Origin: an uncultured Actinomycetes bacterium | GTDB lineage: Bacteria > Actinomycetota > Thermoleophilia > UBA2241 | Assembly (NCBI GenBank): GCA_963709345.1 | Contig: CAVPVX010000002.1 | Location: 320,001-384,000 of the forward strand | Direction of reading: 5' to 3' | DNA: 64,000 nt | Shown: piece after piece, positions 1 through 64,000 of the stretch | How positions within the stretch are numbered: the first letter of the stretch is position 1 | How the letters are laid out: every line of letters begins with the position of its first letter | Translations under genes and position numbers: made by a program | The notes under the pieces: model-generated | Databases searched by the model: none | The model's input: the letters and a program-made list of their open reading frames with translations, nothing else | Told to the model about the DNA's origin: nothing

Positions 1-145
1 GCCGGCGAGCGCCTCCCGGCACGTCTGCGCGAAGTACCCATGGACAACGGGACCGGTGCCCCATGCCACCACGCCGTTACCGCGCCGATGACCTGCACTG
101 AGGGCGCGGGACCGTGCCCGGAGGGACAGGGCTAGGAGGCAGGGG

Positions 146-397
146 ATGTCAGGCGTTGCGACCGGCTACACGCTGGTGCTGGCACAGGAAGATCCGCATG
201 GCGAGCCTGCTCGCGACTACATCGTGACCGACGGCGGCGTCCTGTACGCGACGAGCGACGGCGGGAACACCTGGCGCTTCTACGGACTCGTCGATCCCGA
301 GGCGTTCCTGCTCGATCTCGGCTTCATGGATGCGTGGGAGCTCGTCGACGCCGACGCGGACCGGCTCTCGCACCGCGGGCGCTTCCTCGCCGCGTGA
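146..397 (+). CDS. Small hypothetical protein with one Asp-box/BNR-like motif
   Basis: 83-aa ORF with AGGAGG upstream; contains TSDGGNTW (SxDGGxTW); convergent with cysE. Confidence 0.5.
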   Translation: MSGVATGYTLVLAQEDPHGEPARDYIVTDGGVLYATSDGGNTWRFYGLVDPEAFLLDLGFMDAWELVDADADRLSHRGRFLAA

Positions 398-419
398 GAC
401 GCGGCGCAGGCTGACGACG

Positions 420-1271
420 TCAGATTCCGGCGCCCTCGTCGAAGCGCAGCAGTTCCGCCAGCATCGCCTGCGTCTCGCGCAGGGCCTGCTCGCGCTTTCC
501 GCTCCGCTCGGGGTGGATCTCGTCGAGCTCCTTCTCCATCTCGATGATGCGCGCCACGAGGCACTTGATCGCCTCGGCCACCGGGTCGGGAAGGTGCCGG
601 TAGTCGATGTCCGGGATGCCCACACGCTGCCCCTGGAGCAGCACGGGCCGGCCGGGGTTGCCGACCACCGTGGAGTTCTTCGGCACGTCGCTGACCACGA
701 CGCTGCCGGCGCCGACCTTGGCGTTGTCGCCGACGGTGATGCCGCCGAGCACCTTGGCCCCGGCGCCGAACACGACGTTGTCGCCCACCGTCGGGTGCCG
801 CTTGCCGGTCTCCTTGCCGGTACCGCCGAGCGTCACTCCCTGGTAGATCGTGACGTTGTCGCCGATCTCGGCGGTCTCGCCGATGACCACGCCGGAACCA
901 TGGTCGATGAACAGGCCGTGACCGATCTCGGCGCCGGGGTGGATCTCGATACCGGTGACCAGCCGGTTGAACTGGCTGACCCAGCGCGGCAGCAGCGGGA
1001 CGCCGGCTTCGTGGACCCTGTGCGCGAGGCGATGCAGCCACAGCGCGTGCAGCCCGGGGTACGACGTGATGATCTCGAGCTTCGAGGTGGCCGCCGGGTC
1101 GCGCTCCTGGACGGCCTTGACGTCGCTGCTGATCTCATCGACCGCCGTATGGACGTCCCGGGAGAGACCGCCGACCACGCCGTTCACGGAACGACAGCCG
1201 CTCGCGCGCCTGCCGAGAAACCAGCATCCGGCGACACCCAGGCCCGCCAGGGCCAGCAGCTTGCGGATCAC
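420..1271 (-). CDS. cysE: Serine O-acetyltransferase
   Basis: [52 protein letters not shown] hexapeptide motifs; ends in EGAGI; GTG start placed after AAAGGGAGGTGA RBS. Confidence 0.92.
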
Positions 1272-1341
1272 AGCCGTCACCTCCCTTTCTCGTCAAGCGC
1301 GAACCCGCACAAGCCGAGCCACGCTCTCGCGCGGTACGGTA

Positions 1342-2142
1342 TCACGCCTCGTTCATGCTGCCGGTGCGGAAGCCGTCGAGGTCGAGTGCGACGTAGGTGA
1401 ACCCAGCGGCGTGCAGCCGGCGGGACAGCTCGCCGCGCAACGCGACGGCTCGCGGGACGTCCCGCGACTCCACCTCGACCCGCGCCACGGCGCCGTGATG
1501 GCGCACGCGCGACTGCGCGAACCCGAGGTCGCGGAGCGCCGACTCCGCCGCGGCGACGACGGAGAGCTTCTCGACGGTGATCGGGTCGCCGTAGGGGATG
1601 CGCGAGGCCAGACACGCGCGCTGCGGCGCATCCCAGGTGACGAGGCCGAGCTCGCGCGCCAGTCTCCGCACCTCGGCCTTGCCGATGCCGGCCGCGAGCA
1701 GTGGCCTGAGCACGCCGCGCTCCTCCGCCGCGCGCGTCCCCGGACGATGGTCGCCGGCGTCGTCGGCGTTGGCCCCGTCGACGAGCGTCGCGCAGCCTCG
1801 CTCGGCGGCGACGCGAGCCATCGCGTCGAGCATCCCCGCCTTGCAGAAGAAGCAGCGGTCACGGGAGTTCGCGACGAAGCGCGCATCGTCGAACGCGTCT
1901 GTGGCGACGACGACGTGCTCGGCGCCCAGGCTTCCGGCCACGAGCTTCGCGGTGGCCAACTCCTCACTCAGGTACAGCGGAGAGACCGCGGTGAACGCAA
2001 GCACCTGCTCGGGGCCCAGCGCGCGGACCGCCGCGGCAAGCACCAGGCTCGAGTCCACGCCGCCTGAGAAGGCGACGCAGGCGCGGTCGACGCCGGCGAA
2101 CTGCGCCAGAAGCCTCGTGAGGACGTCGTGCTCGTCAGACAT
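1342..2142 (-). CDS. larE: LarE-family ATP-dependent sulfur transferase (PP-loop)
   Basis: AFSGGVDS PP-loop, RCFFCK, DGANADD-DHRPG, ACLASRIPYG, LDLDGFRTGSMNE; ATG overlaps the moeB stop. Confidence 0.9.
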   Translation of the reverse strand: MSDEHDVLTRLLAQFAGVDRACVAFSGGVDSSLVLAAAVRALGPEQVLAFTAVSPLYLSEELATAKLVAGSLGAEHVVVATDAFDDARFVANSRDRCFFCKAGMLDAMARVAAERGCATLVDGANADDAGDHRPGTRAAEERGVLRPLLAAGIGKAEVRRLARELGLVTWDAPQRACLASRIPYGDPITVEKLSVVAAAESALRDLGFAQSRVRHHGAVARVEVESRDVPRAVALRGELSRRLHAAGFTYVALDLDGFRTGSMNEA

Positions 2143-2920
2143 CGACATCCAGCGGGGCCGTGATCGTCGCCTGCTCCCCGCAGACGGGGCATGCCGGCGC
2201 GCGCGCGACCTCGACCTCGGTGAAGGTGAGCGCCCCTCCGTCGAACTGCAGGAGCCGGCCGTAGAGCGGCTCCCCGACACCCGTCAGGATCTTGATGACT
2301 TCGAGCGCCTGGATCGCGCCGATGACGCCGGGGATCGGACCGAGGATGCCGGCCTCGGCGCAGCCGATCACACCGGCCGGCGGCGGAGGCTCCGGGAAGA
2401 GGCACCGATAGCAGGCGGTCTCGCCGCCCTTGATGGTCATCGCCAGCCCGCTGAGGCGCAGCACGGCGCCGTCGACCAACGTCTTCTCGAGGACGACGCA
2501 GGTGTCGTTCAAGAGATACCGGGTGGGGAAGTTGTCGACCGCGGTGACGATGACGTCGTAGCGCCGGAGCAACGCCGCGGCGTTCGCGGCGACGAGGCGC
2601 TCCGCGCTCGGCTCGAGCTCGATCTCGGGATTGAGCGCCGCCAGACGCTCCGCGGCGACCGCGGCCTTGGGGCGCCCCAGATCGGCCGTCGTGAACAGGA
2701 TCTGACGCTGCAGGTTCGAGAGCTCGACCACGTCGTCGTCGACCACACCGATGCGGCCGACACCCGCGGCGGCGAGATAGTAGAGGATCGGCGCTCCGAG
2801 CCCGCCGGCACCGACAACCAGCGCCGAGCCGGAGCGGAGGGCGGCCTGGCCACGATCGCCGAGCTCCTCGAGGACGAGCTGGCAATCGTACCGCCGGCGC
2901 TCGTCACCGCCGATCAGCAC
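2135..2920 (-). CDS. HesA/MoeB/ThiF-family adenylyltransferase
   Basis: VVGAGGLG, DDDVVELSNLQRQ, DNFPTRY, CYRC...CPVC zinc motifs. Confidence 0.88.
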   Translation of the reverse strand: MLIGGDERRRYDCQLVLEELGDRGQAALRSGSALVVGAGGLGAPILYYLAAAGVGRIGVVDDDVVELSNLQRQILFTTADLGRPKAAVAAERLAALNPEIELEPSAERLVAANAAALLRRYDVIVTAVDNFPTRYLLNDTCVVLEKTLVDGAVLRLSGLAMTIKGGETACYRCLFPEPPPPAGVIGCAEAGILGPIPGVIGAIQALEVIKILTGVGEPLYGRLLQFDGGALTFTEVEVARAPACPVCGEQATITAPLDVDV

Positions 2921-2993
2921 GGCGCGCGCCCGGGGAGGAGTCGCCGGCCGGGGCAGTGCGCGGTCTGGCCGGCGGCGGACCCGCGGCTCCGGC

Positions 2994-3938
<945 letters not shown>

Positions 3939-3993
3939 GCCGTCTCCTCGCCGTCGCGCCGCGATCCGCATGCAGCGGTCCGCGCCGATGTCG

Positions 3994-4437
3994 TCAGATG
4001 TGGTACATCGGCGCGGCGCCGCACAGCTCGTCCTCGCGCCGGAGAAGATCGCCGATCGAGGTGCCGTCGAGGACCTGCTCGAGCGCCTGCTTCGCCTCGA
4101 TCCACACCGACGAAGCCCCGCAGGTGTCGACCTGATCACAGCGACCCTGGGTGCACTCCGCCGGCGAAGGCACACCGTCCAGCGCCGCCACGACCTGCAG
4201 GACGGTGATGTCGTCGGCGGGCCGGGCGAGCGAATACCCCCCGGATGCTCCGCGCCGGCTGCGCACGACGCCGGCGCGGCGCAGCGCCGCGAACACCTGC
4301 TCGAGGAACTGGAGCGGCATGTCCCGGCGCTCCGCGATGTCGCCGAGACGGACCGGCCGGCCGGACCGTGACTGTTCGATGCGAGCCAGTTCGACCAGAG
4401 CGCGCACCGCGTATCTGCTCTTCATCGAGATGTTCAA
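3994..4437 (-). CDS. Rrf2-family transcriptional regulator (IscR/CymR-like)
   Basis: [24 protein letters not shown] wHTH; three Cys ([12 protein letters not shown]); C-terminal PMYHI; TTG start with GAGGAG RBS. Confidence 0.9.
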
Positions 4438-4462
4438 CCCGAAACGCTCCTCTGCACGTCCG

Positions 4463-4512
4463 ATTCCCGATAATTCCAGTCAAGATTACGGACTCCCGGC
4501 ACTCACTGTCAA
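4463..4512 (-). promoter_or_regulatory. Sigma70-type promoter with overlapping Rrf2/IscR-like operator
   Basis: Minus strand reads TTGACA-N18-TAATCT, overlapped by the 25-mer AATCTTGACTGGAATTATCGGGAAT (4487-4463), an imperfect palindrome resembling type-1 IscR sites. Confidence 0.6.
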
Positions 4513-4526
4513 CACCGCGCCCCCGG

Positions 4527-4979
4527 TCAGATCTGGTAACGGCGCACAAGCAGGCCGGCCACGGCCGTCAGCACCAGCGTGATCGCTGCCGCCCAGACGA
4601 TGCGGTAACCCACGATCCAGAAGACGCCGGCGCCGAGCGCGATGAAGATCAGCGAGTCCTCGACGACGGCGTGCACCATGCTGAGGAACGTGCTCATGAT
4701 GAAGACCTGCCGGCGACCGAGGTCGTGCCGACGCACGTCGCGCACGATCACCCCGCCGCCGTAGGCGAGCCCGAAGAGGAAGCCGATGAGCGTAGGCGCC
4801 GCCGACCGCTCGTCGAGTCCCACGTGCCTCACGACGCCCGCCCAGGCGCGGACCACCGCACGAAAGATGCGCGTCCCCTCGAAGATCTCGAGAACGACCA
4901 TGATCGGCACGACGATGAGGAAGACGCGAAGCAGCAGGTCGGCCGACCCCGCAACGAAGGTGCGCAGCAGGTCGTCCAT
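4527..4979 (-). CDS. Nucleoside-recognition (Gate) domain membrane protein
   Basis: GFLFGLAYGGGVI, HAVVEDSLIF; multiple TM segments; second gene of a pair. Confidence 0.75.
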   Translation of the reverse strand: MDDLLRTFVAGSADLLLRVFLIVVPIMVVLEIFEGTRIFRAVVRAWAGVVRHVGLDERSAAPTLIGFLFGLAYGGGVIVRDVRRHDLGRRQVFIMSTFLSMVHAVVEDSLIFIALGAGVFWIVGYRIVWAAAITLVLTAVAGLLVRRYQI

Positions 4980-4981
4980 GC

Positions 4982-5473
4982 TCAGAGCCAGCCCATCAAC
5001 AGATTGGCCGTCGCTGCGGCAGCGAGTCCCGCGACGACACGCAGGGCGCCGAAGGCGAAGCCGTTCATCCCGGCCCTGTGGAGCACGGCGCCCTCGACCA
5101 CGAGGTTGTGCCCTATGAGGATCGCGATCGCCAGCACGGTGATCTGCCGGGCGTCGAGGTCGAGCGCCTGCATCGAGCCGACGGCCGCGTAGATGTTGAG
5201 CAGATAGCCGACGACCAGCGGGACGGCGGCGTCGCCGGGCAGGCCGAGGGCCTGCATGACCGGCCGGGCGGCCGTGGCCAACCATCCGATGACGCCGAGG
5301 TACTCGAGAACCAGCGTGATGCCGTATGCCGGGATCATGACTTTGGCGAGATCCCAGAACGTCTGCAGGCCGGAGACCAGGCCGAGGCGCAGATCCCGCC
5401 GCACGAGGGCGCCGAGGCCCTCCGGCGGGGGCGGGAGCGGCGTTCCGGGTGCGGTGTCGGTCGAGTCGGGCAT
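4982..5473 (-). CDS. Nucleoside-recognition (Gate) domain membrane protein
   Basis: PVMQALGLPGDAAVPL, NIYAAVG, GHNLVVEG; first gene of a pair. Confidence 0.75.
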   Translation of the reverse strand: MPDSTDTAPGTPLPPPPEGLGALVRRDLRLGLVSGLQTFWDLAKVMIPAYGITLVLEYLGVIGWLATAARPVMQALGLPGDAAVPLVVGYLLNIYAAVGSMQALDLDARQITVLAIAILIGHNLVVEGAVLHRAGMNGFAFGALRVVAGLAAAATANLLMGWL

Positions 5474-5622
5474 GCGCCGGGCATTCTCGCACGAGCGCAC
5501 CCCCGCGTCACAGCGCGAGGCACATGCGCCGACAACGTCACCGGGGACGGAGGGCAAACGTCACCTCCGGCGGCAGCGCGTCACCCTTGAGGCTCACCGG
5601 GCACGGGGCGCACGATGCCCAC

Positions 5623-6135
5623 ATGCTCATGACCGGACACCGCATCCTCCTCGTCATCGCCCTGGTGGCCGCGGCCGTCACCGTCGTCGCCGTACTGCTG
5701 TCGGCCTGCGGAGAAGCCGACGTGCCGGCTCCGCGGGTCGCTCCCTCCGACACGCATCTCGCCTCCCTCTCGCCCAGGCCATCGCCGACGGCAAGCCCTG
5801 CGGATGCAGCGGACCGCCTCGAGGCGGTCCGCACCGTCGAGCTCTACTGCCGCCTGGTGGACCGCGGTCAGTTCGCCCGGGCGGGACTGCTGTGCTCCCG
5901 CCCTGATCTGCTCACGCGGAGGGAGCTCGCCTCACTTCGAGCCTTCCGCTTCCGCTCGGCGCGCGTCCATGCCGCTCCGGACGCGCGCACGCTCGTTCTG
6001 CTCACTCGCGTACGCGTGCGCGCGGGCCGAGGTTGTCCGCTGCCGGACGGCCTCGTCACGCTGTTCTTCACCCTGGGGAGGGTCCACACGGGCGTGGAGG
6101 GATGGCTCATCACCGCCATCGCCACGAGCCCATAA
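5623..6135 (+). CDS. Putative lipoprotein, hypothetical
   Basis: Hydrophobic N-terminus ending in lipobox LSAC; C-terminal GWLITAI; directly upstream of the amidase-domain gene. Confidence 0.55.
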   Translation: MLMTGHRILLVIALVAAAVTVVAVLLSACGEADVPAPRVAPSDTHLASLSPRPSPTASPADAADRLEAVRTVELYCRLVDRGQFARAGLLCSRPDLLTRRELASLRAFRFRSARVHAAPDARTLVLLTRVRVRAGRGCPLPDGLVTLFFTLGRVHTGVEGWLITAIATSP

Positions 6136-6155
6136 CCCTCGAGAAAGGGGTCCGA

Positions 6156-7304
6156 ATGAAGAGACGACAAAGGGTACTGTGGACGGCGGTGGGGCTGGCC
6201 CTCGCCGCCTGCGCCGCCGCGGCCGTATCGGCAGGGGCCGCAAACGGCGGCAGGCCGGCCGGCGGCGGTGACCCACCATCCGGCCCGGCGGCCGCCGCCA
6301 TCGGCTATCTGCAGGCCCGCGCGGCCGCCGTCACGGCCGTCGACCCGCGAGCAGTACTGGACGGCTGGGTCGCTCCCGGAAGCGGTCTGGCGGACACCGA
6401 GACGCTCATCGCCCGCGGGGCCGCCCGGCGCGCCCGGCAGCTCGGCCACTCCATCGAGTCCGTCGCCTGCGACGTGGAACTGCTCGGCGAGACGCCGTCG
6501 GCCGACGGCAGGTCGGCGACGGTCATGGTCCGCGTGATCACGACCACAACCTGGCGCGCCGCGTCGGGCGCCGTCGACGAGGAAGCCAGCGGCATCGACC
6601 ACACCCTCAGCGTCAGACTCGCCGATGGGTCGTGGTCCGTGGCCGCCGACGTCTACAGCGACGTGCTACGGCCACACTATCTGGAGGCCGCCGGCGGCTC
6701 GGCGGCTCGAGTGCGACGCGCCGGACGCGCGCTCGAGCGCGCCTCCGCCTCGATGCGTCTTCCACGCGCGGGCCGCGTGGCGCGAGCTGCCGCGCCCCGG
6801 CGGTACAGGGCGATCGTCAAGTACGACCGCGCAACGACTCAAGCCTACGCCGACAAGTACGCGCTCTCCTACAACCCCACCTACGTCGGTTTCGGCGCCG
6901 ACTGCGCCAACTTCGCCTCCCAGTGCGCCGACGCCGGCAAGATGCCGCAGACGCCCGGCGTCTGGGATACCGGCTGGTGGTACAACAAGCGTGGCACATC
7001 CTCGCCGAGGGACGACGCCTACAGTCTGAGCTGGATCAACGTCACCAAGCAGATCGCATTCTGGAACGGCCGCCGGACCGACTGGGCGAGCTCGATCAGC
7101 ACGCTTGCCCGCGGTGATTTCGTCTACTACGACTGGACCGGCGACGGCTTCTGGGACCACGTCGCCGTCCTGGCCGGCACGAACAGCGCCGGGCAGAAGG
7201 TCATCGACGCGCACAGCACCGACTACCGGCGCGTGTTCTGGAAGCTCGGCACATCGTCGACGCGGTACAGGTTCGCGAGGACGCGGCCGGAGTGGGTCGT
7301 CTGA
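6156..7304 (+). CDS. Secreted Amidase_6-domain protein
   Basis: Signal peptide; YDR..AYADKY, DCANFASQC, GDFVYYDW, DHVAV, IDAHS. Confidence 0.8.
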   Translation: MKRRQRVLWTAVGLALAACAAAAVSAGAANGGRPAGGGDPPSGPAAAAIGYLQARAAAVTAVDPRAVLDGWVAPGSGLADTETLIARGAARRARQLGHSIESVACDVELLGETPSADGRSATVMVRVITTTTWRAASGAVDEEASGIDHTLSVRLADGSWSVAADVYSDVLRPHYLEAAGGSAARVRRAGRALERASASMRLPRAGRVARAAAPRRYRAIVKYDRATTQAYADKYALSYNPTYVGFGADCANFASQCADAGKMPQTPGVWDTGWWYNKRGTSSPRDDAYSLSWINVTKQIAFWNGRRTDWASSISTLARGDFVYYDWTGDGFWDHVAVLAGTNSAGQKVIDAHSTDYRRVFWKLGTSSTRYRFARTRPEWVV

Positions 7305-7448
7305 GCGCGGGCTGAACGGAGCCGGCGACACGCCGACGGAACACGGCATGCCACGCCGGGCGAGATCCGGCTGAGCGGCTCCACGACACGGCTGGCCGCG
7401 GCTGAGAGATGGTGGACTCGGCTGCGGCCGGCCGCGTCGAGCGGCGGA

Positions 7449-8813
7449 TCAGTCGAACCCCGGCGCCGCGTCGTGCGCCGCCATGTCGGCGTCTGTCTCG
7501 CGGCGGCGGATCTGCGCCACCGCGCCGTCGCGTGTAACGGCGAACGCCGCCGCCCGCGGGCGCGCGTTGTACGGGTTCATCATCTCCAGCGTGTACGCGC
7601 CCGTGTCGAGGAAGGCGACCACATCGCCCACAGACGTCGCCGGCGGAAAGAGCCGGTACGGCGAGTCGCCGTCGCCGGCGAAGACGTCGCCGCCGTCGCA
7701 GAGCGGGCCGGCCAGCCGGAACTCGGCCGTCGGCTCCTCGTCGGCTCGCGACGCGACGATGGTGCGGTAGTACCAGTGGTAGTTCGTGTGCTCGAGCAGC
7801 GTGTTGAAGCCGGCGTCGACCGTGAGCCAGCGCTCGTCCCCGGTCCGCCGGCCGGCTCCGTCGCGACGGCCTTTGGTCTTCTCGTTCTCGACGCGGGCGA
7901 CGACGACGGCCGCGGTCGCCGCGACCGACCGGCCCGGCTCCAGGAAGAGCGCGAGGTCGGGACGCCGCGCCTTCAACTCGCCGCCGATGACCGCCGCGTA
8001 GTCCGCGGCCGTAAGCTGCGAGCAGAAGTAGTCGCTCGGGTGGCACGTGACCGGCGCCTCACGGTACGGCACGGCGAATCCTCCACCGGCGTTCAGGAAG
8101 CGCATACGCACGCCCTCAGCCGCCTCGACCGCGGCGATGATGTCCAGAGCCGCGCCGACCGCCTGCCGGTACGGCTCAACGCTGGTGATCTGCGAGCCGA
8201 CGTGCAGGTGCAGGCCTGCCGGCTCGAGCGCGGGATCGTCGGCGGCGAGACGGAACGCCGCGACGGCGTCGTCGCGGTCGATGCCGGCCTTCCCGCCGTG
8301 GGCCGTCTCGAGACCCGGATGCGTGAGCGTGGAGACGTGTACGTCGATGCGCGGAGCAACTGGAGCGACCCGCCCGAGTGCGGCGGCGACCCCGGCAATA
8401 CGACGCAGTTCGCAGATGGAATCGACCATGAGGGCGCGCACGCCGCAGGCGACTGCGCGTTCGATCTCAGCCCTGGTCTTGGCGACCCCGTTGAAGATGA
8501 TGCGCCGCGGCTCGAACCCAGCCGCGAGGGCCTTTTCGAGCTCGCCGCCGGCGTTGACCTCGACGCCGGCGCCCTCGTCGCGGACGACGTTGAGGAACCA
8601 GCGATTGGAGCAGGCCTTGCTGGCGAAGAAGACTTCGGTCGCCGCGTGCTGCGCCCTGAAGGCGTCGATGAGACCCCTCACGTTGGCGCGGAGCCGGCGC
8701 TCGCTGAAGACGAAGAAGGGCGTCTCGCGCTCCTCGGCCAGCGCCACCAGATCGACGTCTTCAAAGCAGAGGCGTCCGTCCCGGACGGTGAGCAGTGGAT
8801 CGGTCGCCGGCAT
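7449..8813 (-). CDS. Fold-type III PLP decarboxylase (LysA family; D-ornithine/D-lysine decarboxylase-like)
   Basis: TPFFVFSE, FFASKAC (PLP Lys), HLHVGSQ, NAGGGF, EPGR, GPLCDGGD (not the CE motif of DAP decarboxylases), GAY. Confidence 0.85.
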   Translation of the reverse strand: MPATDPLLTVRDGRLCFEDVDLVALAEERETPFFVFSERRLRANVRGLIDAFRAQHAATEVFFASKACSNRWFLNVVRDEGAGVEVNAGGELEKALAAGFEPRRIIFNGVAKTRAEIERAVACGVRALMVDSICELRRIAGVAAALGRVAPVAPRIDVHVSTLTHPGLETAHGGKAGIDRDDAVAAFRLAADDPALEPAGLHLHVGSQITSVEPYRQAVGAALDIIAAVEAAEGVRMRFLNAGGGFAVPYREAPVTCHPSDYFCSQLTAADYAAVIGGELKARRPDLALFLEPGRSVAATAAVVVARVENEKTKGRRDGAGRRTGDERWLTVDAGFNTLLEHTNYHWYYRTIVASRADEEPTAEFRLAGPLCDGGDVFAGDGDSPYRLFPPATSVGDVVAFLDTGAYTLEMMNPYNARPRAAAFAVTRDGAVAQIRRRETDADMAAHDAAPGFD

Positions 8814-9228
8814 GGTGCCTCCTGGTTGTCGTCTGCCCGGTCAGAGAAGTATACTGCGCCCGCTTTGTCCCACCGGCTACAGGAGCTACGTGAACCGAGT
8901 GGTAGACGCAAGCCCTCACGATCATCGTCGCATCGCCTTCTCGGGCGGCAAGGTGCACGACTTCTAATACCCTTCTCCCCGACGCGCGTCCGACGACGAC
9001 ACCCGCGCGCCGCCTCGACGGTCGGTATCGACACGCCAAGATCCGTTCGGCCACGCCGGCCCGGCCCTCGTGATCACCACGGCGTCTTCGAACCGCACCA
9101 GCCCCGGATCGCCTCGGTCTTCGAGTCGGCCGGCCGGGCATGATCACCGATAAGGTGGAGCACGATGATGATTCCTTCGCAAGCGACGATACCCGAGGCT
9201 CGATCGCCTTGGGCGGAGCGCTGAGCCG

Positions 9229-10332
9229 ATGGCGGCTCTCCCCCGGCTGACGCTCGATCTCGACGCCGTCGCCGACGCGACACGGCGTCTCGCCGCGGAC
9301 CTGCACGCCCGCAGGCTGACGCTCTGTGGCGTCACCAAGTGCGTCGATGGCGAGCCGCGGGTGGGGCGGGCGCTGCTCGAGGCCGGCTGCGCCGGACTCG
9401 CCGACAGTCGCCTGCCCTCGCTGGCGCGACTCGCCGCAAACGCACTGGGGCCGCTCACGCTGATCCGGGCGCCACAGCCGCACGAGCTGGATGCCGTGGC
9501 GCAGATCGCCGACCGGGTGCTGCTCAGCGACCCGGGCGCCACCCGCGCGCTCGGAGAGCGCGCCCCCGGCGCCCCCATACAGATCCTTCTCACTGTCGAC
9601 CTGGGCGACCGCCGCGAAGGCGTCCTTCCGGACGCGGCTCCGGAGATCGCGGCCAAGCTGGCCGTCCTGCCCGGCGTCGAGCTGGCGGGCATCAGCGTCA
9701 ACTTCGCCTGCCTCTCGGGGCAACTGCCCTCGCAGGAGCTGTTCCGGCAGGCCGAGGACGTCCTGGCCGGCATCGCCGAGTGGTGCGCCGCCGAGCCCGT
9801 CCTGTCGCTCGGCGGCACCTGCGTCGTCCAGCATATCGACGGCTACACGCCCCGCTTCGCCACCGAGATCCGTTCCGGCGGCGGGCCGATCTACGGCTAC
9901 GACTTCGTCAGCGACGCCAGTATTGCCGGCCTCGAGCGCGCCGACCCCGTGCTCACGGCGGCCGTGCTCGAGTGCTACCGCAAGCCGCCGGCGCCGTCGT
10001 GCCCCGGCGGTCTCGACGCCTTCGGCCACGTGCCGGAGGTCGAGTTACCCGACCGGGACGCCTGGTACGCGATGCTCGCCGTGGGCAGGCGCGACATGGA
10101 GCCGCAAGGGCTCCGGCCGCTCCTGCCGGGCGCGTACCTCGCCGGCGCGACGAGCGACGTGAGCGTGCTGATCACGCCCGAGCCGCTGCGGCCCGGCGGC
10201 GAGGTGGAGTTCGCAGTCGACTACGACGCGCTCGTGCGCGCCGTCACGTCGCCGTTTGTCGCCGTGGAGTACGTCGGCCGCGGCGAGGCGGCGCCCGCGA
10301 CCGGCTCGGGCGTCTCGAAGGGAGACTCATGA
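9229..10332 (+). CDS. Alanine/ornithine racemase-family PLP enzyme (Orr-like)
   Basis: GVTKC (PLP Lys), LADSRL, VDLGDRREG, NFACLSG, RKP...DAFG, GATSD. Confidence 0.8.
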   Translation: MAALPRLTLDLDAVADATRRLAADLHARRLTLCGVTKCVDGEPRVGRALLEAGCAGLADSRLPSLARLAANALGPLTLIRAPQPHELDAVAQIADRVLLSDPGATRALGERAPGAPIQILLTVDLGDRREGVLPDAAPEIAAKLAVLPGVELAGISVNFACLSGQLPSQELFRQAEDVLAGIAEWCAAEPVLSLGGTCVVQHIDGYTPRFATEIRSGGGPIYGYDFVSDASIAGLERADPVLTAAVLECYRKPPAPSCPGGLDAFGHVPEVELPDRDAWYAMLAVGRRDMEPQGLRPLLPGAYLAGATSDVSVLITPEPLRPGGEVEFAVDYDALVRAVTSPFVAVEYVGRGEAAPATGSGVSKGDS

Positions 10333-11785
10333 CCAGCCACGCCGACGGACGCTACGTCGGGCCGAGGCGGCCGCTCCGGCTCCTGGAGGCGGCCGACGTG
10401 GAACGCATCCATCAGGCCTCGCTCGACGTGCTCGCCGAGACAGGCGTCATGTTCCACTCGCAGCGGGCGCTCGACGTGCTCGAGGCCCACGGCGCCACGG
10501 TGGACCGCGAGACGACCGTCGCCCGCATTCCCGCAGCGGCCGTCGCCGAGGCGCTCACTACTCTCCCCGCCGGATTCACCCTCGGCGGGCGCACCCCCGA
10601 GTTCGATCTCCCCCTCGACGGGGAGCACGCCTACCTCTGCTCCGACGGCTGCGCCACCTTCGTGCGTGAAGCCGACGGCACGGTGCGGCCGAGCGTCAAG
10701 CAGGACGTCTACGACGCGGCTCGCGTCGTCGACGGCCTGCCCAACCTCTCGGCCACCTCGGCGCTCGTCTCGGCCCAGGACACGCCCGAGGAGAGCCGCG
10801 TCCTGCACGAGTTCGACGCCTGCGTGCGCGCCTCGCGCAAGCACAGCGTCGTCGTCAGCATCAAGGACGCCGCCGAAGCCAGGCCGCTGATCCGCATGGC
10901 GGAGGCGATCGCGGGCGGGGCGGCGGAACTCAAGGCTCGCCCGGCCTTCTCGGTCGTCCTCTGCACGGTGAGCCCGCTGCACCAGGAGCGCTTCGGCATG
11001 GAGCTCGCCTTCGAACTGGCCGAGGCGGGCATCCCGATCTGCTCTACCCGATGCCGATCCTCGGCGCAACGGCGCCGGTCACGCCCGCCGGCGTGGCCGT
11101 CGTCAACACCACCGAGATCCTCGCCGCGGTCACCGCCGTGCAGCTCGCCTGCCCCGGCGCGAAGATCGTCCACGCCGGCGGCCCGACCTCGCTCTTCATG
11201 CGCACGGGCGCCTACTTCGCCAACGTCCCTGAGGCCCTGCTCCTGCGCGCCGCGCAGGCGCAGATGGCCTCGTTCTACGGAATGCCCGCCGGCCTCGGGT
11301 GGGGCGGGACCAAAGCCAAACAGCCTGAAGCTCAAGCTGCCTACGAGAACACGCTCGGCATGGTGCTCGAGATGGCGGCCGGCGCGGACTTCCTCTTCGG
11401 CGCCGGCCTCCTCGACAGCGTGCAGCAGATGTCGCTCGAGGAGCTGGTGATCGCCGACGAGGTGTTCGGCATGGTCACGCACCTGCTGCGCGGCGTCGCG
11501 GTCGACCGCGAGACTCTGGCGGTCGACCTCATCAAGAAGCTCGGCTTCCGCGGCGACTACCTGTTCGAGCCGCACACACGCGATCACGTGCGCGAGCTGT
11601 GGCGGGCGCGCCTCGGCGAGACCGGCACCTACGAAGGCTGGAAGAGCGCGAGCAGCCCGCGTCTGGAAGACAAGGCGCGGGCCGTCGCCGATGGCCTCCT
11701 CGCCGCCCCCGCACCCGAGTTCCCCGCGGACCTGGACCGCGAATTCAGCGAGATCATCGCCGCGGCCGAGTCCGGCCGCGTCTGA
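10329..11785 (+). CDS. Trimethylamine methyltransferase family (non-Pyl MttB), one frameshift near 11040
   Basis: IHQASLDVLAETGV, CTVSPL, PMPILGATAPVT, AKQPEAQAAYE; frame changes at GIPI/LYPMP (one base missing); ATGA overlap with the racemase stop. Confidence 0.85.
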
Positions 11786-11796
11786 AAGGATCCACC

Positions 11797-13261
11797 ATGG
11801 CATACGCAGACAAGTGCTACGTCGGCAAGCGAGTGAAGCTCGAGCTGCTCGACGAGACCGAGATCGGGCAGATCCACGAGGCGACCCTCGACGTGATCGA
11901 GAGCGTCGGCGTCAAGTTCCACTCGCAGAGCGCGCTCGACATCCTCGAGGCCCACGGCGCGACCGTGGACCGCGAGACGACGGTGGCGAAGATCCCGGCC
12001 GCCGTCGTCGAGCAGGCGATGAGCACCGCGCCGCACGAGTACACCCTCGGCGCGCGCAACCCCGAGTACGACCTGCCGCTGGACGGTGAGCACGTCTACA
12101 TCAGCTCCGACGGCTGTGGCGTCTTCTACCGCGACCCGACCACCGGCGAGGTGCGCTCCTCGCGCAAGGAGGATCTCGAGAACTGCGCCCGGGTCGTGCA
12201 GGCGCTCGACAACGTCAGCGCCACGAGCGCCGTGGTCAGCGCCCAGGACTGCCCGACCGAGACACGCGTGCTGCACGAGTTCGACGCCTGCGTGCGCAAC
12301 TCCGAGAAGCACAGCATCGTCGTCAGCATCAAGGAGGACTGGGAGGCGCGCAGCCTGATCAAGATGGCCGAGGCGATGGCCGGCGGCAAGGAAGAGCTGA
12401 AGCGCCGGCCGATGTTCACCACCATCATCTGCACCGTGAGCCCGCTCCACCAGGAGCGCTACGGCATGGACCTCGCGCTGACTCTCGCCGAGGCCGGCAT
12501 CCCCGTGAGCCTCTACCCCATGCCGATCCTCGGCGCGACGGGCCCCATCACGATCGCCGGCTCGCGCCGTGGTCAACAACGCCGAGTTCCTGAGCGGCGC
12601 CGTGCTCGTACAGCTCGCCCACCCGGGCGCCCCCGTGATGCACGGCGGCGGCCCCACGGCGATGTACATGAGCTCCGGCGCCTACGCGAGCAACTCGCCG
12701 GAGGCCCTGCTGCTGAGAAGCTGCCAGGGCCACATGGCCGATTTCTACGGCGTGCCGGCCTGGTACGGCGCCGGCGCCACCACCGCCAAGGAACCCGGCA
12801 TCCAGAGCGCCTACGAGAACGCCCTGGCGATGTTCATGGCGTACTCCAACGGCGCCGACGTCACGTTCGGCACCGGCCTGCTCGACGGCTCGCGCATCCT
12901 CTGCCTCGAGAACATGGTCGTGGACGACGAGATCATCGGCATGGTCAAGCGCATCCTCACGGGCATCGAGGTGAGCGATGAGACGCTGGCCGTCGATCTC
13001 ATCAAGAAGATGGGCTTCAACGGCAACTACCTCTTTGACAACCACACTCGAGCGCACGTGCGCGAGCTGTGGCAGGCCAAGCTCGGCGAGACCGGCAGCT
13101 ACGAGGCCTGGAAGACCGCCGGCGCGAAGAGCACGACCGAGAAGGCCCAGGACAAGGTGGCCGAGATCCTCGCCGCCGACCCCGTGCCGTTCCCGGCCGA
13201 CCTCGGCGCCGAGTTCGACGCGATCATCGCCGCGGCGGCGAAGGAGGCCACGGCCCGCTAG
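11797..13261 (+). CDS. Trimethylamine methyltransferase family (non-Pyl MttB), one frameshift near 12564
   Basis: IHEATLDVIESVGV, CTVSPL, PMPILGATGPITIAG; one extra base before AVVNNAEFL; AKEPGIQSAYE; close paralog of the upstream gene. Confidence 0.85.
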
Positions 13262-13448
13262 AGACCGCGCCGCGCGACGAGGGCGGGCACGGCGGGAGCC
13301 GAGTGCCGAGCTGCAGCCGCCGGATCGAGGTCGTCGTGAAGGAGCGGACCCGGCTGACCCTCCCCGCCGGGGCTGCGATTGCGGTAGCATGAGGCGCGGG
13401 CGGCGCTGCCGCCCGCGCCTCGCGCGCACCCCAAGCCGGAGCGACGCC

Positions 13449-15521
13449 GTGACCGCCACCAGAGTCCGCGAAGAGGGCTTCAGCAAAGACGCCGACAAGC
13501 TCATCCGCAGGCTCAGCCTGGTCGCCCTGCTGCTCTCGCGCCGCGGGCAGCCGGTGACCGTCGCCGAGATCCGCAGCCGCGTAGAGGGCTACCCGATGAT
13601 GACGGAGGAAGCCTTCAAGCGACGCTTCTACGAGGACCGCCGCGAACTCGAGGGGCTCGGCATCGTGATCGCCGCGGATGACGGCGCGAGCGGCGGCGGG
13701 CCGGAGCTCTACAGCCTGCCCGCCGACGCCTACTACCTCGCCCCCGTCGAGCTCACCGGTGACGAACTGGCGGCGCTGGCCGCCTGCCTCGCGGTGCTTG
13801 AAGACCGCTTCGCCTATTCCCAGCCCATGCGCCTGGCGCTGCTCAGCCTGGCACAGGGCCGCCCGGACCTGCTCGGCGAGGCGGAGACGCCGCCGCTCAC
13901 GGTCGTCCCCGAGACACGCGCACCGGCGACGGCGTTGCCGAAGCTCCAGGCGGCCGTCGCGGAGCGGAAGACCGTCAAGTTCAGGTACTACGCCATCGGC
14001 CGCGACCAGGAGATGGAGCGCGTCGTCGACCCGTACGGCCTGCAGCTCGTCGCCGGCGAGTGGTACCTCGTCGGCCGTTGCCATCTGAGGGACGCCCGGA
14101 GGACCTTCCGCCTCTCGCGGATCCGCTCGCGCGTCACGCACGCGACCAGAGCGCCGCACGACTTCGTCGTCCCCGGCGGCTTCGACCTCGCAGCCTATCG
14201 CGACCGCCCCTCGTGGCAGCTGGCGGAGCCTCGCGGCGCGGCGCGCGTCCGCGTGTCCGCGGCGATGGCGTGGTGGGTCCAGGCGCACTGGGCCCACTGC
14301 GGGTCCGTGACGCCGCTGGACGACGGCGCGATCGTCTACGAGACCCCCTACGCCGACGCGAGACCGCTGCTCGGCTGGGTGCTCGGTCTCGCCGACGAGG
14401 CGGAGCTCCTCGAGCCGCCGGAACTGCGCGCCGAACTCGGCGAGCGCCTTGAGCGGCTCGCCGGCATGCTGGCTGCGCCACCTGCTCAGGCGCCGGCCCG
14501 GCCGGCCGGCGGCGCGACCGATCCCGGACGGCGGCGGCGGCGCCCCGCCGACGACTGGCGTGTCGAGGTCGACCGCTTCACCCGACTCACGGCGCTGACG
14601 AGCTACCTCCTGCGCCGCTGCGCCGGCGACGAGGCCGTGTTCGACCTCGCCGAGATCCGGTCCGCCCTCGGCGTCGGCGCCGACGAACTGCGCGCCGACG
14701 TGCGCCTGCTCAACCTCGTCAACTTCGGCGCCGACGGAGCCTTGCTCTTCGCCGAGTTCGAGGGCCGGATGAAGCTGCGCGTGACCTGCGACCTGGCAGG
14801 CCCGGCGCTGGCGCGCCCCGCCCGCCTCTCGCCTCTTCAGGCCGACACGCTGCTGCTCGCGATCGAGCTCGTCGGCGGCCAGGTCCCGACCGCCTCCGGC
14901 GGCGCCCTCACCTCCGCCGCCGCGAAGCTCTGGGCCGCACGCGGAGAAGGCGCGTCGACCCTCGCGAGCGGTGACCTGCTGGTGCCCGCCGGCGACGTCC
15001 TCACCACCGTCAACTCGGCCGTCGCCGCGCGCCGGCTCCTCGAGATCGAGTACTGGACCGAAGGCACCGACCGGGTCACCAGGCGGACCGTGGAGCCCTA
15101 CCTGCTGGTGCACAGCCGCGGTGAGTGGTACTACGTCTGTTGGTGCCGCACCGCAGGGGGCACGCGTGTGTTCCGCGTGGCGACCACCAAGAGCGCCCGC
15201 CCGCTCGACCAGACGTTCACCCCCAGGCCCGAGGTGGAGCTGGATGTCTATCGCCGCGAAGGCATCCCCACGTCCCGCAGCTACGCGCCTCACACCGCGA
15301 CGGTGTGGTACAGCCCCGCCGTCGCCCGATGGATCGCCGAACGCCAGCCGGTGCGCCTGCTCGCCGACGGCGCCTGCCTCGCTCCTCAGCCTTACGTCGA
15401 CGAACGCTGGCTGGCCGGCCACCTGCTGCGCTTCGCCGACCAGGCGTGCCCGCTCGACCCGCCCGAGGCGACGGCCGGCGTCCTCGCCACTGTCGAGCGC
15501 CTGCGGGAGCGCTACCGGTGA
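13449..15521 (+). CDS. Naturally fused PafBC-like regulator (HTH-WYL-WCX x2)
   Basis: FKRRFYEDRREL, VDPYGL..GEWYLVG..RTFRLSRI; second module RTVEPY..EWYYVCWC..RVFRV; GTG start inferred. Confidence 0.85.
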   Translation: MTATRVREEGFSKDADKLIRRLSLVALLLSRRGQPVTVAEIRSRVEGYPMMTEEAFKRRFYEDRRELEGLGIVIAADDGASGGGPELYSLPADAYYLAPVELTGDELAALAACLAVLEDRFAYSQPMRLALLSLAQGRPDLLGEAETPPLTVVPETRAPATALPKLQAAVAERKTVKFRYYAIGRDQEMERVVDPYGLQLVAGEWYLVGRCHLRDARRTFRLSRIRSRVTHATRAPHDFVVPGGFDLAAYRDRPSWQLAEPRGAARVRVSAAMAWWVQAHWAHCGSVTPLDDGAIVYETPYADARPLLGWVLGLADEAELLEPPELRAELGERLERLAGMLAAPPAQAPARPAGGATDPGRRRRRPADDWRVEVDRFTRLTALTSYLLRRCAGDEAVFDLAEIRSALGVGADELRADVRLLNLVNFGADGALLFAEFEGRMKLRVTCDLAGPALARPARLSPLQADTLLLAIELVGGQVPTASGGALTSAAAKLWAARGEGASTLASGDLLVPAGDVLTTVNSAVAARRLLEIEYWTEGTDRVTRRTVEPYLLVHSRGEWYYVCWCRTAGGTRVFRVATTKSARPLDQTFTPRPEVELDVYRREGIPTSRSYAPHTATVWYSPAVARWIAERQPVRLLADGACLAPQPYVDERWLAGHLLRFADQACPLDPPEATAGVLATVERLRERYR

Positions 15522-15790
15522 TCGCCGCCGACCCCGCCTACGCAGCGTACCTCGCGGGCTGGGCCTTCTTCGCCTACGGGCCGCAGTTCGTCCTCTGCCT
15601 CCTGTTCGCCTGGTGGGCGGCGCGCCGCGCCGGCGGTGACCGGCTGAACTGGATGGCGGTGGGCTTCCTCTGGTCGCTTGTCCCGTTCGCCGGGGTCGTC
15701 GTCATGTGGTGGCTCTGGCGCGGCGCGGAGAAGCGGAGGCCGGCGCGCGACACGTCGACCGGCGCCGACGGACGGACCGCCACACCGTGA
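15518..15790 (+). CDS. Small membrane protein
   Basis: Two or three hydrophobic helices; GTGA overlaps with both neighbours. Confidence 0.6.
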   Translation: MIAADPAYAAYLAGWAFFAYGPQFVLCLLFAWWAARRAGGDRLNWMAVGFLWSLVPFAGVVVMWWLWRGAEKRRPARDTSTGADGRTATP

Positions 15791-17073
15791 ACGAGGCGCC
15801 CTGGGTCGCCTGCGGCGCGGCGCGCCTCGGCGTGCCCCGCGCCGACGCCTTCGAGCCGCCTGCGGAGCGCGTGCCGCTCCCGGACCTCGAGGCGGCTCTG
15901 GCGCCGGCGCTCGCCCGGCCACTCGGCGCGCCGCGCCTGCGCGAGCTGGCGCGCGGCGCACAGTCGGTGGTCGTGACCATCCCCGACGCGTCCCGACCTT
16001 GCCCGAGCCCACCGGTACTCGAGGCTCTGCTGGGCGAGCTTGAGGCGGCCGGCGTTTCCGCGAACGCCGTGACGGTCGTCGTCGGCTGTGGTCTGCATGC
16101 AACGACGGGTCCGGCCGGCCGCGAACTGCTCGCCGGCCGTGAGCTCGCCGGCCGCGTCGAAGTGATCGACGCCCAGGGCATCGAGTCCGAGGTCGCCGAC
16201 CTGGGCACGACCGGCGACGGCACGCCGGTACGCATCGCCCGGCGCGTCGCCGCCGCGGATCTCGCGATCACCGTCGGCATCGTCGAGCCGCACCTGTACG
16301 CCGGCTTCTCCGGTGGCGTCAAGGGCGTCGCCATCGGCTGCGCCGGTCACGAGACCATCGCGTGGACACACCGCCCCGCCTTCATCTCGGCGCCCGGCGT
16401 CACGCTGGGCAGGCTCCGCGGCAATCCGTTCCAGTCGACACTCCGCGAGATCGCCGCACGCACGCCGCTCGGCTGGGGCGTCAATCTCGTCGTAGACGAC
16501 GGCGGACGCGCCGCCGGCGTGTACGCCGGCGATCCGGCCGCCGTCCAGGAAGCCCTGGCGAGCGTGCACGCCGGCGCGTGGCTGCGCTCCGTCGCGGGCC
16601 GCTTCGACGTCGTCGTCGCCGGCGTGTGCCGGCCCAAGAGCGATAACCTGTACCAGGCGAGCCGGGCGGCTACCTCGATCGGGCTCGCCGCCCGGCCGGC
16701 CGCCACGGAGGGCGGCCTCATCGTGATCTGCGCCGACCTGCCCGACGGCGCCGGGCGAGGGCCGGGAGAGCTCAACTTCCTGGCCGTCCTCGAAGCCGCC
16801 GCTTCGCCGGCGGAGCTCACGGCTCGCGGGCTTCGTGAGCCGCTCGGACCGGGTGGCCAGCGCGCCTTCGTCGTCGCCCGCGTCCTCGAACGGCGGCGCC
16901 TCGCCGTCGTGGGCGCCGGCGACCCGGCGTTCCTCGCGCCGCTCGAGCGCCTCGGCGTGGCCGCGTTCGACTCTGTGGACGCCGCTCTCGCCGCCGAGGA
17001 CCGGCGGCTCGGTCACCGCGCGCGAGTGCTGGCGGTGGCGGACGCGCTCACCACCACGGTGTCCGTGGTCTGA
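15787..17073 (+). CDS. LarA-family nickel-pincer-dependent racemase/epimerase
   Basis: PDASRP, GCGLH, EPHLYAGFSGGVKG, TIAWTH, DNLYQASRA. Confidence 0.8.
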   Translation: MNEAPWVACGAARLGVPRADAFEPPAERVPLPDLEAALAPALARPLGAPRLRELARGAQSVVVTIPDASRPCPSPPVLEALLGELEAAGVSANAVTVVVGCGLHATTGPAGRELLAGRELAGRVEVIDAQGIESEVADLGTTGDGTPVRIARRVAAADLAITVGIVEPHLYAGFSGGVKGVAIGCAGHETIAWTHRPAFISAPGVTLGRLRGNPFQSTLREIAARTPLGWGVNLVVDDGGRAAGVYAGDPAAVQEALASVHAGAWLRSVAGRFDVVVAGVCRPKSDNLYQASRAATSIGLAARPAATEGGLIVICADLPDGAGRGPGELNFLAVLEAAASPAELTARGLREPLGPGGQRAFVVARVLERRRLAVVGAGDPAFLAPLERLGVAAFDSVDAALAAEDRRLGHRARVLAVADALTTTVSVV

Positions 17074-17142
17074 CGTTCACTTCCTTCACCCGAGGTTTAG
17101 CCGCCGGTAAGAATTCAGGCAGGACCCCAGAGGAGGTGAGCC

Positions 17143-18288
17143 ATGAACGGCATGCGGATCGGTCGACTGTTCGGCATCGACGTGGCCATCCATCCGAGTT
17201 GGTTCTTCGTTCTCGTCCTCGTCACCTTCACGCTCGCCACGAGCTTCTTCCCCGTCGGCTACCAGGATTGGGGGCCCGTCGCGACTTGGGGCGCCGCCCT
17301 GTCCGCCACACTCCTCCTGTTCGGCTCCGTGCTGGCGCACGAGTTCGGCCACTCGCTCGTGGCGCGGTCGCAGGGTATCCCCGTGCGCGGCATCACGCTC
17401 TTCCTCCTCGGGGGCGTCGCGAGCCTCGAACGGGATCCGGACACCCCGGGCCGCGAAGCCTGGATGGCGATCGCCGGTCCGCTGGTCAGCGTGGCGATCG
17501 CAGCAGGCTCCCTTGGTCTGGCTCTCGTCCTGCCCGGCCCCGAGCAACTGGTGGCCGTGCTCCTGTACCTGGGGCTGGCAAATGCCGTCCTGGTCGTGTT
17601 CAACCTCCTCCCCGGCTTCCCGCTGGACGGCGGGCGCGTGCTCCACGCCCTTCTCTGGTGGCGGTCGCACAACCTCCTGCGCGCAACGAAGCAGGCGGCG
17701 GTCGTCGGCCAGGTCTTCGCCTGGGCGTTCATCTCCCTGGGCGCCCTCCAGTTGTTCGGCGGTGGAGGCTTCGGCGGTGTCTGGCTGGCGCTGATCGGCT
17801 GGATGATGATCCAGGCGGCGCGGGCGACTGCCGGCCAGGCGGAGCTCGAACATGATCTCGCCGGCGTGCCTGCAAAGCGCCTCATGACCCGCCCGGCCGG
17901 CTGGCTCCCGCCGTACGTGACTGTCGAGTGGGCGACCCACGACCGGTTCACCGACTACGAGTCCCGCTGCCTCCCAGTCGCCGGAGACGGGATCGACGCC
18001 GACTACGACGGGCTGGTGTGCGCCGCAGATCTCGAACGTTCGCCCCGCGACCGCTGGAATCTCGACCGCGTACGCGACGTGATGGTGCCGGCCGAGGCGC
18101 TCCCGTCCGTGTCCCCAGACGACGACGCCACCGCCGTCCTTCGAGCTATGCGCGATCGCTCCGCCGACCGCGCCGTCGTGGTCGACGAGGAGGGTCACCT
18201 GCTGGGGTTCATCGACCGGGCGGCGGTCGCGCGCTACACGCGCTACCCGCATCGCCGGCACGAGACGCCCGCTCCCAAGGCCGCCTAG
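17143..18288 (+). CDS. Site-2 protease (M50) with CBS domains
   Basis: HEFGH, IAGPLVS, FNLLPGFPLDGGR; C-terminal CBS pair. Confidence 0.9.
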   Translation: MNGMRIGRLFGIDVAIHPSWFFVLVLVTFTLATSFFPVGYQDWGPVATWGAALSATLLLFGSVLAHEFGHSLVARSQGIPVRGITLFLLGGVASLERDPDTPGREAWMAIAGPLVSVAIAAGSLGLALVLPGPEQLVAVLLYLGLANAVLVVFNLLPGFPLDGGRVLHALLWWRSHNLLRATKQAAVVGQVFAWAFISLGALQLFGGGGFGGVWLALIGWMMIQAARATAGQAELEHDLAGVPAKRLMTRPAGWLPPYVTVEWATHDRFTDYESRCLPVAGDGIDADYDGLVCAADLERSPRDRWNLDRVRDVMVPAEALPSVSPDDDATAVLRAMRDRSADRAVVVDEEGHLLGFIDRAAVARYTRYPHRRHETPAPKAA

Positions 18289-18315
18289 CCTGTCCGCCCT
18301 CCGGAGGCCGCGATC

Positions 18316-20958
18316 TCAGGGTAGTCTGATGGCGACGACGGCGCAGTCGTCGGCGAGCACCCCGCCGGAGTACTCCTTGACCGTCTCCAGCAGGGCGTCG
18401 GCCAGGTCCTGGCTGTCGAGCAGGATGTTGGCGCGGATGGCCTGCCTGAGCCGCGCCTCTCCGAACAACACCTGGTCACGCCGGGCCTCGGTGATGCCGT
18501 CGGTGTACATGACGACGCACGAGCCGTCGGGCAGGACGGCCCGGTTGGTGGGATACGTGGCGCCGCGGAAGATGCCTATCGGGACGTTGCCCTCTTCCGG
18601 CATCGGGAAGTCGCCGTGACCGGCCAGCACGATCGGCCGCGGATGGCCGGCGACCGCGTACTCGAACATATGCCTCGCCACGTCGATGTAGGCGACGACG
18701 ATCGTGACGAACGGCTGGTTCGGGGTCTGCGCGATGACCGCGGCGTTGAGCCGGGAGAGGGCTTCTCCCGGCGACCCCTCCGCCGCATACGCGCGCAGCA
18801 TGTAGCGAACGACGGCGGACTGGGCGGCGGCGCCGAGGCTCTTGCCGCACACGTCGCCGACGATGACCATGAGGCGGCCGGGGCCGAGCGTCACGAGGTC
18901 GTAGAAGTCGCCGCCGACACGGGCTGCGTCGGTGGCGGCCCGGTAGTGGACGCCCACCTCGATGCCGGGTATCGCCGGCGGCTCCATGAGCAGCGCCTGC
19001 TGGAAGGTCTCGGCGATCGCGTGCTCGCGCTGGTACGCGATCGCGTTGTGGAGGCTGGCGCTGAGCTGCGCCGCCAGCGTGGCGATGAGCAGGCGGTCCT
19101 CGTCGTCGAAGCCGCCCTGCAGCTTGTCGGCGACAACCAGTACCGTCTGCTGCGGCGCCGCGTCGCCTTCGAGCGTCGCGAACAGCAGCCCGCCGCTCTC
19201 CCCCACCGGCGCCACGGCCACGTCGCCGCCGGCGAAGCTCTCGTCGTCAGGCATCGCCAAGGCGACGCCACAGCGCTCGAGCAGGTCGGCCTCGGCGGCC
19301 GCGAGAACGTTCGGCGAAGCCGTCCCGGACACGGCCAGGGAGCGCACCGCGAGGTATTCGCCGCCACCCGTCACGACGGCGGCGGCGCGCACGTGCAGCA
19401 GATCGAGTGAGCCGCGCGTCACCTCGTCGAGGACGTCCTGCAGGTCGGCGCGGTCGAGCCGCTGGTTGAGCTCGACCGCGAACGACTGCAGACGCTGCAA
19501 GCGCCGGGCCAGGCGGTCGCGCCTCTCGGTGGTGGCCCGCTGCTGGTCGAAGAGGCGCGCCTTGTCGATCGCGAGCGCGGCGAATCGGCAGATCGTGCGC
19601 GCGAGCTCGACCTCCTCGTCGCTGAAGTCGCGCCCCTCGCGGTGATCCATCAGATAGACGAGCGCGAGCACGCGGTCGCGGATCCTGAGCGGGATGAGGA
19701 GCTCGGCGTGATGCCCCAAGCGCTGCATGTACTCGCGCTCCGCGTCGTTCAGGCGCGGATCGCCGGTCGAGGTCACCATCACCGGCCGGCGACTGTTGAT
19801 GGCCAGAGCGCTCGTGGCGTAGTAATCGATGGGGTACTCGCAACCGAGGGCCTCCTGGGTCTGGAAGGCGCCGTCGTCGTAGTTCACGAGCGAGCGTATG
19901 ACTCCGGCATCGGCATCCACCTCGTAGATCTCGCAGGCGCGCATCCCCAGCGTGTCGAGCAGGCGCGTGACGACCGCCTCCAGCACTTCACTCATGTCGA
20001 TGCTCTCGGCGAAGTCGAGGCTGGAATCGCGCACCAACTCGAGGTCGCGGCGACGCCGGTTGAGCTCGAGCATGAGGCGCACGTTGTCGACCGTGACGCC
20101 GACGTAGCGGGCAAGGCCCTCGGCGAGCGCGACCTGCTCGCCGCTGTACTCGCCGTAGTCCTGCGGCCGGTTGTAGATCATGACGCCCACCTCGCGCTCC
20201 AGCGCCCTCAGGGGCAGGAGGAGCACGCGCTCTAGACGGATGTGCGCGGCCAGCGGCGCCAGCGGCGCGGCGTCGGCGGAGCTGAAGTCGCGCGTCAGGG
20301 CAGTGTCGGCATGGATCGCCTGCACCGCGAGAGGAACGTCGGCGTACGGCGCCACGATGGCTCGCGCGTCGATCCCCATCCCGAAGCCGGCGCGCCCCAC
20401 CCACTTTCTACCCTCGATGAGCAGCAGGAGTCCGTTGGTGGCGTCGAGCTGTTCACCGAGGCGTTCCAGCGCGTACTCGAGCAACTCGTCGAGGTCGTCG
20501 CGGGACCGGCCGCTGCCGAGGATGTCGGCGCCCGCCTCAGAGAGTTGAGCGCGGAGGATCGAGTGCTCGCTGATCGTGGCGAGCCTCTTGATGAGATACG
20601 AGAGCATGACCAGGGCGCCGCCCACGATCGCCCCATACAGGAGCACGAGGACGCCGTCCGAGTCCAGTCGTGCCTCCCAGAACAGGACGAAGGCCTGCAA
20701 CGCCAGCGTCACCGCGACCGCGAACGCCACCGCGCGTTCGTTGACGGCGAGCGCCAGGAAGACGAGAGGCACCACGTAGAGGCCGTTCATGAACAGGCCG
20801 GCCACGGACATGTCGAACACGAAGGCCGCGGCGATCCCGGCCGCCCCCGCGATGCCGCAGAGTACGGGATGTCGGCGCAGCCAGCCGATGGTGCGGAGCA
20901 GCCGCGGGTGGCGCCGCCGCTCCTGAGCGAACGAACCCTTGGTCTCCGCGACCGGCAT
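18316..20958 (-). CDS. Membrane-anchored multi-GAF PP2C/SpoIIE-family phosphatase
   Basis: N-terminal TM helices, three GAF-like segments, VGGDFYD, GDVCGK, AGHPRP, YTDGITEA, DDCAVV. Confidence 0.88.
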   Translation of the reverse strand: MPVAETKGSFAQERRRHPRLLRTIGWLRRHPVLCGIAGAAGIAAAFVFDMSVAGLFMNGLYVVPLVFLALAVNERAVAFAVAVTLALQAFVLFWEARLDSDGVLVLLYGAIVGGALVMLSYLIKRLATISEHSILRAQLSEAGADILGSGRSRDDLDELLEYALERLGEQLDATNGLLLLIEGRKWVGRAGFGMGIDARAIVAPYADVPLAVQAIHADTALTRDFSSADAAPLAPLAAHIRLERVLLLPLRALEREVGVMIYNRPQDYGEYSGEQVALAEGLARYVGVTVDNVRLMLELNRRRRDLELVRDSSLDFAESIDMSEVLEAVVTRLLDTLGMRACEIYEVDADAGVIRSLVNYDDGAFQTQEALGCEYPIDYYATSALAINSRRPVMVTSTGDPRLNDAEREYMQRLGHHAELLIPLRIRDRVLALVYLMDHREGRDFSDEEVELARTICRFAALAIDKARLFDQQRATTERRDRLARRLQRLQSFAVELNQRLDRADLQDVLDEVTRGSLDLLHVRAAAVVTGGGEYLAVRSLAVSGTASPNVLAAAEADLLERCGVALAMPDDESFAGGDVAVAPVGESGGLLFATLEGDAAPQQTVLVVADKLQGGFDDEDRLLIATLAAQLSASLHNAIAYQREHAIAETFQQALLMEPPAIPGIEVGVHYRAATDAARVGGDFYDLVTLGPGRLMVIVGDVCGKSLGAAAQSAVVRYMLRAYAAEGSPGEALSRLNAAVIAQTPNQPFVTIVVAYIDVARHMFEYAVAGHPRPIVLAGHGDFPMPEEGNVPIGIFRGATYPTNRAVLPDGSCVVMYTDGITEARRDQVLFGEARLRQAIRANILLDSQDLADALLETVKEYSGGVLADDCAVVAIRLP

Positions 20959-21134
20959 CAGCCCCCCTGGTCGGCCGGAGCGGGACGAGCCCGCGAGAGA
21001 CCCCATACTACTACCGCGTTGGGAGCGCGACCAGTACGGCCGGCGCGCGACCCAGCGGGCACTGCGCACGCCGGGTCGCGCGCTGGTCGCGCCCCTCGTT
21101 CATCGGCCGCCCACCTGCTTCGGCGGGCGGCGCC

Positions 21135-21236
21135 GGTCAGTCACCCGCGCCGGCGCCGGAGCGGCGTCGGTCAGTCACCCTCGGAGGCGCCGGGACGGCG
21201 CCGGTCAGTCACCCTCGGAGGCGCCGGGACGGCGCC
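21135..21236. repeat. Three tandem 34-bp units at the 3' end of the 21205-21774 gene
   Basis: GGTCAGTCACCC starts at 21135, 21169 and 21203; units 2 and 3 are identical (GGTCAGTCACCCTCGGAGGCGCCGGGACGGCGCC); unit 1 is diverged. Confidence 0.85.
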
Positions 21237-21774
21237 TCCAGGCCTGCAGGCCCGCCCAGCCGGCGCCCGCCACGACGGCCACGCCGATCCCGATGCCCAG
21301 GCCGATTCCGAGGGCGGCGGCGGCCAGGGGACCGAAGAGCACGCGGCCTCCCTCGCCGACCTCGACGCGCCGGGCCAGCGCCACGCCCACGGCGCCGCGC
21401 TCGACGCGCACCGCCGGAGCCACCGCCGCCACGCAGGCGCTCTTGTCCAAGGTCACGTCTCCCGCCGCGACCACCCACTGGACCGCGCTCTTGTCCAGGT
21501 GCAGGTTGCCGAGAGAAGGCGCCGCGACCGCCGCCGACAGGTGCAGCGACGTGTCGCCTCCGGAGATCAGCGCGACCGAAGCGCTCTGGTTCAGTTGCGC
21601 GCCGCCGCGAGCGGTCGTGGCCAGAGACGCGCTCTGCTCGAGACTGACGTCGCCGGCCCGGACCATGCCTATCAGCTTGTTGTGAATCGTGACCTCGGCA
21701 TCCTCACCAGGAGCCTCCGCCGAGCCGCCGGCCGCGTCGGCCGCTCCTTCCTTCAGAACGTCTTCGTCACCCAT
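21205..21774 (-). CDS. Hypothetical protein with ~16-aa repeats and a C-terminal TM helix
   Basis: GAGGAG RBS; repeats GDVSLEQSAS/GAQLNQSAS/GDTSLHLSAA/GNLHLDKSAV/GDVTLDKSAC. Confidence 0.65.
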   Translation of the reverse strand: MGDEDVLKEGAADAAGGSAEAPGEDAEVTIHNKLIGMVRAGDVSLEQSASLATTARGGAQLNQSASVALISGGDTSLHLSAAVAAPSLGNLHLDKSAVQWVVAAGDVTLDKSACVAAVAPAVRVERGAVGVALARRVEVGEGGRVLFGPLAAAALGIGLGIGIGVAVVAGAGWAGLQAWRRRPGASEGD

Positions 21775-21972
21775 GGTGCTCCTCTCGTCGCTTCTCCAGA
21801 GGAGCATTCCACAGAGCGGCGAGGGCTACGCACGTGAGCGGACGCCGACCGAAGCCGGGGCAGGGATCGCACGAGCGTCACGGCCCGCTCCCCGCACCGA
21901 CCGTCGCCGCGTTGCGCAGGCGTCGCATCACCCTGCGCCACAGCGCCTGCGGAGGCGCCAAGCCCCCCGCAG

Positions 21973-23427
21973 TCAGCGGCGCAGCTCAGCGTCTGCCGCC
22001 GCGAGAATCCTCGTGAGCTCGGCGGCCTGGGCCTCGTCGAGCGGCTCGGGCCGGTACTCGCGCCACAGCCCCTCGGCCCTCTCGCGCGCGACCTCGACCG
22101 GGTCGCGGAACGCGCCGCCGGGGCCGGCCTCATGAGTGATCGCCGGCGTCACCGCTCCGCGCATGTGCCGGCGCGTGTGCCTGTTGCCGAGGAAGTGGCC
22201 GCCGGGACCGACCTCGGCGATGGCGTCCAGGGCGATCTCCTCGTCCTCGAAGCCGATGTCCATCACGGAGTAGCGGGCGCGGTGATAGATGTCGTCACCG
22301 AGGATGAGGTGCTCGGGATAGAAGAGCGTGTAGACGTTGACGAGCCCGATGCTGGGCATCAGGTCCGACCCCTCCTGCGCGGCCTGCGCGAGGTCGAGCG
22401 CTTCCTCGACGCCGGCTTGCCAGGTGCCGGGCGCCGGCGAGTCGGTACCGCAGGCGGCCGACTCGGCGGGCACCCCCCAGTGGTGCGCGAGTTCCGTGCC
22501 CAGGGCTCGAATGCGGCCGTCGAGCGGGAAGCTGACGAAGTTGCCGGAGCGCGGGTCGGCAAAGCTCTGCATGGTCGAGTGCAGCACCGGCGCACCGGGG
22601 CTGGCCAGCTGCAGGACGACGGTCGCGGCGACCAGCTCGGCCGAGCCGAGGGCGAAGGCGCCTGCCTTGGTGGCCGGCGCGGTGGTGCCGAGCGTCGGCA
22701 TGGTGACCCACGTGACGGGCACGCCGGCGGCGGCGAACACGAGTGCCGCCTCGATCGCGTCCTTGTCCACCACGAGCGGCGAGATGGTGCCGATGAGGTC
22801 GCTCATGACAGGGCGGCGGCGTAACTCCTCGGCGCTGCCGGCGATGACCGTCGCCATCTCCACGGCGTAGCGGGCTTCGCGCTCGCCGTTGACCATCCCC
22901 TGCAGGTGCTTGACGGTGTTGTTCCAGCCGGCGTCCAGCTCGTGTAGTTGCGCCGTCTCGCCGCAGTCCCCGGCGCTCACGGTCGGCCACCAGAACGAGA
23001 TGCTGGAGAGGTAGTCTTGCAGCCGGGAGACGTCGGCCAGGTCGGCCTTCGTCGACTGGCGCCGCTCGCGCGTCGCGAAGTCGATGATCTCGACGCCGCA
23101 GCCGTCGGTGGTGCAGTACGTGCGGCCGTCCCCGACGGCGATGTCGCACGAGGCGTCGCGAGCGCCGAGGGGGAAGCTTCGCGGCGCCGTCGCCATCGCG
23201 TCGAGCACGAGGCTCGGCGGGAGCTTCGCGATCTGCTTCTCGCGGTCGACCCGAGCCCCATTCTCGGCGAGGACGTCGAGCGCCTTGTCGCTCTGGAAGC
23301 GGACGCCCACGCCCTCGAGGATGTCCAGCGTCGCCTGCTTCAGGCGGTCGAGTCGCTCATCGGAGTGATAGCTGAAGGTGAACGCCGGCTCGAACGGCGC
23401 GATGGACAGACGGTCGATGGGTGCCAC
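21973..23427 (-). CDS. Trimethylamine methyltransferase family (non-Pyl MttB), third copy
   Basis: LKQATLDILEGVGV, GTISPL, MPTLGTTAPAT, VGPGGHFLG..HT; GTG start after AGGAGG. Confidence 0.88.
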   Translation of the reverse strand: MAPIDRLSIAPFEPAFTFSYHSDERLDRLKQATLDILEGVGVRFQSDKALDVLAENGARVDREKQIAKLPPSLVLDAMATAPRSFPLGARDASCDIAVGDGRTYCTTDGCGVEIIDFATRERRQSTKADLADVSRLQDYLSSISFWWPTVSAGDCGETAQLHELDAGWNNTVKHLQGMVNGEREARYAVEMATVIAGSAEELRRRPVMSDLIGTISPLVVDKDAIEAALVFAAAGVPVTWVTMPTLGTTAPATKAGAFALGSAELVAATVVLQLASPGAPVLHSTMQSFADPRSGNFVSFPLDGRIRALGTELAHHWGVPAESAACGTDSPAPGTWQAGVEEALDLAQAAQEGSDLMPSIGLVNVYTLFYPEHLILGDDIYHRARYSVMDIGFEDEEIALDAIAEVGPGGHFLGNRHTRRHMRGAVTPAITHEAGPGGAFRDPVEVARERAEGLWREYRPEPLDEAQAAELTRILAAADAELRR

Positions 23428-23549
23428 GAGGCAGCCTCCTGGTCGCGGTCGCCCATTCATACCAGACCCTCCGCCTGCTCACCAGAGAGGCGATCCTTTC
23501 GAGGCTTTCGCCAGATCCCGCACGAGATTCGCAAAGACGCGGGCGACGG

Positions 23550-24188
23550 TCATTCCTCACCGCGCGTGACGTAGCGACGGCGTATCAGATACTGGGCAAG
23601 GGGGATCGACAGCCAGGCGTACTGCACAGCCTCCGTCCCCAAGGGCAACAGGACCAGTGAACCCAGGAAGATGAGGGCGACCACGAGGCCACGCCAGATG
23701 GAGAACCTGGTACTGCGTTCTGACACATGTGGCGAGCAGAGACGGTGACCCAGCAGGGCGTAGGCCGCAAGGCCGGAGGTCGCGAGGCCGACCAGCGCCA
23801 GCGTGACCGCATAGACGGCGACGGCGAGAGGCTGGTCGCCGCGCTCCCCGACGAGCGAGGACGTGAAGGGCTGGACGACGATGAACAAGAGCACCAGCAT
23901 ATTGAGCCAGATGAGGCGGGCGTCGTACCGCTCGATCACCGAGAACAGCCGGTGATGGACCACCCAGTACGTGCCGATCACGAGGAAGCTGATCGCGAAG
24001 CTGAGAAAGGAGGGCAACAGGCCGGCGAGCTCCGCGGCGAGATCGCCGCTCGCCGGCACCTCGAGCTGGAGCGCGAGCAGGGTGATGGCGATGGCAAACA
24101 CGCCGTCGCTGAATGCGGCGATGCGCGCCACCTCCCTCGACTGGTCGCGCGCCGACTCCCCGGTGACTGATGCTCTCTCTGCCATCAC
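23550..24188 (-). CDS. TMEM175-family (DUF1211) channel protein
   Basis: RIAAFSDGVFAIAITLL signature; SFLVIGTYWVVHHR. Confidence 0.88.
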   Translation of the reverse strand: MMAERASVTGESARDQSREVARIAAFSDGVFAIAITLLALQLEVPASGDLAAELAGLLPSFLSFAISFLVIGTYWVVHHRLFSVIERYDARLIWLNMLVLLFIVVQPFTSSLVGERGDQPLAVAVYAVTLALVGLATSGLAAYALLGHRLCSPHVSERSTRFSIWRGLVVALIFLGSLVLLPLGTEAVQYAWLSIPLAQYLIRRRYVTRGEE

Positions 24189-24297
24189 GCCCTATCTTGC
24201 GCCCCCGAGGCTGAATCCCTGCCTGTCGCCGCGGACCCGGGCGGCGCTGCCGTGCCCGTTTGATCGTGAAGATCCTGTGCGCGTCTCGTCCGCCGCG

Positions 24298-24323
24298 CTA
24301 AGACTCGAGCCCGCCCCTCGTCT
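24298..24323 (+). promoter_or_regulatory. Putative ECF sigma promoter
   Basis: CTAAG-N15-TCGTCT upstream of 24375; the same motif lies upstream of the ECF gene. Confidence 0.45.
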
Positions 24324-24374
24324 GTATGGTCGAGAGGCACGGGACCGCCGTGCCGAGAATGCTCGGAGGCCCAC

Positions 24375-24818
24375 ATGAAGAAGCTGCTCATCCTCTTGGT
24401 CGTCGTCGCGATGGTGCTGGTCGTCGCCCCCGCGGCCTTCGCCGGCAACGGCAACGGCAACGGCGGCGGGAACGGCGGCGGCAAAGGCGGCGGCTCCAAG
24501 GCGACCGTGGTGAAGTACTCCCTGAGCGGCACGGTCACCGCGGTCGGCGCCGACTCGATCACCCTGACCGTCGTGAAGGGCAACAAGGCGGCCCGTGCCT
24601 ACAAGGGCCAGACCGTCACGCTGAACGTGACGGCGGCGAGCCTCCTCTACGAGCGCACAGCCGATCGCGAGCTCGTCGCGGCCACCCTCGCGGACTTCGC
24701 CGCCGGCGACCGCGTGAACTCCTCGGGCACCCTCGACCGCTCCAACGCGGCGGCGCCGGTCTTCACCGCCAAGCGCGCAACCATCGCGCTGCCGGTCGGC
24801 ACCTGCCTCGTCCCCTGA
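24375..24818 (+). CDS. Secreted hypothetical protein (Gly/Asn-rich linker, OB-fold/DUF5666-like)
   Basis: Signal peptide ending AFA; GNGNGNGGG; GTVTAV..SITL, DFAAGDRV. Confidence 0.7.
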   Translation: MKKLLILLVVVAMVLVVAPAAFAGNGNGNGGGNGGGKGGGSKATVVKYSLSGTVTAVGADSITLTVVKGNKAARAYKGQTVTLNVTAASLLYERTADRELVAATLADFAAGDRVNSSGTLDRSNAAAPVFTAKRATIALPVGTCLVP

Positions 24819-24830
24819 TCCAGCGAGCGC

Positions 24831-24873
24831 GATGCGACGGCGGCGGCCGCATTCCGGCCGCCGCCGTCGCATC
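24831..24873 (+). terminator. Stem-loop downstream of the secreted protein gene
   Basis: Perfect 19-bp inverted repeat GATGCGACGGCGGCGGCCG with a 5-nt loop. Confidence 0.65.
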
Positions 24874-24936
24874 TCTCCCCCGCCGCGGGACCGCACACGG
24901 GCGACATCCGCGCCGTCGGTCTGTTACCTTCCCTCC

Positions 24937-25974
24937 ATGGAACAATCCGGTCCCACCGCCGCAGGGCGCCCCCTCCTCATCGCCAACCCCGCCGCCGGGC
25001 ACGGCCGCACCGGCCACGCCCTCCCGCACCTCGTCGCCGCCGTGCGCGACGCCCTCGGCGACCTCGAGGTCGCCGAGACCCGCCGCCGTGGGGACGCGGA
25101 GCGGCGTGCCGCCGCGGCAGTCCTGGAGCGGCGGCCGCTGGTCGTCGGTCTCGGCGGAGACGGCACCCTGAACGAGATCGCCAACGGGCTGCTGGCGGGG
25201 GTGCCGGAGCGGCCCGTGGACGCGGAGCGGACGGGACCTGCTTCAGGCGCCTCCGCACGCGGCCTGCCCGCACTCGGCATCGTCGGCACAGGCACCGGCG
25301 GCGACTACGGTCGATCGCTGGGCATCCCACACGAGCTCCGCGCGTACCTCGCCGCCCTCAGGGGCGGCGCGGAGCGCGCCGTCGACGTCGGGCGAGCCCG
25401 CTACACGGGGCCGGACGGGCGGCCGTGCCGGCGGTACTGGCTCAACGTCCTCTCGGCCGGCATCGGCGGGCTCGTCGACCACTACACCGCGTCTGCGCCG
25501 GCGCTCCTCGGAGGCCGCCTCGCCTACGCGCAAGCGACCGTCCGCGCGATCGTCGTGTGCCGGCGCCTCAGGCTGCGCTGCCGGTACGTCACCCTCGACG
25601 GCGCACCGCGGGAACGCGTGCTCGACGCCCACGCCGTCGCCGTCTGCAACGGGCGCACCTTCGGCGGAGGCATGAACATCGCGCCCATGGCCCGGCTCGA
25701 CGACGGCGTGCTCGAAGTCGTCACGTTCGAGACCCGGACCCGGGCACGGCTCATCGGCCGCTTCATGACCGTCTACGCCGGGACGCACCTCGACGAACCC
25801 GGAATCAGCCACTTCAGGTGCCTCTCGCTGGAACTCGAGCCGGAGACGAAGGCGGACCGCCGGCCACGCGCCGGGCTCTTCCCCCTGGACGTCGACGGTG
25901 ACGCGCTGGGAGACGTACCTCTGCGGGTGGACGTGGCGCCCGCGGCGCTGCGCGTGCGAGCGCCCCTCCCCTGA
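24937..25974 (+). CDS. Diacylglycerol/lipid kinase family (YegS-like)
   Basis: IANPAAG, GGDGTLNE, GTGGDY, NGRTFGGGM.IAP.A..DDG, DVDGD. Confidence 0.88.
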   Translation: MEQSGPTAAGRPLLIANPAAGHGRTGHALPHLVAAVRDALGDLEVAETRRRGDAERRAAAAVLERRPLVVGLGGDGTLNEIANGLLAGVPERPVDAERTGPASGASARGLPALGIVGTGTGGDYGRSLGIPHELRAYLAALRGGAERAVDVGRARYTGPDGRPCRRYWLNVLSAGIGGLVDHYTASAPALLGGRLAYAQATVRAIVVCRRLRLRCRYVTLDGAPRERVLDAHAVAVCNGRTFGGGMNIAPMARLDDGVLEVVTFETRTRARLIGRFMTVYAGTHLDEPGISHFRCLSLELEPETKADRRPRAGLFPLDVDGDALGDVPLRVDVAPAALRVRAPLP

Positions 25975-26015
25975 TCCCCGCCGTCGCGGCTACACGCCGA
26001 GACGCCCGGACCGGT

Positions 26016-27557
26016 TCAGTCGCCGGGACGCCCCCCGATACTCGGGCCGTCGACGGTACCGGAGCCTCCGCCGCTCGTACCCGCGCCCGTCCCGGCGCCT
26101 CCGGGTCCCGAGCCGCCACCGGTGCCCATGCCGGACCCGCTGCCGGTGCCGGCGCCCGAACTCGAGCCGCCTTCGGACTTCGGCCCTGTGCCGGCGGAGC
26201 CGCCGGCGGCACCCGCATGTGGCGCGGCGGTCCGACCGGCCGAGCCTCCCGTTCCGGCGCCGGACTTCGCGCCGCCCTCACCCGCGCGGGAGGACCCGCC
26301 GCTGCCGCCGCTCCCCGCGCGGCCCACAGCGGAGCCGGGACGCGACCGCTCACCGTCACCCGCCCTCTCGTCCGGGCGCGAGGCCTGACGCCGCCGCTCC
26401 CGCGAGAGAGCGCCCGACGCGTCGCCCTGGGCCGCCGCTCCGCCCGCGCCCGCTTGGACGGATCCGGATGCCGCAGGCCGCGCGGAGCCGCCGGGCGGAC
26501 CACCGTCCATGTGGCGAACTTCGTATCCGGCAACGCCGGCCGCGCCGACGGCCACCGTCGCCGCGGCGGCCACGGCGACCGCCTTCAGGCCGGCCGCGGC
26601 CCCGATCTTGGCCAGCAGCCCCGCGCCTGCGGCGCCGGCGGAGCCGCAGGCCGCGCCGGTCGCCGCGCCGCCGGCGACCGCTCCCGCCGACCCGCCGGCC
26701 GCACTCACGGCGCCGGCGGCGCCGAGACCGGCGGCGGGAATGGCGACTCCCGCCACCGACGCGGCGGCGAACGTCGCCGCGAGACTGAGCTTCGCCGGCA
26801 AGGCCACCTGCGAGACGAGCAGGCCGAGCCCGACGGGCGCGACACCCCAGAGGGCGACGGTGTGCCGGCAGTCGGGACAGCTGCGCGCATGCTCGAGCAG
26901 CCAGGCGCGTCGCTCGTCGCTGAGGCCTCCACCGACGCTCCCCGCGAGTGCCTCGTCGGCGACCGAGCAGGCCGCCGGAGCGGCGACGGATTCATCGCCG
27001 GCGGCCATGAAGATGCGGCGGAAGCCCTTGCGGGCGCGAGAGAGCAGGACGTCGGCCGATCCCCGCGTGACGCCGAGCACCGACGCGGTCTCGCCCACGC
27101 TGAGGCCGTGGACGTCGCGCAGCACGAGCGCGACCTGCTGGCGCTTGGGCAGAGAGCGCAGCGTCGCATCGACGCGGCCGGCGAGCTCCGCGCGCTCGTA
27201 CTCGTCGACCATCGCAGCGGGTTCGCGCTCGGCGTCCATAGCGACCACGGGGCGGCGCTTGCGCGCGCGCAGGTGGTCGAACGACGCGTTGACGGTCACG
27301 CGGTAGAGCCATGCCGCGAGGCTGGATTCGCGCGCGTTCGGGGGAGGGCTGCGGAACACCTTGATCAGCACCTCCTGTGTCACGTCCTGCGCATCCTGAG
27401 GGTCGTCCACGATCCGCAGCGCCAGGTTGTAGATCGGCGCCGCGAAGTCGCCGTGCAGGGACTCGAAAGCCTCTCTCCGGCCGGCGCGCAGCCCGGCGAG
27501 GAGCGACTCCTCGTCGGCGAACCCTTCGGGGACGCTCGCTTGTGGCTGCCAAGCCAT
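26016..27557 (-). CDS. ECF sigma factor with fused zinc anti-sigma (ZAS) motif, TM helix and Gly-rich tail
   Basis: DAQDVTQEV, AWLYRVTVN (sigma2), LPKRQQVALVLRDVHGLS (sigma4), HARSCPDC (HxxxCxxC). Confidence 0.85.
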   Translation of the reverse strand: MAWQPQASVPEGFADEESLLAGLRAGRREAFESLHGDFAAPIYNLALRIVDDPQDAQDVTQEVLIKVFRSPPPNARESSLAAWLYRVTVNASFDHLRARKRRPVVAMDAEREPAAMVDEYERAELAGRVDATLRSLPKRQQVALVLRDVHGLSVGETASVLGVTRGSADVLLSRARKGFRRIFMAAGDESVAAPAACSVADEALAGSVGGGLSDERRAWLLEHARSCPDCRHTVALWGVAPVGLGLLVSQVALPAKLSLAATFAAASVAGVAIPAAGLGAAGAVSAAGGSAGAVAGGAATGAACGSAGAAGAGLLAKIGAAAGLKAVAVAAAATVAVGAAGVAGYEVRHMDGGPPGGSARPAASGSVQAGAGGAAAQGDASGALSRERRRQASRPDERAGDGERSRPGSAVGRAGSGGSGGSSRAGEGGAKSGAGTGGSAGRTAAPHAGAAGGSAGTGPKSEGGSSSGAGTGSGSGMGTGGGSGPGGAGTGAGTSGGGSGTVDGPSIGGRPGD

Positions 27558-27578
27558 GAGTGGTGACTCCACCCCCAT

Positions 27579-27605
27579 AGACGACAATAGATGCCCTGAC
27601 CTTAG
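27579..27605 (-). promoter_or_regulatory. Putative autoregulatory ECF promoter
   Basis: Minus strand CTAAG-N16-TCGTCT, about 20 nt before the ATG. Confidence 0.45.
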
Positions 27606-27663
27606 CATCCGACTGTGAAGCACTTGTGCGCAGGCCGCCAGTGGGCAGACCAGCCGGCGTCCC

Positions 27664-30156
27664 TCAGTCCGCGAAGGCGAAGCCCTTGTCGCGGAAGAGG
27701 CGCATGCAGGCGTCCGCGACCCGGTCGTCGTAGCGGACCCCGCGGCCGCCTTCTATCTCCGCCAGGGCCGGCTCGAGACCGACGGCCGGCCGGTACGGGC
27801 GGTGCGAGGCCATGGCCTCCACCACATCGGAGACGGCGATGATGCGCGCAAACCGCCCGATCCCTCTTCCCGCCAGACCGCCCGGGTAGCCGCTGCCGTC
27901 CAGGCGCTCGTGGTGCTGCAGCACCGCGTCGGTCACCTCCGCCGGCAGCCCGGCAGGCTCGAGCAGCTCGCGGCCGCTCTCGCAATGGCACTGGATGATC
28001 GCGTACTCGGCCTCACTGAGGCGCGCCGGCTTGCTGAGGATCTCCGCCGGCACCGCGATCTTGCCGATGTCGTGGACGGTAGCGGCCAGTCGCAGCAGCC
28101 TGAGGTCGGCTCCCTCCATCCCCATCTCGGAGCCGATCGCCGCGGCCAGCTGGGCCACTCGTCGCGCGTGACCAGCGGTGTACGGGTCGCGGGTGCTCAT
28201 CGCCCCCGAGAGGGTCTCCACCGTGCGTTCCATCGCCTGCTCGAGCCGGGCGGCGTCGAGAAGCCGCTCCTCGATCGCGACCCGTCGCTCCTCCTCGACG
28301 GCGGCGGCCCTGCCGAGCACGCACAGCAACTCGAGCTGGCTCTCCCGCAGCGCCACGTCGACGGTGAAGAGGCAGCTGAGCGACGCGACCCCCAGCCCAC
28401 TCACAACGATCGGAAAGCCGATGAAGCAGCGCAGCCCGTGGCGGCGGATGAAGGGGCTCGTGTGCGCGAACGCGGACTGGTCGAAACCGTGGATGACATG
28501 TACGTGATCGTCCGTCCGTCCCATCACGTCCGCGCAGGCGCGGCCCTCCGCCGAGGTCACACGAGGCATGTCGCCGGGGATGTTCCAGCCCACCTCCGCG
28601 ACCAGGTCGTCACCGCAGCGGCGCGTGTAGAGCACGAAGTCGGCGCCGGTGACCTCGGCGGCCGCGCGACACACCTGCGTGAGATTGTCGTTCACGTTGG
28701 GACCGAAGGTCAGAAAGGCGTCGCTGACCGTGTGCAGGTTCTGGTCGTCGGCCAACGAGATGAGGAGCCCCGCCAGCTGGTCGGCGACGAGATGCAGCAG
28801 GTAGAGATCCTCGTCGCCCCACCCCGAGCCTCCCCCAGGGGCGTCACGCTCACGCGCGTCGGCGCCGAGTATGAGGCACCCCGCGAGCGTCTTCTCCTGA
28901 GCTATGGGCACGGCCATGACGGCGCCAAGCCCGGCCCGCGCCAGGGACGCACGCTCGGCAGCCGCCTCCGGGGGAAGATCGGCGCTCGACCAGACGATGC
29001 CCGAGTCTCCTTCCTGAAGGCGCTCACGGAGCCACGAGAGATCCGCGAAGTCGATGGGAGCGTCCTCCTCGACGACGCGGCCGCTCTCGCGCCGCCACAC
29101 GCGCGCCCGGGTCGTGGTGACGCCGTCGGGCGCCAGCTCATGGAGCCCGATGCGGTCGGCGCCGATGTGCCCGCCGACCTCGGACAGCGCGTAGTCGATC
29201 ACCGCCGCCGCCGTGTCGCGATTCGCGTTGACAAAACGGGCGGATATGGAACTCACAAGGATCTCGAGGTCGAGGCGCCGGCGGAGCGCATCCTCGGCGA
29301 GCTTGCGCTTGGTGATGTCGCGGCCAACGCCGAGCACGCCGCGAAGCTCTCCGCCGTCGGCCAACAGCGACTCGAAGACCCACTGGACGACGCGCTCGCC
29401 GCCGGGGGTGGCCAGGGTCATCTCGCGCGTCGCGCTGAAGGGCGGGCTCATGAGTTCTGCGAACAGCCCCTCGGCCTCGCGCTTGAACTCCTCGGGCGCC
29501 ATCTGGTGCACGGCCGCAAGGTCCCTGCCCTCGATCTCGGCCGCCGTCATTCCCAGAAGGCGCAGCAACGACGCCGAGAGGAAGCGGATGCGCCCGTCGC
29601 CGTCCAGCCGCACCACGAACTCACTCGGACTCTCGAGGAGCATGTCGAGGATCTCCTGCCGGCTCGCGTCGTCGGTGCGTTCACTCTGGGGGGTGGCGTC
29701 GACGATGAAGACGGTCCAGGCGGCGACGGCCACCCCGGCGGCCTCACCCAAACGTTCGCCGCCCCGGTCAGGGACTCCGCCAGGCAGCCCCGGGGTGAGC
29801 ACAGGGCTCGCGACCACGCTCACCCAGACCGGGTCACCCGCGGTCGTGACCAGGTACTCGTCGAAGGCAAGCGTGCGGGGCGCCTCGCCGGTCGCCACGG
29901 CCTCGCTCCCCGCGCGCTCGCGCCACCCCGGCATGTAGTCCTCCCAGTCGGCATCGAGCACCTCATCCCCCGAGGCCCCGAGAAGATCGAGGAAGGGGCG
30001 GTTGGCGGCGAGCAGCACCGCGTCGGCAGTGAGGACGCCGAGAGGCTGGCGATACGGGAGGTAGCCGACGACCTCGACCAGTTGGCGCAACTGGGCGCGC
30101 ACCTCGTCGGGTACGCGCCCGTTCAACCAGTCAATATGCTGCAGTCGCGAAGCCAT
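27664..30156 (-). CDS. PAS/GAF-containing HD-GYP phosphodiesterase
   Basis: Two PAS (GRDITKRK), GAF segments, RDPYTAGH, HDIGK, QHHERLDGSGYP, HRPYR. Confidence 0.9.
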   Translation of the reverse strand: MASRLQHIDWLNGRVPDEVRAQLRQLVEVVGYLPYRQPLGVLTADAVLLAANRPFLDLLGASGDEVLDADWEDYMPGWRERAGSEAVATGEAPRTLAFDEYLVTTAGDPVWVSVVASPVLTPGLPGGVPDRGGERLGEAAGVAVAAWTVFIVDATPQSERTDDASRQEILDMLLESPSEFVVRLDGDGRIRFLSASLLRLLGMTAAEIEGRDLAAVHQMAPEEFKREAEGLFAELMSPPFSATREMTLATPGGERVVQWVFESLLADGGELRGVLGVGRDITKRKLAEDALRRRLDLEILVSSISARFVNANRDTAAAVIDYALSEVGGHIGADRIGLHELAPDGVTTTRARVWRRESGRVVEEDAPIDFADLSWLRERLQEGDSGIVWSSADLPPEAAAERASLARAGLGAVMAVPIAQEKTLAGCLILGADARERDAPGGGSGWGDEDLYLLHLVADQLAGLLISLADDQNLHTVSDAFLTFGPNVNDNLTQVCRAAAEVTGADFVLYTRRCGDDLVAEVGWNIPGDMPRVTSAEGRACADVMGRTDDHVHVIHGFDQSAFAHTSPFIRRHGLRCFIGFPIVVSGLGVASLSCLFTVDVALRESQLELLCVLGRAAAVEEERRVAIEERLLDAARLEQAMERTVETLSGAMSTRDPYTAGHARRVAQLAAAIGSEMGMEGADLRLLRLAATVHDIGKIAVPAEILSKPARLSEAEYAIIQCHCESGRELLEPAGLPAEVTDAVLQHHERLDGSGYPGGLAGRGIGRFARIIAVSDVVEAMASHRPYRPAVGLEPALAEIEGGRGVRYDDRVADACMRLFRDKGFAFAD

Positions 30157-30374
30157 CGTTCCCTGTATCGGCTGAAGGATGCCCGAAGATAACTCCGCGA
30201 CGTCTATTCGCTCGCGCGCGCTGCGGGCAGGAACGGCGTGCGACGTGCGGCATGTGGGAACCATGATGACGACGCAGTGGGGCCGCGCGCCGACGGGCTG
30301 TGCCTCTCAGACCCCCCGGCACGGACCGCGACGCGCGACCCGGCTGCGCGAGACACCCTGTGGAGGGACGAGCC

Positions 30375-30509
30375 ATGGCGCACAGCGTGACTCGCAGGTC
30401 GCTTCAGGCGGGCAGCCGGCGAGCGCTCGTCATCGTGATCGCGCTCGCCGCGATCGCGCTGCTGACGCTCGCCTGGCTGCTCGTGGCGCCGGCCGTCGGC
30501 CTCGGCTGA
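30375..30509 (+). CDS. Small single-TM peptide
   Basis: GGAGG RBS; 44 aa with a hydrophobic stretch. Confidence 0.4.
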   Translation: MAHSVTRRSLQAGSRRALVIVIALAAIALLTLAWLLVAPAVGLG

Positions 30510-30531
30510 CAGGCCGGGGGCGGGCGGTCGT

Positions 30532-30759
30532 TCAGCCCTTGCCCGGCGGGTTGTGCTTCGGCGGGCCGCCACGCGTGCGCTCGAAGGTCCCAGGGTTGAG
30601 CTTCGTCCGAGAGATGCCGACCTTGAAGCCGCCGAAGACCCGCGTCACATCGCGCGAGCCGCAGGCGGGACACACGGCCTTGCCCTCGCGACCGGCGTGG
30701 CTGGAGACGATCTCGAAGCGTTCACCGCACTTCGCGCACGTGTACTCGTAGACGGGCAT
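30532..30759 (-). CDS. FmdB-family zinc-ribbon protein
   Basis: MPVYEYTCAKCG..FE...CPACGS. Confidence 0.85.
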   Translation of the reverse strand: MPVYEYTCAKCGERFEIVSSHAGREGKAVCPACGSRDVTRVFGGFKVGISRTKLNPGTFERTRGGPPKHNPPGKG

Positions 30760-30807
30760 CAGAGCGTTATCTTACGCCATCGCCACCCCTCCCCCGCCCG
30801 GAACGCT

Positions 30808-30972
30808 TCAGTACTTGTCGGGCGCCGGGGAGCTGAACGCGGCCGTGAACTTCTGATCCACCTCGCGACTGCCGCACTTGGGGCAGACCGCCTGGGCATC
30901 GCGCTCGTCCATATGGCAGGTGGCCTCGAACTCGGCGCCGCACTCCTCGCAGACGAACTCGTAGGTTGCCAT
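30808..30972 (-). CDS. FmdB-family zinc-ribbon protein (54 aa, absent from the ORF track)
   Basis: Read by hand: MATYEFVCEECGAEFEATCHMDERDAQAVCPKCGSREVDQKFTAAFSSPAPDKY; GGGGGTGA RBS. Confidence 0.8.
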   Translation of the reverse strand: MATYEFVCEECGAEFEATCHMDERDAQAVCPKCGSREVDQKFTAAFSSPAPDKY

Positions 30973-31055
30973 TGCATCTCACCCCCTGGTGTGGACTCCC
31001 TTCACCCGATGAGTACCCCGTAGCTCGCCGCGCCTCACCGTAGGCGCGGGGTCGC

Positions 31056-31200
31056 CTACCCGAGCGTCTCCTCGCCGGGCTGCCAGTCGACCGGGCAGAG
31101 ATCGCCGGTCTGCAGGGCCTGCAGCACTGAGGGTCTCGTCGGTGTGGCGCCCGATGCTGTTGTCGTGCACGACCGCGTACTTGAGCACGCCCTCGGGGTG
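31056..31200 (-). pseudogene. C-terminal remnant of an AhpC/peroxiredoxin
   Basis: HPEGVLKYAVVHDNSIGRHTDETL / frameshift / VLQALQTGDLCPVDWQPGEETL; no N-terminal part. Confidence 0.75.
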
Positions 31201-31494
31201 GCCACCGACAGGTACGGCTGCTGGTGCGTCGCCGGGACGCACCACATCGCGGCCAAGACCGCGCGGATCAGCCTCCGGCGAGGCTCGATGCCCGAGGGCG
31301 GCGGCGCATGGCACAGCATGTTCGGGTCACGCTTTCCGAGCACCATGTCTCGGCCGACATGGCGACGCGTAACACGTCGATCTGCGTCGTCGGCACGTAT
31401 GACAGCGGCTGACCGCGCGGGATCGACCAAGCTGTGCTGATGATCAACTACTGACCGCGCGCGGGACGACTGTAGAAGCGCGCAGAGCGTCGGA

Positions 31495-31535
31495 GCGGGC
31501 GGGGCGGCGGCCGGAAGAGCAGCCGCCCCGCCCGC
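31495..31535 (-). terminator. Stem-loop after the 31545-33320 gene
   Basis: 14-bp inverted repeat GCGGGCGGGGCGGC / GCCGCCCCGCCCGC. Confidence 0.5.
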
Positions 31536-31544
31536 CCGCTACCG

Positions 31545-33320
31545 TCACATCTCGGGGAACGCGCTCGCGGAAACGACCTTGGTGTATTTGCTCGCTCCGG
31601 TCCCGAGCGTGAGCGTCCAGTTGGACCAGTTGGTCGTCGTCTTCGAGTGCCTCTGCGTATAGATGTACGCCGCGTCCGACCACGATGTCGTCCAGTACTT
31701 CGTTGACGCCCTCGTCGAGAACACGAGCGGATCCACCCAGCGGCGGTATTCCGCCGGGGTGAGGAAGTCGCCGGTGTACCAGTTCCAGTCGGAGCCGGTG
31801 CAGTCCCACACCACGTACTTGCCGTCGGGGATGTTCCTGATCACGGTGCTGCCGTTCTTGCGCATGTAGACGCTGAGGACGGGCCGCTTGGGCGCCGTCG
31901 AGCGCGCGAGAACGACCATGGCGTCGCTGCCCGACTTGTTCTTGACGGTCAGCTTGGCGCGACCGCCGTTCGCCTTGCGCGCGATCACGTAGCCGTTGCG
32001 GAGGCGCACCGGCTTGACAACGACGAGCGTCGCTTCCGCGTCGCCGCACCGCAGCCGGTAGTCGCCCGCCGAACCCGGCGTGAATGTATAGGAGAGGGAC
32101 TCCGCCACGCCGGGACGCACCTCCACCGGTTGTGCATCGAGCTCGCTGCCGTCCGCTTCGAGGACGCCGGGGAAGGTGCCGGAGATGTCACCCGAGTTGT
32201 CCACCGAGGTCTCGACCGCGACAGTGTCCCCTATCTTTGCGATAGTCGGCGTGATCACCAGCTCGGCGACGTGGTACTCCGGCGGCCTCACGGCCCGGGC
32301 GGTGATCTCGGAGCCGCCAACGACCAGCTTCGTGAGACCGGGGTCGGCGCTGGACGGCAACTGCAGATCGACGCCGGCCGATTCTCCCGCGCCAAGTCGC
32401 AAGCTCACCTGGGACTGGCCGTCGCCGTCGACCGAGTACGGCGAGCTGAAGGTCCCGCCGAACAGGCCGTGGTTGACGACCTGGACACGCATCTCCGGAG
32501 ACTCGTCCAGCACGATGCGGGTGTCGGTCGGGGCGAGCACCTCGTAGTGCGGCATCCACCAGAGACCTGCCGCGGCGAGGAGCAGGACGCCGCACAGCAC
32601 GCCCGAGACGACGAGCGTGGCGCGCTGGCCCATCGCCGAGATCCAGCGCCGAGCAGCGTCCGGCTTGAGCGCCGCCGCAATGAACACGGTTGCGGCGATG
32701 ACGGCGGCCGCCGTGGCGACCATGCCGGCGGCGTCACGCAAGCGACCGGAAGCCAGGGCGAAGGCGATGGCGGAGAGCACGCCGAGAGCCACCACGACGA
32801 CGACCGGCAGCACCCAGCCGGGCCGCACGCCCGGCGGACTCGGTGTGGCGGCCGTAGCGGCTTCGGGCGCCGCGGAGTACTGCGGAGCTGCGCCCGGCTG
32901 GGGCGCGGGGGCGTACGGCGGAGCCGCGCCCGGAGCGGGCGCCGTGGCAGGCGGCGCCTCGGCGGCGGACGGGACGGAAACGAGTGGCGGCTGCACGGCC
33001 GGGGTGGGCGTCACCGGCGCGGGCGGCGTCTGAGCAGGCGCGGGCTGGGCTGCGGCAGGCTCCGCGGCCGGTGGAGTCACGACGGGCGGCGGCGCCGCGG
33101 CAGGCGGCTCCGCTGCGGGCGGCGGCGCCGGGAGTCCGGCGGTCTGGTAGACCCACTCGCGCAGGCCGTCGTAGGCCCACTGCAGATGCCCCGATCCGTC
33201 GTACCCGGCGACGTCCCGGGCAGTCACGGGGCCGTGGCCCTCCAGCGTGAACCGGCCCTCGTCGTACGTGATCGTCTTGCCCACCCACCCCGTAGTAGGC
33301 CCGAACGTGGCGATGACCAT
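31545..33320 (-). CDS. Membrane protein: N-terminal domain, Pro-rich linker, 3 TM, CARDB/Ig-like extracellular domains
   Basis: GGGAGG RBS; Pro/Ala-rich stretch; GDTVAVETSVDNSGD CARDB-like motif. Confidence 0.7.
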   Translation of the reverse strand: MVIATFGPTTGWVGKTITYDEGRFTLEGHGPVTARDVAGYDGSGHLQWAYDGLREWVYQTAGLPAPPPAAEPPAAAPPPVVTPPAAEPAAAQPAPAQTPPAPVTPTPAVQPPLVSVPSAAEAPPATAPAPGAAPPYAPAPQPGAAPQYSAAPEAATAATPSPPGVRPGWVLPVVVVVALGVLSAIAFALASGRLRDAAGMVATAAAVIAATVFIAAALKPDAARRWISAMGQRATLVVSGVLCGVLLLAAAGLWWMPHYEVLAPTDTRIVLDESPEMRVQVVNHGLFGGTFSSPYSVDGDGQSQVSLRLGAGESAGVDLQLPSSADPGLTKLVVGGSEITARAVRPPEYHVAELVITPTIAKIGDTVAVETSVDNSGDISGTFPGVLEADGSELDAQPVEVRPGVAESLSYTFTPGSAGDYRLRCGDAEATLVVVKPVRLRNGYVIARKANGGRAKLTVKNKSGSDAMVVLARSTAPKRPVLSVYMRKNGSTVIRNIPDGKYVVWDCTGSDWNWYTGDFLTPAEYRRWVDPLVFSTRASTKYWTTSWSDAAYIYTQRHSKTTTNWSNWTLTLGTGASKYTKVVSASAFPEM

Positions 33321-33528
33321 CGTCCCTCCCAATGGACGGCGCCGTCCACACACGGCACTCGCCGCCGGAACGGCGTTGTTTGGCTCCAGCCGAGTCGGCC
33401 CCGACCCGGCACCCCGGAGTGTACCCGAGCCGGCGGCGTGCTCACAGTTCAGTCACGGATGGCCCGCCGGGGTCGGACGACCACCAAACGGTCGTCATCT
33501 CGTGCAGAGCGCCATCCGAGAGCTCAGC

Positions 33529-34881
33529 CTACGCATCGTCGTGCTGAGGCGGCGCGGACACGAGACCGGGGTCCGCGTCGGACTCGTCGCCCTCGTCCAA
33601 TCCGTTCAACGGAGTGGCCAGATCCAGGACGAGCGACGCCTCGTCGTCCGGCAACTGCTCGACCGAGCGCAGACGGCGCTCCATGGCGCGCGTGCGCACG
33701 CCGGTCTGCTCGATGGTGCGGCTGGCAATGTCGAGTTGGCGCTTGACCCTGTCCAGCACCTCGCCGAATCTGGCGAACTCGGTCTTGACGGCCCCGAGCA
33801 CCCGCCAGACCTCCACCGCCTGCTGCTCGATCGCCAAGGTCTGGAAGCCCATGCGGAGACTGCTGAGGAGCGCCGCAAGGATCGACGGGCCGGCGACGAC
33901 GACCCGGTAGCGGTGCTGCAGGTCGTCGATGAGCGCCGGCTGGCGGGCCACCTCGGCGTACAAGCCCTCGGTGGCGAGGAACATGATCGCGAAATCGGTC
34001 GTGTGAGGTGGCTTGACGTACTTGCTGTAGATGTCCTGCGCCGCGACGCGGATGGCGCGCGCCAGGGCCTCGACGGCGCGCTGCGTAGCCTCGGGGTCGC
34101 CGGCGTCGGCGGCATCCTGGATGCGCAGGTAGTCCTCCTGCGGCAGCTTGGAGTCGATGGGCAGCCAGACGCAGGCGCCGGGCTCGTCCTTGGGGCCTGG
34201 GAGCCTGACGGCGAACTCGACCACCTCGCGGGAGCCCTGCTCGACGTGGACGTTGCGCTCAAACTGGCCGGGCGCGAGGATCTCCTCGAGCAGCGCGCCC
34301 AGCTGGACCTCGGCCCAGGTGCCGCGCGCCTTGACGTTGGTGAGCACGCGCTTGAGGTCGCCGACCCCGTTCGCGAGGCTCTGCATCTCGCCGAGGCCCT
34401 TCTGCACCGACTCGAGCTGGTCGCTGACGAGCTTGAACGACTCGCCGAGTCGCTTCTCGAGCGTCGTCTGGAGCTTCTCGTCGACGGTCTTGCGCATCTC
34501 CTCCAGCCGCTTCTCGTTGCCGTCCTGCAGTTCGCGGACGCGAGTGTCGACGGTGGCGCGGATGAGGTTCAGCGACGCCTGGTTGGACTCGCTCAGCTCC
34601 TTGAGGCCCTTCGCGAGCCCGTCGAGCTGGGTGCGCTGCACCTCGCCCATGCTCGCGAGCGTCAGCGCGAGGGTCTCGTTGGCCGAGGCCAGGCCCTTGG
34701 TGAGCTCGGCCCGGGAGTCGCTCGCCGCCCGGCCGGCCTCTTCGCGGGCGGCGCGGAGCTCGCCGCGCAGCGGGTCGGCGCGGCCCGAGGAGGTTCGCGC
34801 CGACCGCGCCAGGAGCACGACGAGCAGCACGGCGTTCACCGCGACCAGGGCCAGAAGCAGCCAGAGGATGGTGTCGCTCAT
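33529..34881 (-). CDS. rmuC: DNA recombination protein RmuC
   Basis: N-terminal TM, coiled coil, NVKARGTWAE, LPIDSK.P.EDY, TTDFAIMFL.TEGLYAE, MGFQTLAI. Confidence 0.92.
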   Translation of the reverse strand: MSDTILWLLLALVAVNAVLLVVLLARSARTSSGRADPLRGELRAAREEAGRAASDSRAELTKGLASANETLALTLASMGEVQRTQLDGLAKGLKELSESNQASLNLIRATVDTRVRELQDGNEKRLEEMRKTVDEKLQTTLEKRLGESFKLVSDQLESVQKGLGEMQSLANGVGDLKRVLTNVKARGTWAEVQLGALLEEILAPGQFERNVHVEQGSREVVEFAVRLPGPKDEPGACVWLPIDSKLPQEDYLRIQDAADAGDPEATQRAVEALARAIRVAAQDIYSKYVKPPHTTDFAIMFLATEGLYAEVARQPALIDDLQHRYRVVVAGPSILAALLSSLRMGFQTLAIEQQAVEVWRVLGAVKTEFARFGEVLDRVKRQLDIASRTIEQTGVRTRAMERRLRSVEQLPDDEASLVLDLATPLNGLDEGDESDADPGLVSAPPQHDDA

Positions 34882-35033
34882 TGGTCACGCTCCCTGCGTC
34901 GGCGGTCGGACTGGGCGTGGACGCGCATACGCTCAGCGTCATCGTACCGGAAGGCGAAGACGGACCGCGCGGCGGCCGGTGCGCCCCACATGCGCTAGAG
35001 TCATGGGCGAAACAGCGTTGAAAGGTCCCTGCC

Positions 35034-36021
35034 CTGTCGCTCCTTGTCTGGGTCGCCATAGCGTTCGCGATGGTCGCCGGCGCCGGCGGCAACGTGCTCG
35101 TCAACAAGCGCCTGACCACGTGCCTCGACCCGGTGGCCGCCAACATGCTGGTTCGCGGGGTCTCCATCACGACCATCGTCCTGGTGACGACGCCGCTCAC
35201 GGTGTTCCACCTGTGGTCCCTCACCTACGACATGACGTGGGAGGCGACCGCCTACGTTGCCCTCATCGCGATCGTCGGCTGGCTCGTGGCCCAGAACGCG
35301 TACTACTACGCCCTTCGCTCCGGCCGCGTCACCGTGGTCTCTCCCATCACCAGCACCAACCTGCTCTTCACCGCTCTCTTCGCGACGATCCTGGTCGGAG
35401 CGGTCCTCGGCCTGCTGACCCTGGCCGGCCTCCTGGTCGCCGCCGCCGGGATCGTCTTCATCGCGCGCGTGGACCGACGCGACAAGGTCGTGGCCGAAGG
35501 CCTGGACGCCCAGCCGGTGCTCCTGCCTGCAGACGAGACGATGGTCGAACCGCCGGACTGGACGAAGTCCGTCCCACTCGTGGTGCTGCTCGCGCTGGCC
35601 AGCGCCGTCGGCTGGGGCCTCGGCCCGGTGCTCATCCAGCTGGCCCAGCAGTCGCTCGGAGGCACCACCGTGCCGATGGTCCTCATCGCGCAGGGGCTGG
35701 GATTCCTGCTGCTCGCGGGGTTCGTCGTGACTCCGCCGCGTGCCTCTGGCGACGCGCGAGCTGACGCATACCGAGCGCCGACGGGCGCTGCGGTTCGTGC
35801 TCATCGCCGGCTCGTTCGAGGGCGCCTTCGCCATCCTCTTCTATCTCGTCGTCGAGAATCTCGGCTCGGTGCTGACGGCGATGATCGTGGCCACGACGCC
35901 GATCTTCGCGATCGTCTGGAGCGCCGTGTTCCTGAGCGATCGCCTCAGCCGCCGTCTGGCGATCGCCATCGCGATCACGCTCCTCGGCGTCTTTCTCGCC
36001 ATCGTGGACAAGCTCCTCTGA
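35034..36021 (+). CDS. EamA/DMT-family transporter, frameshift near 35730
   Basis: Two EamA halves (VVSPITSTNLLFT; ATTPIFAIVWSAVFL); one extra base at GTG-A-CTC; start at CTG 35034 or ATG 35070. Confidence 0.7.
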
Positions 36022-36551
36022 TGGCCGGCGCGCGGCCGACGACGGCGCGGTTCCGCCGCCGCTACTACGCACGTCCCGGCCCGTTCCTGTGGGACGCGCG
36101 CGCCATCCTGGCGCGCCGGGCGCTGGTGCGGCGCGCCATGCGCGGATTCGTCGCGCCCGGCTTTCGGGAGCGCCTGATGATGATCGTGACGGAGGTCAAC
36201 GGCTGCCGCTACTGCAGCTACTACCACGCACGTGAGTCGCTCGCCGCAGGCGTCCCGGAGGCGGAGTTGCGCGAGTTGCTCGCGGGGTCGATCCCGAGCG
36301 ACGCACCGGCGGAGGAGTTGCCGGCGCTCCTGTACGCCCGGCACTGGGCGGAGACCGACGCCCGGCCGGACCACGACGCGGACCGGCGCCTGACAGAGGT
36401 CTACGGCGGCGAGAAGGCCGAGGCGATCCGCGTCGTCCTGCGCATGATCCGCGTGGGCAACCTGCTCGGCAACTCCGCCGACTACCTGCTCTACCGGCTG
36501 ACGCTCGGCCGCTTCGGACTGCGCGCGGACGAGGCGCGGTTCGGCGGCTGA
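36021..36551 (+). CDS. Carboxymuconolactone decarboxylase / AhpD-like protein
   Basis: ERLMMIVTEVNGCRYCSYYH (CxxC..H); ATG overlaps the upstream TGA. Confidence 0.82.
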   Translation: MAGARPTTARFRRRYYARPGPFLWDARAILARRALVRRAMRGFVAPGFRERLMMIVTEVNGCRYCSYYHARESLAAGVPEAELRELLAGSIPSDAPAEELPALLYARHWAETDARPDHDADRRLTEVYGGEKAEAIRVVLRMIRVGNLLGNSADYLLYRLTLGRFGLRADEARFGG

Positions 36552-36588
36552 CGCGCCGGCGCGGCTCACGGCGCCCGGACGAGGCCCT

Positions 36589-37581
36589 CTACCGCACCCT
36601 CATGGTGCGCAGCGCCGAGGTCACCGCCGCGTGGTCGGCGTCGGCCGGGGCATACGCGCGGAGCCTCCAGCGACCCGTCTTGCCCAGGGCGAAGCGCGCC
36701 ACGTAGCGGGTCGCGCCGGCCGAGTCGCGGTTGGTCGCCGCGACGGTCCGCTTGAGCACCCAGGACCTGCCGTTGAAGCGGTAGCAGCGGATGAAGACCG
36801 AGTGGGCGCCGGCGGGGTGTCGCGGCGAGAGCTCGCCCACGACGTAGAAGCGCCTGTCGGCGACGACCCTCGCGGGCGCCCTCGGCGCGCTCAGCGCCGG
36901 CTTCGGCCGCGGCGCCGGGCTCCAGTAGTTCGCCGGCTCCGGCGTGGGGACCGTGACTCCGAAGCCGTTCCTGAGCCACGTCTTGGGCACCGGCGTGACG
37001 GGAACGCCGGTCCACCAGCCCTCGGGGCCGGAAGCGATGTGCCCCCAGACCTTGTACGGGTACTCGTTGTACGCGACCCAGCCGTTATAGGCCCACACCG
37101 CGTAGAACCAGTTCTCGTACCAGTGCTTGTCGCCGTCGCCGATGACCGGGATGACCGACGGAGCGTAGTTCCACTTGACGAGGAGGATGTCCGCACCCAC
37201 GGCGATGTTGTAGTCGATGTCGGTCTTGAGGCGCTCGACGTCGACGCCGGCGGGGATCGTGGTCACCTGCATGATGCCGATGCCGTTATCGCCGCTGATG
37301 AGCGGGTCGCCGGCAGCCGTGAACTGCCGCCACGTGCTCTCCTGGAAGGCGATGCCGTAGAGGATCTTGGGCGGGATGTCGCGGGCGACGGCGGCGCTGC
37401 TCAGCTTGGCGCGGATCTCCGCCGTCGTGGGGTTGACATACGGGCCGGCGGAGGCCGGAGCGGCGAAGACGGCGGCCACCACGACGAGAGCCGCGGCGAG
37501 GGTCGCGCCCAGCGCGACGGCGGCCACGGCGGCACGGCGGCGACACGGCGGCGCGACTGAGCGTGGGCACAGGGACTCCAT
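36589..37581 (-). CDS. Secreted SLT-type lytic transglycosylase-domain protein
   Basis: Signal peptide; IAFQESTWRQF, GIGIMQV, YNIAVGA, AVWAYNG. Confidence 0.82.
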   Translation of the reverse strand: MESLCPRSVAPPCRRRAAVAAVALGATLAAALVVVAAVFAAPASAGPYVNPTTAEIRAKLSSAAVARDIPPKILYGIAFQESTWRQFTAAGDPLISGDNGIGIMQVTTIPAGVDVERLKTDIDYNIAVGADILLVKWNYAPSVIPVIGDGDKHWYENWFYAVWAYNGWVAYNEYPYKVWGHIASGPEGWWTGVPVTPVPKTWLRNGFGVTVPTPEPANYWSPAPRPKPALSAPRAPARVVADRRFYVVGELSPRHPAGAHSVFIRCYRFNGRSWVLKRTVAATNRDSAGATRYVARFALGKTGRWRLRAYAPADADHAAVTSALRTMRVR

Positions 37582-38279
37582 ACTCCTACCAGTGTAGCGC
37601 GCCTCGGGCGGTCCGGCCTCCCGGCGGCCGGGCCCGACGCCTCCCGGCTGATCCGGCGGCGCAGCACGGCGACGCGCTCGCGCACCGGCGTCGCCGGCAT
37701 GCCCTTGCTGTTGAGCGGCGGGTCGAGCCGCTCGAGGACCGCGCGCTCGAGCCCCGCGAGGGTGTCGCGGTCGTCGTGCGGGTGGACGGCCACGGCGAGG
37801 TGCTCGCGCATCCACGCGCTGAGCGCCTGCTCGGACGCCGGCGTGACGAGCATCGCCGCCTGGCCCTGCAGCTCGAGTGAGTCGAAGAGGATCGCGGCGA
37901 GCGTCCAGCGCAGGGTGGACATGCGGATCTTGCCGCCGAGGTGCACCCGGGCGATCCGATCGCCGAGGCCGCCGGCGCCGGCCTTGCCGGAGGGCCACTG
38001 CGTGGCTCCGGCCTGCCCGGCATGGATGCGCCCGGGCTCGACGGCGAGGCCGAAGTCGAGCCCGCGCGAGAGGTCGGCGGCGCCGGCTTCGTCGACCCAC
38101 CAGGCGTAGAGCCCCGGCCGGTCCAGACACGTGACGCCGGCCGGCCACTCGCCCGCCGGCATGAGCTCCGGGGAGACGTCGAGGTCGTCGAGGGCAGTCC
38201 ACGCGTCGCGCTCCTGCCACTGCGGAGGTCGGCCGGCCGGGTCATCCGGTGGCATCTGTCCGGCGCTCGGATCCATCAT
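37401..38279 (-). CDS. GIY-YIG-like nuclease-family protein (3' end uncertain)
   Basis: PGLYAWW..IHAGQAG..RI...H..STLR.TL..LE..L..LDPPLN; frame runs about 180 nt into the next gene. Confidence 0.6.
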   Translation of the reverse strand: MMDPSAGQMPPDDPAGRPPQWQERDAWTALDDLDVSPELMPAGEWPAGVTCLDRPGLYAWWVDEAGAADLSRGLDFGLAVEPGRIHAGQAGATQWPSGKAGAGGLGDRIARVHLGGKIRMSTLRWTLAAILFDSLELQGQAAMLVTPASEQALSAWMREHLAVAVHPHDDRDTLAGLERAVLERLDPPLNSKGMPATPVRERVAVLRRRISREASGPAAGRPDRPRRATLVGVWSPCAHAQSRRRVAAVPPWPPSRWARPSPRLSSWWPPSSPLRPPPARMSTPRRRRSAPS

Positions 38280-38541
38280 GATTCCTCTTCTCTACGGCGA
38301 CTCATTGGGCGACACGGGCCGTACACCGCTACGCTACCTGCCCCTGTCACAGCAGGAAAGCGCGACGGCTCCAGACGGGACCCGAGGCGCCGGCCCAGCC
38401 ACTCGACGTCGCCTTGGCAGTGAACGCTCTCCGCGACCCGCCATGGACCGCGGCGCACGCGCAGCGGATCCTGCGACCAGCGCCGGCGAGAGATGGACCT
38501 GCCGGGCTCCGCAGGACACACCGACACCCTGAGGGGGAAGC

Positions 38542-38901
38542 ATGGCCGCACGTCTCGCTCGTCTCACCCGCCCCACGCCGACGCGGATGCTGCTTGTCGC
38601 GCTACCGCTGGTCGTGGCGCTCGTTGCGACGGCGGTGGCCGCCGCCCCCGCGAGCGCCGCCACCTCGGCCGACCACTTCTTCATCTCGGGCATCGGCCCC
38701 ACGTACGCGACTGGGCACTCCTTCAGCGGATTCGCTGCCAACACCATCGCCACCGATACGAGCGGCAACGTGTTCGTCACGCCGGGCTCCACCTCCACGG
38801 GTTGGTTCAGGAACTCCATGCCGTCGACGGCGAGGACGCCGTCGAACGTGGCGGCATGTCGCCGGTGTTCGTCACAGACGTCTCCAGCACCGAGAGAATA
38901 G
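38542..38901 (+). pseudogene. Truncated secreted protein with one NHL-like repeat
   Basis: Signal peptide, IATDTSGNVFVT; coding character fades just before the AT-richer segment. Confidence 0.45.
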
Positions 38902-38903
38902 AC

Positions 38904-38938
38904 AAGGGGAGCTGAGAAAAGCATTCTCAGCTCCCCTT
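38904..38938. terminator. Intrinsic terminator-like hairpin at the end of the RidA segment
   Basis: Perfect 15-bp stem AAGGGGAGCTGAGAA / TTCTCAGCTCCCCTT. Confidence 0.75.
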
Positions 38939-39027
38939 TCCACAGTCAGGTGTGCGCCTTCACATTCACCTTCGGCACCAACAAGTAGCTCTGACAGTTC
39001 CTGTCCTTCCTTACGGACAGATGCCTG

Positions 39028-40291
39028 TCACGCCAGTGGAGGTGTTCCTTCCTCGTTTGCCACGACTGCATCGATTTGGACCAAAGCATCCATAGGCAGG
39101 GCTGAAACGCCAACCGTCCTTCGTGCAGGAACCCCGCCGGGGAAGAACGTCGCGTAAGCCTCGTCTACGGCAGCCATATCTGAGACGTTCTTGACGGCAA
39201 TGTTCACTTTCACCACATCGTCCATAGCGTGGTCGATGCTCTCCACAATTGCCTTGATATTGTTCAGGCACTGTGCAGCCTGCTCCTTCACACCGCCGGT
39301 CACCATCTTGCCAGAGCCTGAATCGACACCCAATTGGGCAGAAATGTGATTGTAATGAGAAAACGCTACAGTCTGTGTAGATAGAGCACTCTTCGGTGCA
39401 CTATCAGTGTTGTTTGCTTCTATGACGAGCTTGACCGTGTCTGCAACCGGTTGTGGGGGCGTCCCGTCTCCGTGTGACAGAACTGCTTCAACCTGTACCA
39501 AAGCTTCCATAGGCAAAGCTGACGCTGCTACTGTTGTCAGTGCAGGAACATAGGTCGGGAAACATGCTCTATACACTTCTGTCGCAACTTCAATATCTGA
39601 GAAGATTCGTACCGAATATGGTGATTCTGACAACATCGTCCATGACATGGCCGATACTGTCCAGAATCGCCTTGATATTGTCGAAGCACTGTCCAGCCTG
39701 CTCTCTTGCACCACCAGGTACCAGTTTGCCGGACCTCGGATCGATACCGATTTGGGCAGAGATATTGTTGTAATGAGAAAACGCCACAGTCTGTGTGGAC
39801 AGAGAACTCTTTGGTGCATTTTCCGTGTCTCTCGCAACCTTCACGAGTCCTCCACGGACGTCGCCTGCTTGTGGTGCGTTCGGAATGGTACCTTCACCGT
39901 TTGAAACAAGTGCTTCAATTTGCACCAGAGCATCCATAGGCAAAGCGGCGACTGCAACTGTCGTCCGCGTAGGCTTATAGATTGTTGGGAAGAACGCTTG
40001 ATACACTTCGTCTACAGCTTCAGTATCTGAGATATTCTTGAGGAATACAGTGACTCTGACAACATCGTCCATAGCATGGTTGATACTGTCTAGAATCGCC
40101 TTGATATTGTTGAAGCACTGTCCCGCCTGCTCCTTTGCACCACCAGCTACCATTTGACCCGATTTTGGATCGATAGGCAATTGGGCTGAGAGATTGTTGT
40201 AGTGAGAGAAGGCTACAGTCTGTGAATACGGACCTATGCCTCTTGGAGCACTTGCCGCATCTCTTGCCAATACTGCGTTATACCCACTCAT
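39028..40291 (-). CDS. Three-domain RidA/YjgF-family protein, one frameshift near 39602, low GC
   Basis: Three repeats of SQTVAFSHYN..SAQ..QAxQCxxNIKAI..DDVV..LPMxALVQxxA; much AT-richer than flanks. Confidence 0.85.
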
Positions 40292-40514
40292 GACAGCATT
40301 CCTCTTTTCGGTTGTAGTGTTGACAAAAGGAAAGGTAACCCACATTCAGGTCACCTGTATTCCCGCAATCGCCTGCTATTTCGCAGAGGTCTTCTGCCAG
40401 CTATTGTATGATCTTACTCAGCTTTGCCTCCCGACGCCGTCTGTGACCGCCGCAGCTGCTGCTTCGTCCGCGCTCTACCAGGGTAGCGGGCGCTGAGGGC
40501 TGCCGGCCGGCACA

Positions 40515-40930
40515 GCGAGAGATAGGGTGGCAGCCGCCGCCGAATGGCAACCCGGCCGGTGAGAGACTCCGTCACGCCAGTGGCCGACATCACGTTCTGC
40601 GAAACGGCAACCACGAATTGGCCCCGGCGCTCGCGGTGAGCGCCGATGAGCTCCTGGTTGTGGGGCAGAAGCGACGGCACGTTCCGGATCTCGTAGAGCA
40701 CCACCGGCGGCGCTTACTGACGGAGAAAGCCACGGGGCATCCTCCGTGGCCGAGGCGCGCACGTCGGGAGCTTCGAGCGAAACGTAGGCGTGGGTGCCGG
40801 CGAGCGCGCGGCGGAGATGGGTTGTCTTGCCCGACTGTCGCGGTCCCGTGAGCAGGACAGCCGGGAACTGCGCGACGGCCCGCGCAAGAAAAGGCTCGAG
40901 TGTGCGAGTGGTGTACGGAACGGCGTCCAT
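40515..40930 (-). pseudogene. Degraded AAA_14/DUF4143-type ATPase, N-terminal fragment
   Basis: LTGPRQSGKTT Walker A; second frame YEIRNVP..GQFVVAVSQ..TESLTGR (decayed DEIQ/TGSQ/ESLAGR). Confidence 0.7.
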
Positions 40931-40969
40931 GACCCCGCATTCTTGCTGTCAGAAAGCAAGATTGCAAGG

Positions 40970-40999
40970 TGGTGGACCTAACTGGACAGCTCTCGAACC
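40970..40999 (-). mobile_element. tRNA-3'-end-like sequence, possible att remnant
   Basis: Minus strand GGTTCGA-GAGCTG-TCCAGTTAGGTCCACCA; the last 17 nt match tRNA positions 60-76 including CCA; no 5' half. Confidence 0.4.
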
Positions 41000-41063
41000 C
41001 ACGCCTCGAAGTGCGCCGCCCATTCGATACGAACAGCACGGCACGCGGACGCCAAGCACAGCC

Positions 41064-41306
41064 TCACTTCTTCGTAAGGTACACCTCGCCGTTGACTGTG
41101 ACGACGGCGACGCTCTTGAGTCCAAGGGTGGCGATCGCCTTCTTGACGCTGAGGGCGGCACTCGGTTTGACACCTTCGATCTTGGCGTTCTGCAAATCCC
41201 CCTTGGCGAATTCGTCGACAAGGTCGACGTAGATGCTCCTACGGGTGGACTTCGGAATCTCAGCGACGGCCACCAGGTGTGGCTTCGATAGCTGGCTCTT
41301 CGGCAT
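41064..41306 (-). CDS. Small Lys-rich hypothetical protein (80 aa)
   Basis: GGAGG RBS, ATG; MPKSQLSK...GEVYLTKK; lower GC than host. Confidence 0.65.
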   Translation of the reverse strand: MPKSQLSKPHLVAVAEIPKSTRRSIYVDLVDEFAKGDLQNAKIEGVKPSAALSVKKAIATLGLKSVAVVTVNGEVYLTKK

Positions 41307-41392
41307 GTGTGTCCTCCATGGCTCGGTCAGAATCGCCTGACATTTCAGGGAATTGAGAACCTGCACTGGGCTCCTGCTGGCCGGTCCACATG

Positions 41393-41755
41393 TCACCGGG
41401 ATACGCGCAGGCCGACGGGCACGCCCGCGGCGTCCGGGGCGAAGGTCAAGTTCAAACCCAGAATCCCAGCGCCGCCGCCTGAGGACCAAGTGCCACCACG
41501 AACAATAGCCACGCGACCCGACTTCCCACCGTTTGAATAGAGTTGGCCGATGCCCTGAGTCGAACTCCAACCGCTGGCGCCACATACATCAGTATAGGCA
41601 GGCATAGCACTGGCCGGCGGGCCGTTTTCGAGTAGTGAGCCGATAGTGTATTGGTGCGAAGCATAGGCGACTTCGCCAGACTGGGCTTGAGGACGCCGTT
41701 CTTGAGATGGCCTTGAACTCGTCGGAGATGCCGTGCTCGGCGCGTCTTCATTCAT
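41393..41755 (-). pseudogene. C-terminal fragment of a CLec-fold (DGR-target/FGE-like) protein
   Basis: STQGIGQLYS..VRGGTWSSGGGAGILGLNLTFAPDAAGVPVGLRVSR-stop. Confidence 0.55.
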
Positions 41756-43503
41756 TGGAGCTTGCCCCGCAGCGACTCGTGCGCCAGCACGATGAGGCGC
41801 TGGGTGGCGCGGGTGGCTCCGATGTAGAACAGGTCGCGTTCGCGAGGCGTGCTCAGGTGCTCGATGTCCGTAAGCACGACGGCCCGCGACTCGAGGCCCT
41901 TGAAGCGGTGGACCGTGGTGAAGCGGGTCTTGCCCGAGTGGAGGTCGAAGACGGGGCCGTGTGGGCCTGAGTGGGCGAGCGGCGTGAGCAGGTCGCGCCA
42001 CGGCTGCTCGGTGAGGGCGGCCGCCACGCAAGCCGTGTCGTTACGCGTGCTGAGCACCATGACTCGGGGGCCCTTGAGGCCGGCGGCGCGGAGGTCTTCG
42101 AGCGCCGCGCACAGCAGTTCCTGCTGCTGCTCGGCGCACTCCCAGAAGCGCACCTCCGGCCGGTCGCCCTCGTCGTCGTCCGCGCGCAGTACCTTGACGT
42201 AGCCGTCGGCGATACCGCCGCCGGCGCAGGCCAGCGCGGCCACCGCCGGGGAGTTGCGGCAGTTCTCGTCGAGCTCGAAGACCGCGCAGCCGCCGCCCTG
42301 GTCGCAGCAGAACCCGTCGAGGTCGACGGAGTCGTCGTAGATCGCCTGATGGAAGAAGTCGCCGAAGAGGCGCCAGCGGCCCGCGGTCAGGCCGCCGTCC
42401 AGGGTCAGGTCGAGGACGTCGAGGAACTGCGTGCGCAGCACGTCCTGGGCCTCGTCGACGATGAGCTCGTCGTAGGCGTTGGGGCGGTCGATCAGGCCGT
42501 CGCAGGCCAGCTGCGGCAGCTCGACGTCCCAGAAGTCCCCGCCGCCGCCGAGCCTGGACGACCCGGCGGGGATGCCGGCGGCGCGGACCATGTGGTCGGA
42601 GATCGTCGTCGCGTCGGCGACGCCGGCGACCTGCTCGCGCAGCCACTCGGCCAGCGCCCGGTTGAAGCAGAGCATGAGCACGCGGCGCCCGGCGGCGTGG
42701 CCGCGCCGCGCCGCCTCCAGCGCCAGCAGCGTCTTGCCCGTGCCGGCCGGGCCGTCGAAGACGACGCGCGGCATGCGCCGCATGGCGTCCAGCGCGTCGA
42801 ACTGCAGCTCGGTGTAGTGGAGGATCTCGTCGTCGATGCGCCGGGCGCGATCCTTGGGACTCTCGAAGTACTCGAAGTCGGGGCGCAGGATGCGGACGAT
42901 CTCGTCGCACTGCTCCTGCGTCGGCTCGCCGGCGGCCGGGTCGAACCAGGCCTTGCGCAGCCCGGCGGCGCGCTCCCGCGCCTGGCGCAGAGCCGAGGCG
43001 ATGCAGTCGGCTATCGGACGCTGCCCCAGCCTCACCTTGTCGACGACCTGCCAGGAGTGCCACTCCTCGCTCTCGTCGGTGAACTCGATGAACGGGAAGC
43101 AGACGGCGGACTGGAAGAGGACGCCCTCAAGGTGCGGACGGTGCTTGACGAGGCGCTCGCGCAGGCTGTGCATCGCCTCCGCGGCCTGCTTGAAGGGCCC
43201 GCGCGGATCGCCTGCGGCGTCCGCGCCGTAGTGCCACAGCCCATGCTCGCGCTTCAGCCTGTGGCACCCCTTCACCTCGAGGACGAGCACGCCCAGCCCG
43301 GGCGCGACGACGACGAAGTCGGCCTCGCCCTCCATCTGCCTGAGGTGGTGGGCGATGTCCTGGGAATGGAGTGCGGTCCAGCCGGCGGCGGCGCCCTCCG
43401 CCCCGGCCCCGGCCTCCGCCGAATCCGCGCCGAGCAGCTCAAAGACAAGCCTCTCGCCGTCGCTCGGCGTGTCGGGCGGGATGGTCGGCGGGATCAGCTG
43501 CAT
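41752..43503 (-). CDS. NERD nuclease fused to SF1 (UvrD-like) helicase
   Basis: GEADFVV..VLEVKG (NERD), GPAGTGKT, VDEAQD, FGDFFHQAIY, NCRN, TVHRFKGLE, YIGATRA. Confidence 0.88.
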   Translation of the reverse strand: MQLIPPTIPPDTPSDGERLVFELLGADSAEAGAGAEGAAAGWTALHSQDIAHHLRQMEGEADFVVVAPGLGVLVLEVKGCHRLKREHGLWHYGADAAGDPRGPFKQAAEAMHSLRERLVKHRPHLEGVLFQSAVCFPFIEFTDESEEWHSWQVVDKVRLGQRPIADCIASALRQARERAAGLRKAWFDPAAGEPTQEQCDEIVRILRPDFEYFESPKDRARRIDDEILHYTELQFDALDAMRRMPRVVFDGPAGTGKTLLALEAARRGHAAGRRVLMLCFNRALAEWLREQVAGVADATTISDHMVRAAGIPAGSSRLGGGGDFWDVELPQLACDGLIDRPNAYDELIVDEAQDVLRTQFLDVLDLTLDGGLTAGRWRLFGDFFHQAIYDDSVDLDGFCCDQGGGCAVFELDENCRNSPAVAALACAGGGIADGYVKVLRADDDEGDRPEVRFWECAEQQQELLCAALEDLRAAGLKGPRVMVLSTRNDTACVAAALTEQPWRDLLTPLAHSGPHGPVFDLHSGKTRFTTVHRFKGLESRAVVLTDIEHLSTPRERDLFYIGATRATQRLIVLAHESLRGKLQ

Positions 43504-43726
43504 CGTCCGTCCCTGTTCGGCGGCGGCCGGCCGGGCACCTGCGGCGGTCGTCGACTGGCGGAGCACCTCTCACGCGCCTGGGCAATGGTCCGCTGCACCT
43601 CGCCGTCGTCGCCCGCGCTTGGGCGATCCCGGCAGTCCGGAATCCCGTGACTGGCCCAGCGCACAGCCGCTGGTCGCCCGCGGCATCGACACGCGCAGAC
43701 GGTCGCTCGGTCTATCGCCTTCGCGC

Positions 43727-43830
43727 TCAGAGAGACCTCACGCGGAAGCCCCACCTGAGCCGCCGGTACACCTCGTCGTCGTTGCGCTTGCCGATCGCGA
43801 CGATGCGCATGACGCAGCGGCAGCTCACCG
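43727..43830 (-). pseudogene. RelE/ParE toxin C-terminal remnant
   Basis: MRIVAIGKRNDDEVYRRL resembles the RelE-family C-terminus. Confidence 0.4.
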
Positions 43831-43905
43831 CCGATTCCCCGGACCGCTCCACCTGGTCGGACGACATCCCCATCGGCCGTGCGCGATCGAAGTCACCGCC
43901 GGCCG

Positions 43906-44292
43906 TCATCCCCCGAGCAGCGCCACCAGCTTCTCCACCGATAGGAGGCCGTTGTCGAAGACGAACTCCTGCCCGTCGGCGAGCGTCACGGCGACCTGCT
44001 TCATGTGGTGGACGCGCCGCTTCTCGACGGACTGCACGTCGCCCCGTGGGATGCTCAGGCTCTCGCCGTCCCAGTAGTTCCTCCCGACGAGGGTGCGGGA
44101 GGTGAGCGCGCCGGCGATGCCCTTCGCCGAGAAGTCGTCCCGGGGGAAGAACCCGGCCCTAAGCGGCTCGTAGAGGATGCGCCGGTCCGTGACCAGCAGC
44201 TTGCCCGCGTACTTGCCTCCGGAGGGCGGCAGATAGTGGATCGTCCAGTGACCGAGCTCCTGCTCGCCCGGTTCGAGGTCGAGCTTCGCCAT
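43906..44292 (-). CDS. Hypothetical PH/GRAM-like protein
   Basis: GGGAGG RBS; GKLLVTDRRILY..IPRGDVQSVE. Confidence 0.65.
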   Translation of the reverse strand: MAKLDLEPGEQELGHWTIHYLPPSGGKYAGKLLVTDRRILYEPLRAGFFPRDDFSAKGIAGALTSRTLVGRNYWDGESLSIPRGDVQSVEKRRVHHMKQVAVTLADGQEFVFDNGLLSVEKLVALLGG

Positions 44293-44462
44293 AGGCCTTC
44301 TCCTCCCGACGTCTCCCCGCCTCACTGCCCGTACGCCCGAGTGTACCGGGTGGTTCACCCCGCCGGTAGACCTCGATGTGTCCCCCGGCGTGCGATCCTC
44401 CGTCCGAGCCGTCCCGCATACTGATGGGCACACTCTCGGACCCCGGAGGAGGCGCGAGCGCG

Positions 44463-45404
44463 ATGCCGTTCGAGTTCAGACCCTATCCCGAGTTCGCCTG
44501 GTCGATCAGCCGGCAGCGCAAGCTCGACCAGTGCCCGCGCGCCTACTTCTACACGTACTACCTCGGCTGGAACGGCTGGATGGACGACGCCCCGGCGGGG
44601 ACTCGTGTGGCGTACCGCCTCAGCAAGCTCACCTCGCTGGACGCGCTGCTCGGGCAGCAGATCGACGCGCGGGCACGCGAGCTCGAGACCGCCGCACGCG
44701 CCCGCCGGCCCCTGCCCGCTCCGGAAGACCTCGAGGCCCGCGCGCGCGGCGCCCTGCGCCAGGCCTGGACGCGCTCGCTGAACGGCCGGGTCGCCTTCGA
44801 GAGCCGGCCGAGCAAGGTCGTCATGCTGCGCTCCATCTACCTCGACCAGGACACGCAGCCCGAGACGGACCGGCTGAACGAGAAGGCCGGCCCGGCCATG
44901 CGCGGCCTGCTGGCCACCTCCCACTGGGAGCGCCTGCGCACGTGTGGCGACGAGGGCCGCGTCGAGGTCCCCGCGTTCGCGAGCTTCCCGCACGACGGCA
45001 TCAAGGTCTTCGCGGCGCCGGACCTCGCCTACGTCCAAGAGGGCTTCTTGCACGTCGTCGACTGGAAGACGGGGCGCGAGGGCGACTCCGACCCCACGCA
45101 GGTCCTGTTGCAGATGTGGTGGGCGCTCAAGACCTACCCCGATCTGGCGGGGGAGGCCGCGGAGGGCAGACTCGCCGTCCGCGGCCACCTCGAGTACGTG
45201 ACCGCCGGCCGCACCCTGCCGGTCGAGGCAACGCCGGGCTTCCGCGAGCGGGCCGCCGACGTCGTGCGCGCCGGCGTCGCCGAGATGCGCGCCCTGCAGG
45301 CCGACCCGGAGCAGAACATCCCACTCCAGGTGGCCGCCTTCGAGCGCCGGGAGGGCGGGCTGTGCCGCACCTGCGGCTTCCTGCCCATCTGCGCCGATCG
45401 CTGA
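44463..45404 (+). CDS. PD-(D/E)XK nuclease (RecB/Cas4-like, Fe-S Cys motif)
   Basis: WSISR..CPRAYF, APDL..VVDWKTG, Q...W, C-terminal CRTCGFLPIC; GGAGG RBS. Confidence 0.82.
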   Translation: MPFEFRPYPEFAWSISRQRKLDQCPRAYFYTYYLGWNGWMDDAPAGTRVAYRLSKLTSLDALLGQQIDARARELETAARARRPLPAPEDLEARARGALRQAWTRSLNGRVAFESRPSKVVMLRSIYLDQDTQPETDRLNEKAGPAMRGLLATSHWERLRTCGDEGRVEVPAFASFPHDGIKVFAAPDLAYVQEGFLHVVDWKTGREGDSDPTQVLLQMWWALKTYPDLAGEAAEGRLAVRGHLEYVTAGRTLPVEATPGFRERAADVVRAGVAEMRALQADPEQNIPLQVAAFERREGGLCRTCGFLPICADR

Positions 45405-45430
45405 CCGCCACAGGGACGCGACCACTCACC

Positions 45431-45738
45431 GAGTACGACCCGAGGGGCGTTGTCTCTGAGTGTTCGCCCTCGACACCGGCCCGGGCGGGACCTCGTTCGA
45501 GGATTTCACCGACCTCGCTGTGTCGTACACGGTCGCCGGGGCCATCGCCGCCCAGCTCACCGTGCCGGGCGCCTGGCAAGACAGGATCGTGGCGGTCGCC
45601 GGCGACGCTTTCGGCGGTGTCTACGCCACCGGCGTCGACCACAAGGCAGCCGCCAAGACCGCGATCCTGACAGTACGCGGCTCGGTGCTCACCGACGGCG
45701 GCCTCGTTGGCCTGTGGGCGCCGTGGTTCGTCTACTGA
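45431..45738 (+). pseudogene. Internally deleted C-terminal fragment of the beta-propeller paralog family
   Basis: VFALDTGPGG..PGAWQD..KTAILTVRGSVL..LWAP..FVY aligns to the genes at 46243 and 47684 with two gaps. Confidence 0.75.
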
Positions 45739-45847
45739 TGTGGGAAAGGCCACGGCGATCCGACCCTCAAGAGCATCGCCGAGCCGGCGCGCGCTGGGCG
45801 CGGCGTTGTGCGCCTCGCCGACCTGCGGCCGGCCGCAGGTCGCCTCC

Positions 45848-46060
45848 TCAGCAGCTGAACAGCCAGACGACGAGGAAGAGGACCGCGACCACGCCCACCA
45901 CCCACGTGAAGCACGAGAGGCAGTCGCTGAACAGCGAGCCGACAAGGCGCACGGTGACGTCGACCGGCTCCTGCGGTTGCCGGCCGAGGCGGTGCCCGCA
46001 GGCGCCGCAGAAGGCGGCGCCCTCCGGGCACTCGACGCCGCACGCTTCGCACCTTGCCAC
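45848..46060 (-). CDS. Zinc-ribbon membrane protein
   Basis: CEACG..EGAAFCGACG followed by a TM helix. Confidence 0.6.
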   Translation of the reverse strand: MARCEACGVECPEGAAFCGACGHRLGRQPQEPVDVTVRLVGSLFSDCLSCFTWVVGVVAVLFLVVWLFSC

Positions 46061-46242
46061 CTTCGTCCCCTTCCCCGAGTCACAGGCCGCCCTTGCAGCA
46101 TAGCCCCGGGAGCGGACGGCTCCGCGGATCGGGTCGTGTGCAGCGGGACTCCAACGGTTTCGAGACTTGGCGAAGAGCGGCGAAGCGTCCGATGATGCAG
46201 TCAATATACTGGCCTTGGGACGCCAGACACGAAGGAGGAGCC

Positions 46243-47670
46243 ATGGGACCTCTGACGCGCGCTCACCTTCGACCACGCCGACGCCGGCGCCTGCGCGCCG
46301 CCGTCGCCGCCGGTGTCCTTCTGTTGTTCGTACTCGGCGCCGCCGGCCCGGCATGGGCCGCCGGCGCCAAAGGTCCGCATCGCATCATCTTCGATCTCGC
46401 CGCGGAACCTTCTTGGAACCATGAGTTCTTCAGTCCGGGCGCCTGGACCGACTCCGCCGAGGACGTCGTGATGGCCAAGGGCGGCGTCACCTACGTGACC
46501 GGGACGATGTTCAACGCCGCCGGGAACCCCGACCTCAGCCTGATGAAGCTGGTCGACGGCGTCCCGGCGTGGCCGGCGCCGAAGCTCTACGACGGCCCGT
46601 ACCACGGCACGGAGACGGGCAGAGACATCGCCCTCGGACCGGGCAACGCCATCTACACAGCGGGCGTGTCCACCGGCGCGAGCGGCATGCTCGACATCCT
46701 CGTCGTCAAGTGGTCCTCCGCCGGCGTGGTGAAGTGGGCCAGGCGCTACGACGGGCCCGCCCACGGCATGGACATCGCCACGTCGATAGCCGTTGACTCC
46801 GCCGGCAACGTGATCGTCGGCGGCGAGGCCGGGAACGTCGGCGGCGGCGACTGGGTCGTCGTGAGCTGGTCGTCCTCCGGCGCCAAACGCTGGACCTCGC
46901 GGTACGGCTCCAGCGCGGCCCACGAGATGGCCCCCCTGAGCCTCGTGGTCGCCAAAGATCGCAGCGTCTACGCCTGCGGGGTCAGGGCGGTCATTCCAGA
47001 TGCCGCCGCGATGATCGTGAGGTACTCGCGCTCGGGCAAGGTCCTGTGGAAGAAGACCTACAAGGGGCCCTCGGGCATCAATGCCATCGTGTGGGCGGGC
47101 GTCGCCCGCCCCGGCGGAGGAGTCTACGTCTGCGGGACCACGACCTCCACCGCCACCGACGCGGACGGGCTGGTGATGAGCTACACGCCGAAGGGCGCCC
47201 GCAAAGTGTTCGCCCTCGACACCGGGCCCGGCGGGGCCACCGAACAGGAGTTCAACGACCTGGCCGTGACCTCCACCGGTCAGGTGGTCGCCGCAGGCTC
47301 GACCAGGTCGGCCGGCAACCGGGATTGCCGCGCCGTGTCCTACACGGTCGACGGGACGATCGCCGGCCAGTTCACCCTGCCGGGTGCCTGGGAAGACGAG
47401 TTCGCGGCGGTCGCGACCGACAGCTTCGGCGGCTTCTACGCAACGGGCACCTACTACACCGCGTTCAACAAGACCGCGATCCTGACGGTACGCGGCTCGG
47501 TGCTCAACGGCGGCGGCGGCTTCTCCAGCCTGTGGGCGCCGGCCTTCGTCTCGATCGAGAACGAGCCCAACGCCATCGCCGTCCGGGGCTCGACCGCCTG
47601 TGTCGTCGGCAGGTGCAGTGAGGGACCGCTGCACGGCGTCGACCAGTTCGTGCTCGGCTACGTCTACTGA
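46243..47670 (+). CDS. Secreted beta-propeller repeat protein (SBBP-like), paralog 1
   Basis: AAGGAGG RBS; Arg-rich signal peptide; repeats YDGP.HG.D..IAVDSAGNV, VYVCG. Confidence 0.78.
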   Translation: MGPLTRAHLRPRRRRRLRAAVAAGVLLLFVLGAAGPAWAAGAKGPHRIIFDLAAEPSWNHEFFSPGAWTDSAEDVVMAKGGVTYVTGTMFNAAGNPDLSLMKLVDGVPAWPAPKLYDGPYHGTETGRDIALGPGNAIYTAGVSTGASGMLDILVVKWSSAGVVKWARRYDGPAHGMDIATSIAVDSAGNVIVGGEAGNVGGGDWVVVSWSSSGAKRWTSRYGSSAAHEMAPLSLVVAKDRSVYACGVRAVIPDAAAMIVRYSRSGKVLWKKTYKGPSGINAIVWAGVARPGGGVYVCGTTTSTATDADGLVMSYTPKGARKVFALDTGPGGATEQEFNDLAVTSTGQVVAAGSTRSAGNRDCRAVSYTVDGTIAGQFTLPGAWEDEFAAVATDSFGGFYATGTYYTAFNKTAILTVRGSVLNGGGGFSSLWAPAFVSIENEPNAIAVRGSTACVVGRCSEGPLHGVDQFVLGYVY

Positions 47671-47683
47671 GGGGGGAGAAGCG

Positions 47684-49120
47684 ATGAGGTCCGCTTGCAG
47701 TTCGCATCCCAGACGGTCCCGGCGCCGGAGTCTACGCGCCGCCGCCGCCGTCGCCAGTGCCTTTCTGCTGTTCACCCTTGGAGTCGCCGGCCCCGCCTGG
47801 GCAGCCGGGGTCCAGGGTCCGCAGCGCGTCATCTTCGACCCGGTCGCAACGCCGTCGTGGACGCGGATGTTCCACAGTCCCGGCGCCGCGGAGGACGTGG
47901 CCTACGACGTGGTCATGGCCAAGGGCGATGTCACGTACGTCGCCGGAGCCCTGGGAGGCGGCGTGGGCGATTTCGACGCGAGCCTGATGAAGCTCCGCGA
48001 CGGCGTACCCGTCTGGCCGGCGCCGAAGACCTACGACGGCCCCGCCCACGGTGACGATCTGTTCGTCAGGATGGCTCTCGGTCCGGGAGGGACGATCTAC
48101 ACCGCCGGGGTCTCCGACGGCCCCGGTGGCCTGCCCGACATACTCGTGGTGAAGTGGTCCTCGAGCGGGGCCGTCCGGTGGGCGCGACGCTACGACCCCC
48201 CAAGCCACGGCGTAGACCAGGCCACCACGATGGTCGTGGACAAGTCCGGCAACGTGACCGTCGGAGGCATGGCGGTGACCGTCGGAGGCATCGACTGGGT
48301 GGTGGTGAGCTGGTCGGCGTCCGGCGCCAAGCGCTGGACGTCCCGATACACCAGCGCCTCGCCGCACCAGATGATGCCGACGGGTATGGTGGTCGCCGGC
48401 GATCGCAGCGTGTACGCGAGCGGGGTCTCGGCGACCTCTGGGAGCAACGCCGTGATGATCGTGAGGTACTCGCGCTCGGGCAAGGTCCTCTGGAAGAAGA
48501 CCTACAAGGGACCCTCGGGCCTCGGCGCCAGCGTCTGGGCATCCGTCGCGCGTCCGGGTGGAGGGGTGTACGTCTGCGGATCGACGCTCTCGGCGGCGAC
48601 CGCCTGGGACGGCCTGGTGATGGGTTACACCGCCAAGGGCGCACGCGACGTGTTCGCCCTCGACGCCGGCCCCGGCGGCGCCACCGACCAGGTGCTCCAC
48701 GACCTCGCCCTGGCCTCCACCGGGCAGGTCGTGGCCGTGGGCAGCAGCACGTCGCCCGGCCCCGGCAACTCGGACTGCCACGGCGTGTGGTATACGTCGG
48801 ACGGCACGATCGTCAACCAGTCGACGCTGCCGGGAGCCTGGCAAGACACGTTCGACGCAGTCGCCACCGACAGCTTCGGGGGCGTCTACATCACGGGCAC
48901 GTTCCACACCGCCGTCAACAGGACCGCCGTCGTGACGCTGCGCGGCTCGATGCTCACCGGCGGCGGCGGATTCGCGAGCCTGTGGACGCCGACCTTCGTC
49001 ACGGAGGACAACAGGCCCTACGCCATCGCCGTCCGAGGCTCGACAGCCTGCGTGGTCGGCGCGTGCAGCGAGGGGGCGGCGCAGGGCATCGACCAGCTGG
49101 TGCTGGGGTTCGTGTACTGA
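47684..49120 (+). CDS. Secreted beta-propeller repeat protein (SBBP-like), paralog 2
   Basis: Collinear with paralog 1 along its length (e.g. MIVRYSRSGKVLWKKTYKGPSG identical). Confidence 0.78.
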   Translation: MRSACSSHPRRSRRRSLRAAAAVASAFLLFTLGVAGPAWAAGVQGPQRVIFDPVATPSWTRMFHSPGAAEDVAYDVVMAKGDVTYVAGALGGGVGDFDASLMKLRDGVPVWPAPKTYDGPAHGDDLFVRMALGPGGTIYTAGVSDGPGGLPDILVVKWSSSGAVRWARRYDPPSHGVDQATTMVVDKSGNVTVGGMAVTVGGIDWVVVSWSASGAKRWTSRYTSASPHQMMPTGMVVAGDRSVYASGVSATSGSNAVMIVRYSRSGKVLWKKTYKGPSGLGASVWASVARPGGGVYVCGSTLSAATAWDGLVMGYTAKGARDVFALDAGPGGATDQVLHDLALASTGQVVAVGSSTSPGPGNSDCHGVWYTSDGTIVNQSTLPGAWQDTFDAVATDSFGGVYITGTFHTAVNRTAVVTLRGSMLTGGGGFASLWTPTFVTEDNRPYAIAVRGSTACVVGACSEGAAQGIDQLVLGFVY

Positions 49121-49125
49121 ATCGT

Positions 49126-49160
49126 GGGCGGGCCGGGTGGGTGCTCCCCCCGGCCCGCTC
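49126..49160 (+). terminator. Stem-loop after paralog 2
   Basis: GGGCGGGCCGGG pairs with CCCGGCCCGCTC. Confidence 0.4.
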
Positions 49161-49195
49161 CCCCGGCCCGCTCCCGCCGTGGCGAGGCCCCGGCA

Positions 49196-49390
49196 CGCTC
49201 GCCGAAGCACTCCTCGAAGAGTCCGTCGTGCGTCCCGTCCTGCCTGAGGCTCGCCGGAGCCTCGTCGATCTCGGCCGGGAGCCGGCGGTCGTCGAGTCCT
49301 GTCGGCACGAGGAGCGCCCGGCCGCAGGAGAAGCAGGAGCCGGAGAAGTCCACCTCCGCGAGCTGCGCCGGCGTGATGGCGATCGCCGTC
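49196..49390 (-). pseudogene. Remnant of a polar amino-acid ABC substrate-binding protein
   Basis: TAIAITPAQLAEVDFS and IDEAPASLRQDGTHDGLFEECFG resemble the family-3 SBP motifs ITPER..VDFS and L..DGTY.....KWFG, with the middle missing. Confidence 0.5.
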
Positions 49391-49482
49391 GACGACGGGC
49401 GCGACCCTCTTCCGTCCCGGGCGCCGCTATCGTAGGGCGGACCCCGCGCACGCACGGCTCCTCTCGACCAGGGAACGGCAGC

Positions 49483-49782
49483 ATGCGCTTCATGGAAGCC
49501 CTCGGGACGATCCTCGGCTACGTCGTCATGGCGATCTGGATCGTCGCGATCAGCATCCTCAACCTCTACGTCCTCGCCCGCTACGGCCTCTTCGTCTGGC
49601 TGTTCGTGATCCCCATCTCGCTATCGCTCGTCTGGGCGGCGTTCGGCCTCGGGGCGCTCCTCGCGACGAGCCTCGTGTCGGCGATCGCCAGAGGGGTGAA
49701 GGCACTCGTCGGCGGACGCGGCGGCGACGTGGACGACGGCGAGGCCGCGGGCGACGAGCCGCCGCGCGACGGTACTGCCTGA
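49483..49782 (+). CDS. Small membrane protein
   Basis: Two or three hydrophobic helices, acidic tail. Confidence 0.6.
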   Translation: MRFMEALGTILGYVVMAIWIVAISILNLYVLARYGLFVWLFVIPISLSLVWAAFGLGALLATSLVSAIARGVKALVGGRGGDVDDGEAAGDEPPRDGTA

Positions 49783-49812
49783 CCCGCGCCGCGGCTCCGG
49801 CGCGCGGCCCCG

Positions 49813-50853
49813 TCACTCGTCCAGGAAGTCCATCACCACGTCCGCCAGCTTCTGCGGATCCTGGTACATGAGTCCGTGCCCGGCGCCGGGGATGCGCACC
49901 AGCTCGGCGCCGGGGACGACCGCCGCCATGATGGTCGCGTTCTGCGGCGGCACGATCACGTCCTCGGCGCCCGTGACGAAGAGCGCCGGGGCGGTGATGC
50001 TCTCGAGGCCGCTCCAGACGCCCTTCCACTCGCCGATGGCCCGGTCCTGAAGGCCTATCGCGGCAGTCGACATGCGCTCCGTCGGCATCGGGAAGCTCTC
50101 CGCGTAGGCCGGGTTCGCGCTGCGATACGCCGCCGGGAACAGCAGCGTGAGCAGTCGCATGCCCATCTCCTGCGGCGTGCCGGACGTGTCGGTCAGCACG
50201 GCCAGCGTCTTCCTGCTCATGGGCACAGCGTGCGCGCCACCGGGATCGCCGGCGTAGCTGACGAGCTTGCTCACGATCGCCGGGTAGCGCACGGCGAGGT
50301 CGAGGGCCACCATGCCACCCATCGACCACCCGAGGACGTCCATCGTGTCGTAGTCGAGCGCCTTGATCAGCCCGGCGGTGTCGTCGGCGAGTCGCGAGAA
50401 CTCGTAGGCGCCGCCGGGGTCGTCGGTCTCGCCCATGCCGCGATTGTCGAAGACGATCACCTCGCGCCCCTGCGCCAGCGCCTCGACGAACTGCGGCGAC
50501 CACAGGTCCATGGTCGCTGTGGAGCCCATGATCAGGAGCAGCGGCGTCGAGTCCGCGGCCGCGCCGAACGGGCCGATCGTGCGGTAGCCCACGTCGAGGT
50601 CGCCGACCTTGACGTGCTGTACCGGCGCCGCCTGCACGATGTTCGGGGCCGGCGAGGCCCCGCCCGCGGCCGGGCTCACCGCGGAACTCGCGGCACCACT
50701 ACCCGTACCACCCTCAGCACCACCGCACCCGGCGACCATCAGCGCCGGCGCGGCACCGGCGACGGCCGCCATCAGTACGACCGCGGCCGTCACGGCCACC
50801 GCCCGCGCACGCCCTGCCCGACCCGGTCCGACGGTTCTCGGTCTCATCATCAC
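49813..50853 (-). CDS. Alpha/beta hydrolase, putative lipoprotein
   Basis: VAGC lipobox, FDNRGMG, GWSMGG nucleophile elbow, D..VP, GAGH. Confidence 0.85.
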   Translation of the reverse strand: MMMRPRTVGPGRAGRARAVAVTAAVVLMAAVAGAAPALMVAGCGGAEGGTGSGAASSAVSPAAGGASPAPNIVQAAPVQHVKVGDLDVGYRTIGPFGAAADSTPLLLIMGSTATMDLWSPQFVEALAQGREVIVFDNRGMGETDDPGGAYEFSRLADDTAGLIKALDYDTMDVLGWSMGGMVALDLAVRYPAIVSKLVSYAGDPGGAHAVPMSRKTLAVLTDTSGTPQEMGMRLLTLLFPAAYRSANPAYAESFPMPTERMSTAAIGLQDRAIGEWKGVWSGLESITAPALFVTGAEDVIVPPQNATIMAAVVPGAELVRIPGAGHGLMYQDPQKLADVVMDFLDE

Positions 50854-50860
50854 GTCTCCC

Positions 50861-51331
50861 CTATGCCAGCAGCGCGTAGACGGCGAAGAACGCCATCATG
50901 ACCACGATCAGCAGCGTGAGCATGACGGCGCGCCACAGCCTCGCCGGCGAGCGTGTCTCATCGGTCAGATAGCGGTAGAGGTGCAGCATCGCCGCCTGGA
51001 AGAGGTACAGCGCGTAGCCGAGCAGCACGAGAGCCTGCGCCTTGACGCCGAAGTCGGCGAACACGGCCAGCAGCGCCATGGCGCCGAAGCCGAGGTTGGC
51101 GAATCCGACCTCCCACATCCAGTCCGGCCTGTCGGTCTCCCATCCCAGCCGCTTCGCGTCCTGCTTGTACAAGAAATAGTGGCGCACGAAGCCGAGCACC
51201 CCCTCGACGCCCACCGTCAGCACCGTCACGATCGCAAGCGCCTTCCCAGGATCGTCCCCGAGATAATAGAACCCGAGGAAGACGCCGACCGAGACCGCGA
51301 CATACCCCACCATGCTGATCCACTTGACCAT
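50861..51331 (-). CDS. Integral membrane hypothetical protein
   Basis: Several TM helices; RH..A.RLGW...WEVGFANL. Confidence 0.7.
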   Translation of the reverse strand: MVKWISMVGYVAVSVGVFLGFYYLGDDPGKALAIVTVLTVGVEGVLGFVRHYFLYKQDAKRLGWETDRPDWMWEVGFANLGFGAMALLAVFADFGVKAQALVLLGYALYLFQAAMLHLYRYLTDETRSPARLWRAVMLTLLIVVMMAFFAVYALLA

Positions 51332-51705
51332 GAGCGCCCCTCCACCTCGTTGCCCGAATGCGTGCGGAGGGCGCGTCGTTCCCCCGCACCCTCATGCCGC
51401 GTGATTCCCGCACGACATACGTCGACACCCCGTGCGGCTAACGTGAGTGATGAGGCCGATGGCTTCCACGCGTCGAGCAGGACGAGGCGGCAGGAGACGA
51501 GCAGGCCTGCCACCTCATCCTGCACGAGCACGCGTGCTTGAGCCCCGGCGGCCACTTGAGCATCACTGCCGACGACGATTCCCACTATCCGTACGGCCGA
51601 CTGAGGTACGGCCGGACATGGACGGATGACCCAAGGCCGCGCCCTCTCGGGCGGGCGGAGTATGCGTGGCGGCCATCGCCGTCATCGATCGGAGGAGAGA
51701 GGCCG

Positions 51706-52173
51706 GTGAGGAGGAGACACGGGCCGGAGAGGCAGCGAGGCCTCAGCCTCATCGAGTTGCTCATCGTCGTCATCATCATGGGCATCCTGGCGGCCGTCGC
51801 CATCCCCATGTACCTGGACCAGCGGGACAAGGCGAGGGATGCCGCAGTCAAAGCGGGCGTGCACGCCGTGCAGGTCGGCATCGTCACCTGGGCGGCCGAC
51901 CATGATGAGGTCCACCCCACGGACGGCGACGTCACGAGCCTCAGGTGGAACGGCGCCCCGTCGGCGTTCTCCGCCTACGTGCAGCCGTGGCCTGCGAATC
52001 CCTTCACCGGTACCCCGATGCGCAACAGCTGGGACACCGGTCACTACACGTACCACTGCCCGATCCGTGTGAACGATCCGGTCTCCGCCCTCGGTCGTCC
52101 GTCCGGCGCCTTCTACGCCGGGATGCCCGGCTACGCCATCTGGGGCCACCTCTCGTACGGGGACTACCCCTGA
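51706..52173 (+). CDS. Type IV pilin-like protein (class III signal peptide)
   Basis: RQRG/LSLIELLIVVIIMGILAAVAIP; WPANPFTG.PM. Confidence 0.82.
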   Translation: MRRRHGPERQRGLSLIELLIVVIIMGILAAVAIPMYLDQRDKARDAAVKAGVHAVQVGIVTWAADHDEVHPTDGDVTSLRWNGAPSAFSAYVQPWPANPFTGTPMRNSWDTGHYTYHCPIRVNDPVSALGRPSGAFYAGMPGYAIWGHLSYGDYP

Positions 52174-52196
52174 GGCCGGCGGCGAGGGACTGCTGC

Positions 52197-52742
52197 TCAA
52201 GTGCGCGCGGTGAGGCGCGCCCGGTAGAGCCGGGCGTCCGCCGCCCCGAAGCAGCAGAACGTCACCGTCCGCGGCGACTCGTGCGCCTCCAGCCACGCGG
52301 AGGTGGCGCTCACCGCCACGTCGCACGCCTCCGCCTTCGGGTACCCGTACGCGCCGGTCGAGATGCCGGGAAAGGCGATCGTCTCGAGCCCCGCCTCAGC
52401 CGCCAGTCGCAGCGACTCCACGTAGCAGGAGCGAAGCAGTCGCGGCTCGCCGCGCGATCCGCCACGCCAGACCGGGCCTACGGTGTGGATGACGTGGCGC
52501 GCCGGGAGGGCGTAGCCCCTCGTCATGCGCGCCTCCCCGGTCGGGCAGCCGCCGAGCGTGGCGCACTCCGCGAGCAGTTCCGGCCCCGCAACCCGGTGGA
52601 TCGCGCCGTCCACGCCGCCGCCGCCCAGCAGCGACTCGTTGGCCGCGTTCACGATCGCTTCCACGTCGATCCGCGTGATGTCGCTCTCCACCACCAGCAT
52701 GCGCGCGCCCGCATCCGCCACGCGCCCCTCCGATGCTTCCAT
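52197..52742 (-). CDS. Macrodomain O-acetyl-ADP-ribose deacetylase (YmdB-like)
   Basis: [44 protein letters not shown]. Confidence 0.92.
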
Positions 52743-52859
52743 CGCTCCTCCCTCACTCCGGTCACCCCCGGCCACTCCGGCCGCCCGGTGTCGCGGCGCT
52801 GCGTAGCGGGTAGTCAACTATCGGCTCGTTCCTACCCCGACATGGACTGGTGGCTCACC

Positions 52860-53063
52860 ATGAGTATGCAGATGTACCCGTGTCCGCACTGCCCGGCCGA
52901 GTTCGACACGCTGAAGTCGCTCGAGCACCACCTGAGCGCTATGCACGACGAGACCCTGGAGACCCACTCCTATCGCTGCCAGACCTGCGACGCGGAGTTC
53001 GTCAAGCAGGCGGAGTGGCTTGACCACTTGCATGACGAGCACGACGACGCGAGCGCCGGCTGA
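52860..53063 (+). CDS. Small protein with two classical C2H2 zinc fingers
   Basis: YPCPHCPAEF.....L..H....H and YRCQTCDAEF.....W..H....H. Confidence 0.72.
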   Translation: MSMQMYPCPHCPAEFDTLKSLEHHLSAMHDETLETHSYRCQTCDAEFVKQAEWLDHLHDEHDDASAG

Positions 53064-53135
53064 GTGAGCGCCGGCGCGGCGCGTACACCCGGCGGCCGCG
53101 AACCGGCGGCGTCCCAAGCAGGCCGGAGATGACCC

Positions 53136-53762
53136 GTGCCTGAACTCGGCCATGCACGGCCCGCGTCTGAGCCCGGCCGTGAGGCGCTCGCGTGGGCCGG
53201 CAGAGCCCCGGTCGTGCCGCAGAAGTGGTTCCTGCGAACGTCGACCCTCCACGGGATCGGCCACACCCAGCGGGTGCACATCCACGCCCAACGGCTGGCG
53301 GCAGAACACGCTTGGAGCGACGCCGACACCCGCCTGGCGCTGCAGGCGGCGCTCTGGCACGACATCGGGCGCACCGACGACGACGTCGATCCGCACCACG
53401 GCGCGGCGTCCGCACTCCGCGCCGCCCGGCTGGGACTCACCGCGCAGCTTTCCGAGACGGACGCCGAGGTAGTCCTCTTCGCCGTCCGCTTCCACTCCCT
53501 CTCGGATGAGGAGGCCGTGGAAGCGGCGTGGACCAGCGCAGTGGAACGGGGTCCGGCGTGGCCGGGCTCGGACGCGAGGGCGCGGATCCGTGAGGATCCG
53601 GAGCGCGCCCTCGGCATCCTCTGGCTGCTCAAGGACGCCGACGCGCTCGACCGTGTCCGGCTTGCAGAGTGGGAGGCCGCCGACCCGGATCAGCTTCGCC
53701 TGCCGGGCTCCGAACGGCTGCTGCCGTTCGCCGCCGAGCTCTACAAGGCCGTCAAGGCCTGA
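53136..53762 (+). CDS. HD-domain phosphohydrolase
   Basis: HGIGHTQRV, LWHDIGR, HG..SA, LKDADALDRVR. Confidence 0.8.
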   Translation: MPELGHARPASEPGREALAWAGRAPVVPQKWFLRTSTLHGIGHTQRVHIHAQRLAAEHAWSDADTRLALQAALWHDIGRTDDDVDPHHGAASALRAARLGLTAQLSETDAEVVLFAVRFHSLSDEEAVEAAWTSAVERGPAWPGSDARARIREDPERALGILWLLKDADALDRVRLAEWEAADPDQLRLPGSERLLPFAAELYKAVKA

Positions 53763-53929
53763 CGCGGGCCCAGCCCCGAGTTGTGCCGGCGGCGGCACGT
53801 CGGCTCGCCCTCGCACGCGCCGCCCCACGGCGGCCAACGTCACCTCTCGTAACCCTCGTCGCGGGCGCGCGCGCCTGCTACCGTCGATGACCGCCCCGGG
53901 GCACGCGGCGTGCGCCCGGCGCACCGACG

Positions 53930-56887
53930 ATGAGCACACGCAGCCACACCTCAGGAACAACCGGCTTCGGCGCCGCCGCAGGCGCGCAGCCGAAGCTCGT
54001 CCTCTTCAACGTGACGGGCCGCCGCGAGCTCGCGCAGCGAGCGGCGGCGGCCGCCCCCGGCGTCCACCTCGTTCCGCGCAAGTCGTGGACCGACGACCCG
54101 GGCGAGCCCCGGCGCCCCCTGCTCGGGCGCCGCGAGCCGGCCGTCGGGATGTGGTTGTGGAGCGGCGCCGAGGACGAGTTCATCGCCCAGGCGCGCGCTG
54201 TCCTGCTGCGCTTCGTGCACCCGCTGGTCGCCCGGGACCTACCGTACTGCCTGGGCTTCCCCTTCGGTCCGGGACTGCTCGCGCCCCGCGGCCTGGGCTT
54301 CGCCGACGTTGCGCTCCTCGACCTCGAGGACATCGGCCGGCTGCTCGGCGTCTCGCCGCCGGACTCCTCGCCGGCCGCACTCCCACCGCCCGGCCCCCCG
54401 CCGGCCGTCGCTCTCGCGCCGGGCTCCCCGCCGGCAGGCCCCTCGCCGGCCACCGCTTCGCCACCGGGCTGCACTCCGGCCCCGCCGAGCCCTGACGGCG
54501 TCCGCCTCGACGCCGCCCAGCGCGCCGCGGTGGACCACGCGCGCGGCCCGGCACGCGTTCTCGCCCCGGCGGGCTCAGGCAAGACCAAGACTCTGGTCAG
54601 CCGCGTCGCCGAACTGGTGGAGCGCGGCGTCGACCCTGCCGGGATCCTGCTCCTCGCCTTCAATCGCAAGGCCGCGGAGCAGCTCGAGGAGCGGCTGGCG
54701 GCCATGGGCATCGCCACCACTCGCCGGCTTGGGTCGCCGGCGCCGGGCGACGGGCAGCGCCCGGGTCCCGGCGCTCGCGGGAGCCGGGCGGCCGCGCGGC
54801 GGGCGTCCGGGCGACGGTCCTCCGGACGCCGCATGGCCGGATGTCGGCAGGCCGGCTGCGCCTCGGACGCTCCGGCCGGCGCCCGCCCGGTGCCCGACCG
54901 CCCGCCCGGAGTGCACTGCGCCACCTTCAACGCATTCGGGTACCGCTACCAGCGCGAGGTCCTCCACGCGCGCTTCACCCTCGACCTCGACGGTTCCGCG
55001 CTGCGCGCCCTGATGAAGCGCGCCATGGCCGCCGCGGGCGTATCGCTCGCCGAGCTGAGGCCGGCGCGCGGGAGCGACCCCGTGGGCGCGTTTCTGGGCG
55101 GCCTCACGCGCGTGCGCGCCGCCCTCGAGCCGCCCGAGTCGGTCGAGATCCTGGTCGAATCCATCGGCGATACGCCGCTGATCCAGGTGCCGTTTGCGTC
55201 GGCGCACGAGCAGTTCACCCGCCTCCAGGCGACGGCCGGCTGCCAGTCGTTCGACGACCAGATCTACCTCGCCGTCGCCGACATGCTCGCCGATCCTGCG
55301 CACCGCGCCTTCATCGAGGGGCGCTTCGACCACGTCCTGGTCGACGAGTTCCAGGATCTGAACGGCGCGCAGCTCGCCCTCGTCGACGTGCTGTCGCGGC
55401 CGAGCCGCGACCTCTTCGTCGTCGGTGACGACGACCAGCTCATCTACGGGTGGCGCCACGCCGACCCGCGCGGCATCCTCGAGTTCCACGAGCGCATGCC
55501 GCCGCGGCCGTGGTCGACCACCTACACGCTGTGCACCAACTACCGCTGCTCGCGGGCGGTGGTCGAGTCCGGCGCCCGGCTCGTAGCCAACAACGTCGTG
55601 CGCGAGGCCAAGGATATCCGGCCGCGCGCCGGCGCCCACGAGGGCTCCGTCCGCTTCGCCGGCGCACCCTCGTGGCCCGAGCGCGCAACCGCCATGTGCG
55701 ACTTCCTCCGCGGGGAGAAGTCGCGCCTCGCCTGCGAGTGGCGCGATCTCGCCGTCCTCTGCCGCTATCGCTCGCAGCAGATCGTCGTGGCGCTCGCGCT
55801 GGATGCCGCCGCCGTGCCGCGGTCACCGCTGCTGGGGTACCGGCTGTTCACCCACCCCGCCGCCGCGCTGCTGCGCGCCTACATCGACCTCGTGCTGGCT
55901 CCGGACGCGATCCCGTCGGCCGCGGTGGCGCTGCTGCTCAACCGACCCAACCGGTATCTCAGCAACGTCTGCGTGGAGGCGGCCGGGACCACCTCACAGC
56001 CGTGGGCGCACCTGCAGACGAGCGCGGCCGGAGAGCCTGCGGCCGGGCCGCGGCCGCTCTCGACCCTCGTGGCTCAGGTCGAGCGGTTGGGCGCCGAGCT
56101 GCGCGGCGCGGCGCCCGACGGACTGCGCGGCGCGGCGCCCGGCGATCGCGCCGACGGCGCGCCGCTCACGGCCGAGCATCTCGTCTGGGCGGTCGTCGAC
56201 GAGTTCGGCCTGGAGGACCACTGGGAGGCCGAGAGCGATCCGGCGGCCGCGCCGTCCGGCGGGGAACGCCACGCGGCGGAGCCCCTCCAGGTTCTGGACA
56301 CCATCGTGCTCCTCGCCGAGACGTACCCGGATCCGCGCGCGCATCTGGCCGCCTGGGACCGCCTTCTCGCCGACGAGGAGGCGCACGAGGGCATGACCGA
56401 CGACACCCTGGCGCGCGAGGAGGCCGAGGAGGATCGCGTCGTGATCGGCACGATCCACGCGGCCAAAGGCCGCGAGTACCACGCGGTCGTCGTCCCCGAC
56501 TACGACTGCGACGTCTCGCGCTGGGAGAAGGCCGAGATCGAGGAGGAGAGGCGGGTCGTCTACGTCGGGGTCACCCGGGCCCGCGACACGGCGTTGTTCA
56601 CCGTCGACACGTCACAGCCCTACGTGCACCCCTTCCTCCGCGAGCTGGTCGAGCCGCCGGAACCGGATGAGCACGCGGCGCTCAGCGCGAGGATCGAGGA
56701 TGACGGCGCGGCAGCCGACGCCGATCACCGAAGGACGGCCGAGCGTCTCGCGGAGATCGAGGTACTGTTCCCCGAACTGGTCACCGAACCGGCTCCGGAT
56801 CTGGTCGCGGATCCGGCTACGGATCTGGTGGCGAATCTGGCACCGGATCTGCGACCGGGCCAAGGCCCCCCGGCGACGGCAGGCTAA
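53930..56887 (+). CDS. UvrD/PcrA-family ATP-dependent helicase with extra N-terminal domain
   Basis: APAGSGKT, AFNRKAA, VDEFQD, VGDDDQLIYGWR, NYRC, TIHAAKGRE, YVGVTRA. Confidence 0.88.
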   Translation: MSTRSHTSGTTGFGAAAGAQPKLVLFNVTGRRELAQRAAAAAPGVHLVPRKSWTDDPGEPRRPLLGRREPAVGMWLWSGAEDEFIAQARAVLLRFVHPLVARDLPYCLGFPFGPGLLAPRGLGFADVALLDLEDIGRLLGVSPPDSSPAALPPPGPPPAVALAPGSPPAGPSPATASPPGCTPAPPSPDGVRLDAAQRAAVDHARGPARVLAPAGSGKTKTLVSRVAELVERGVDPAGILLLAFNRKAAEQLEERLAAMGIATTRRLGSPAPGDGQRPGPGARGSRAAARRASGRRSSGRRMAGCRQAGCASDAPAGARPVPDRPPGVHCATFNAFGYRYQREVLHARFTLDLDGSALRALMKRAMAAAGVSLAELRPARGSDPVGAFLGGLTRVRAALEPPESVEILVESIGDTPLIQVPFASAHEQFTRLQATAGCQSFDDQIYLAVADMLADPAHRAFIEGRFDHVLVDEFQDLNGAQLALVDVLSRPSRDLFVVGDDDQLIYGWRHADPRGILEFHERMPPRPWSTTYTLCTNYRCSRAVVESGARLVANNVVREAKDIRPRAGAHEGSVRFAGAPSWPERATAMCDFLRGEKSRLACEWRDLAVLCRYRSQQIVVALALDAAAVPRSPLLGYRLFTHPAAALLRAYIDLVLAPDAIPSAAVALLLNRPNRYLSNVCVEAAGTTSQPWAHLQTSAAGEPAAGPRPLSTLVAQVERLGAELRGAAPDGLRGAAPGDRADGAPLTAEHLVWAVVDEFGLEDHWEAESDPAAAPSGGERHAAEPLQVLDTIVLLAETYPDPRAHLAAWDRLLADEEAHEGMTDDTLAREEAEEDRVVIGTIHAAKGREYHAVVVPDYDCDVSRWEKAEIEEERRVVYVGVTRARDTALFTVDTSQPYVHPFLRELVEPPEPDEHAALSARIEDDGAAADADHRRTAERLAEIEVLFPELVTEPAPDLVADPATDLVANLAPDLRPGQGPPATAG

Positions 56888-58476
56888 CGCGGCCAGAATC
56901 GCGAGGAGGGCTCCGGCGGCTGGATGAAGTGCTTCGCCTTGGGCTCGCTGCCGAGCCCCAGGTAGGCCCACACGTCTTCCTGCAACTCCAGGTCGGTGAC
57001 CGTACGACGCTGGTGCTGCCGCATGTGCTCGTCCCAGCTGGGCAGCACGAAGGTCTCGATGTAGCGGTTGTCCCGGTCCGCGTCGCGGTACACCGACCAG
57101 TCGGTGGCGCCGGTGCGGCGGCGCGCCCGGCCGACAAGGCGAAGGGCGCGAAGGAAGTCGTCCTCGCTCTCCGGCCGCACATCGTAGGAGACGACCACCA
57201 GCACCGGGCTGCTCGTCTCGTCGCCGACGACGAGTCCCGCCTCCGGTGCGGCCATCGGCGCCGGACGCAGGTCCACTTCCGCGATCCTGTCGAAGCGCCA
57301 GCGCCAGGCGAGCGCCAACGTCACAACCACTGCGAGCGCTCCCCAGGCATAGGTGCCCTGAGAGCCGACGACGTTGGCGAGCCTGCCCCAGGCGGCGCTG
57401 CCGAGAGCTATGCCCGCCGAGATCGCCGTCAGGTAGAAGGCCAGGCCGCGGGCGCGCACCCAGCCTGGCAGCATTTCCTGCGAGGCGACGTTGAGCGTCG
57501 ACAGGCAGAACAGCCAGCCGACCCCGGCGACCACGCTGACGATGATCGCCGCCGCGAGGCCGTCCACCAGCGCCAGCGCCCCCAGCGCGAGAGCGACGAG
57601 CACGCTGCCGGCTGCGAACACGCCGTCGGCGCTCAGACGCTCCCGCACGCGCGGGATCACGGCGGCGGTCGCTACCGCCCCGCCGCCGATCGCCGCGTAG
57701 AGCAGGCCGAGACCGCCGGAGCCCACCCCGAGCACCTGCTTGGCGTACACGGGCAGCAGCGAGAGCAGGCCGGCGCTTGCCGCTCCGAACGCGAACGAGC
57801 GCACCAGCACGCCGTGCAGGACGTGCGAGAACATGGCGTAACGGACGCCGGCGCGGACCGCCCCGGCGAAGCGTTCGGGCGGTCCAACGTCCTCCTCGAC
57901 GGGGCGCCGCCAGCGCCACAGCACGGCGAGGACGAAGGCGAAGGATGCGGCGTTGAGCGCGAAGACCAGCCAAGCGCCGGCGGCGGCGATCAGCAGGCCG
58001 CCGACCGCCGGGCCTATCGCCCGGCCGAGATTGATGTTGGCGCCGCCGAGCGTGACCGCCTGCTTGAGCTCGTCGCGGGGCACCAGTTCCGGCTGGATCG
58101 CCTGCCAGGCCGGGTAGTTGAACGCCATCCCGAGCCCGATGGCGAAGGTGAAGCCGAGAAGTGAGAGCGGCGTGACGACGCCGAGCGCCGTGAGCGCCGC
58201 CAGGCCGGCGGCCGCCACGAACATGACCGCTTGCGTGACCAGCAGCAGGCGGCGGCGCTCGACCAGGTCGGCAACGGCCCCCGCGGCCACGCCGACCAGC
58301 ACCACCGGCAGGTAGGTCGCCGTCTGCACCAGAGCGACGACGGCCGGCGAGGCGTCCAGCTCGACCATGAGCCACGCCGCGCCGACCGCCTGCATCCAGC
58401 TGCCGATGTTGGACGCCAGAAGGGCGATCCACAGGTACCGGTAGACCTTGTACTGAAACGGCGACCAAGCCGACAT
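56884..58476 (-). CDS. MFS transporter (MFS_3 type with C-terminal soluble domain)
   Basis: SNIGSWMQ, GAVADLVERRR, PAWQA, NLGRAIGPA; C-terminal RRRTGA..W..Y.D..E.F...SWDEH.RQ. Confidence 0.9.
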   Translation of the reverse strand: MSAWSPFQYKVYRYLWIALLASNIGSWMQAVGAAWLMVELDASPAVVALVQTATYLPVVLVGVAAGAVADLVERRRLLLVTQAVMFVAAAGLAALTALGVVTPLSLLGFTFAIGLGMAFNYPAWQAIQPELVPRDELKQAVTLGGANINLGRAIGPAVGGLLIAAAGAWLVFALNAASFAFVLAVLWRWRRPVEEDVGPPERFAGAVRAGVRYAMFSHVLHGVLVRSFAFGAASAGLLSLLPVYAKQVLGVGSGGLGLLYAAIGGGAVATAAVIPRVRERLSADGVFAAGSVLVALALGALALVDGLAAAIIVSVVAGVGWLFCLSTLNVASQEMLPGWVRARGLAFYLTAISAGIALGSAAWGRLANVVGSQGTYAWGALAVVVTLALAWRWRFDRIAEVDLRPAPMAAPEAGLVVGDETSSPVLVVVSYDVRPESEDDFLRALRLVGRARRRTGATDWSVYRDADRDNRYIETFVLPSWDEHMRQHQRRTVTDLELQEDVWAYLGLGSEPKAKHFIQPPEPSSRFWPR

Positions 58477-58726
58477 ACGTCCACCCTATCGCACCGGCTA
58501 CTTCCTCTGCCTTTCGCTTCTTCTCGATGATCACGTTCGCCATGAACACCGCCGACGGCTTGGCCGACTCCACATCCGCCAGGTCGAGATCCGCGCAGTC
58601 CGCACGCATGTCGGCCGCCACGGAACGCCCTTTTCGGCGAAGTACGACGCGGCCGTGCTGCGGCGCTGCATCTGGAAGCCGATGCCCTCCTGGAGCGGCT
58701 CGAGCGCATCGGGCTCGAATAGAACG

Positions 58727-58766
58727 AGCCCGGCCCGGCGGCGCATCCGCGCCGCCGGGCCGGGCT
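58727..58766 (-). terminator. Stem-loop after dodecin
   Basis: Perfect 18-bp inverted repeat AGCCCGGCCCGGCGGCGC with a 4-nt loop. Confidence 0.65.
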
Positions 58767-58776
58767 GTCTGGCTCG

Positions 58777-58992
58777 TCAGACCATCTCGTGGTACTTGTA
58801 CGAGATCTTGACCTTGGCCCGGTATGCGACGATCTGCTTGTCGTCGATCTTCATGTCGAACTCGACGACCTGCGCGATCCTCAGATCCTCGCGGTGGATA
58901 CCGGCCTTGGTGACGGCGTTCCTGGCCGCCTCTTCCCATGAAGTCGGGCTCGAGCCGATGACTTCCATGACCCTGTAGACGCTGTCCGACAT
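58777..58992 (-). CDS. Dodecin (flavin-binding)
   Basis: VYRVMEVIGSSPTSWEEAARNAV...YRAKVKISYKY. Confidence 0.9.
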   Translation of the reverse strand: MSDSVYRVMEVIGSSPTSWEEAARNAVTKAGIHREDLRIAQVVEFDMKIDDKQIVAYRAKVKISYKYHEMV

Positions 58993-59100
58993 CGCGACTC
59001 ATTCGTTGGTGAGACTCGGGTGATGACGCACTATTGCCACGATCGGCGGATTCGGAACGTGCGCGGCACGCGAGCGTCACGGTGACTCCCGCGCAAGCTC

Positions 59101-60030
59101 GACGAGCGCGGCCTCCTCTGCCCGGCGTTCGTGGACCCCGAGACGAGATACCGCTACTACGACCACACGTAGATCCGCCGCGCCGGCCCCATCCACCTGT
59201 ACCGGCAACTCGGCCTCCCCATGAGCGAGATCCGGGACCTGCTGCTCACCACCGATCCCGGCTCGCTTCGACAACACCTCGAGCAGCACCGGACCCGGAT
59301 CACGCCCCGGCTCGCTGAGGTCGACGGCACGACTCCAGACCCCGAAGGCGGCAAGATCGAGTGCGCGCCCGGCACTGCAGGCACCCGGGGTAACCCCTAC
59401 AGAACGCCGTCGGGCACCCCGCGCGAGAGCGCGGCCGGCCTGGTCACAGACGTGTTCCCCGACTACACCGTCGCCCAGTACAAGCAGGGCATCCCCTTCC
59501 TCCAGAAGAACGCAGCGGGTCCGCTGGGGATCACCGGCGTGTTCGATCCGTGGCTCGCTGTGGACAGCCCTGCCGTCAAGGCCTACCAGCGACTCGCCGA
59601 CGCCGGCAGACTCAAGATGCGCGTTCGTGGCGCTCTCGGCATCGAGCCGGACGACCACATCGCCGCCTGGTTGACGAAGGCCAAGGCCGAGTACGCGAAT
59701 CACAGAGGCGGCCTGTTCAAGACGAAGGACGTCAGGTTCTTTGCCGACGGCGTCATCGAGGGCCACGCGGGCTACCTCAAGGAGCCCTACGCCGACGCGC
59801 TCGAGGCCGCCCGCGCCATCAACGGCGCCCGCGACTGGCGCCCGGGCATCACGCACCTGCAGCTCGTCGACCCGATCGACTGCCGGCGCTTCGCCGAGCT
59901 GGGAGTCACTGCGGTGCCACAGCCGCACCGGTTCCTGAGAGACGACTGCTACTGGTACCTGCAGTTGCCGTATCTTGGGAAAGACCGGGCCGACGGCGAG
60001 CACCGGATGAAGCGACGATCGGGCGTGTGA
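59101..60030 (+). pseudogene. Chimeric remnant: MerR HTH fragment joined to internally deleted amidohydrolase-3 pieces
   Basis: DERGLLCPAFVDPETRYRYY, TAG at 59170, YRQLGLPMSEIR; then TPDPEGGKIE, GITGVFD, FFADGVIEGHAGYLKEPY, ITHLQLVDP. Confidence 0.7.
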
Positions 60031-60255
60031 CGAGGGCAGGTGGCCTCTTGGGCCACCTGCCCTTCGTGCGTCCACGCCTCCGTCAAGTACACGAACATCT
60101 GTCCGCCTCGCCTGTTACGGTACCGTCGAACGCCGCCGCGGGCCGCGGCTGCCGCCCACACGGCGCCGTCGCGATCCGGTCGCTGCAGACCCTTCTGGTC
60201 GCCTGGCTGCGCGGCGGCGTTCGTAGCCCTGCATCGACGACCAGAGGGAGGCGCC

Positions 60256-60642
60256 ATGACCACCATCCCCCCGGACACCGAGAACACGGCCCGCCGGCAC
60301 AGCCCACCCGGCAGCGTCCGGCTGTGCTCCTGCAGCCCCACCCGCGGCCCGGCCCGCCGGGCCGTCAGCGCCCTGGCCGTCGACGAAGAGCTCGTCTGGG
60401 TGACGCTCGTGCCCTCCATACCGCTCGGAGCCACCCGCCCGGCGTCCGCCGGGGACCTCGTCGACTTGAGCCTCCAGCTCTCGGAGGACTTCGCCGCCGC
60501 CCTCGGCGCCGCGCTCGAGTCCGGCTTCAGCGACGACGACCTCGTCGACGCCGCCGCGAGGGCGGTCGCCGGCCACCTCTCCGATCTGCCCGAGCTCCCG
60601 TTCATCGGCGAGCCCTTCGGCGGCGAGGAGGGGACCGACTAG
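60256..60642 (+). CDS. Hypothetical protein
   Basis: GGGAGG RBS, ATG, host-like codon pattern; no motif recognised. Confidence 0.45.
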   Translation: MTTIPPDTENTARRHSPPGSVRLCSCSPTRGPARRAVSALAVDEELVWVTLVPSIPLGATRPASAGDLVDLSLQLSEDFAAALGAALESGFSDDDLVDAAARAVAGHLSDLPELPFIGEPFGGEEGTD

Positions 60643-60939
60643 CGCCGCGTCCGGCGGGCCTCCGGGCAGGTCGATTCGGCCTGCATCAGCCACAGGTCGC
60701 TCAAGCAGCCGAGGGTCTGCGCCGAGGCTGTAGAAGGAGTGACCGGCAACCATGGAGACGCGCTAACGGAGACGCGCCGGCCGCCGATCCGTCACCCAGC
60801 CGATGTTGGGTTTCCTCGGCCACCGGCGTAGAGTCAGGTAGAGGCCCAGCTCAGGCCAGGCGATCCGGAGCCCAGCACACATGACCCACAGCCCCCACAA
60901 CGACCCTCGGCCCAACTTACCCGTGCGCCCGGCCGGCCG

Positions 60940-63432
60940 ATGAGCACCCGCCGCGCAGCGTCGCGGGGCGCCCGTACATCGCGCACAGCGACGGTGACAC
61001 TCCTCGTCGTCGTCGTCGCCGCCTGCCTCGTCTCCGTCTGGACGGCGCCGCGAGCCAGCGGCGCCGTGCGCGAGTGGATGAGCACGCCGGCCGTCGAGAC
61101 GCGCACGATGGCCGTGCCCGGGGGCGACCTGGACGTGGCGCCCGAGACTCCGGCGGAGTCGCCGAAGGCGGCCGGAGGCTCGAAGAAGAACGAAGCGGAC
61201 GCTCCGGCGCCGTCACCCATCACGCTGGATGCCGGCATGCGGTTCACCATGGCCGGCGTCGTGTGCGACGTCCCCGGCACGGACGGCGCCGTCTCGCTGC
61301 GCCTCCGCGCCAGCCTGGACGGCACGGAGTGGACTGACTGGGTGGAGACGCCTCTGGAGGTTGCGAACGAGGAGGGCGTCGAGCCCGTCGCGTTCACCGA
61401 TCCCCTCTGGACCGGCTCCGCCCGATACGTTCAGATCAGCGCGTCCTCCGGCGCCGAGGCCGCGCCGGCGGAGCTCACGGGTGCTCGCCTGGTCGTCATC
61501 GATCCTACGGAAGACGCCGATGTAGTGACGCGCGTCCTCAGCGGTGTGCGCCGGTTCGCGGCCACCGTCGCCGGCGTGAGCCTGGTACCGCCGGCCTCGG
61601 CCGCGACCGCCGTCCCCGCGATCGTCACCCGATCGCAGTGGGGCGCCGACGAGTCCCTGCGTTCGGGATCGCCGTCCTACGCCACCGTCAAAACGGCCTT
61701 CGTCCACCACACCGCCAGCGGGAACACCTACGCCCCCGCCGACTCCGCCGCTCTCATGCGCGGCATCTACGCCTACCACACGAAGAGCCTCGGCTGGAGC
61801 GACATCGGCTACAACTTCCTGATCGACCGCTACGGGACGATCTTCGAGGGCCGCTACGGCGGCATGACCCGGGGCGTGATCGGCGCCCAGGTGTACGGCT
61901 TCAACACCGGCAGCACCGGGATCTCCGTCATGGGCACGTTCACCAGCGTCGCCCCGCCGGCGGAAGCGCGCGCCGCTCTGGAGAGGCTCCTCGCCTGGAA
62001 ACTCGCCACGCACGGCCTCGATCCATCCGGTACGGCCAAGCTCACCTGCGGCGCGACCGACAAGTTCAAGAAGGGCGCCACCGTCAGCCTACCCGTCATC
62101 TCCGGGCACTGCGACGCCAATTACACCGCCTGCCCGGGCGCGAAGTTCTACTCCCTGCTGCCCGCGATCCGCCGTAGCGTGGCCGGGCGCATCCAGGCGC
62201 CGCTCGTCGCGAAGCTCAGCGCCACTGAGGCGCTCATCAGCCCCAACGGCGACGGCTCCCTCGACGCGACCGTCCTCGGAGCCAAGCTCAGTACGACCGC
62301 CGACTGGGAACTCACCGTGCACGACGCCGCGGGCGCCACCGTCGCCTCGTGGTCGGGGCAGGGCACGTCGGCACAGGTCACGTGGGACGGCTCGGGGGCC
62401 TCCGGCGCCACCGTCCCCGACGGCGCCTACACCGTCCAACTCGACGCGTCCTCCGCGCTCGGCGACGCCTTCCCGGCGACGATGACCATCGCCGTCGACA
62501 CGGTCGGGCCGCATCTCTCGACCGCCGCCGCCTCCCCCGCCTCGTTCAGCCCCAACGGCGACGGCCGCGACGAGACGACTCGCCTCACCTATGTGCCGGC
62601 CGAGGCGTGCTCCGTCCGCGTCGGCATCAAGGACGCGGACGGCGTCGTCAGGCGCTGGCTCCACGGCTGGCGGGCAAAGGGCACCGGCAGCTCGGCGGTC
62701 ACGTGGGACGGCGCCTTCATCAGCAGCGGCGAGGCGACGCCGGCCGCCGAAGGCCAGTACCGTTTCACGATCGAGCACCGCGACGCGGCCTGGAACATCC
62801 GCCGTCGCGCCGTCCCGATCACCGTCGACCGCACGCTCGGCTTCCCCACCGCGACTCCCGTGACTCTTTCGCCGAACGGCGACGGGCGGTTTGACACCAC
62901 CTCCATCCGCTTCCGGCTGACGCGCCGCGCAACGGTGACCGTGACCATCCGCCTCGGCGACGAGACGATCCGCACGCTCGAACTCGGCGCCCTTGCCAAA
63001 GGCACGCGCGGCGCCGTCTGGGACGGCAAGACGACAGGCGGCGAAGCCCTGGGCAGCGGCCGCCCGACCTTCATCGTCACTGCGGTCTCGTCCATGGGAA
63101 CGACCTCCGTGAACAAAGGCCTCATCGTGGATCTCTACCGGCCGCGGCTCTACGCGACCAAGGGCAGGGCTGTGAGACTCGGTGGGACGATCCGGCTCAA
63201 CTACAGGGCGCACGACCCGTACAGCGCCAAGGTCAACGTGCGGTACGCCATCCGCAACGCCAAGGGTCGCGTCGTCGCCTCAGCCCGCCCGGGATGGGTG
63301 AAGACGGGCACGTCGCTCACGATCAAATGGAAGCCAAAGGTGCGCGGCGTCTACACGGTGGTCTACCGCGCGACCGATCGTGGCGCCAATCGGGAACTCA
63401 AGCCCGCCACGACACGGGTCACGGTCCGCTGA
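60940..63432 (+). CDS. N-acetylmuramoyl-L-alanine amidase (Amidase_2/PGRP) with FlgD-Ig repeats
   Basis: RSQWGADE, FVHHTAS, GWSDIGYNFLID, GH.D...TACPG; three SPNGDG..D / WDG repeats. Confidence 0.88.
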   Translation: MSTRRAASRGARTSRTATVTLLVVVVAACLVSVWTAPRASGAVREWMSTPAVETRTMAVPGGDLDVAPETPAESPKAAGGSKKNEADAPAPSPITLDAGMRFTMAGVVCDVPGTDGAVSLRLRASLDGTEWTDWVETPLEVANEEGVEPVAFTDPLWTGSARYVQISASSGAEAAPAELTGARLVVIDPTEDADVVTRVLSGVRRFAATVAGVSLVPPASAATAVPAIVTRSQWGADESLRSGSPSYATVKTAFVHHTASGNTYAPADSAALMRGIYAYHTKSLGWSDIGYNFLIDRYGTIFEGRYGGMTRGVIGAQVYGFNTGSTGISVMGTFTSVAPPAEARAALERLLAWKLATHGLDPSGTAKLTCGATDKFKKGATVSLPVISGHCDANYTACPGAKFYSLLPAIRRSVAGRIQAPLVAKLSATEALISPNGDGSLDATVLGAKLSTTADWELTVHDAAGATVASWSGQGTSAQVTWDGSGASGATVPDGAYTVQLDASSALGDAFPATMTIAVDTVGPHLSTAAASPASFSPNGDGRDETTRLTYVPAEACSVRVGIKDADGVVRRWLHGWRAKGTGSSAVTWDGAFISSGEATPAAEGQYRFTIEHRDAAWNIRRRAVPITVDRTLGFPTATPVTLSPNGDGRFDTTSIRFRLTRRATVTVTIRLGDETIRTLELGALAKGTRGAVWDGKTTGGEALGSGRPTFIVTAVSSMGTTSVNKGLIVDLYRPRLYATKGRAVRLGGTIRLNYRAHDPYSAKVNVRYAIRNAKGRVVASARPGWVKTGTSLTIKWKPKVRGVYTVVYRATDRGANRELKPATTRVTVR

Positions 63433-63451
63433 CCGGCCGGAGCCGTCCGCG

Positions 63452-64000
63452 TCAGTAGATCTCGGGCACGAACGTCTGGCTGTCGATGGGCGGCCGCACG
63501 TACCCCTTATCGGGCGGCCGGTCCGCCAGCTTCAACTGCTTGTGGGTCACGTCCTCGTATGGGATGTGGCCGAGCAGGTGATGGATCATGTTGAGCCGCG
63601 CCCGCCGCTTGTCGTCGGCGTTGACCACCCACCAGGGCGAGTCCTTGGTGTCGGTGTAGGCGAACATCTCGTCCTTGGCCTGCGAGTACTCCACCCAGCG
63701 CATGCGGCTCTCGAGATCCATGGGACTGAGCTTCCAGACCTTGAGAGGGTCCTTGAGGCGCGCTTGGAACCGCTTCTCCTGCTCCTCGTCGCTGACGCTG
63801 AACCAGTACTTCAGCAGGATGATGCCGCTGCGCATGAGCATGCGCTCGAACTCCGGACAGGTGCGGAAGAACTCCCACACCTCGTCCTCGGTGCAGAAGC
63901 CCATCACCCGCTCCACGCCGGGGCGGTTGTACCAGGAGCGGTCGAAGAGGACCATCTCGCCCGCCGCAGGGAGGTGCTCCACGTAGCGCTGGAAGTACCA
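63452..64000 (-). CDS. ppk2: Polyphosphate kinase 2 (5' end outside window)
   Basis: WYFQRY, FDRSWYNR.GVERVMGFC, WKLSPMD, DDKRRARLN. Confidence 0.92.
   Translation of the reverse strand, partial: WYFQRYVEHLPAAGEMVLFDRSWYNRPGVERVMGFCTEDEVWEFFRTCPEFERMLMRSGIILLKYWFSVSDEEQEKRFQARLKDPLKVWKLSPMDLESRMRWVEYSQAKDEMFAYTDTKDSPWWVVNADDKRRARLNMIHHLLGHIPYEDVTHKQLKLADRPPDKGYVRPPIDSQTFVPEIY

Follow-up and report, generated by a model that had tools for sequence, protein, structure and literature searches.

The closest described counterpart of the locus reported here is a two-gene system of Salmonella, in which the ornithine racemase OrnR (STM2358) and the D-ornithine/D-lysine decarboxylase DokD (STM2360) are known to be encoded in one operon. 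Methyltransferases of the MttB superfamily that lack pyrrolysine (Pyl) are a second point of reference: thousands of these enzymes exist and substrates have been established for a handful, among them MtgB, which acts on glycine betaine, and MtpB, MtcB and MtyB of Eubacterium limosum. To our knowledge, the characterised non-Pyl members act on quaternary amines only. Hosts of such systems carry many paralogues, and in E. limosum the MttB-superfamily genes are not necessarily adjacent to the gene of their corrinoid partner.

Here we describe a locus in which members of both groups occur together, found in a window of 64,000 nt (the whole stretch of DNA analysed) from an uncultured soil actinobacterium of a Thermoleophilia lineage, a methylotroph whose genome decodes Pyl. 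Metagenomes from peat, wetland and soil often contain this lineage, and in such settings methylotrophic bacteria compete with methanogens for methylated amines (PMC10805028). The grouping of genes at the locus (Table 1) points to an undescribed use of a methylated basic amino acid, the substrate itself being a guess. We put at roughly 0.4 the probability that the module would serve as a working, co-regulated and lineage-specific route for the catabolism of an ornithine- or lysine-type amino acid methylated on its distal nitrogen, or of a diamine derived from it.

Table 1. Features of the locus, with positions in the window
Feature	Position	Strand	Evidence
DokD-like fold-III PLP decarboxylase, 454 aa	7449-8813	-	Pfam Orn_Arg_deC_N and Orn_DAP_Arg_deC
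Sigma-70-like promoter, TTGTCG-18 nt-TATACT	8826-8855	+	Promoter scan
Conserved leader ORF, 25 codons and TAA	8890-8967	+	AGGAG at 8881-8885 upstream
OrnR/Orr-family PLP racemase, 367 aa	9229-10332	+	Pfam Ala_racemase_N; NCBIfam Orr
MttB1, non-Pyl MttB-superfamily methyltransferase, Gly at Pyl position	10329-11785	+	PF06253
MttB2, tandem paralogue, Ala at Pyl position	11797-13261	+	PF06253
Third MttB, intact	21973-23460	-	PF06253

As in Salmonella, where the original prediction had correctly placed a racemase close to DokD, genes for an OrnR-family racemase and a DokD-clade fold-III decarboxylase are found at one locus. Both catalytic residues of the racemase, Lys and Cys, are retained, and the decarboxylase has GPLCDGGD together with an acidic residue at the LysA arginine position. 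The differences are considerable. Both window proteins score far under the NCBIfam equivalog cut-offs (372.5 of 700 bits for the decarboxylase against DokD, NF052544; 137.2 of 480 bits for the racemase against ornithine racemase Orr, NF040742), the two genes are divergent rather than part of one operon, no transporter genes accompany them, two MttB genes are coupled to the racemase, and a leader ORF is present.

The decarboxylase had been predicted to be a LysA-fold enzyme divergent from the racemase, with GPLCDGGD in place of the CE motif and further motifs resembling those of DokD. All of this was borne out by the minus-strand ORF and its Pfam matches: GPLCDGGD lies at residue 369, and the further motifs align with those of the solved DokD structure 6n2h, which among structures in the PDB is matched at 306 bits, compared with 206 bits for the best LysA. 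The protein nevertheless shares fold and PLP motifs with LysA and scores 327.9 bits against the NCBIfam lysA profile TIGR01048, above the cut-off of 297.9, so that automatic annotation would label it LysA. We rejected that assignment, as the protein lacks both CE and RPxxY, is separated from LysA by the main split of the tree, and is encoded in a genome with a separate LysA-clade paralogue of its own (C11:47079-48317). The Arg of RPxxY in LysA binds the distal carboxylate; this position is Arg in five of five LysA rows, Glu in the decarboxylase (LLEHTNY) and Asp in the homologue P0024. A quick tree of 69 rows places the decarboxylase not with true LysA but among the GPLCD sequences, in a clade of 13 rows (SH-aLRT 98) that contains the DokD equivalog and has P0024 and P0008 as members. 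P0024 is the sole sequence over the NCBI DokD cut-off (724.4 against 700 bits) among the 53 homologues scanned, and CD instead of CE is common to the decarboxylase and this clade. By motif and tree position, then, the decarboxylase is a DokD-like paralogue and not the housekeeping LysA, and its conversion of D-ornithine or D-lysine by stereoinverting decarboxylation stands as a prediction only. Of 400 further genomes from the phylum, only 2 yielded a DokD-like gene, with 37-38% identity.

The racemase had likewise been recognised as Orr-like, in agreement with its Ala_racemase_N domain and with Orr as its only NCBIfam match. OrnR has catalytic Lys-36 and Cys-164, PLP-binding Arg-129 and Arg-220, and Asn-161 replacing His (PMC13397332). 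All of these catalytic and PLP-binding residues are kept in the window protein as K37, C161, R129, R215 and N158, invariant in an alignment of 12 relatives and matched to OrnR by motif and near-equal numbering rather than by direct alignment to the Salmonella protein. By these features the protein belongs to the OrnR/Orr family, and ornithine racemisation is its predicted activity. A second Orr-like gene of the host genome (32% identity), near an ornithine carbamoyltransferase gene, a MutL-type gene and a B12-binding match, is a classical Orr adjoining ornithine-fermentation genes. The predicted ATGA coupling to MttB1 can be read directly, the racemase stop TGA (10330-10332) overlapping the MttB1 ATG (10329-10331).

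MttB2 follows after an 11-nt spacer containing AAGGA. The expected tandem of MttB paralogues is present as a pair of PF06253 genes, but neither is a single open frame in the assembly; the four halves score 103-148 bits against PF06253 (cut-off 25) and jointly cover profile positions 28-493. The two proteins are 63-64% identical in the N-terminal and 53-55% in the C-terminal part. Orthologues with open frames (42 of MttB1 and 46 of MttB2) have Gly at the Pyl position in 42 of 42 cases for MttB1, and Ala in 45 and Gly in one of 46 for MttB2. We rejected an assignment of either gene to the Pyl trimethylamine methyltransferase MttB (TIGR02369), since neither has TAG at the Pyl position and the halves (176 and 187 bits; 233 and 194 bits) remain below the cut-off of 525. 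An assignment to MtgB-type glycine betaine enzymes was also rejected. The substrate residues described for MtgB are Y97, R312, H348 and F356 (PMC13080624), and all four are replaced, by C, G, G and V, S or A in MttB1 and by C, W, G and S in MttB2; residues at these positions are fixed within each group of orthologues and differ between the two groups. The comparison with characterised enzymes covered MtgB and MttB alone, from which both proteins are equally distant (178 and 225 bits to MtgB, 195 and 231 bits to Pyl-MttB). With the next paralogue at 37-44% identity, MttB1 and MttB2 are, on sequence grounds, a subfamily of their own. They share with other non-Pyl MttBs the PF06253 fold and the lack of pyrrolysine, and differ from them in being coupled to PLP enzymes, an arrangement of which a literature search found no description.

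Counted over loci of species-level Thermoleophilia genomes, the racemase is followed by MttB1 and MttB2 in 56 of 59 loci, down to a racemase identity of 63%, with the 4-nt racemase/MttB1 overlap in 35 loci; a neighbouring decarboxylase gene is present in 54 of 61. Genomes G003, G006 and G009 keep racemase-MttB-MttB and have LysA but no DokD-like gene in the whole genome, L135 retains the racemase operon and has lost the decarboxylase, L097 lacks MttB genes altogether but has the racemase and the decarboxylase, and a single MttB is present in each of L113 and L119. The functions of racemase, MttBs and decarboxylase are therefore separable. Because of these counts, and because the decarboxylase is missing in some genomes, the racemase-MttB-MttB unit is, as far as synteny can tell, real and under common regulation, and the decarboxylase is an accessory to it. 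The neighbourhood thus proved conserved; of the three outcomes that the original prediction had named as refuting, two, a grouping of the decarboxylase with true LysA and an unconserved neighbourhood, were examined, and neither was observed. The conservation is confined to a single Thermoleophilia lineage, where it extends to the flanking amidase-domain and PafBC-like genes, so that it is not independent evidence of a shared pathway.

The divergent spacer of 415 nt between racemase and decarboxylase holds a conserved promoter and the leader ORF, neither of which, like the third MttB gene, figures in the original prediction. The promoter was the only match of the scan in 8700-9400 (shuffles mean 0.0), and TTGT of its first hexamer and AGTATACT, the second hexamer with both flanking bases, are invariant in 12 aligned loci. 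As the -10 element lies inside this palindrome (8848-8855), the promoter may drive the opposite-strand decarboxylase gene as well. The leader ORF, 22 codons long if started at the GTG at 8899, ends in ...AFSGGKVHDF-stop; across loci it has 22-26 codons and ends in ...HD[F/Y]-stop. Of 69 loci, 56, among them L135, have one ORF of this kind upstream of the racemase, and its motif is unique in the six frames of the host genome. A family search gave no match for the peptide, and the RNA fold of the window spacer was no better than that of shuffles (z +0.46). Like SpeFL and TnaC, the leader is a short ORF that precedes a catabolic amino-acid operon in the same orientation, and its last 13-17 residues before the stop are the most conserved part. 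In its main group a P-H-D-[R/H]-R-R motif is partially reminiscent of SpeFL HIRRXXH, but its distance to the stop is 12-17 rather than 19-25 residues and the HDY subgroup lacks it; moreover, SpeFL uses all three stops. The leader has a fixed HD[F/Y] end and uses TAA or TAG exclusively; TGA terminates 31 of the 39 ORFs of the window. We regard it as a candidate new regulatory nascent peptide in Actinomycetota, with stalling as its putative mode of action.

In gene order, the conserved plus-strand promoter precedes the 22-26-codon leader ORF and the racemase-MttB1-MttB2 operon, and the decarboxylase is transcribed divergently out of the same spacer. The leader peptide may link expression to a ligand via ribosome stalling at its stop codon. 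In the proposed route, the substrate would be of the ornithine or lysine type with N-methyls on the distal nitrogen, such as trimethylornithine, trimethyllysine or a diamine product; the racemase would yield the D-isomer, which the decarboxylase, where present, would turn into a diamine, and the two MttBs would transfer methyls to cob(I)alamin-binding proteins whose genes lie at other sites of the genome. The statement that no corrinoid partner accompanies these genes holds for the 64,000-nt window, in which a domain search found no B12-binding match, and fails for the genome: profile searches of the contigs gave 24 B12-binding matches outside the window, the nearest (C2:393329-393670) about 9.3 kb beyond its end, together with 64 MttB-family matches in the genome as a whole, and both pylS and tRNA-Pyl were found. 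Corrinoid partners therefore exist outside the window in this Pyl-decoding methylotroph. In line with the original prediction, a literature search found no description of the combination of racemase, MttB pair and DokD-like decarboxylase.

Whether the module is intact in this strain depends on the two frame changes, one base missing near 11039/11040 in MttB1 and one extra base near 12564/12565 in MttB2. If both were real, both genes would be pseudogenes and the module decaying, which we hold to be very improbable. The breaks fall within about 20 codons of each other in the same region of the gene, several other MttB paralogues of the host genome are also split in the assembly, and the exact strain was not found in any sequencing run (best share 0.23), so that the frameshifts are not disproved directly. 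Yet the 39 loci from long-read-style assemblies have 2.86 frame changes per 10 kb, compared with 0.16 in the 29 others (21 of 39 loci against 3 of 29, with all six compared genes affected in the former), and two changes in about 8.7 kb approximate the former rate. The halves are free of further stops or decay and 79-93% identical to intact orthologues, and contigs of four public runs, from related strains, have both frames intact. Because orthologues are intact, long-read assembly errors are the most likely cause.

It is possible, if on balance unlikely, that a single transcript carries two unrelated functions, with the racemase and decarboxylase making putrescine or cadaverine from L-ornithine or L-lysine via the D-isomer, and the MttB pair, merely packed into the operon, acting on an ordinary quaternary amine such as betaine, choline or a relative. 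OrnR and DokD of Salmonella work without MttB, L097 has only racemase and decarboxylase, three genomes have racemase and MttBs without decarboxylase, and with 64 MttB matches in the host genome a chance MttB neighbour is not rare. Such packing is, however, hard to square with a racemase-MttB1 junction and MttB pair retained in 56 of 59 loci to 63% racemase identity, with MttBs that form their own subfamily (next paralogue 37-44%), with the replacement of each of the four MtgB residues that bind glycine betaine, or with a genome that already has a classical Orr beside ornithine-fermentation genes. We think it distinctly doubtful that the racemase serves the MttBs and not the decarboxylase, only one enantiomer of a chiral amino compound being used as methyl donor and the decarboxylase having been added later, as a non-essential step acting on the demethylated product. 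For this proposal, of which a literature search found no precedent, speak the constancy of the racemase-MttB-MttB core (56 of 59), its survival of decarboxylase loss in G003, G006, G009 and L135, and the leader ORF remaining with the operon in L135, whereas 54 of 61 loci still have the decarboxylase next to these genes, under a common control block.

The tie of the MttB pair to two PLP enzymes with ornithine- or lysine-acting relatives reduces the candidate substrates to a few compounds that can be bought, and the substrate question of orphan MttBs becomes testable at the bench. A more far-reaching version of the catabolic reading, which we consider improbable, is a new anaerobic methylotrophy in which distal N-methyls of ornithine or lysine, from sources such as trimethylornithine of membrane lipids or trimethyllysine of protein turnover, would pass via the MttBs to corrinoid proteins while racemase and decarboxylase dispose of the skeleton; a new ligand-sensing arrest peptide, ...GG-x-x-HD[F/Y]-stop, would turn the module on by blocking RF1-dependent termination. 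No substrate-specific residue linking either MttB to methylated ornithine or lysine was found. Neighbouring genes give weak contextual hints of a basic, possibly methylated, amino acid: racemase paralogues adjoin a Lys/Arg/Orn-type ABC transporter in five of five loci, and only three loci have a dimethylargininase-like gene, located after MttB2 in L096 and L101 and after the paralogue in L125.

The genes at this locus form a divergent module, in which a DokD-like decarboxylase is transcribed leftwards, and a racemase followed by two MttB paralogues rightwards, on either side of a spacer that carries a short leader ORF (table below); the source genome comprises 3.11 Mb in 11 contigs with a G+C content of about 70%, and the window is C2:320001-384000 within it. 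The stop codon of the racemase shares an ATGA at 10329-10332 with the start codon of MttB1, preceded by GGGAGA; this is the overlap from which the original prediction proposed translational coupling. MttB1 ends at 11785 and MttB2 begins at 11797, with AAGGA ahead of it. Two tandem MttB paralogues had also been proposed, and four MTTB-family pieces do lie on the forward strand, but neither gene is a single open frame here. Directly 3' of MttB2 (13380-15521, forward strand) there is a gene for a fused PafB/PafC-like regulator with two WYL domains, two WCX domains and HTH_PafC, which keeps its place after MttB2 in nearly all loci of relatives.

Features of the racemase-MttB-decarboxylase module (window coordinates)
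Feature	Coordinates	Strand	Remarks
Decarboxylase ORF	7449-8813	-	both Pfam domains of fold-III PLP decarboxylases
Leader ORF	8890-8967	+	AGGAG ahead; ends ...AFSGGKVHDF-TAA
Racemase ORF	9229-10332	+	alanine-racemase N-terminal domain (Pfam)
MTTB-family matches, four pieces	between 10329 and 13261	+	Pfam

MttB1 changes frame near 11040 (0 to 2), and MttB2 near 12565 (1 to 2). In same-genus relatives both genes occupy a single frame, as in one locus (L042) where they encode 485 and 487 aa. When frame changes in six genes were counted across 68 species-level loci, grouped by record name, the 39 loci from few-contig assemblies with 'contig_N' names contained 89 changes in 311 kb (21 loci affected), and the other 29 contained 3 in 190 kb, in 3 loci; the window, with 2 changes in about 8.7 kb of a few-contig genome, fits the rate of the former. 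Contigs from four public metagenome runs (X1-X4) add one base at 11038/11039 (X2, X3 and X4) and drop one at 12564/12565 (X1, X3 and X4), which shows that intact frames exist rather than that the window errs, these contigs being relatives at likeness of at least 88%, possibly including paralogues. A near-identical contig of 255 nt from X1 has one gap. A search of public runs for reads of the window's own strain found none, the best share of words being 0.23. Taken together, the intact relatives, the frame-change rates, the fit of the window to them and the metagenome contigs indicate that both MttB frameshifts are very probably assembly errors. Programmed frameshifting was dropped, the two shifts being opposite in sign and the orthologues unshifted. 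GATC occurs at or near both breaks, and motif-linked basecalling error is therefore one possible cause. Genome-wide, the MttB paralogues broken into adjoining fragments number about a dozen, and seven of the breaks fall at profile positions 244-290, the same region as the breaks in MttB1 and MttB2.

Among solved structures, the decarboxylase best matches Salmonella DokD (6n2h; E 3e-90, 306 bits, residues 10-448), the best DAP decarboxylase scoring 206 bits, and the motifs named as DokD-like in the original prediction are visible in the 6n2h alignment. Its score against the NCBIfam DokD model (372.5 bits) lies under the cut-off of 700, and that against lysA (327.9 bits) over the cut-off of 297.9, so annotation pipelines would call it LysA. 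A homologue search covered 1.84 billion representatives, and 53 of the best 150 matches were scanned against NCBIfam; among these 53 only P0024 passed the DokD cut-off (724 bits), about 30 fell in a grey zone, and the remainder were clear LysA (380-546 bits). In a quick maximum-likelihood tree, 69 rows (66 of the best 150, the window protein and two further paralogues of its genome) separate into a 'CE' clade, which includes the genome's own paralogue on contig C11, and a 'CD' clade, with SH-aLRT 96 on each side. Within the CD clade, and away from the CE clade as the predicted kinship with DokD implies, the window protein falls in a group of 13 rows (SH-aLRT 98) with P0024 and P0008. In LysA, the Arg of an RPxxY motif binds the distal carboxylate of DAP. 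The alignment has R-P-x-x-Y after VDAG in all five LysA rows, and at the Arg position Glu in the window protein, P0002, P0010 and P0008, Asp in P0024, P0017 and P0011, and Asn in P0006. From structure match, NCBIfam scores, tree and alignment, the enzyme is a DokD-like paralogue, predicted to accept a substrate whose distal group is cationic, and, judged by the same comparisons, is not a DokD equivalog. Three loci of relatives (L085, L087 and L099, at about 4600-7650) carry two tandem DokD-like decarboxylase genes upstream of the racemase, 54-55% and 66-68% identical to the window protein.

In NCBIfam the racemase matches a single model, ornithine racemase Orr, scoring 137 bits where the cut-off is 480. 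OrnR is defined by Lys-36, Arg-129, Asn-161, Cys-164 and Arg-220 in an excerpt of PMC13397332; in an alignment of 12 relatives of the window racemase, K37, R129, N158, C161 and R215 are invariant. A second Orr-like gene in the genome (C2:180355-181401, 32% identity) is found near genes for an ornithine carbamoyltransferase and a MutL-type protein and near a B12-binding match, a setting that looks like classical ornithine fermentation.

Intact orthologues of MttB1 and MttB2 score about equally against Pyl-MttB of M. barkeri (195 and 231 bits, respectively) and MtgB of D. hafniense (178 and 225 bits), and have Gly (MttB1) or Ala (MttB2) at the Pyl position. The glycine-betaine-binding residues of MtgB, given in an excerpt of PMC13080624 as Y97, R312, H348 and F356, were transferred through the 9yce alignment, with the MttB1 row of L110 excluded for its in-frame stop. 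They are replaced by C, G (41 rows; C in 1), G and V/S/A in 42 MttB1 orthologues, and by C, W, G and S in 46 MttB2 orthologues. The two proteins are each other's closest paralogue in the genome (63-64% identity in the N-terminal and 53-55% in the C-terminal parts), the next paralogue being 37-44% identical.

In a 12-locus alignment, the divergent spacer contains a shared block of about 160 nt by the decarboxylase start that is far better conserved than the remainder. Within this block lies the sole sigma-70-like promoter that a scan of 8700-9400 finds, TTGTCG-18-TATACT at 8826-8855 on the forward strand (shuffles 0.0). All 12 loci share, without change, the TTGT that opens its first hexamer and also AGTATACT; since AGTATACT is a palindrome, the same -10 might also drive the decarboxylase leftwards. 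Of 69 loci, the window included, 56 have exactly one ORF ending in H-D-[F/Y]-stop in the 520 nt ahead of the racemase. The 13 others are five truncated contigs, four loci without decarboxylase (L084, L095, L104 and L111) and four with no such ORF (L097, L103, L106 and L128). A divergent Rrf2-family regulator replaces the decarboxylase in L084 (L084:7256-7684, reverse strand; Pfam), its N-terminus also being readable in L095 and L104, with an AT-rich stretch between it and the racemase-MttB-MttB operon in all three. In L135 the decarboxylase is lost and the leader ORF retained.

The leader peptide has 23-26 residues where its ATG start is clear. When 51 distinct sequences are compared across their final 17 codons, the residues His(-3), Asp(-2) and Ala(-10) are constant, minority counts at the three codon positions are 120, 138 and 214, and synonymous variation affects Arg(-13), Asp(-15) and Phe(-1). 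The leader ORF closes with TAG in 29 loci and with TAA in 27, never with TGA, whereas of the 39 well-supported ORFs in the window 31 end in TGA and one in TAA. H[DE][FY]-stop occurs once in the six frames of the genome. The peptide matched no NCBIfam model. A riboswitch in the spacer was rejected, 8600-9400 giving no Rfam match of any kind at E <=1. A structured RNA in the window's spacer was rejected (MFE z-score +0.46), as was a pairing between the leader Gly codons and the racemase ribosome-binding region in a compact subgroup, which RNAalifold gave in 8 of 8 loci; the helix never varies on both sides and so proves nothing. SpeFL, the ornithine-sensing leader of speF, has HIRRXXH at residues 10-16 of 34 and operates with a 257-nt spacer and Rho, according to an excerpt of 10.1101/604074. 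The main group of leaders has instead P-H-D-[R/H]-R-R, 12-17 residues from the stop, which is absent in the HDY subgroup, and the resemblance is a lead, not a match.

A one-genome-per-species scan yielded 80 loci, of which 68, in Thermoleophilia/Actinomycetota MAGs, are orthologous, their racemases being as little as 56% identical; a racemase orthologue is present in 23 of 24 other genomes sampled from the genus. Of the 59 loci that extend 3 kb or more downstream, 56 have MttB1 and MttB2 (one MttB in L113 and L119, none in L097), and the 4-nt racemase/MttB1 overlap is found in 35 loci. Of the 61 that extend 1.8 kb or more upstream, 54 have the decarboxylase divergent within 1 kb, two have it in the locus but placed otherwise, and five lack it. 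The synteny envisaged in the original prediction therefore holds for these genes, but the flanking amidase-domain and PafBC-like genes are also conserved, so that the region is simply syntenic in the lineage and its members are not independent. Variable inserts occur after MttB2, ahead of the PafBC-like gene, and between the amidase and decarboxylase genes; in these Pfam detected no corrinoid protein or transporter, only GNAT, DegT or Ig-like domains or nothing. In L078 the decarboxylase is about 5 kb from the racemase, and a leader-like sequence occurs twice, one by each gene (L078:3232 and L078:7755), the copy beside the decarboxylase having no stop.

The reading that we put forward joins these parts into one chain, to which, as a whole, we assign a probability of about 0.4. 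The MttBs would take methyl groups off the distal nitrogen of an ornithine- or lysine-type compound or its diamine, the racemase and a D-specific decarboxylase would handle the alpha-carbon end, and the leader peptide would sense the ligand. In all five loci with a racemase paralogue (46-55% identity; L121-L123, L125 and L127), that gene adjoins a polar amino-acid ABC transporter, whose binding protein has the Lys/Arg/Orn subfamily as best NCBIfam model (128 bits, under the cut-off of 256). In L096 and L101 MttB2 is followed by a gene with dimethylargininase as best model (about 100 bits, under cut-off), as is the paralogue in L125. These neighbours are weak hints and few, but their direction, basic and possibly N-methylated amino acids, agrees with that of the two PLP enzymes. 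The main rival, which we consider somewhat less probable, is a Salmonella-like diamine route with an unrelated quaternary-amine MttB pair merely on one transcript; Salmonella has an operon of OrnR and DokD (PMC13397332, in excerpt). Racemase-MttB-MttB is kept in three related genomes (G003, G006, which is 100% complete, and G009) whose sole fold-III decarboxylase match is 34-37% identical, like the LysA-clade paralogue on C11, and 400 other genomes sampled from the phylum gave two decarboxylase matches at E <=1e-65, with 37-38% identity.

Among the papers listed on Thermoleophilia MttB, judged by title, and on the MttB superfamily, quaternary amines and corrinoids, we found no description of a racemase-MttB-decarboxylase cluster, and among those on MttB with a racemase, trimethyllysine or trimethylornithine none that joins them in the sense meant here, although the supplementary gene tables of PMC10805028 may list such genes. 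The 'racemase' in an excerpt of PMC9303578 is a lactate racemase. The parts of the module are of known kinds; within the literature searched, what is new is how they are combined and the leader ORF.

Corrinoid and Pyl machinery is encoded elsewhere in the genome, with 24 B12-binding matches, pylS at C11:18405-19130 (318 bits, cut-off 178), tRNA-Pyl(CUA) at C11:14991-15063 and, in addition, tRNA-Sec at C1:120215-120312. PF06253 matches 64 places, nine with one in-frame TAG and four with one TGA. No tRNA was found in the window or adjoining pylS in a relative's locus (L140). Excerpts of PMC10805028 describe expression of Pyl-encoding mttB and mtbB by Actinobacteriota MAGs of a thawing mire and count the genus Bog-752 among active methylotrophs; one orthologous locus (L089) comes from a MAG labelled bog_752, which may be the same genus. 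The window itself holds a third, intact MttB-family gene (21973-23460, reverse strand; 495 aa, PF06253 217 bits), which adjoins a TMEM175-type channel gene (23550-24188) and has no corrinoid gene beside it. Between 38000 and 42000 the G+C content is 0.60, against about 0.70 around, and this stretch, which adjoins GIY-YIG, NERD/UvrD-like and PD-(D/E)XK nuclease genes, may be a foreign insert.
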